32,000 nucleotides of DNA. Origin: Mycolicibacterium smegmatis (GTDB lineage: Bacteria; Actinomycetota; Actinomycetes; Mycobacteriales; Mycobacteriaceae). Position numbers and translations under genes: made by a program. The notes beneath the pieces are model-generated. The model ran no database searches. It had not been told where the DNA came from and saw nothing but the letters and a program-made list of their open reading frames with translations. Positions 1 to 32,000 of this stretch are shown piece after piece. The stretch is from contig NZ_LN831039.1 of assembly GCF_001457595.1 (NCBI RefSeq), forward strand, positions 4,380,001-4,412,000, read 5' to 3'. How positions within the stretch are numbered: position 1 is the first letter of the stretch; each line of letters begins with the position of its first letter.

Positions 1-1249
1 CGGTCATGTTGGCGGCGTCGTCGCGGCCGACGTAGCCGCCCTCGCCGAGTGCGGCCAGCGCGTCGACCGTCGACGCCACGTGCAGCGACTCGTCGGTGCG
101 GCCGTGCACCAATTGCAGCAGCTGGACGGCGAATTCGACGTCGCGCAGGCCACCGGTGCCGAGCTTGATCTCGCGCGACCGCACGTCGGCGGGCACGAGT
201 TCCTCGACGCGGCGGCGCATGGCCTGCACCTCGGGAACGAAATCCTCACGCTCGCAGGCAGTCCACACCATGGGCATCAGCGCGTCGATGTAGGCCTGAC
301 CCAGCTCGGGATCACCCGCGGCGGGCCGCGCCTTGAGCAGCGCCTGGAACTCCCACGTCTTGGCCCACCGCCGGTAGTAGGCGACGTGCGAGTCCAGCGT
401 GCGAACCAGTTGGCCCCGTTTGCCTTCCGGCCGCAGCGCGGCGTCGACCTCGAAGAACGCGTCGCCGGCGAACCGCATCATCTCGCCGGCCACGCGCGTG
501 GCGGTCGCGAGATTGTCGCTGCGGCCGTGCTTTTCGATGTCCTCACCCACGAAGATGACGTCGACGTCGCTGACGTAGTTGAGCTCGCGCGCGCCGCACT
601 TGCCCATCGCGATGACCGCGAGTCGCGGATCCAGATCGCCGCACACCGTGCGGGTGGCCACGATCAGCGCGGCGCTCAGCGCGGCGTCGGCCAGGTCGGA
701 CAGGTGCGAGGAGACGGTGACAAACGGCAGTACCGGTTCGTTCTCGACGGTCGAGGCGACGTCGAGGGCTGCGAGCACCAGCAGACGGTCGCGGTAGAGG
801 TCGCGCAGCGGCGGGACCGCGGCGCTGGCGCCGCGCTCGATGTCGACGCTTTTCGCCGCGTCGTCGAACGTCTCGCGGAGTTCACCCGCGGACGGAAGCG
901 TGACGTCGCCGTGCAGCAGGCGCCAGGACTGCGGGTGGGCCACCAGGTGGTCACCCAGCGCCAGCGACGAGCCGAGCACGGCGAACAACCGGCCCCGCAG
1001 CGGGCGGTCGGTGAGCAGCAGCCGGTTGAGTTCGTCCCAGTCGACCTTGAGCTCGTCGGCGAGGCGCACCATGGCCAGCAGCGCCGCGTCGGCGTCCGGG
1101 GCCCGCGACAGCGACCACAGCAGTTCGACGTGGTCGTCGGTGTTCCAGCCGAGCTGATCGAGATGAGCGGGTGCATGCGGATCGAACAGCCCGAGCCGGC
1201 CGACACTGGGCAGCCTCGGGCGTTCGGTGGCGGGCTTTCGCACGTCCAC
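1..1249 (-). CDS. glnE: Glutamine synthetase adenylyltransferase GlnE, N-terminal ~416 codons; the 3' end runs off the window start
   Basis: The ORF is absent from the track because it has no stop codon in the window. My minus-strand translation from the GTG at 1249 reads [35 protein letters not shown]. In the same frame, 190->100 reads [29 protein letters not shown]. Both match the GlnE N-terminal nucleotidyltransferase half as I remember Rv2221c. It lies directly downstream of glnA2. A GTG at 1243 is an alternative start. Confidence 0.9.
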
Positions 1250-1298
1250 GACGGTATCGCACCGGGCACCACGCCCGGCACGACCCCGACCGCGGACG

Positions 1299-2639
1299 CT
1301 ACAGCGACAGGTAGTTCTTGAGCTCGTACGGCGTGACGTGGCTGCGGTAGTTCTCCCACTCGCTGCGCTTGTTGCGCAGGAAGTAGTCGAACACGTGCTC
1401 CCCCAACGCTTCTGCGACCAGTTCAGAGTTCTCCATGGCCTCCAGGGCGTTGCCCAGGCTGGTCGGCAGTTCGCGGTAGCCCATGGCGCGGCGTTCCTCG
1501 GGCGTCAGGCTCCACACGTTGTCCTCGGCCTGGGGGCCCAGCACGTAGCCCTTCTCGACGCCACGCAGGCCCGCGGCCAGCAGCACCGCGAACGTCAGGT
1601 ACGGGTTGCACGCCGAGTCAGGGCTGCGCACCTCGACGCGTCGTGACGACACCTTGTGCGGCGTGTACATCGGCACCCGCACCAGCGCCGAGCGGTTGGC
1701 CGCACCCCACGACGCCGCGGTGGGCGCCTCGCCGCCGTGCACCAGGCGCTTGTAGGAGTTCACCCACTGGTTGGTGACGGCGCTGATCTCGTTGGCGTGT
1801 TCGAGGATGCCCGCGATGAACGACTTGGCGACGTCGGAGAGCTGCAGCGGATCGTCGGGGCTGTGGAAGGCGTTGGTGTCGCCCTCGAACAGGCTCATGT
1901 GGGTGTGCATGGCCGAGCCCGGATGCTCGGCGAACGGCTTGGGCATGAACGACGCCCGGACACCGTCGGCCAGTGCCACTTCCTTGACCAGGTAGCGGAA
2001 CGTCATGACGTTGTCGGCCATCGACAGCGCGTCGGCGTAGCGCAGGTCGATCTCCTGCTGGCCGGGTGCGCCCTCGTGATGGCTGAACTCGACCGAGATG
2101 CCCATCTGCTCAAGGGCCTCAATGGCATGGCGTCGGAAGTTGGGCGCCGCGTCGTGCACGGCCTGATCGAAGTAGCCGCCGTTGTCGGCGGGCTCGGGCG
2201 GGGTGCCGTCGTTGGGGCCGGGCTTGAGGAGGAAGAACTCGATCTCGGGGTGCACGTAGCACGTGAACCCGAGATCGCTGGCCTTGGCCAGCTGGCGGCG
2301 CAGCACGTGGCGCGAGTCGGCCCACGACGGCGAACCGTCGGGCATGGTGATGTCGCAGAACATGCGCGCCGAGTAGTGGTTGCCGTCGCTGGTCTTCCAC
2401 GGCAGCACCTGGAACGTCGACGGGTCAGGCCGGGCGACGGTGTCGGATTCGAAGACGCGCGCGAACCCCTCGATCGAGGAGCCGTCGAAACCGATGCCCT
2501 CTTCGAACGCCCCCTCGAGTTCGGCGGGCGCGATCGCGACCGACTTGAGGTAACCGAGCACGTCGGTGAACCACAACCGAACGAAACGAATGTCGCGTTC
2601 CTCCAACGTGCGCAGCACGAATTCCTTCTGCCGGTCCAT
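1299..2639 (-). CDS. glnA2: Glutamine synthetase type I, GlnA2 paralogue (446 aa)
   Basis: Track ORF 1299..2657. The sequence [29 protein letters not shown]...SFMPKPF...HTHMSLF...NRSALVRVP is near-identical to remembered Rv2222c. The ATG at 2639 gives the 446-aa length of the M. tuberculosis protein. The GTG at 2657 is the longest alternative. Confidence 0.95.
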
Positions 2640-2662
2640 GCTCCGCAGCGTATGCACCGGCT

Positions 2663-2678
2663 GTTAAATCTGTGTTAC
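2663..2678 (-). promoter_or_regulatory. Candidate GlnR-type box (GTAAC-n6-TTAAC on the minus strand), 24-39 nt upstream of the glnA2 ATG
   Basis: The plus strand reads GTTAAatctgtGTTAC, a direct repeat with 11-bp periodicity. It fits the AC-n9-AC / GTnAC-n6-GnAAC pattern remembered for actinobacterial GlnR sites. Only one half-site pair is present. Confidence 0.25.
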
Positions 2679-2691
2679 GGGGGTGCAAGAG

Positions 2692-4242
2692 CTAGCAGGC
2701 AAGGTTGCCCGGGGGCGACTGCAGATCGGTCAGGAAGCGCAACACCGCGGTGTCGACGCAGGCATCTCCGTTGAACACCACGGTGTGCTGCGCACCGTCG
2801 AAACTGATCAGGGCCGCGCCCATTTGCCGGGCGAGGTCCACACCGGCCTGGTACGGCGTCGCCGGGTCCCCCGTGGTCGACACCACGACCACCTTGCCGG
2901 GTCCGGGCCCGGTGACCGGGCGCGCGGTCGACGTCGCGGGCACGGGCCAGAACGCGCACACGTCGCGCGGTGCGAACCCGGTGAACCCGCCGTAGGCGAA
3001 GAACGGCGCGACCTCACGGATCTGGCGGTCGGCCTCGGCCCACACCGCCGGATCGGTCGGATACACATCGTCGACGCAGCGGATCGCGGTGAAGGCGTCC
3101 TGCATGTTCTGGTAGTGGCCGTTCCGGTCACGGTGCTGGTAGTCGTCGGCCAGCAGCAGCAGGTCCTCCGCGTCGGTGCCGCGTTCGAGGCCGAGCAGGC
3201 CGCTGGTCAGAAACGGCCAGTACCGCGGCGAGTACAGCGCGTTGCCCGTGCCGGTGATGGCGTCCTGGTAGCTCAGCCCGCGCGGGTCCGACGTCGCGCC
3301 AGGCCGGGCCACCAACGGGTCGACGAGTTGGTGGAAGCGGTTCACGTACTGCGCGGGGTCGTTGCCCAACGGACAGCCCACGAGCTTGCCGCAGTCGGCG
3401 GCGTAGGCGTCGAACGCCTTCTGGAAGCTCGCCATCTGGCGGATGGTCTTGTCGATCGGGTTCAGCGCGGGATCGATCGCGCCGTCGAGCACCATGGCGC
3501 GCACACGGTCGGGATACGCCTCGGCGTAGGCCGATCCGAGTTCGGTGCCGTACGAGAAACCCAGATAGCTGATCTGGTGCTCGCCGAGCGCCGCGCGCAC
3601 GGCGTCCATGTCACGCACGGCCGACGCGGTGCCGATGTTCGCGAGGAACGGTGCGCCCATGCGGTCGAGGCACTGCTGCGCGAGCTGCTGGTACAGGCTC
3701 TCGATGTGCGCGACGCCGGCCGGGCTGTAGTCGGCCATGGGTTCGCGTCGGTACGCGTCGAATTCGGCGTCGGTGCGGCACCGCAGTTCTGGCGTCGAAT
3801 GCCCCACGCCGCGCGGGTCGAAGCCGACGAGGTCGAACCGCTGCCCGATCTCGGTGCCCGCCAGCGCCGCGCCCATCCCGGCGACGGTGTCGACGGCCGA
3901 GGCGCCGGGGCCGCCCGGGTTGACGAAAAGCGCGCCGATGCGGTCCCCGCTGGCCGGGACGCGGATGACGGCCAGTTGTGCTTGTGCGCCTTGCGGATCC
4001 GGGTTGTTCCAGTCGACGGGGACGGCCAGTGTGCCGCACTGCGCGGTGGGGATGCGGGCCGGGTCGGCCACCCACTGCGCGCATCCGCCCCACACCGGCG
4101 GCGCGGCGAACGGGGTCGCCGCATCCCCCTCGGGTGTGGCCGACGCGACCGGGATGCCGAATGTGACCAGCGCAGTCATCAGCGCGGGCAGCACGAGCCC
4201 AACCGTCATCGCCAGCCTGCCCGCCCTCCGCACGGCTGACAT
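2692..4242 (-). CDS. Secreted alpha/beta-hydrolase, tripeptidyl-aminopeptidase (TAP) family, Rv2223c-like (516 aa)
   Basis: Track ORF 2692..4392. The ATG at 4242 gives MSAVRRAGRLAMTVGLVLPALMTALVTFGIPVASA, a signal peptide. The nucleophile elbow is GFSYGT. It is a paralogue of the adjacent gene over its whole length. Confidence 0.85.
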   Translation of the reverse strand: MSAVRRAGRLAMTVGLVLPALMTALVTFGIPVASATPEGDAATPFAAPPVWGGCAQWVADPARIPTAQCGTLAVPVDWNNPDPQGAQAQLAVIRVPASGDRIGALFVNPGGPGASAVDTVAGMGAALAGTEIGQRFDLVGFDPRGVGHSTPELRCRTDAEFDAYRREPMADYSPAGVAHIESLYQQLAQQCLDRMGAPFLANIGTASAVRDMDAVRAALGEHQISYLGFSYGTELGSAYAEAYPDRVRAMVLDGAIDPALNPIDKTIRQMASFQKAFDAYAADCGKLVGCPLGNDPAQYVNRFHQLVDPLVARPGATSDPRGLSYQDAITGTGNALYSPRYWPFLTSGLLGLERGTDAEDLLLLADDYQHRDRNGHYQNMQDAFTAIRCVDDVYPTDPAVWAEADRQIREVAPFFAYGGFTGFAPRDVCAFWPVPATSTARPVTGPGPGKVVVVSTTGDPATPYQAGVDLARQMGAALISFDGAQHTVVFNGDACVDTAVLRFLTDLQSPPGNLAC

Positions 4243-4322
4243 CGTCGCACGTGCGGCACCGCGGGGTCTTGCGCTGAGTCCGACCGGAGATCGGCCGGCA
4301 ACCGTTCGGTGATGTCCGCCGG

Positions 4323-5855
4323 TCAGCACCGGGTGTCCGCTGGGGGCACCTCGACGTCGATCAGGTAGGTGGCGGCGACGTCGTCGACGCACTTGTTGCC
4401 CTGGAACACCACGGTGTGCTGGGTGCCCTCGAAAGTGACCAGCGTGCCGCCGAGTTGGCGCGCGAGGTCCACACCGGCCTGATACGGCGTGGCCGGGTCG
4501 TTGGTGGTCGAGACCACCAGGATCGGCGGCAGCCCCTCGACCTTGAGTTCGTGCGGTTCGCTCGTCGGTGGCACGGGCCAGAACGCGCAGGTTCCCAGCG
4601 GCGCGTCGCCGGTGAACTCGCCGTAGCTCATGAACGGCGCGACCTCACGCAGGCGCTTGTCCTGCTCGACGACCGTGGCCTTGTCCTTGATGGCGGGTTT
4701 GTCCATGCAGTTCACCGCGACCCGCACGTCGGTCGAATTGTTGTAGTGGCCCTTGGCATCCCGGCCCATGTAGAGGTCGGCGAGCGCGAGCATGAGGTTG
4801 CCGTCGCCCTTCTTCAGCGCGGTGAGCGCGTCGGTGAGGTGACGCCACAGGTTCGGCGAGTACAGCGGCAGGATGGTGCCGACGGTCGCGTCGCTGTAGC
4901 TCAGGCCGCGCCCGTCGCGGGTCTTGGCGGGGTTCTCGACGAGCGGGTCGATGATGCTCTTGTAGACGTCGACGGCCTTGGCCGGGTCGGTGCCCAGTGG
5001 GCAGTCGGGGCTCTTGGCGCAGTCGGCGGCGTAGTCGTCGAAGGCCTTCTGGAACGCCGCGGCCTGACGGATGCTCTCCTCGACCGGATCGGCGTTGGGG
5101 TCGATGGCGCCGTCGAGGATCATCGCGCGGACCTTGTCGGGGAACTGCTCCGCGTAGGTGGCGCCGATCCGGGTGCCGTACGAGTAGCCGAGGTAGGTCA
5201 GCTTGTCGTCGCCGAGGGCGGCCCGGATCGCGTCGAGGTCCTTGGCGACGTTCTCGGTGCCCACGTTGGCCAGGAATTCCGTGCCCATCTTGTCGACGCA
5301 GCGCTGGACGAACGCCTTGGTCTCGGCTTCCAGGTGGGCCACACCTTCGGGCGTGTACTCGACCGTCGGGTCGGCGCGCAGCCGGTCGTTGTCGGCGTCG
5401 GAGTTGCACCACACCGCGGGGCTCGACGACGCGACACCGCGCGGGTCGAACCCGACGATGTCGAAACGTTCCTTGACCTCCTGCGGCAGGCTGGGCAGCA
5501 GCGACAGCGCCGACTCGACACCGGATTCGCCGGGACCGCCGGGGTTGATCACCAGCGAGCCGATCCGGTCGCCGGTCGCGGGGAACCGGATCATCGCCAG
5601 GCGGGCGACGTCGCCGTCAGGCTTGGAGTAGTCGACGGGCACCGACAACATGCCGCATTCGGCGCTGTCGGGAATGGGCGTCTGGTTGCCCGCGCCGCCG
5701 TTGCACGGCAGCCACTGCACCGGCGTGCCCGGGCGGGGCACCGCGACGATCGCCCGCCCGTCGATCACCTGGCTGCAGCCTCCTGCCGCCAGCACCGTCA
5801 CCGCCAGCAGCGCGCCGAGCCCGAACCTGACCTTCATGGCTCCACATGCTGCCAT
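4323..5855 (-). CDS. Secreted/cell-envelope serine hydrolase, Hip1/CaeA (Rv2224c)-like TAP-family alpha/beta hydrolase
   Basis: Track ORF 4323..5927. The sequence includes GGPGESG, the GYSYGT nucleophile elbow and a C-terminal TAP-like domain, and is very similar to remembered Rv2224c. The ATG at 5855 has AGGTGG 6 nt upstream. The ATG at 5837 (MKVRFGLGALLAVTVLAAGGCSQ) is an alternative start. There is a signal peptide with a possible lipobox Cys. Confidence 0.85.
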   Translation of the reverse strand: MAACGAMKVRFGLGALLAVTVLAAGGCSQVIDGRAIVAVPRPGTPVQWLPCNGGAGNQTPIPDSAECGMLSVPVDYSKPDGDVARLAMIRFPATGDRIGSLVINPGGPGESGVESALSLLPSLPQEVKERFDIVGFDPRGVASSSPAVWCNSDADNDRLRADPTVEYTPEGVAHLEAETKAFVQRCVDKMGTEFLANVGTENVAKDLDAIRAALGDDKLTYLGYSYGTRIGATYAEQFPDKVRAMILDGAIDPNADPVEESIRQAAAFQKAFDDYAADCAKSPDCPLGTDPAKAVDVYKSIIDPLVENPAKTRDGRGLSYSDATVGTILPLYSPNLWRHLTDALTALKKGDGNLMLALADLYMGRDAKGHYNNSTDVRVAVNCMDKPAIKDKATVVEQDKRLREVAPFMSYGEFTGDAPLGTCAFWPVPPTSEPHELKVEGLPPILVVSTTNDPATPYQAGVDLARQLGGTLVTFEGTQHTVVFQGNKCVDDVAATYLIDVEVPPADTRC

Positions 5856-5886
5856 GACGAACCACCTGCTCCGGTATCGGTGCAGG

Positions 5887-7284
5887 CTAGGCGCGTTTCG
5901 TGGCGTCCAGCAGCTCGTCGAGCGCAACCGCGAAGTCGTCGGCCATGTCCCACAGGTCCGGCAGCAACTCGGGGCACGAGATGATGCCGACGTCGAGTTT
6001 GCCGGTCAGCGACATCACCGTGATGTTGAGGCCCGAGCCGTGGAAGATCGGCCCCAGCGGATACATCGCCTTGACCTCGGCGCCCAAAAAGTACAGCGGC
6101 ACCTGCGGGCCCGGCACGTTCGAGACGACGAGGTTGTGGACGGGCTTGGCACCCGAGAGCCTGCTGGCCGCGTACACGCGCATCGCGGTGCCGAACACCG
6201 CGGGCGCGGCGAACTGCGTCCAGTCCTGCAGCAGGGTCGCGCCGATCGCCGAGCTGTGTTGTTTGGCGACGGCGTTGGCCTCGGCGATGGCGCGCAGCCG
6301 TTCGGCCGGATCGGCGATGTGGGTCTGCAGGGGCGAGAACATCCCCGAGACCTGGTTGCGTCCCGGGCGGTCGGAGCGGTCGTGCACCGACACCGGCACC
6401 ATCGCGACCAGCGAGTTGTCGGGCAGTTCGTCGCGATGCGACAGGAACGTGCGCAGCACGCCGGACACCAGCGCCATCACGACGTCGTTGACCTTGACGT
6501 CGAAGTGGTTCTTGACGGTCTTGATGTCCTCGAGGTCGAGCTGCGCGAACGCGATGTTGCGGTGCCCGGTGATGTTGGCGTTGAACGCGGTTCTCGGCGC
6601 GGCGAACGGAGCGGCCATGGTCCTGCCGTTGCGGGCCCGCCGCACGGTGTCGACGACGGTGTTCAGCGTGCTCGGCACGACGTTGACCAGCCGCAGCGGC
6701 CTGGTGGCGAACCGCACCGCGCCGTTGACCGCGATCTCCAGGCCGGTGCCGCCGCCCGGGCCGTCGACCGGATCGGGCGGCGGCGCGTCGGGTTCGGTGG
6801 TGCACAGCTGCGAGAGCAGATTCGCCCCGGTCACGCCGTCGACGCTGGCGTGGTGCACCTTGGTCATGAGCGCCAGCCGCCCGCCGGCGTGCGCGTCGGT
6901 GCCCGCGACGTTCTCGATCACCCACATCTCCCACAGCGGACGGCTGCGGTCCAGCGGCAGCGACGCGATGTGACCGCAGATCTCGGCGAGTTCGGCGCGT
7001 CCGCCCGGCCCGGGCAGGCCGATGCGGTGCAGGTGGCGGTCGACGTCAAAGTCGTTGTCCTCCACCCAAACCGGATGGTCGAGGTTGAAACGGCTGTCAG
7101 CGAGTTTCTCCCGGAACTCGGGCATGGCCTTGATGCGCAGGGAAAGCGCGTCGCGCAGGCGGTCGAACGTGTAACCCCCGGGCATGGTCGAGGTGTCGAG
7201 TTCGAGCACCGAGCACACGTGCATCGGCTGCGCCGCGGTTTCGAGATACAGGAAGCTGGCGTCGAGTCCGCTGAGCCGTTGCAT
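5887..7284 (-). CDS. Wax ester synthase/diacylglycerol acyltransferase (WS/DGAT) family protein (465 aa)
   Basis: Track ORF 5887..7329. The start MQRLSGLDASFLYLE is typical of the family. The catalytic HHxxxDG motif is present as HHASVDGVTG. Confidence 0.85.
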   Translation of the reverse strand: MQRLSGLDASFLYLETAAQPMHVCSVLELDTSTMPGGYTFDRLRDALSLRIKAMPEFREKLADSRFNLDHPVWVEDNDFDVDRHLHRIGLPGPGGRAELAEICGHIASLPLDRSRPLWEMWVIENVAGTDAHAGGRLALMTKVHHASVDGVTGANLLSQLCTTEPDAPPPDPVDGPGGGTGLEIAVNGAVRFATRPLRLVNVVPSTLNTVVDTVRRARNGRTMAAPFAAPRTAFNANITGHRNIAFAQLDLEDIKTVKNHFDVKVNDVVMALVSGVLRTFLSHRDELPDNSLVAMVPVSVHDRSDRPGRNQVSGMFSPLQTHIADPAERLRAIAEANAVAKQHSSAIGATLLQDWTQFAAPAVFGTAMRVYAASRLSGAKPVHNLVVSNVPGPQVPLYFLGAEVKAMYPLGPIFHGSGLNITVMSLTGKLDVGIISCPELLPDLWDMADDFAVALDELLDATKRA

Positions 7285-7446
7285 GCCGTGAATGGTAGGT
7301 AAGCAAACGGCAACTGTGAGGAAATCCACTTAACAAGGCTTTTACCTTGCACACCACCGAGTGGCAGACTTGCCCTTGTCAGGCGAACCCGGGGACCGAC
7401 AGATCGGCCTCGAGGATTCGATACGACCGTCTATTGAGGGACAACG

Positions 7447-8310
7447 ATGTCTGAACAACCAATTTATGGTGCTGCAAACACCTCCCAGAGTGTTGTGGAC
7501 ACCAAACCCGCCCAGCGCACCAAGGTGCGGACCCTGACCTTGCAGAAGTGGAAGGCCGAGGGCCACAAGTGGGCGATGCTCACCTGCTACGACTACTCCA
7601 GCGCCCGGGTCTTCGACGACGCAGGCATTCCGGTGCTCCTGGTGGGTGACTCGGCGGCAAACGTCGTCTACGGCTACGACACCACGGTGCCGATCTCCAT
7701 CGACGAACTGATCCCGTTGGCGCGCGCCGTGGTCAAGGGCGCCCCGCATGCTCTGGTGATCGGCGATCTGCCGTTCGGCAGCTATGAGGACGGCCCCAGC
7801 CAGGCGCTCGCGACCGCCACCCGCTTCATGAAGGAAGCCGGTGTGCACGCGGTCAAACTCGAGGGCGGTGAGCGTGTCGCTGATCAGATCGCGACGCTGT
7901 CCAGGGCCGGCATCCCCGTGGTGGCCCACATCGGCTTCACGCCGCAGAGCGTCAACGGCCTCGGCGGTTTCCGCGTGCAGGGCCGCGGCGACGCCGCCGA
8001 CCAGACCATCCGCGACGCAATCGCCGTCGCCGAGGCCGGTGCGGTGGCCGTCGTGCTGGAGATGGTGCCCGCCGAGCTGGCGACGCAGATCACCGGCAAG
8101 CTCACGATCCCGACCGTGGGTATCGGCGCGGGCCCCAACTGCGACGCCCAGGTGCTCGTGTGGCAGGACATGGCGGGTCTCACGAGCGGCAAGACCGCCA
8201 AGTTCGTGCGTCGCTTCGGCGATGTCGGTGGCGAACTGCACCGTGCGGCAACGCAATTCGCCGATGATGTGGCGGCCGGGGTGTTCCCCGCCGAAGAACA
8301 CAGCTACTGA
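7447..8310 (+). CDS. panB: 3-methyl-2-oxobutanoate hydroxymethyltransferase (ketopantoate hydroxymethyltransferase)
   Basis: 287 aa. The motifs [37 protein letters not shown]...VKLEGG...HIGFTPQS are canonical PanB. Confidence 0.95.
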
Positions 8311-8328
8311 TCCGAAGCTTTCGAGAAC

Positions 8329-8371
8329 GACGAAATGGTCGCTGTCACACGCTGACAGTGACCATTTCGTC
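8329..8371. terminator. Long hairpin (19-bp stem, 5-nt loop) between convergent panB and the crotonase gene; likely a bidirectional terminator
   Basis: The left arm GACGAAATGGTCGCTGTCA (8329-8347) pairs with TGACAGTGACCATTTCGTC (8353-8371). One position is G.T, which is a G.U wobble in the + transcript. The hairpin sits 19 nt after the panB stop and 25 nt before the convergent stop at 8396. Confidence 0.6.
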
Positions 8372-8393
8372 TCTCTGGAGTTCGTCTCTCTGG
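8366..8393. repeat. Tandem direct repeat TTCGTCTCTCTGG x2 (15-bp period)
   Basis: The copies lie at 8366-8378 and 8381-8393 and are identical 13-mers separated by AG. The first copy overlaps the right arm of the hairpin. Confidence 0.7.
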
Positions 8394-8395
8394 CG

Positions 8396-9181
8396 CTAGG
8401 CGAATTCGGGTCTGCGCTTGCCCAGGAACGCATCGACACCCTCGCGGCCGTCGGCCGAATCGGCGCGGGCCGCGATGAACCGGCCCTCGGCCTCCATCTG
8501 CTCTTCGAGGCTGTTCTTCAACGACGACAGCAGCAGCGACTTGACCGCACCGTTGGATCCCGCGGATCCGGCGGCGACCTGTTCGGCGAGTTTCGTGGCC
8601 CGGTCGGCCAGGTCGGCGTCGGGCACCACCTCGGTGACCAGACCCCATTCGTAGGCCTCGGTCGCCGACAGCGTGCGGTTGGTGAGCATCAATTCCTGCG
8701 CGCGGCGCATGCCGACCAGGCGCGGCAGGTAGTACGACGCACTGCCGTCGGGGCTCAGGCCGACCTTGGTGTAGGCCATGGTGAACGACGCCGATTCCGC
8801 GGCCAGCACCAGGTCACCGGTCACCGCGATGCTGAACCCGGCGCCTGCCGCGGTGCCGTTGACCGCGGTGATCAGCACGGCGTCCATCCGCGCGAACGAC
8901 GATATGGCCCGGTGCAGATCGTCGGCGACACCTTTGATGAACGCGCCGCGCGAAGGCGCGCCGGAGAACGCCTTGAGATCGCCCCCGGCCGAGAAGAACC
9001 GGCCCGAACCCGTCAGCACCACGACCTTCGCGCCTGAGGTGTCTGCGCGGCGCGCGGCGTCGGCGAGTTCGCGAGTCATGGTGTCGTTCATGCCGTTCGC
9101 GGCGTCCGGGCGGTTCAGCGTGATGCGCGTGATGGGTCCGGACTGTTCGAACGCGATGGCTTCATAGGAGATCTCGGTCAC
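8396..9181 (-). CDS. Enoyl-CoA hydratase/isomerase (crotonase) family protein (261 aa)
   Basis: Track ORF 8396..9544 is over-extended. The GTG at 9181 gives VTEISYEAIAFEQSGPITRITLNRPDAANGM...VVVLTGSGRFFSAGGDLKAF...AVNGTAAGAGFSIA, the crotonase oxyanion-hole motifs. It starts 11 nt after the TetR stop. Confidence 0.85.
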   Translation of the reverse strand: MTEISYEAIAFEQSGPITRITLNRPDAANGMNDTMTRELADAARRADTSGAKVVVLTGSGRFFSAGGDLKAFSGAPSRGAFIKGVADDLHRAISSFARMDAVLITAVNGTAAGAGFSIAVTGDLVLAAESASFTMAYTKVGLSPDGSASYYLPRLVGMRRAQELMLTNRTLSATEAYEWGLVTEVVPDADLADRATKLAEQVAAGSAGSNGAVKSLLLSSLKNSLEEQMEAEGRFIAARADSADGREGVDAFLGKRRPEFA

Positions 9182-9192
9182 AGACCGGCACT

Positions 9193-9870
9193 CTAGCGGG
9201 CGGCCCGCCCGGGCGGTCGCACACCGAGCCGTGACGCGGTTGCGGCGGCGAGTTCGGCAAAGTCCCCGTCGAAGCCGAGCACGCGCAGCGCACCCTCTCC
9301 GATCACCCAGGGTTGTTCGGGAGGGACGTCGGCGTCGTCGGAGCGTGAGTTGATCACCGACTCCACGAGCCGGAACGGCAGATCGTCGGCCTCGGGCGGT
9401 CCGCCGCACTCGGCGATGACCGCAGCGGCCAGGCTGCGGTATGCGCTGCGCAGTTCGGCGCGGCGGCGGCGGAACGGCGCGAACCGGTCGGTGCGCAACT
9501 CGGGCAGCAGGTACAGCGCGCCCAGGTTCCAGCGGCCCGCGCACAGCTGTGAGGCGTCGTAGATCACCAGGGCATGCAGGCGCGGTGCCGCGGGACCCGA
9601 CTCCCCCAGCAGGCCGTGTGCGAGCTCAAGGGGCTCGTCGACGGTGCCCGCCAGCAGCGCGTCGAGGATGTCGTCCTTGGTGGCGAAGTGGTGGTACAGC
9701 GAGGCCTGCCGCACCCCCACCTCGTCGGCGATGCGGCGCGTGGAGGTGCTGCCGTACCCGTGGGTGGTGAACAGTTCGGCGGCCGCGTCGAGGATCTCCT
9801 CGCGCGCGGTCTGCCCCGGCCTCCGCGGCTGCTCCAGCCGCGGGCGGCCACGGCCGGAGGTGGTCGTCAT
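9193..9870 (-). CDS. TetR/AcrR-family transcriptional regulator (225 aa)
   Basis: The ATG at 9870 gives MTTTSGRGRPRLEQPRRPGQTAREEILDAAAELFTTHGYGSTSTRRIADEVGVRQASLYHHF, the TetR N-terminal HTH. It starts 7 nt after the FAAL stop. Confidence 0.85.
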   Translation of the reverse strand: MTTTSGRGRPRLEQPRRPGQTAREEILDAAAELFTTHGYGSTSTRRIADEVGVRQASLYHHFATKDDILDALLAGTVDEPLELAHGLLGESGPAAPRLHALVIYDASQLCAGRWNLGALYLLPELRTDRFAPFRRRRAELRSAYRSLAAAVIAECGGPPEADDLPFRLVESVINSRSDDADVPPEQPWVIGEGALRVLGFDGDFAELAAATASRLGVRPPGRAAR

Positions 9871-9877
9871 GCCCGGA

Positions 9878-11704
9878 TCAGGACGTCTGGAGTTCGGCCA
9901 GGTACTGCGCCTGGCAGGCACGGCGCGCCAGCTTGCCGCTGGTGGTACGTGGAATCGAGCCTGCCGCAACGAGTTTGATGTCGTGCACGGCAACCGCGTG
10001 GCGCTTCGAGATGGCCGCGCGGATGGCATCGACGATGGGTGCCGGGTCGGCCCGGCCCGCGCCGGGCGCGCGTTCGGCGACGATCACCAGACGTTCGCCG
10101 TGCTCGGACGGCACCGAGAACGCCGCGATGTAGCCGGCCCGCACCTGTGACGACGCCTCGGCGACCGTGGCCTCCAGGTCCTGCGGATAGTGGTTGCGGC
10201 CGTCGACGATCACCATGTCCTTGATGCGGCCGGTGATGTAGAGCTCGCCGCCCAGGTACATGCCGAGGTCGCCCGTGCGGAACCACGCGGCGCCGTCCGG
10301 CGCACCCGCGGCGTGGCTGCCCTGCGGCAGGCGCGACTGCAGCTTGTTGTGGAACGACACCTCGGTCTCGTGCGGGCGGCCCCAATAGCCCTTGCCGACG
10401 TTGTCGCCGTAGAGCCAGATCTCGCCGACGTGACCGTCGGGCAGTTCGGCGCCGGTGTCGCTGTTGGGGTCGACGATCACGGCCCACTGGCTGCGCGCGA
10501 TCTTGCCGCAGGACACCTGCGCGATGGCGCGCGGATCGTCCTCGGGCACCTCGACGGCGCGTCCCGCGCCGAGTTCCTCACGGTCGAGGTACACCGCGCT
10601 CGGATGCGCCGCGGGTCCGATGGTCGACACGAACAGCGTCGCCTCGGCCATGCCGTAGGACGGCTTGACCGCGGTCGGCGGCAGCCCGTACGGCGCGAAT
10701 GCCTCGTTGAACACGTTGATGGAGGCCATGCTGACGGGCTCGGACCCGTTGATCAGGCCCGCGACGTTGCTCAGGTCGAGTTCGTCTCCGGCCGGCGGCA
10801 GGCCGCGGTGCGCGGCGAGTTCGTAGGCGAAGTTGGGCGCCGCGGCGAACGTGGGCACGTCCGACGCGCCGAGCTCCTTGATCCAGCGGTACGGGCGCCG
10901 CACGAACGACACCGGCGACATCAGCGTGATGTGGCCGCCGCACAGCGCCGGGAACATGATCATGAGCAGGCCCATGTCGTGGAACAGGGGCAGCCAGCTG
11001 ACGCTGCGGATGTTCCAGTCGAGTCCGACCGAGATGATCATCTGCAGCACGTTGGTACAGACGCCGCGGTGGGTGATCTCGACGCCGGCCGGGGTGCGGG
11101 TGGATCCCGAGGTGTACTGCAGATAGGCGATGCCGTCGGTGTGCAGCTGCGCGGGGGTGAAGGTCGCGCCGACCGCGGCGGGGACCGCGTCGACGGCGAT
11201 CATGCGGGGGCGCCCGGCGTGGGGCAGCTTGCGGACGAACGCGCCGACGGCCTCGGCGGCGGCGGTCGTGGTGAGCACGACCGAGGGGGTCGCGTCGGCC
11301 AGTACCGCCTCGAGACGCTCGGCGTGGCCGGGCAGTTCGGGTGAGAAGAGCGGGACCGCGATGGCACCGGCCTGGATGGCGGCGAAGAAGGACACCACGT
11401 AGTCGACGCCCTGCGGGCACAGGATCGCGACGCGGTCGCCGAGCTTGGTCACCTGCTGCAGCCGCGCGCCGACCGCGCGCACGCGGGTGTCCAACTCCTT
11501 CCAGGTGAGCTCGACGACCCTCCCGTCGTGCTCGAAGTCGAGATACCGATAGGCCGGCGTATCGGCGAGCTCGGCGACGTTACGGTCGAAGTAAGACGTC
11601 AACGTCACCCCGTCTGGGATGGCGATGTTGCCGTCCGCATCGAGGTAATCCTCGATCTTCATGCGTACCGAAGCGTCACGCGCCCCCATGACTTCAGAAC
11701 CCAT
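9878..11704 (-). CDS. Fatty acyl-AMP ligase (FAAL), FadD32-like adenylating enzyme (608 aa)
   Basis: The sequence is colinear with remembered FadD32. Shared motifs are AYRYLDF, ILCPQGVDYVVSFFAA, IAYLQYTSGSTRTPAGVEITH (the FAAL-type A3 motif, not the FACL TSGTTGxPKG), WLPLFHDMGL, YGMAEATLFVS, ITGRIKDMVIVDGRNHYPQDLE and IPRTTSGKLARRAC. The start could also be the ATG at 11689. Confidence 0.9.
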   Translation of the reverse strand: MGSEVMGARDASVRMKIEDYLDADGNIAIPDGVTLTSYFDRNVAELADTPAYRYLDFEHDGRVVELTWKELDTRVRAVGARLQQVTKLGDRVAILCPQGVDYVVSFFAAIQAGAIAVPLFSPELPGHAERLEAVLADATPSVVLTTTAAAEAVGAFVRKLPHAGRPRMIAVDAVPAAVGATFTPAQLHTDGIAYLQYTSGSTRTPAGVEITHRGVCTNVLQMIISVGLDWNIRSVSWLPLFHDMGLLMIMFPALCGGHITLMSPVSFVRRPYRWIKELGASDVPTFAAAPNFAYELAAHRGLPPAGDELDLSNVAGLINGSEPVSMASINVFNEAFAPYGLPPTAVKPSYGMAEATLFVSTIGPAAHPSAVYLDREELGAGRAVEVPEDDPRAIAQVSCGKIARSQWAVIVDPNSDTGAELPDGHVGEIWLYGDNVGKGYWGRPHETEVSFHNKLQSRLPQGSHAAGAPDGAAWFRTGDLGMYLGGELYITGRIKDMVIVDGRNHYPQDLEATVAEASSQVRAGYIAAFSVPSEHGERLVIVAERAPGAGRADPAPIVDAIRAAISKRHAVAVHDIKLVAAGSIPRTTSGKLARRACQAQYLAELQTS

Positions 11705-11860
11705 GCTGCAACTCTAAGAGATTTCCTCAGACTCTAGTGCAAACCGGGGGTGCGCGGCGGAAAGTCTTTACCTCCCCGTGACCCGGCGACCGCACTGAGC
11801 GAAGGCCGAAATGTGGCACGCTGAGGCCGATCGACGTTCCGCTGCCGGTGCCCGACGAAG

Positions 11861-13393
11861 GTGAAGATGGTTCCCATTAAGCCGAAAACTGCCAGGTACA
11901 CCGAGGTCGAGCGAAAGTTCGAGGTGACCGCGGCCACAGTCTCGCCCTCATTCGAGGGATTGTCGGCGATCGCGCGGATCGAGCGGATTCCGTCACAGGA
12001 ACTCGACGCTGTCTATTTCGACACATCCGCGCGCGCCCTCGCGGCGCGTCGCGTTACGCTGCGCCGCCGCACGGGCGGAACCGACGCCGGATGGCACCTG
12101 AAGCTGCCCGCCGGACCGGATGCGCGCACCGAGGTGCGAGCGCCCCTCGACAACGCGACCGACGGGGTCCCCGACGACCTCCGCGACATCGTCCTCGGGA
12201 TCGTGCGTGAGAGGCCCTTGGAGCCGGTCGCCCGCATCACCACGCACCGCACCGTCAGCGTGCTCTACGCGCACAACGGAGCCGTGCTGGCCGAGTTCTG
12301 CGACGACCATGTCACCGCGTCGGCCACGGGCCACGAGGACCACGCACAGCAGTGGCGCGAATGGGAGCTCGAGCTCGCACCCGGCGCCGACGCTGAACTG
12401 CTCGACCGCCTGACCAACCGGCTGCTCGACGCCGGGGCCCAGCCCGCCGGGCACGGCTCGAAACTCGCGCGGGCCCTCGCTTCGGCCCCGGGCGCCCCGA
12501 GCGACACACCGGAACCCGCCCAACCCACAGACGCGCTGCACCGCGCGATCGCCGAACACCTCGACGAACTGCTGGTGTGGGACCGCGCGGTGCGCGCCGA
12601 CGCCGAGGACTCGGTGCATCAGATGCGCGTGACGACGCGCAAGATCCGCAGCCTGCTCAAGGAGTCCGGGGACGCCTTCGGCGATGTCGGGCCGATCCTC
12701 GACGAGCTGCGCGAGCTGGGCACCGTGCTGGGCGTGGCCCGCGACGCCGAGGTGCTCGCGGAACGCTACGAGCACGCCCTGGCCGATTTGCCCGACGAAC
12801 TGGTGCGCGGGCCGGTGGCCGAGCGTCTCGTCGGCGGCGCGCGGCAACGCTACGAATCAGGTCTGCGCCGCATCCACCTCGCGATGCGCTCGCAACGTTA
12901 CTTCCGGTTGCTCGACGCGCTGGAGGGCCTGGTCGCATCGTCGACGGACACCGACACCGGCGATCCGGCGGCCACGGTCGCAGCGGCCTACAAGCGGGTG
13001 CGCAAGGCCGTCAAGAAGGCCCAGCACACCGACCACACGACCGACCCGGACGCCGGAACCGACGCCGGGACCGACGCCGTGGCGGCCCGCAACCACGCCC
13101 TGCACCGGATCCGCAAGCGCGCCAAGCAGCTTCGCTACACCGCGAGCGCGGCCGGCGAGGACCGCATCGCCGAGCGGGCCAAGGCCGTGCAGTCGCTGCT
13201 CGGTGACCACCAGGACGCCGTGGTCAGCATGGCGCACCTGCTCGACCAGGCCGACGCCGCGCACGCCGCGGGTGAGGACACGTTCACCTACGGCCTGCTG
13301 TACCAGCAGGAGGACGAACTGGCGTGGCAGGCCCGCACGCAACTGCAGAAGGTTCTCAAGAAGCTCAAGAGGGCGGTCCGCAAGGACCTGTGA
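11861..13393 (+). CDS. CYTH (triphosphate tunnel) + CHAD domain protein, Rv2226-like (510 aa)
   Basis: The N-terminal EVERKFEV (ExExK CYTH signature) is followed by helical CHAD repeats (HQMRVTTRKIRSLLK, ALHRIRKRAKQLRYT). The start is the GTG at 11861 or the ATG at 11867, which follows GAAGGTG. Confidence 0.85.
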   Translation: MKMVPIKPKTARYTEVERKFEVTAATVSPSFEGLSAIARIERIPSQELDAVYFDTSARALAARRVTLRRRTGGTDAGWHLKLPAGPDARTEVRAPLDNATDGVPDDLRDIVLGIVRERPLEPVARITTHRTVSVLYAHNGAVLAEFCDDHVTASATGHEDHAQQWREWELELAPGADAELLDRLTNRLLDAGAQPAGHGSKLARALASAPGAPSDTPEPAQPTDALHRAIAEHLDELLVWDRAVRADAEDSVHQMRVTTRKIRSLLKESGDAFGDVGPILDELRELGTVLGVARDAEVLAERYEHALADLPDELVRGPVAERLVGGARQRYESGLRRIHLAMRSQRYFRLLDALEGLVASSTDTDTGDPAATVAAAYKRVRKAVKKAQHTDHTTDPDAGTDAGTDAVAARNHALHRIRKRAKQLRYTASAAGEDRIAERAKAVQSLLGDHQDAVVSMAHLLDQADAAHAAGEDTFTYGLLYQQEDELAWQARTQLQKVLKKLKRAVRKDL

Positions 13394-13399
13394 GCGGTG

Positions 13400-13797
<398 letters not shown>

Positions 13798-13890
13798 AGA
13801 TCACCGTACCCTCAAATCCATGCCGCAGGTGCCACCGGCCCGATATTCGCTCAGGGCGGAGGACCGCACCGAGGCCCTGTCGGCCTGAGG

Positions 13891-15447
13891 TCAGCTCGTG
13901 CGGCGCAGCACCATGACGTTGTCGACCATCGGCATGGGTTGCCCGTCCGGGCCGGTCGCCTCGCGGTGCACGGCCTCGACGCGGACCCGTTCCCACTCGG
14001 AGGCAGGCAGATCGAGGCCGGCGAGCACTTCCTCGGCGCTCGGGAACGGGTGATCGTGCGGCACCCGTGTCGCGTTGGGCGGCATCTTGCCGTGGTCGAC
14101 GATCACCAAGTGCCCGCCGGGCCGGATCGCCCGCGCCGCGGTCGACAGGATCCGCGGCCGTTCCAGCCGCACCGTCGAGTGCAGGAATTGCGCTGACACC
14201 AGGTCGAACTCACCGTCCGGGAAGCTCTCCGACAGGTCGTGGCGCTCGAATGTGATGCGGTCGGCGACGCCGCGCCGCCCGGCTTCGGCGGCCGCGCGTG
14301 ACAGTGCGGTGTGGGAGATGTCGACGGCGGTCACCCGCCAGCCCCGTTCGGCCAGCCAGACGGCGTCCCCGCCTTCTCCGCAGCCGAGATCCAGTGCGTG
14401 CCCGGCGGGGAGATCGGAGGCGACCTTCTCCAGTTGCGGGTTGACCCGCCCGCTCCAGATCTGTTCGCGCTCACCGTAGTGACGTTCCCAGTACTCGGCC
14501 GGCGAGAGACCTTCGGTGGGCCACGGCGGGGTGGGCAGGCCGATGTCCTCGGCGAGCAGGTGCTGCACGATGGCGGCCGCGGTCTGGCTGCCCGCCGCGA
14601 CCGCCGTGGCCACCTGCGGCAGGTTGCCGGTGAGGTCGCCCGCGGCGAACAGGCCGGGCACCGTGGTGCGTCCGAACGTGTCGACGACGACGGCGTCGCC
14701 GGCCAGCGGTGTCGGCGCGCCGATCGCGCCGAGTTGCGCGGCCAGTGGTGAGCGCTGGTGCAGCGTGGTGGCGACCAGGGCGCCGCGACGCGACAGCCGC
14801 GTGCCGTCGGTGAACTCGACCGCAACCAGTTCACCGTCGTGGGCGACGAGCCGGGCGATCGACGCGTCGTTCACCGGAATTCCTGCCGCGCCGAGTTTTT
14901 CGGTCTGGGCGTCGTCGAGACCGTCGGGCCCGTTGGTGAGCACCACGATGTCGTCGGACCACGCGCGCAGCAGCAGCGCCGAGTGCACGGCGCGCTCGCC
15001 GCGGGCGATGACGGCCAACGGGGCGTCGCGCACCTCCCAGCCGTGGCAGAACGGGCAGTGGAAAACCGAACGGCCCCACAGTTCCCCGAGTCCCGGGATG
15101 TTCGGTGGCAGGTAGTCCATGCCGGCGGCCAGCAGCACGGTTCGGGCGTGCTCGTGGCCACCGTCGGCGAGGTCGAGCGCGAATCCGCGCCTACCCGCAA
15201 TGACCTCGCCGCGGCGCACCTGCACACTGGGGTACGCCGCGAGTTCGGCATGCCCGGCCGCGTAGAGGTCGGCAGGCGCCCGGCCGTCGCTTCCGAGCAG
15301 GCCGCCGATGCCGTGTGCGGGCAGGTTGCTCTGTTCACCGGCATCGACGAGCAGTACGCGCCTGCGTGCCCGGCCGAGCACGAGCGCCGCGCTCAGACCG
15401 GCCGCGCCGCCGCCGACGATGATGCTGTCCCATGGCTTGTTCTCCAT
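13891..15447 (-). CDS. Fusion protein: thioredoxin-reductase-like FAD oxidoreductase (N-terminal ~300 aa) + class I SAM-dependent methyltransferase (C-terminal ~200 aa)
   Basis: The ATG at 15447 gives MENKPWDSIIVGGGAAGLSAALVL, the FAD GxGxxG motif. A redox CxxC is present as HCPFCHGWE, and GLFAAGD is the FAD-binding C-terminal motif. The methyltransferase motif I is HALDLGCGEGGDAVWLAERGWRVTAVDIS, followed by FDLVSAQFLH. Confidence 0.8.
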   Translation of the reverse strand: MENKPWDSIIVGGGAAGLSAALVLGRARRRVLLVDAGEQSNLPAHGIGGLLGSDGRAPADLYAAGHAELAAYPSVQVRRGEVIAGRRGFALDLADGGHEHARTVLLAAGMDYLPPNIPGLGELWGRSVFHCPFCHGWEVRDAPLAVIARGERAVHSALLLRAWSDDIVVLTNGPDGLDDAQTEKLGAAGIPVNDASIARLVAHDGELVAVEFTDGTRLSRRGALVATTLHQRSPLAAQLGAIGAPTPLAGDAVVVDTFGRTTVPGLFAAGDLTGNLPQVATAVAAGSQTAAAIVQHLLAEDIGLPTPPWPTEGLSPAEYWERHYGEREQIWSGRVNPQLEKVASDLPAGHALDLGCGEGGDAVWLAERGWRVTAVDISHTALSRAAAEAGRRGVADRITFERHDLSESFPDGEFDLVSAQFLHSTVRLERPRILSTAARAIRPGGHLVIVDHGKMPPNATRVPHDHPFPSAEEVLAGLDLPASEWERVRVEAVHREATGPDGQPMPMVDNVMVLRRTS

Positions 15448-15483
15448 GACGCCCACCTTGCCGAGAGCATGACAAAATGCCAA

Positions 15484-15510
15484 GCTGTTTTGCCATGAAG
15501 GCAAAACAGC
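15484..15510. promoter_or_regulatory. Perfect 11-bp inverted repeat GCTGTTTTGCC-n5-GGCAAAACAGC straddling the XRE regulator ATG; candidate operator
   Basis: The arms lie at 15484-15494 and 15500-15510. The spacer ATGAA contains the ATG at 15495. A third related half-site, GACAAAATGCC, lies at 15471-15481. The whole divergent intergenic region is only 47 bp. Confidence 0.4.
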
Positions 15511-16091
15511 AGGTGGACGCGCCCGGTGCCGAGCACGACGTGGACGCCCTGGTCCGCCAGCGCCTGCGCGAACTGCGCACCGAGCGGGGTCTCACGCTGG
15601 AGGACGTCGCGTCCCGCGCGCAGATCGACGTGTCCACCCTGAGCCGCCTCGAATCGGGGAAGCGCCGCCTGGCGCTCGACCATCTGCCGCGGTTGGCCAC
15701 CGCGCTGTCGGTCACCACCGACGACCTGCTGCGGGCGCCCGAGGCCGAGGACCCCCGCGTGCGCGGCACCGCTACGACCCGCGACAACATCACATACTGG
15801 CCGCTCACGCGCCACGGCCCGGCAAACGGGCTGCACGCGTACAAGATCCGCATCAGCGAGCAGCGCAACACCCCGCCGGCCGAACTTCCCGTACACGAGG
15901 GCCGCGACTGGATGTACGTGCTGTCCGGGAAGCTACGGCTGATCCTCGGTGAACAGGATTTCACCGTCGGACCCGGTGAGGCCGTGGAGTTCTCGACGTG
16001 GACACCGCACTGGTTCGGCGTGGTCGACGGACCCGTCGAGGCCGTGACGATCTTCGGTCTGCACGGCGAGCAGGTGCACCTGCACTCGTGA
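15495..16091 (+). CDS. XRE-family HTH + C-terminal cupin domain transcriptional regulator
   Basis: The HTH_3-type sequence is LRELRTERGLTLEDVASRAQIDVSTLSRLESGKR. The C-terminal beta-rich part (HEGRDWMYVLSGKLRLILGEQDFTVGPGEAVEFSTWTPHWF) is cupin_2-like. Alternative starts are 15477 (longest) and the GTG at 15513. Confidence 0.8.
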   Translation: MKAKQQVDAPGAEHDVDALVRQRLRELRTERGLTLEDVASRAQIDVSTLSRLESGKRRLALDHLPRLATALSVTTDDLLRAPEAEDPRVRGTATTRDNITYWPLTRHGPANGLHAYKIRISEQRNTPPAELPVHEGRDWMYVLSGKLRLILGEQDFTVGPGEAVEFSTWTPHWFGVVDGPVEAVTIFGLHGEQVHLHS

Positions 16092-16092
16092 G

Positions 16093-17190
16093 CTACAGGT
16101 ACGCGGTCTGGTTCACCAACCGCACGGCCGAGCCACCGTCGGCGTAGAACTCGGCGATCGACAACGACGCCAGGTCCAGGTGCAGGCGGTAGAGAATCCC
16201 CTCGCCCGCGTCGAGCGCCAACCGCAGGATCGTCTTGATCGGCGTCACGTGCGAGACCACCAGCACCGTCGACGCGCCGTGCTCGGCGATGATGCGGTTG
16301 CGCGCGCGGCGCACGCGGTGCGCGACGGCGTCGAAGCTCTCGCCACCGGGCGGTTCGACGCTGGTGTCCCGCAGCCAGCGCCGGTGCACATCCGGATCCC
16401 GTTGCGCCGCTTCGGCGAACGTCAGCCCCTCCCAGGCACCGAAGTCGGTTTCGATCAGATCGTCGTCGACGGTGACGTCGAGACCCAGCGCCTTGGCGGC
16501 CGCGGCCGCGGTGTCATACGCACGCTGCAGAGGTGAGGTGACCACGGCCGAGATGCCGCCGCGCTCGCCCAGATACCGCGCAGCGGCGTCGGCCTGCCTG
16601 CGCCCCTCTTCGGTCAGCGCGGGGTTGCCCCGACCCGAGTAGCGCCGGTCGACCGACAACTCGGTCTGCCCGTGTCGCAGCAAAAACAGCCGTGTAGGCG
16701 CGCCGGTCACCCCGGACCAGCCCACCGAGTTCTTCGCGGGTGCAGGCGGGTCGTCAGACTCAGAAGCCTTGTCGGGCACGGCGATTCCCGCTGCGGCATC
16801 CATCGCCTCGTTGGCCAGCCGGTCGGCGTGGCTGTTGCGTTCCCGCGGAATCCACGTGTAGTCGACATGGTCGAAGCCCGCGGCCAGCGCGGCCGCGCGG
16901 CGCTGCAGTTCGATCAGGTCCGGATGCTTGACGCGCCACCGCCCGCACATCTGCTCGATGACCAGTTTGGAGTCCATCGACACCGCGACCTCGGTGGCGC
17001 CGGTCTCGGCGGCGGCCTCCAAACCCGCGATCAGACCCCGGTATTCGGCCACGTTGTTGGTGGCGCGGCCGATGGCCTCCTTGCGTTCGGCGAGCACCGT
17101 GGCGTGGTCGGCGTCGTACACCACCGCGCCGTAGCCGGCCGGTCCCGGGTTGCCGCGCGACCCGCCGTCGGCCTCGACGAGAACCTTCAC
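16093..17190 (-). CDS. rnhC: Bifunctional RNase HI / CobC-type histidine (acid) phosphatase, Rv2228c / M. smegmatis RnhC type (365 aa)
   Basis: The N-terminal RNase H motifs are VEADGGSRGNPGPAGYG...NNVAEYRGLI...RERNSHADRLAN. The C-terminal LFLLRHGQT is the RHG phosphoglycerate-mutase-like motif. The GTG at 17190 overlaps the upstream TGA (GTGA). Confidence 0.9.
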   Translation of the reverse strand: MKVLVEADGGSRGNPGPAGYGAVVYDADHATVLAERKEAIGRATNNVAEYRGLIAGLEAAAETGATEVAVSMDSKLVIEQMCGRWRVKHPDLIELQRRAAALAAGFDHVDYTWIPRERNSHADRLANEAMDAAAGIAVPDKASESDDPPAPAKNSVGWSGVTGAPTRLFLLRHGQTELSVDRRYSGRGNPALTEEGRRQADAAARYLGERGGISAVVTSPLQRAYDTAAAAAKALGLDVTVDDDLIETDFGAWEGLTFAEAAQRDPDVHRRWLRDTSVEPPGGESFDAVAHRVRRARNRIIAEHGASTVLVVSHVTPIKTILRLALDAGEGILYRLHLDLASLSIAEFYADGGSAVRLVNQTAYL

Positions 17191-17915
17191 TGCTTGACCC
17201 GCAACAGGATCGCGCCGCACTCGGGGCACCGCACCACGTCGTCGTCGGCCGCGGCGGTGATGCGCGCGATCTCACCGCGGTCGATCTCGATGCGGCACGC
17301 ACCGCAGCGCCTGCCCTGCAGCGGGCCTGCCCCGGCGCCGCCGCGGGCGCGTTGCTTCTCGTAGAGCTCGACGAGCTGATCGTCGATCGCGTTCACCAGC
17401 GCGTCACGTCGCGTGGCGCACTGGTGACGCGCCTGATCCAGCTCCACCAGCGCCGCGTCGCGGGCCTGCTGGGCCTCGGTCAGCTCCGTCTGCAGTTCGT
17501 CCACGCGGCGCAGTTCCTCGGACCGCTCGGCCATGAGCTCCTCGCGACGTTCCATCACCTCGAGCAGCTGCTCTTCCAGGCTCGCCTGGCGCCGCTGCAG
17601 GGTCTCCAGCTCGTGCTGGATCTCGGTGACCTGCTTGGCGCCCACCGAGCCGCCCTCGAGCAGCGCGCGGTCACGGTCCTCGCGCTGGCGCACCGAGTCG
17701 ATCTCGGACTCGTACTTGGCCACCTGCGCGTCCAGATCCTCCAGTGCGATCCCGAGCGCGGCCAGCCGGTCGTTGACCTCGCCGCGCTGCGCGGTGAGCT
17801 CGTCGAGACGCTTCTGTTCGGCCAAGTTCTTCCCGCGGTGCGCGATCCGCGCCAGCTCGGCATCGACCTCGCTCAGCGTCAGCAGCGAACGTTGTTGGCT
17901 TACTTCAGCTTTCAT
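17187..17915 (-). CDS. Coiled-coil protein with C-terminal C4 zinc ribbon, Rv2229c-like (242 aa)
   Basis: The ATG at 17915 gives [24 protein letters not shown], followed by a long heptad-rich helix. The zinc ribbon is CGACRIE...RCPECGAIL. It overlaps the Nif3 stop by 11 nt. Confidence 0.85.
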
Positions 17916-19056
17916 GTTCTTCCAAACTCTCGACATTCCATGGATCGGTACGGACCTCGCAGACCCGCACCGGCAGTGCGTCCGAAAAATGCTTGCGCAG
18001 CACGCCCGCGGCCTGCGCGCACCACGGGAACTCGCTGGCCCAGTGCGCCACATCGACCAGCGCGACGTCCGAGGCCCTGCGGTGCTCGTCGGCGGGATGG
18101 TGCCGAAGATCGGCTGTGACATAGGCCTGCACACCGGCCGCGGTCACAGCGCCCAGCAGCGAGTCGCCCGCTCCCCCACACACCGCGACGCGCGACACCA
18201 CGGCATCCGGATCACCCGACGCGCGCACGCCCCACGAGGTCGGCGGCAACGCCGCGCGCACGCGCCTGACGAACGCCGACAACGGCTCCGGTTCGGGCAG
18301 TGACGCGATGCGGCCGATACCCACGTCACCGGGAATCGGCGCGAGCGGCAGGATGTCGAACGCGGGTTCCTCGTATGGATGCGCGGCACGCATCGCGGCA
18401 AGGACCTTCGCGCGCAGCCGTGCCGGCGCGATCACCTCGACGCGGTCCTCGCTCACCTGCTCCACGGTGCCCACCTCACCGATCGCGGGCGAGGCGCCGT
18501 CGTGCGGCAGGAACTGCCCGGTGCCCGCGACGCTCCAACTGCAGTGCGAGTAGTCACCGATGCGGCCCGCGCCCGCGGCGAACAACGCCTCGCGCAGCGC
18601 GTCGGCGTCGGCCGCGGGCACGAACACCACCCACTTGTCCAGGTTCGGCCCGGCCGCCACGGGCGAGAGCACGTCCTCGACACGCAACCCCAGCGTCTCG
18701 GCCAGCGCGTCGGACACGCCGGGATTGGCCGAGTCGGCGTTGGTGTGCGCGGTGAACAGTGCGCGCCCGGTGCGGATCAGCCGGTGGATCAGCGCGCCCT
18801 TGGCGGTGCTCGCGGCCACGGTGTCGACACCACGCAGCAGCAGCGGGTGGTGAGCGAGCAGCAGCCCGCGGTCGGGGACCTCGGCGATCACGTCGGCGGT
18901 GGCGTCGACCGCGATCGTGACCGACTCCACGGGTTCGTCGGGGTCCCCGCACACCAGACCGACCGAATCCCAGTCCTGCGCAAGTTGCGGCGGGTACGCC
19001 GCCTCCAGCACGGCGATCACGTCGGCCAGCCGCACGCCCGCCGATCGCGTGTTCAT
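17905..19056 (-). CDS. Nif3-like dinuclear metal centre protein (GTP cyclohydrolase 1 type 2 / YqfO family), Rv2230c-like (383 aa)
   Basis: Track ORF 17905..19575 is over-extended. The ATG at 19056 is preceded by GGAGG and gives [38 protein letters not shown]...LLLAHHPLL...TAHTNAD, the typical Nif3 motifs. Confidence 0.9.
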
Positions 19057-19330
19057 CTCAGCACCTCCGTCACGGCATCCACCCGCGAGCCCACGAAAGT
19101 ACCGCAACGCCGCACGGCAATGCTCTTGCTTTGCCGATGTCGTCGCGGCAACTCTGTGTCCGGCACGGCGAACTGCACAAACGGCGCCCGCATGGGCGCG
19201 GTCGGCCACGCCGGTACGGCGGCCGCGCGGACGGCACGAGACGGTGGGCACGGCACCCCACGACAGTAGTGGTCGGCCGCCGTGACGGGCATCATCGGGC
19301 ACCGGTGCCGCGATCAGGGACAATCGGTGT

Positions 19331-20023
19331 GTGACCGATGTTGTGACTGGCCGCGTCAGCGAGCTGACCCCCGACACCCGCCCGCAGTTGGTGCTGTTCG
19401 ATCTCGACGGCACGCTCACCGACTCCGCGGAGGGCATCGTGTCGAGCTTCCGGCATGCGCTGCAGGCCGTCGGGGCACCCGTGCCCGACGGTGACCTGGC
19501 CTCACGGATCGTCGGCCCGCCCATGCACCACACGCTGAGCTCGCTGGGGCTCGGCGACCAGGCCGACGAGGCCATCGCGGCCTACCGCGCCGACTACACG
19601 TCCCGTGGATGGGCGATGAACAGCCTGTTCGACGGCATCCCGGCGCTGCTCTCGGATCTGCGAGCCGCGGGCGTCCGGCTGGCCGTCGCGACATCGAAGG
19701 CCGAGCCCACCGCCCGCCGGATCCTCGAGCACTTCGAGCTCGACGGCTACTTCGAGGTGATCGCAGGCGCCAGCCCGGACGGCACGCGCTCACTCAAATC
19801 CGAGGTCGTGGCGCACGCGCTGCGACAGCTGGAACCGCTGCCCGACCGCGTACTGATGGTCGGCGACCGGATGCACGACGTCGAGGGCGCCGCCGAGCAC
19901 GGTATCGACACCGTCGTGGTGGGCTGGGGCTACGGCGGCGCCGATTTCTCCGGGCCGGCCGCGGTGGTGGCCCATGCCCACGTCGAGACCGTCGAGGCAC
20001 TTCGCGGGGTGCTCGGTGTCTGA
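19331..20023 (+). CDS. HAD-superfamily hydrolase; positional counterpart of M. tuberculosis PtkA (Rv2232)
   Basis: HAD motif I is [13 protein letters not shown], motif II is VATSK and motif IV is [12 protein letters not shown]. It starts with GTG. It sits immediately upstream of and overlapping ptpA, as in M. tuberculosis. Confidence 0.8.
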
Positions 20024-20507
20024 GGTGCATGTGACGTTCGTCTGCTCGGGCAACATCTGCCGTTCCCCGATGGCCGAGAAGATGTTCGCCCACCAGATCG
20101 CCGAGCGCGGCCTGCGTGAGGTCGTGCGGGTCACCAGCGCGGGCACCGGTGGCTGGCACGCCGGCGACGGCGCCGACGAGCGTGCGTGCCTGGTGCTGGC
20201 CGACCGTGGCTACCCCACCGCGCACCGCGCCGCCGTCGTCGACGACGACCACCTGTCGGCCGACCTGGTGGTCGCCATGGGCCGCAACCACGCGCGGATC
20301 CTCGCCGACCTCGGGGTGGAGCCGGACCGGCTGCGCATGCTGCGCTCGTTCGATCCCCGCGCGGGCGCACACACCCCTGACGTCGAGGACCCGTATTACG
20401 GCACCCGCGACGACTTCGAGGCCGTCTTCGAGGTGATCGAGGCCGCGCTGCCCGGTCTTCACGACTGGGTCGACGAGGCCCTGGCCGCGAGAGGGATCGT
20501 GGCCTGA
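20016..20507 (+). CDS. ptpA: Low-molecular-weight protein tyrosine phosphatase (163 aa)
   Basis: The GTG at 20016 gives (M)[23 protein letters not shown], the CX5R(S) P-loop. DVEDPYYG supplies the general-acid Asp. The sequence is colinear with remembered Rv2234 and has the same 163-aa length. It overlaps the HAD gene by 8 nt. Confidence 0.9.
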   Translation: MSEVHVTFVCSGNICRSPMAEKMFAHQIAERGLREVVRVTSAGTGGWHAGDGADERACLVLADRGYPTAHRAAVVDDDHLSADLVVAMGRNHARILADLGVEPDRLRMLRSFDPRAGAHTPDVEDPYYGTRDDFEAVFEVIEAALPGLHDWVDEALAARGIVA

Positions 20508-21340
20508 TGCGCCGGCTCGGCTTTCTCCTGCGCCCGCAGTGGCTGGCGCTGATCGTCGTGGTGATCGCGTTCGCCTACCTGTGCTTCACGGTGCTCGCGC
20601 CGTGGCAGCTGGGCAAGAACACCAAGACCTCACGGGAGAACAGCCAGATCGCCAATTCGCTTCAGGCCGAACCGGTCCCGCTGACCGACATCCTGCCGCA
20701 CCAGGATTCCACCTCCGACGACCAATGGCGGCGGGTGACCGCGACGGGCCGCTACCTGCCCGAGGGACAGGTGCTCGCCCGGCTGCGCGTGATCGAAGGC
20801 GAACCCGCGTTCGAGGTTCTCACACCGTTCGCGGTCCAGGGCGGCCCGACCATCCTCGTCGACCGCGGATACGTGCGCCCCGTCGAGGGATCAGGGGTGC
20901 CCGCGATCGATCCGCCACCCACCGACACGGTGTCGATCACCGCGCGGCTGCGCGATTCGGAGGCCGTCGCGACCGGCAAGGAACCGTTCCGCGCCGACGG
21001 TGCGCTGCAGGTCTATTCGATCAACACCGGCCAGGTCTCCCAACTCACCGGGACACCGCTGGCCGGGTCGTACCTTCAACTCGTCGACGACCAGCCGGGC
21101 GGTCTGGGAGCGATCCCGCTGCCGCACCTGGACGCCGGGCCGTTCCTCTCCTACGGCATCCAGTGGATCGCGTTCGGCATCATCGCCCCGATCGGGTTGG
21201 GCTACTTCATGTATGCCGAGATCCAGCAACGGCGACGCGAACGCGCTGCGCAGGCGAAGAAGGACGCCGCGGGGCCCAAACCGGCGGCCGAACTCACACC
21301 CGAGGAGAAGCTCGCCGACCGCTACGGCAAGCGCCGCTGA
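20507..21340 (+). CDS. SURF1-family membrane protein (cytochrome oxidase assembly), Rv2235-like
   Basis: The sequence is MRRLGFLLRPQWLALIVVVIAFAYLCFTVLAPWQLGKN...ILVDRGYV, with a C-terminal TM helix. The ATG overlaps the ptpA TGA (TGATG). Confidence 0.85.
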   Translation: MRRLGFLLRPQWLALIVVVIAFAYLCFTVLAPWQLGKNTKTSRENSQIANSLQAEPVPLTDILPHQDSTSDDQWRRVTATGRYLPEGQVLARLRVIEGEPAFEVLTPFAVQGGPTILVDRGYVRPVEGSGVPAIDPPPTDTVSITARLRDSEAVATGKEPFRADGALQVYSINTGQVSQLTGTPLAGSYLQLVDDQPGGLGAIPLPHLDAGPFLSYGIQWIAFGIIAPIGLGYFMYAEIQQRRRERAAQAKKDAAGPKPAAELTPEEKLADRYGKRR

Positions 21341-22283
21341 GCCATCCCGCGGCCGCCACCGCCACCAGCGCGGCCGCGCCCTGCACGGCGCGCGAGAGTC
21401 GCACCGCCCTGCCGACATCCGCGACCTCGGGCGCGCGACCGTTCCCCAGCGACGGGCGGATCTCCAGCTGATGCGCGTACTGTGTCGGCCCACCGAGCCG
21501 CACGCCCAGCGCCCCGGCGAACGACGCCTCCACCACACCCGCGTTGGGGCTCGGATGACGCGCCGCGTCACGTCGCCACGCGCGCAACGCCGCGACGGGC
21601 GAGCCCCCCACCACCGGCGCGCACATCGCCACCAGCAGGCCCGTGACGCGGGCCGGCACGTAGTTCAGCACGTCATCGAATCGCGCTGCGGCCCAACCGA
21701 ACCGGAGATACCGCGGCGAGCGGTGGCCGATCATGGCGTCGAGGGTGTTGGCGCCGCGGTACACCAACACGCCCGGTACACCGGCGACCGCGGCCCACAG
21801 CAGCGGCGCGACCTGCGCGTCGGAGGTGTTCTCGGCCAACGATTCGACCGTCGCGCGGGTCAGGCCCGCGGCGTCCAGCGAGGCCGGGTCCCGTCCGCAC
21901 AACGACGGCACGAGCGCCCGGGCGCCATCCACGTCATCGGCGGCCAGCAGGTCCGCCATGCGATCACCGACGCGGTTGAGCGAGGTCCCGCCGAGCGCCA
22001 CGTACGTCGCGGCAGCCAGTCCCAGGTGTGGGCGGTTTCGGCGCTGCGCGGCCACCCCCAACAGCGCGAGACCCGCCAGCAGCAGGCCCGTGTGCGCCGT
22101 CCCCGCCGCCCGGTTGTCGCGATAGGTCAGGCGTTCCAGCCGTGCCGCGCCGGAACCGAACAGCGCGACGGGATGCCCTCGCCGCGGGTCGGCGAACACC
22201 AGGTCGGCGAGATACCCACACGCGATCCCCGCGGCCGTGCCCGCAACCACAGATCGGTTCCCCCGGCTACTCGACGCAAACAC
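21294..22283 (-). CDS. cobD: Adenosylcobinamide-phosphate synthase CobD/CbiB
   Basis: The sequence is (M)FASSS...RRGHPVALFG...SLCGRDP...ESLAENTSDAQVAPLLW...RYLRFGWAAARFDD...RHPSPNAGVVEASFAGALGVRLGG. It is colinear with remembered Rv2236c. The start is the GTG at 22283. The 3' end overlaps the convergent SURF1 gene by 47 nt. Confidence 0.9.
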   Translation of the reverse strand: MFASSSRGNRSVVAGTAAGIACGYLADLVFADPRRGHPVALFGSGAARLERLTYRDNRAAGTAHTGLLLAGLALLGVAAQRRNRPHLGLAAATYVALGGTSLNRVGDRMADLLAADDVDGARALVPSLCGRDPASLDAAGLTRATVESLAENTSDAQVAPLLWAAVAGVPGVLVYRGANTLDAMIGHRSPRYLRFGWAAARFDDVLNYVPARVTGLLVAMCAPVVGGSPVAALRAWRRDAARHPSPNAGVVEASFAGALGVRLGGPTQYAHQLEIRPSLGNGRAPEVADVGRAVRLSRAVQGAAALVAVAAAGWLSGACRSGRRASPRV

Positions 22284-22374
22284 CTCGGCAGCGTCTCACA
22301 CGGTTATCCACCCGCACACACGAGGCCGGGCCCACCGCTGTGCGCTGCACGCGGTGCCGGCCACGCCGTGCCGG

Positions 22375-22592
22375 GTCTTCAATCTCTTTGCCGCCACAGG
22401 CTTTCTACCGAACGAGTTCCGCGTCCGCATGACCCTCGACTGGTCCGCCGACCAGCAACGACGGTACGAAAAGTTGTTGCAGGTGCGGCGAATCGCCGAC
22501 CGCGTGATGCCCCGCGAGGCATGGTTGCTGGGGAACCAGCTGTACCTTTGGACATGCGGGTCCGAAATGTCGTTGGCAAAAGGATTGTCTGA
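22375..22592 (+). pseudogene. Possible 5'-truncated, frameshifted gene remnant upstream of the VOC gene
   Basis: One frame is protein-like: VFNLFAATGFLPNEFRVRMTLDWSADQQRRYEKLLQVRRIADRVMPREAWLLGNQLYLW, up to ~22551. After a 1-nt shift at TGGAC (22549-22553), the next frame reads DMRVRNVVGKRIV and ends with TGA 22590-22592, overlapping the VOC ATG (TGATG). There is no room for a full-length gene because cobD starts at 22283. Confidence 0.3.
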
Positions 22593-23008
22593 TGGTCGAA
22601 TCGAGCAGTGCTGCTCCCTCATTCCCCACCCTCAACCACGTCGCGGTGACCGTGCGTGACCTCGCGGTCAGCGGCCCGTGGTACCGCGCGCTGATCGGCG
22701 CCGACCCGGTGCTCGACGAGCGCACCGACGCCGGTTTCCACCACATCGTGTGGGCGCTTCCCGGCGGCACCCTGTTCGGTATCCACCAGCACGACAAGCG
22801 CGCAGAAGCCGAGCAGTTCACCGAGTTCCGTGTCGGCCTCGACCACGTCAGCTTCGGCGTCGGCAGCCGCGATGACCTGCAGGTGTGGCAGAACCGGCTC
22901 GACGAACTCGGTATCGCCCACGGCGGCATCGTCGACGCCCCGTACGGGTCGGGTCTGAGTTTCCGCGATCCCGACGGCATCGCACTGGAGTTCTTCGCGG
23001 GGAACTGA
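22592..23008 (+). CDS. VOC-family (glyoxalase/bleomycin-resistance/dioxygenase fold) protein (138 aa)
   Basis: LNHVAVTVRDLAVSGPWY...GLDHVSFGV...GLSFRDPDGIALEFF shows the typical paired beta-alpha-beta-beta-beta modules. Confidence 0.85.
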   Translation: MVESSSAAPSFPTLNHVAVTVRDLAVSGPWYRALIGADPVLDERTDAGFHHIVWALPGGTLFGIHQHDKRAEAEQFTEFRVGLDHVSFGVGSRDDLQVWQNRLDELGIAHGGIVDAPYGSGLSFRDPDGIALEFFAGN

Positions 23009-23072
23009 ATCCCGCGCTCGGGGCGCATATCGGGAGTGTTCGCGGATAGGATCCTGCTTCGGAGGAACATCC

Positions 23073-23588
23073 GTGAAAAACCTGATACCCGCGGTGGCCG
23101 TGTCGACGGCGATCGGTTTCGTGGTCGGCGGGATGGAAGCGTCTGCCCCACCCGCCGAACCCGCGGCCAACCCGGCCCCGCCGTTGCCGGATCCGGGTGT
23201 CTACCTCGTCACCGAGACCGCGGCCGCCGAGCTTTTCGAACCGTACGACTGGTCGCTGTCGGATTGCGGACCAGGATGCTTGCATGTGCTGTCGCACTCC
23301 CCTGGTGCACCGGGGGCGTCGTGGGACATGGAGATGCCGTGGCTCGCCTCGGCCGATGACGCTCAGGGCGCCTGGGTGGGTGAACACACCAATCCGGGCA
23401 TGGTGTGCGACATCGGCACCCCCGAACAACGACAGACCGGCCCGGTGCGGATGAAGTACATCATCCGTCCCGATCTGACCGGGTTCGTCAACATGGGCTT
23501 CTCGCAGGACAATCCGTCGTGCGCGGGCGACACCGAACCGCGCAGCCGCAACCTGGTGCTGCGCCGCGCGCCGATGGTGTGGTCCTGA
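23073..23588 (+). CDS. Hypothetical secreted protein (171 aa, 4 Cys), no family recognised
   Basis: The GTG start is preceded by GGAGGAAC. The signal peptide is MKNLIPAVAVSTAIGFVVGGMEASA, followed by a Pro/Ala-rich linker. The Cys residues lie in CGPGC, VCDIG and SCAGD. Codon usage is coding-like (GC-rich third positions). Confidence 0.6.
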   Translation: MKNLIPAVAVSTAIGFVVGGMEASAPPAEPAANPAPPLPDPGVYLVTETAAAELFEPYDWSLSDCGPGCLHVLSHSPGAPGASWDMEMPWLASADDAQGAWVGEHTNPGMVCDIGTPEQRQTGPVRMKYIIRPDLTGFVNMGFSQDNPSCAGDTEPRSRNLVLRRAPMVWS

Positions 23589-23682
23589 ATTTTCCGCACC
23601 GGCTCACGTTTGGGCACTCGCGAACGTCTACAGGGTGTAAGCATCCGATATACGCGAGGAAACCGACAACCGTGAAGCAGAC

Positions 23683-24174
23683 ATGAAGGCCCCGTTCGAA
23701 CGCGTCGTCCAACGCCACGGCCCGGCGGTGCTGCGGGTGTGCACATTCGTGCTGGGGCCGCTCGACGCCGAAGACGCCTGGTCGGACACCTTTCTGGCGG
23801 CTCTGCGTGCCTATCCCGACCTGGCCGACGACGCCAACGTCGAGGCCTGGCTCGTGACCATCGCCCACCGCAAATGTGTGGACATCATCCGGCGTCGCGA
23901 ACGCGAAGCCCTCGCCATCGGTGATGTGCCGGATCGCCCGACCACTATCGGCGTGCCAGGCGCCGCCGACGACCAACTCACCTCCGCGGTGCGCGCACTG
24001 CCGCCCAAGCAGCGGCAGGCGGTGGCCTACCACTATTTCGTCGGCCTGCCGTACGCCGAGATCGCCGCACTGCTGGGCGGTACCGCCGACGCGGCCCGCA
24101 AGGCCGCCTCCGACGGAATCGCCACACTGCGAACCCATTATCCGGACGCCCTGCCGAAAGGAGCGCACCGATGA
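23683..24174 (+). CDS. ECF-type RNA polymerase sigma-70 family factor (163 aa)
   Basis: Region 2 is DAEDAWSDTFLAALRAY...WLVTIAHRKCVDIIRRRER. Region 4 is LPPKQRQAVAYHYFVGLPYAEIAALLGGTADAARKAASDGIATLR. Confidence 0.85.
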   Translation: MKAPFERVVQRHGPAVLRVCTFVLGPLDAEDAWSDTFLAALRAYPDLADDANVEAWLVTIAHRKCVDIIRRREREALAIGDVPDRPTTIGVPGAADDQLTSAVRALPPKQRQAVAYHYFVGLPYAEIAALLGGTADAARKAASDGIATLRTHYPDALPKGAHR

Positions 24175-24734
24175 ACGACACCCTGACCCGCCTGCACCGA
24201 CGCCTCGAACAGTCCGCGACCACTGATGGGCTGCTCGACGTCGCCTACACCACCGTCGACACTCCCGTGGGACCACTTCTTTTGGCCGCCACCGAGATCG
24301 GACTCGTGCGCGTCGCATTCGCCACCGAGGACCACGATGCCGTGCTGGACACCCTGGCGCAGCGGCTGAGCCCGCGGATCCTGCGCGCACCTCAACGCCT
24401 TGCCGATGCCGCACGGCAGATCGACGAGTATTTCGCCGGTGCGCGAACACAATTCGACGTTGCACTGGATCACTCACTGTCACACGGTTTCCGGCAGCTC
24501 GTGCAGCGCCGGCTGTCGCAGATCCCGTACGGGCACACCATGTCCTACAAGGATGTGGCCGAGATCGTGGGCAATCCCAACGCCGTTCGCGCGGTCGGGT
24601 CGGCATGCTCCACCAATCCCCTTCCGGTCGTGGTGCCGTGCCACCGTGTGCTGCGCTCCGACGGCAGCCTGGGTGGCTACATCGGTGGGCTGGGCGCGAA
24701 AACGGCGCTGCTGGAACTGGAGCGGGCGGCATGA
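24171..24734 (+). CDS. ogt: Methylated-DNA--protein-cysteine methyltransferase (O6-alkylguanine-DNA alkyltransferase)
   Basis: The C-terminal IPYGHTMSYKDVAEIVGNPNAVRAVGSACSTNPLPVVVPCHRVLRSDGSLGGY contains the PCHR active-site Cys. The N-terminal subdomain is VDTPVGPLLLAATEIGLVRVAF. The ATG overlaps the sigma-factor TGA (ATGA). Confidence 0.9.
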   Translation: MNDTLTRLHRRLEQSATTDGLLDVAYTTVDTPVGPLLLAATEIGLVRVAFATEDHDAVLDTLAQRLSPRILRAPQRLADAARQIDEYFAGARTQFDVALDHSLSHGFRQLVQRRLSQIPYGHTMSYKDVAEIVGNPNAVRAVGSACSTNPLPVVVPCHRVLRSDGSLGGYIGGLGAKTALLELERAA

Positions 24735-25444
24735 CCGATCGGTGGCGGGCCAGGGTCGACAGCGGTGACTGGCCCGCCATCGCGGCCGAACTCGACGAGT
24801 ACGGCGGCGCCCTGCTGCCTCGACTGCTCACCGCGGCCGAGACCGAGCGGTTGCGCGCGCTCTACGGCGACGACGAGCGGTTCCGCAGCACGATCGACAT
24901 GGTCCGCTACCGCTACGGCCAAGGGCAGTACCGCTATCTGCGCACGCCGTATCCCGAACCGCTCGAAGCGCTCAAACACGCGCTGTATCCCCGCCTGCTG
25001 CCCATCGCCCGCGAGTGGTGGACCAGACTCGGGCGCACCCCGCCGTGGCCCGACACCCTCGACGAGTGGCTCGACATGTGTCACCGCGCGGGACAGACCA
25101 AGTCGACGGCGATCCTGCTGCGCTACGGCGCAGGCGACTGGAACGCACTGCACCGCGACCTCTACGGAGATCTGGTGTTTCCGCTGCAGGTCGTCGTCAA
25201 CCTCAACGAACCGGGCCGCGACTACACCGGCGGCGAGTTCCTACTCCTCGAACAACGTCCCCGCGCGCAGTCGCGCGGCACCGCCACACAATTGCCCCAC
25301 GGCCACGGCTTCGTGTTCACCACACGCGACCGCCCGGTGCGATCGACGCGCGGATGGTCGGCCGCGCCCGTGCGCCACGGCGTGTCGGCCGTGCGCTCAG
25401 GAGAGCGCACGACGCTGGCCCTGGTGTTCCACGACGCCACCTGA
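24731..25444 (+). CDS. 2-oxoglutarate/Fe(II)-dependent oxygenase superfamily protein (237 aa), non-AlkB, of the kind found linked to ada/ogt genes
   Basis: The candidate metal ligands are HxD in NALHRDLYG and a distal His in PVRHGVS. The candidate 2OG-binding Arg is in SGERTTLALVF. The fold assignment is from motif pattern and memory only. The ATG overlaps the ogt TGA (ATGA). Track ORF 24605..25444 is over-extended. Confidence 0.7.
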   Translation: MTDRWRARVDSGDWPAIAAELDEYGGALLPRLLTAAETERLRALYGDDERFRSTIDMVRYRYGQGQYRYLRTPYPEPLEALKHALYPRLLPIAREWWTRLGRTPPWPDTLDEWLDMCHRAGQTKSTAILLRYGAGDWNALHRDLYGDLVFPLQVVVNLNEPGRDYTGGEFLLLEQRPRAQSRGTATQLPHGHGFVFTTRDRPVRSTRGWSAAPVRHGVSAVRSGERTTLALVFHDAT

Positions 25445-25450
25445 CTCTGC

Positions 25451-25511
25451 GCCGAGCGTGCGGTTTCATACGCGACACACCGCGTCAGGCGGATGAGATC
25501 GCACGCTCGGC
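25451..25511 (+). repeat. 61-bp hairpin-forming repeat, copy 1
   Basis: The sequence is GCCGAGCGTGCGgtttcatacgcgacacaccgcgtcaggcggatgagatCGCACGCTCGGC. It has 12-bp perfect terminal inverted arms and an inner ACGCG/CGCGT stem. It starts 6 nt after the oxygenase stop. It matches copy 2 at 58 of 61 positions by my alignment. Confidence 0.85.
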
Positions 25512-25594
25512 ACACAATCACGGCTTGCTCAGGGCCCCGCGGGGGTACTCCGAGACGTCAACAGACGTCGAGTCCCGGCCTTGAAGGGTTGATC

Positions 25595-26413
25595 ATGAGC
25601 AACACCAGCCAGCGCGAACTGGGAAAGACGAACCGTCCGATCGAAGACGCGCTGGAGGACACCTTCGAAAGAACCATCGACGAGGGCAGCCAGCGCCTGC
25701 ACCGCCGCTGGCGGGAAATCCTCGTCACCGGGTTCTTCGGCGGCACCGAGGTCGCGATGGGCGTCCTGGCCTACCTGGCCGTCCTGAACGCCACGGGCAA
25801 CCAACTCCTGGCGGGTCTGGCGTTCTCGATCGGTTTTCTCGCTCTCCTGTTGGGCCACAGCGAGTTGTTCACCGAGGGCTTCCTGGTGCCGGTGACCACC
25901 GTGGCCGCCAAGCGCGCCAGCGTCGCGCAACTCTTCAAGTTGTGGGGTGGCACGCTCGCGGCGAACCTGGTGGGCGGCTGGGTCATCATGTGGCTGATCA
26001 TGTTGGGCTTTCCGAAGCTGCACGCCCAGACCGTGGAATCGGCCTCGCACTTCGCCACCGCCCCGCTGTCGGCGGAGACCGTCGCGCTGGGCCTGCTCGG
26101 CGGCATGGCCATCACCCTCATGACGCGCATGCAGCACGGCACCGACTCGGTTCCCGGAAAGATCGCGGCGGCCGTGGCAGGTGCTTTCCTGCTCGCCGGC
26201 CTGCAGATGTTCCACTCGATCCTCGACTCGCTGCTCATCTTCGGTGCGATCTTCACCGGCGAGGCCTCGTTCGGATACCTTGACTGGCTCAAATGGTTCG
26301 GCTACACCGTCGTCGCCAACGTGGCCGGCGGACTGATCCTGGTGACACTGTTACGCCTGCTGCGCAGCAAGGAGCGGATCGAAGAGGAGCGCGAAGAAGC
26401 GGACGCCGAGTGA
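25595..26413 (+). CDS. Formate/nitrite transporter (FNT) family membrane channel (272 aa)
   Basis: The ATG at 25595 gives MSNTSQREL. There are six hydrophobic segments. GHSELFTEGFLVP is an FNT-like loop motif. The C-terminal tail is acidic. Confidence 0.8.
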   Translation: MSNTSQRELGKTNRPIEDALEDTFERTIDEGSQRLHRRWREILVTGFFGGTEVAMGVLAYLAVLNATGNQLLAGLAFSIGFLALLLGHSELFTEGFLVPVTTVAAKRASVAQLFKLWGGTLAANLVGGWVIMWLIMLGFPKLHAQTVESASHFATAPLSAETVALGLLGGMAITLMTRMQHGTDSVPGKIAAAVAGAFLLAGLQMFHSILDSLLIFGAIFTGEASFGYLDWLKWFGYTVVANVAGGLILVTLLRLLRSKERIEEEREEADAE

Positions 26414-26452
26414 ACCAGCGTGAAACCTGTTCGACGGCAACGCTTCCAGATC

Positions 26453-26513
26453 GCCGACCGTGCGGTTTCATACGCGACACGCCGCGTCAGGCGGATGAGA
26501 CCGCACGCTCGGC
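26453..26513 (+). repeat. 61-bp hairpin-forming repeat, copy 2
   Basis: The sequence is GCCGACCGTGCGGTttcatacgcgacacgccgcgtcaggcggatgagACCGCACGCTCGGC, in the same orientation as copy 1 and 1002 bp downstream of it. It lies 39 nt after the FNT stop and 19 nt from the 3' end of tRNA-Val. Confidence 0.85.
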
Positions 26514-26532
26514 GCGAGGAGAGGAAAAAGAG

Positions 26533-26604
26533 TGGGCGCGGACGGTATCGAACCGCCGACCGCTGGTGTGTAAAACCAGAGCTCTACCACTGAGCTACGC
26601 GCCC
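26533..26604 (-). tRNA. tRNA-Val (anticodon TAC), CCA not encoded
   Basis: The minus strand reads GGGCGCG TA GCTC AGTGGTA GAGC T CTGGT TTTACAC ACCAG CGGTC GGCGG TTCGATA CCGTC CGCGCCC A. This folds into a full cloverleaf with a 7-bp acceptor stem, a TTCGA T-loop and the anticodon TAC in a 7-nt loop. Confidence 0.9.
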
Positions 26605-26664
26605 CGCCGCAGGCACGGTACACGGCCAAGCGCCGTGACCGGAAATCCCACACCGGGATCTTAG

Positions 26665-27135
26665 TCAGGCGCGCAGCGCCTGCAGTGCCGCAGTCCAGAC
26701 TTTCTGGTCGCGCACCTGACCGGGCTCCATCATCTCGGCGAACCGGATGATGCCGGAGCGGTCGACGACGAAGGTGCCGCGGTTGGGATAGCCCGCGTCC
26801 TCGTTGAACACGCCGTAGTCCCGGGCCACCTTGCCGTGCGGCCAGAAATCCGACAGCACCGGGAAGGTGAATCCGCTTTCGATGGACCAGATCTTGTGCG
26901 TGGGAGGCGGACCGACCGAGACGGCGATGACGGCCGAGTGGTCGTTCTCGTAGAGCGGGAGCTGATCACGGATCGCGCCGAGTTCGCCCTCGCACACACC
27001 GGTGAACGCCAGCGGGAAGAACACCACCAGCACGTCCCTGGGGTTCTCGCCCGTGCGGTAGTCGCTGAGCGTGACCGGCCGGTTGTTCTGGTCTCGCAGG
27101 GTGAAATCGGGCGCGGGTGTGCCGACGTCGAGCAC
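26665..27135 (-). CDS. ahpE: Peroxiredoxin AhpE (1-Cys Prx)
   Basis: (M)LDVGTPAPDFTLRDQNNRPVTL...VVFFPLAFTGVCEGEL...GPPPTHKIWSIESGFTFPVLSDFWPHG...NRGTFVVDRSGIIRFAE is near-identical to remembered Rv2238c. The GTG at 27135 directly abuts the upstream stop. Confidence 0.95.
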   Translation of the reverse strand: MLDVGTPAPDFTLRDQNNRPVTLSDYRTGENPRDVLVVFFPLAFTGVCEGELGAIRDQLPLYENDHSAVIAVSVGPPPTHKIWSIESGFTFPVLSDFWPHGKVARDYGVFNEDAGYPNRGTFVVDRSGIIRFAEMMEPGQVRDQKVWTAALQALRA

Positions 27136-27573
27136 TCAGCCGCGCTTCCCGGCGGCCTTCGACTTCGGCTGCACCAGCCGGCTGGCCGTCCAGTCCCCCA
27201 GTTTCGCCGACGAGGTCTGCATCAGACCGGCCGTGGGCGCCGATTCGGCGATCTCGGCCGGCAGCACGTGCCCTGGCTTGCCGGTCTTGGGCGTCAGCAC
27301 CCAGATCACGCCGTCCTCGGCGAGTGGGGTGATGGCGTCCATCAGCCGGTCGACCAGGTCCCCGTCGTTGTCGCGCCACCACAACAGCACGACGTCGACC
27401 ACCTCGTCGGAGTCCTCGTCGAGCAGCTCCGAACCGCACGCCTCTTCGACGTCGGCCCGGATGTCGTCGTCGGTATCCTCGTCCCAACCCAACTCCTGGA
27501 CAACCTGATCCTTTTGGATGCCCAGAATTCGAGCGTAGTTCGGGTCAGAATCCTTCCCCGCCGCCGCGACCAC
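27136..27573 (-). CDS. DUF3052-family acidic protein, Rv2239c-like (145 aa)
   Basis: The GTG at 27573 is preceded by AAGGAGG with a 6-nt spacer. The sequence ILGIQKDQVVQELGWDEDTDDD...VLLWWRDNDGDLVD is conserved upstream of ahpE in mycobacteria, as I remember it. Confidence 0.8.
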   Translation of the reverse strand: MVAAAGKDSDPNYARILGIQKDQVVQELGWDEDTDDDIRADVEEACGSELLDEDSDEVVDVVLLWWRDNDGDLVDRLMDAITPLAEDGVIWVLTPKTGKPGHVLPAEIAESAPTAGLMQTSSAKLGDWTASRLVQPKSKAAGKRG

Positions 27574-27714
27574 CTCGGTCCTCCTTAGCCTTCTCCGGCC
27601 CGTACGGGCCTGTCAGTGTGGTGTTGTTGTGCTGCTCATTGCGTGTTGCGCCCTATCGTCGCACGCCGGTCCCGATGAGGGGGTGTCCGGCGGGCAGTTC
27701 GCAGATCAAATCCG

Positions 27715-28284
27715 TCAATAGGCGGCGTCACAGCGGTCGAGGGCGGCGGTCCTCGCGGAGTTGGACCGGTCGGAGGCCGCGTTGAACACGTCCGGTGAGG
27801 CGTCGCCGGAAATGGCCGACGCCACCGCGCGCACCGCGTCGACCCATTCGGTCAGTGCGTCGCGCAGGTCGGCGGGCAACGTGTCGGAGATGCCCGAGGT
27901 GACCAGGTCGGCGCTGCGGTTGAGCGCGTCGACCGCGGGACCGGCCTTGGCCCTGACGTCGGGCGAATTGTTGTTGGCCGCCTCGATGTAGGTGTTGACG
28001 GCGTCGATGGCGTCCACCGATGACGTGCTCAGATCCTCACAGACGGTGTGGATGGCGCGTTTGGTCAGCGTGGCCTGGCGTTCGGACTCCCTCGCGGCCG
28101 AGGTCAGCGACGACGCCTCGATCGAGGCCGACACCGACGCGCGGTAGACGGGAGCCTCGGCGGGATCCACTTGTGCGGTACCGCCAGTCACGGTCGAACA
28201 TCCGACAACCACCATCGCGATGACGGCCGAACCGCCCAGCGCCACCCCCGCGACCCTGTGTGTCGCCCCAAACTGCCAACTCAT
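27715..28284 (-). CDS. Putative lipoprotein, Rv2240c-like
   Basis: MSWQFGATHRVAGVALGGSAVIAMVVVGCSTV is a signal peptide with a VVGC lipobox. The remainder is helical and Ala/Asp-rich. The GTG at 28290 is an alternative start. Confidence 0.7.
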   Translation of the reverse strand: MSWQFGATHRVAGVALGGSAVIAMVVVGCSTVTGGTAQVDPAEAPVYRASVSASIEASSLTSAARESERQATLTKRAIHTVCEDLSTSSVDAIDAVNTYIEAANNNSPDVRAKAGPAVDALNRSADLVTSGISDTLPADLRDALTEWVDAVRAVASAISGDASPDVFNAASDRSNSARTAALDRCDAAY

Positions 28285-28436
28285 CGGCACGGTCTGCAGA
28301 CGTTACCGGTTCTTAGCCATCAGGACCGGTTCATTGCACCTTCCACCCCTGCAGAGCACATGCGGCACGATAGGGAGACGATATAGGTGCCACAAGCACC
28401 TGATCGATTAAGTGACCGCCTAACAAGGAGCGGAAG

Positions 28437-31226
<2,790 letters not shown>

Positions 31227-31241
31227 TCCGGCCACAGTGAG

Positions 31242-31275
31242 CAGCCACCGGCACACGCCGGTGGCTGTTTGCTTG
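31242..31275 (+). terminator. Intrinsic terminator after aceE
   Basis: A perfect 11-bp stem pairs CAGCCACCGGC (31242-31252) with GCCGGTGGCTG (31257-31267) around the loop ACAC. It is followed by TTTGCTTG and lies 16 nt after the aceE stop. Confidence 0.7.
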
Positions 31276-31321
31276 CGGGCACTTGGAGGAATCCGCCAGA
31301 AAACAGGCGTAGGTTTTAGGA

Positions 31322-32000
31322 ATGCCCGACAATCGGTTCGTTCCGCCGAAGTCCACGGTCGAGGTGCTTGAGGCCGTGCCCGACTCGCTGCTGCGCCGGT
31401 TGAAGCAGTACTCGGGCCGGCTGGCCACCGAGGCCGTGCACGCCATGGAGCAGCGGTTGCCGTTCTTCGCCGAGCTCGACGCGTCGCAGCGCGCCAGCGT
31501 GCAGCTCGTGGTGCAGACCGCCGTCGTCAACTTCGTCGAGTGGATGCGCAACCCCGAGAGCAACGTGGGCTACACCGCGCAGGCGTTCGAGGTGGTGCCG
31601 CAGGATCTGCGGCGGCGTGTCGCACTGCGGCAGTCGGTGGAGATGGTGCGCACGTCCATGGAGTTCTTCGAGGAGGCCGTGCCGCTGCTGGCACGGTCCG
31701 AGGAACAGCTCACCGCCCTGACCGCGGGCATCCTGCGCTACAGCCGCGATCTGGCGTTCGCCGCGGCCAGCGCGTACGCCGATCAGGCCGAGGCCCGCGG
31801 CGCCTGGGACATCCGCATGGAGGCCAACATCGTCGACGCCGTGGTCCGCGGCGACACCGGCCCCGAACTGCAGTCACAGGCCGCCGCGCTCAACTGGGAC
31901 GCGACCGCGCCCGCGACGGTGATCGTGGGCCTGCCGCGCGCCGACCGGATCGAGATGGCGCGCGACGACGTGCACGCCGTCGTGCGCCGCAACGATCGCG
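31322..32000 (+). CDS. mabR: PucR-family transcriptional regulator, MabR (Rv2242)-like, N-terminal ~226 codons; runs off the window end
   Basis: The ORF is absent from the track because it has no stop in the window. My translation from the ATG at 31322 reads MPDNRFVPPKSTVEVLEAVPDSLLRRLKQYSGRLATEAVHAMEQRLPFFAELDASQRASVQLVVQTAVVNFVEWM..., open to position 32000. The position after aceE matches Rv2242. Confidence 0.75.
   Translation, partial: MPDNRFVPPKSTVEVLEAVPDSLLRRLKQYSGRLATEAVHAMEQRLPFFAELDASQRASVQLVVQTAVVNFVEWMRNPESNVGYTAQAFEVVPQDLRRRVALRQSVEMVRTSMEFFEEAVPLLARSEEQLTALTAGILRYSRDLAFAAASAYADQAEARGAWDIRMEANIVDAVVRGDTGPELQSQAAALNWDATAPATVIVGLPRADRIEMARDDVHAVVRRNDR

Follow-up and report, generated by a model that had tools for sequence, protein, structure and literature searches.

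The locus and its two genes

Within the 32,000-nucleotide stretch of Mycolicibacterium smegmatis DNA analysed here (the window), a two-gene block encodes MSMEG_4303, in which a dithiol-oxidase-like flavoprotein is joined to a class I SAM methyltransferase, and MSMEG_4304, a divergently transcribed XRE-HTH/cupin regulator. As an earlier note on this DNA had it, the block is flanked by rnpB and an RNase H/His_Phos_1 gene. The features are as follows.

13403-13790, minus strand: rnpB (RF00010, 298 bits)
13891-15447, minus strand: MSMEG_4303 fusion gene, 518 aa plus stop
13894-14502, minus strand: class I SAM methyltransferase domain, residues 316-518, of the small Slr1183/TPMT/TehB-like type
14365-14394, minus strand: SAM-binding motif I LDLGCGEGGD, residues 352-361
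14503-14538, minus strand: interdomain linker GLPTPPWPTEGL, residues 304-315
14539-15447, minus strand: N-terminal FAD domain of the HlmI/DepH/GliT type with a pseudo-NADPH subdomain, residues 1-303
15046-15057, minus strand: redox-active CPFC (Cys131/Cys134), inside the HCPxCHGWE block
15477-16091, plus strand: XRE-HTH/cupin regulator gene, MSMEG_4304 by gene order
15480-15504, no strand assigned: probable operator CCAA-N6-TTGC-N7-GCAA, overlapping the divergent promoter region and the ATG at 15495
about 15564-15728, plus strand: HTH of MSMEG_4304
about 15885-16055, plus strand: cupin of MSMEG_4304
16093-17229, minus strand: RNase H/His_Phos_1 fusion gene

The MSMEG_4303 reading frame extends over 13891-15504 on the minus strand, giving 537 aa from a TTG or 518 aa from the ATG at 15447. 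The 518-aa start is preferred because homologues align from residue 3-6 and because the conserved operator lies upstream of ATG 15447. The tag MSMEG_4303 was assigned by gene order together with the exact match of a published MSMEG_4301 primer at 11638-11662. For MSMEG_4304 the candidate starts are ATG 15477, ATG 15495 and GTG 15513; the intergenic gap is 47 bp, the distance reported in the earlier note, if the regulator starts at ATG 15495, or 29 bp with ATG 15477 as its start. The single 518-aa frame and all of the motifs quoted previously (GGGAAG, CPFCHGWE, VIARGERAVHSA, GLFAAGD and LDLGCGEGGD) were found as described. Moreover, the fusion is no sequencing artefact, since a survey of its spread recovered full-length homologues in about 90 clusters (at 90% identity) from Mycolicibacterium alone and thousands more across Actinomycetota.

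The GC content of the block (about 0.70-0.74) is the same as that of the DNA around it. Its occurrence is patchy: of 7 Mycolicibacterium genomes sampled, 2 yielded no module, and a published table gives MSMEG_4303 no orthologue in M. tuberculosis (PMC5315357). That the block is an accessory insertion, as was proposed, cannot be shown; several rearranged versions within the genus share one RnhC-proximal site, so the module may be of long standing in Mycolicibacterium and have been lost from other groups.

The flavoprotein and methyltransferase domains of MSMEG_4303

Residues 7-286 match Pyr_redox_2 (Pfam, 2.7e-21), with the FAD motifs GGGAAG at residues 12-17 and GLFAAGD at residues 265-271, CPFCHGWE at residues 131-138, and VIARGERAVHSA at residues 146-157, the position of the degenerate NADPH motif. 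The HCPxCHGWE block is invariant across 56 fused homologues. When the domain was compared with PDB sequences, the dithiol oxidases HlmI (3e-50), DepH (1e-49) and GliT (1e-31) were its best relatives with solved structures, whereas true TrxRs gave 1e-15 or weaker. The thioredoxin-reductase-like identity offered earlier thus gives way to a closer kinship with oxidases, and what had been an analogy to gliotoxin and holomycin enzymes is now homology. In Foldseek comparisons, the AF2 model of MSMEG_4303 (pLDDT 91.2, pTM 0.81) matched DepH with a TMt of 0.94 and an rmsd of 1.6-1.8 A, and HlmI with a TMt of 0.87. Its closest structural neighbours also include 3fbs and 4fk1, which come from non-producer organisms and carry annotations naming no function, so the substrate range of the family may exceed natural-product dithiols.

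The M. smegmatis genome has a genuine TrxB at another locus. In the alignment with this protein, its GGGDSAMEE is replaced in MSMEG_4303 by ARGERAVHS and its HRRDEFR by TNGPDGL, which bears out the degenerate NADPH motif described previously; neither the GGGDxAxE nor the HRR NADPH-binding motif was found in MSMEG_4303 when it was aligned with TrxB and DepH. CPFC stands where TrxR has CATC. By alignment, the 'region II' hairpin GAIGAPTPLAGDAVVVD is about 5 residues longer than that of TrxB, as it is in DepH; in dithiol oxidases the longer hairpin forms the substrate pocket. Identification as an NADPH thioredoxin reductase was rejected, given 78 bits against a cut-off of 343 for TIGR01292 and the absence of CAT/VC, GGGDxAxE and HRRxxxR. 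NADP-independent dithiol oxidases are distinguished by C-P/L-Y/F-C instead of CAT/VC and by loss of GGGDxAxE and the basic NADPH-holding residues, and the characterised enzymes use O2 independently of NADPH (PMC4894451). Because MSMEG_4303 has CPFC and has lost GGGDxAxE and HRR, its flavoprotein domain is, as judged from sequence and predicted fold, a member of the NADP-independent dithiol oxidase family HlmI/DepH/GliT. By analogy with that family, it would catalyse the O2-dependent conversion of dithiol to disulfide.

These features also bear on the order of reactions put forward in the earlier note, reduction before methylation. In one version of it, the CxxC flavoprotein would reduce a disulfide toxin, with a cellular thiol, thioredoxin or an unrecognised donor, and the fused methyltransferase would then cap the dithiol irreversibly. 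The chemistry of a CxxC allows thiols and disulfides to exchange in either direction, channelling of a reactive dithiol would be a natural use of a fusion, and the pTM of the model suggests a defined interdomain arrangement. However, the alignment gave no NADPH site in the flavoprotein domain, the characterised relatives are oxidases that work with O2 (PMC4894451, PMC11317636), and cellular thiols reduce disulfide toxins without any enzyme (PMC10500201). Furthermore, 12 regulator-linked loci, in Streptomyces and others, carry only the oxidase, an arrangement that fits an oxidase and not a reductase deprived of its methyltransferase. Since the NADPH site is absent, we regard reduction followed by methylation as unlikely, and as less likely than oxidation and methylation acting as alternatives.

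In the AF2 model, the linker has neither helix nor strand and lies between a helix ending at residue 302 and another starting at 316. Downstream, residues 352-449 match Methyltransf_11/25 (Pfam, about 1e-18), and the features of class I SAM methyltransferases are present, namely motif I, an acidic residue after beta-2 (D376) and an adenine-binding D (D404). Across 56 homologues, LDLGCGEGGD, D376 and D404 vary little or not at all, and the SAM site, whose integrity the earlier note had made a point to check, is intact in sequence. A profile of the domain searched against the PDB matched Slr1183 best (3e-17), followed by thiol methyltransferase 1 (6e-13) and TehB (1e-9). Three specific identities were considered. 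TehB is unlikely, since the NCBIfam equivalogs scored 32-42 bits against cut-offs of 218-303. GtmA/TmtA was set aside because the 60 top-ranking PDB profile matches, which extend to an E of 2.4e-7, include no GtmA entry. MddM1 was rejected because the 210-aa proteins of Mycolicibacterium, whose genes were located in 7 of 201 same-genus genomes by an N-terminus pattern taken from published primers, are only 22-27% identical to the domain (E 1e-4 to 0.05). Given similarity that is generic for class I and no closeness to GtmA, methylation of a thiol is suggested by context.

These comparisons also speak to a role in detoxifying inorganic or small volatile S, Se and Te compounds (selenite, tellurite, H2S, methanethiol), with a TehB/TPMT/Mdd-type methyltransferase and the flavoprotein as redox step. 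Pfam TPMT reached 41.8 bits (cut-off 26), although over only profile positions 4-93 of 218, and Pfam TehB reached 28.7 bits (cut-off 20.4); full-length alignments were obtained to the structures of thiol methyltransferase 1, methyl chloride transferase and TehB; and Actinomycetota methylate H2S and MeSH (PMC12904073). On the other hand, even the best TehB equivalog score falls far below its cut-offs, so the link to TehB and chalcogens drawn earlier is weak, MddM1 belongs to another subfamily, and a flavoprotein that lacks an NAD(P)H site would be ill suited to reducing oxyanions. We therefore consider chalcogen detoxification improbable.

The regulator, its operator and the spread of the module

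MSMEG_4304 comprises HTH_3 at residues 30-84 (2e-13) and Cupin_2 at residues 137-193 (1e-11) in Pfam, and its orthologues are conserved only from residue 29 on. The cupin residues H140, E168, E171, H178 and H201 are kept in at least 90% of 70 orthologues, among which the conserved part is devoid of Cys. PuuR orthology was rejected (NF007408, 20.7 bits against a cut-off of 211), and no close paralogues were found in the M. smegmatis genome.

The core of the probable operator is the palindrome TTGCC-ATGAA-GGCAA at 15490-15504, and TTGC-N7-GCAA occurs in the window only once, within the 15480-15504 element. Of 27 Mycobacteriales loci, 26 had the pattern GCAA-N6-TTGC-N7-GCAA a short way upstream of the oxidase/methyltransferase gene. 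When 80 named loci were examined, 50 matches to the element were obtained, 46 of them no more than 260 bp upstream of such a gene; this probable operator, previously undescribed, has almost no background in the surveyed loci. Across the M. smegmatis genome there are 43 TTGC-N7-GCAA sites, not far from the 65 or so estimated from base composition. One extra site with the full pattern was found at genome position 3,932,960, upstream of an unrelated gene, and the genome-wide operator search identified no second regulon member in M. smegmatis.

The architecture is not rare: fused oxidase-methyltransferase (OX-MT) genes are spread over many genera, and NCBI annotation already has a name for the architecture ("bifunctional ..."). 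The domains occur fused in both orders, split in adjacent genes (G077, G094 and G142) or singly; in the reverse-order MT-OX fusion P0126 both domains are 44-45% identical to those of MSMEG_4303, and P0171 has the form OX-MT-MT. The XRE-cupin partner accompanied the enzyme in 22 of about 27 Mycobacteriales loci and in 30 of 39 fusion loci outside that order, in agreement with the functional link to the regulator proposed earlier. The regulator is found with every one of these arrangements, split and reverse-order ones included. An XRE-cupin orthologue and TTGC-N7-GCAA go with fused, oxidase-only and methyltransferase-only genes alike, and stand-alone oxidase paralogues that lack the regulator also lack the element.

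The neighbourhood of the module makes it very improbable that MSMEG_4303 is a tailoring enzyme of a cryptic pathway to a disulfide- or thiomethyl-containing natural product. HlmI, DepH and GliT are indeed encoded inside biosynthetic clusters (PMC11317636). However, no conserved third gene (transporter, reductase or other) was found near the module across 52 loci (20 + 32) from many genera, the neighbours differ between genera, and the module in the window lies between rnpB and rnhC. An MFS_1 transporter gene directly 3' of the module was seen in only two genera.

The range of the fusion, which takes in Actinomycetota and one Ktedonobacteria member, probably overlaps the taxonomic range of ergothioneine producers. 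This overlap would suit the housekeeping of endogenous low-molecular-weight thiols (ergothioneine, mycothiol-related) rather than toxin defence. Moreover, MSMEG_4303 is made in M. smegmatis, where it was detected as a 2D-DIGE spot without added toxin and fell 5.4-fold in an ergothioneine-deficient egtA mutant (PMC5315357). However, the protein was still lower (-3.85) in the partly complemented strain (PMC5315357), and the patchy occurrence described above, both within the genus and with respect to M. tuberculosis, is atypical of core thiol metabolism. Thiol housekeeping is accordingly judged a slim prospect. The decrease in the mutant is the sole expression datum for MSMEG_4303 and gives no pointer to xenobiotics. 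Literature searches by description and by locus tag returned no functional study of the oxidase-methyltransferase fusion, nothing on MSMEG_4304, and for MSMEG_4303 only the proteomics table entry.

A proposed defence module and its relation to known systems

Taken together, these data make it about an even chance (roughly 0.5) that the MSMEG_4303 module is an inducible defence in which reduced disulfide toxins are either oxidised again or S-methylated. In the proposed mechanism, the XRE-cupin protein would bind GCAA-N6-TTGC-N7-GCAA between the divergent genes and control both its own gene and that of the enzyme, as the conservation of the element suggests. The FAD domain, having no NADPH site, would oxidise a small-molecule dithiol to the disulfide and pass the two electrons to O2; this step would parallel HlmI, DepH, GliT and DnoP, and sequence and fold show the domain to belong to their family. 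The C-terminal domain would use SAM to methylate a nucleophile, most probably the thiol or thiols of the same reduced substrate, forming an irreversible cap. For this step the SAM site is intact, and a thiol substrate is suggested by the fusion, by gene-neighbourhood logic, and by the GliT/GtmA and HlmI/S-methylation precedents. The module may thus guard soil actinomycetes against disulfide 'pro-drug' toxins (epidithiodioxopiperazines, dithiolopyrrolones, FK228-type depsipeptides), which turn into zinc-chelating dithiols on reduction by cellular thiols. The reduced dithiol more probably meets one of two fates, being either oxidised or methylated; since both reactions compete for it, the benefit of the fusion is not obvious.

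More tentatively, and with less than even odds, the XRE-cupin protein and GCAA-N6-TTGC-N7-GCAA might define an actinobacterial regulon against zinc-chelating dithiol antibiotics that deploys a dithiol oxidase, a thiol S-methyltransferase or the two in one protein. The methyltransferase family might then account for the bis-thiomethylation of reduced holomycin-type compounds, and the His/Glu-lined cupin might sense the dithiol or the loss of its own metal. Disulfide 'pro-drug' products (gliotoxin, holomycin/thiolutin, romidepsin-type) are being revisited as zinc-chelating antimicrobials, and the protection mechanisms known so far are the dithiol oxidases of producers, DnoP of Pseudomonas and a fungal thiomethyltransferase. 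If the proposal is true, soil actinomycetes would owe intrinsic resistance to a widespread, regulated module in which the two chemistries are joined. When hlmI is absent, S. clavuligerus produces S-methylated holomycin through an enzyme that 'remains to be discovered' (PMC10500201), and the module would be a direct candidate for this missing bacterial S-methylation of reduced holomycin. The module is carried by M. smegmatis, a widely used laboratory model, and the conserved operator offers a handle on the XRE-cupin regulator and its wider regulon.

Among known systems, HlmI (S. clavuligerus, 4NTD) and DepH (C. violaceum, 4JN9/4NTE) share with MSMEG_4303 the TrxR fold (38-39% identity, E about 1e-50) and the C-P-F/Y-C-H-G redox block, and both have likewise lost GGGDxAxE and the basic NADPH-phosphate residues. 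They are encoded in biosynthetic clusters, whereas MSMEG_4303 lies outside one and has a fused methyltransferase and an XRE-cupin regulator. On the methyltransferase side, TehB/TPMT/HOL-type enzymes and Slr1183 have in common with the MSMEG_4303 domain a class I fold of about 200 aa and an N-terminal W..Y....WSG..N lid, but the domain scores far under the NCBIfam equivalog cut-offs, and homology gives no basis for assigning it a substrate. MddM1 of Mycolicibacterium poriferae, an H2S/methanethiol S-methyltransferase induced by sulfide and oxidative stress (PMC12904073), is similarly a cytoplasmic SAM methyltransferase (about 210 aa) common in Actinomycetota, although of another subfamily.

Compared by description, the closest functional analogy is DnoP (PA4170) of P. 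aeruginosa, a dithiol oxidase homologue encoded outside any cluster in a non-producer, which protects against gliotoxin and holomycin (PMC11317636); like the module proposed here, it is inducible, lies outside a cluster and serves xenobiotic defence. DnoP is a single-domain protein induced via zinc starvation, with no methyltransferase or XRE-cupin partner reported, whereas MSMEG_4303 has both. In A. fumigatus, GliT and GtmA/TmtA apply dithiol oxidation and SAM-dependent bis-thiomethylation to one toxin, the same two chemistries as are proposed for MSMEG_4303, and strains lacking GliT and GtmA/TmtA are hypersensitised (PMC10500201). The fungal GliT (28% identical) and GtmA are encoded by two unlinked genes, whereas in M. 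smegmatis the two domains reside in one fused gene.

Gene layout and the flavoprotein domain

The module consists of two divergent genes and is adjoined on either side by rnpB and an RNase H/histidine-phosphatase gene, as follows:

13403-13790: rnpB
13891..15504, minus strand: oxidase-methyltransferase fusion ORF (537 open codons from TTG; 518 aa from ATG 15447)
15480-15504: putative operator, CCAAGCTGTTTTGCCATGAAGGCAA, which includes an inverted repeat
15477/15495..16091, plus strand: regulator gene MSMEG_4304 (Pfam HTH_3 and Cupin_2 domains)
16093-17229: RNase H/histidine-phosphatase fusion gene

The earlier note described a single fused ORF of 518 aa; ATG 15447 yields exactly that protein, and every sequence motif quoted there was found in its place. 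The fusion was designated MSMEG_4303 and the regulator MSMEG_4304 on the basis of gene order and of a published MSMEG_4301 cloning primer (the forward primer; PMC9431677) that matches 11638-11662 exactly and so assigns the window to M. smegmatis. MSMEG_4301, a FadD32-like FAAL gene (8396-11704; gene end at 11662, minus strand), was shown experimentally to be needed for alpha'-mycolic acid synthesis (PMC9431677). The CYTH/CHAD gene MSMEG_4302 (11861-13393) and rnpB converge, with ~10 nt between the stop codon of the former and the 3' end of the latter. For the regulator, three in-frame start candidates were noted (ATG 15477, ATG 15495 within the operator spacer, and GTG 15513); its orthologues are conserved only from residue 29 onward, and the true start is possibly leaderless.

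In the fusion, Pfam assigned Pyr_redox_2 to residues 7-286 and generic models of class I methyltransferases to 352-449, together with weaker, yet above-threshold, matches to TPMT and TehB. When solved structures were searched by sequence, the top relatives of the flavoprotein domain (residues 1-303) were the dithiol oxidases HlmI (3e-50), DepH (1e-49), and GliT (1e-31), along with the structural-genomics proteins 3fbs and 4fk1, whereas genuine thioredoxin reductases scored 1e-15 or weaker. The domain was also aligned with four proteins: HlmI, DepH, a paralogue from the same genome, and the M. smegmatis TrxB. Its FAD motifs are intact and its redox motif is CPFC (CPYC in HlmI and DepH, CATC in TrxB), but GGGDSAMEE and HRRDEFR of TrxB are replaced by ARGERAVHS and TNGPDGL, respectively, and the "region II" hairpin is longer. 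By these features, the DepH structure paper distinguishes dithiol oxidases that use O2 and are independent of NADP from thioredoxin reductases (PMC4894451). An AlphaFold2 model built with 56 fused homologues (pLDDT 91.2, pTM 0.81) best matched 3fbs, DepH (TMt 0.94, rmsd 1.6-1.8 Å), 4fk1, HlmI (0.87), AclR, and GliT, and the TrxB model TIGR01292 gave only 78 bits, its cut-off being 343. The degenerate NADPH site proposed earlier was thus borne out; it is the defining mark of enzymes already known to act as oxidases. Given the lost NADPH site, we regard the reductive direction favored in the earlier note as unlikely.

A stand-alone paralogue of this domain (G000:C1:789044-789967; 54% identical, CPFCHAWE) is encoded in the same genome, with no methyltransferase gene, XRE-cupin gene, or TTGC-N7-GCAA element nearby. 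Relatives carry similar unlinked paralogues (L015, L027, and L028).

The methyltransferase domain and its coupling to the oxidase

Motif I (LDLGCGEGGD) of the methyltransferase domain (residues 316-518) shows little or no variation across 56 homologues, and the same holds for D376 and D404; the domain therefore very likely still binds SAM. It also has an N-terminal lid, W..Y....WSG..N. The best PDB profile matches were Slr1183 (3e-17), MitM, a Methanosarcina methyltransferase, and thiol methyltransferase 1 (6e-13), followed by Rv0560c, methyl chloride transferase, and TehB (1e-9). No PDB relative is close enough for substrate transfer. Methylation of chalcogens or small thiols would suit the thiol methyltransferase and TehB matches; we consider this role quite unlikely. 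Two specific identities were rejected. A pattern built on the published primers retrieved MddM1, an S-methyltransferase for H2S and methanethiol newly described from Mycolicibacterium (PMC12904073), from genomes of the same genus; its identity to the domain is only 22-27%. GtmA, the fungal gliotoxin thiomethyltransferase, was absent from the best 60 solved relatives.

The fusion is named [quoted passage not shown] at NCBI. Its homologues in Mycolicibacterium form ~90 clusters at 90% identity, and it is abundant in Micromonospora, Nonomuraea, Streptosporangium, Streptomyces, Nocardioides, Microbacterium, Leucobacter, Demequina, Amycolatopsis, Actinoplanes, Pseudonocardia, and Saccharopolyspora; outside Actinomycetota it occurs in Thermosporothrix (Chloroflexota). 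Among 1.84 billion representative proteins searched, dozens of clusters at 50% identity share this architecture. Being common and already annotated, it is thus no new kind of protein; our literature search found no functional study of it. The domain order also varies: P0126 is a reverse-order fusion whose domains are both 44-45% identical to their M. smegmatis counterparts, and P0171 carries a second methyltransferase domain (oxidase-methyltransferase-methyltransferase). Within the GTDB family of M. smegmatis the domains are fused in many genera, and are encoded by separate neighboring genes in three genomes (G077, G094, and G142). At the syntenic site near the RNase H gene, four forms occur within the genus:

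Fusion: M. smegmatis and G055
Split genes: G077 and G094
Locus L011 (G031): rnpB, methyltransferase, regulator, oxidase, rnhC, in that order
Locus L075 (G138): methyltransferase and regulator only, with the oxidase on another contig

That the domains were fused independently in both orders, and also stand as split neighbors, is a classic kind of evidence for two activities that work together.

A probable shared regulator and a conserved element

A tblastn search placed an XRE-cupin orthologue (40-79% identical) divergently beside the oxidase-methyltransferase unit in 22 of ~27 Mycobacteriales loci, but beside none of the stand-alone oxidase paralogues. When the intergenic regions were aligned, GCAA-N6-TTGC-N7-GCAA emerged as a conserved element. 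Its core, TTGC-N7-GCAA, is present exactly once in 26 of 27 Mycobacteriales loci, in every case a short distance upstream of the enzyme gene, and zero times in the paralogue loci. The core occurs singly in the window (at 15490) and 20 times in twenty 16-kb loci holding one module each; in 80 named public-genome loci (694 kb), 46 of 50 occurrences lay ≤260 bp upstream of an oxidase or methyltransferase gene.

The element is retained at fusion loci lacking an adjacent regulator; in four of five such genomes the orthologue is encoded elsewhere, often divergent from a methyltransferase-only gene with the same element. Moreover, 12 oxidase-only loci (Streptomyces and other genera) carry the regulator, 11 of them with the element. 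Since regulator and element accompany each form, the same sensor appears to drive oxidase, methyltransferase, or both, which argues that the two enzymes respond to one common signal. This operator and its modular regulon appear to be previously undescribed.

Across 70 regulator orthologues, the cupin residues H140, E168, E171, H178, and H201 are kept and no cysteine is conserved, a pattern more in keeping with a pocket for a metal or a ligand than with a thiol switch. Paralogous XRE-cupin regulators also lie divergent from methyltransferase-only genes at L058, L061, and L062 (G053 and G122), whose products are 30-40% identical to the methyltransferase domain; the core element is present at L058 and L061. 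The full pattern recurs in the M. smegmatis genome at G000:C1:3932960-3932984 (GCAACATGCGTTGCACTATATGCAA), where it resembles other-genus operators. This site, upstream of an unrelated gene and beside an apparent transcriptional-regulator gene, probably arose by chance or serves another regulator.

Proposed function and precedents

We propose, with a probability of about one half, that the module is an inducible defense against disulfide toxins. Cellular thiols would turn such toxins into zinc-chelating dithiols, which the flavoprotein would re-oxidize using O2 and the methyltransferase would cap using SAM. An MFS transporter gene directly follows the fusion in two genera; no conserved third gene was found in the module neighborhoods. 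MSMEG_4303 protein is made in M. smegmatis, and its level was lower in an ergothioneine-deficient mutant, although complementation was only partial (PMC5315357). We view a role with an endogenous thiol as improbable, and the tailoring of a biosynthetic product as highly improbable.

Defense against disulfide toxins has several precedents. DnoP of P. aeruginosa, a dithiol oxidase encoded outside any cluster, protects against gliotoxin and holomycin (PMC11317636). An hlmI mutant makes S-methylated holomycins, the responsible methyltransferase being undiscovered according to a 2023 review, and A. fumigatus pairs GliT with GtmA (PMC10500201).
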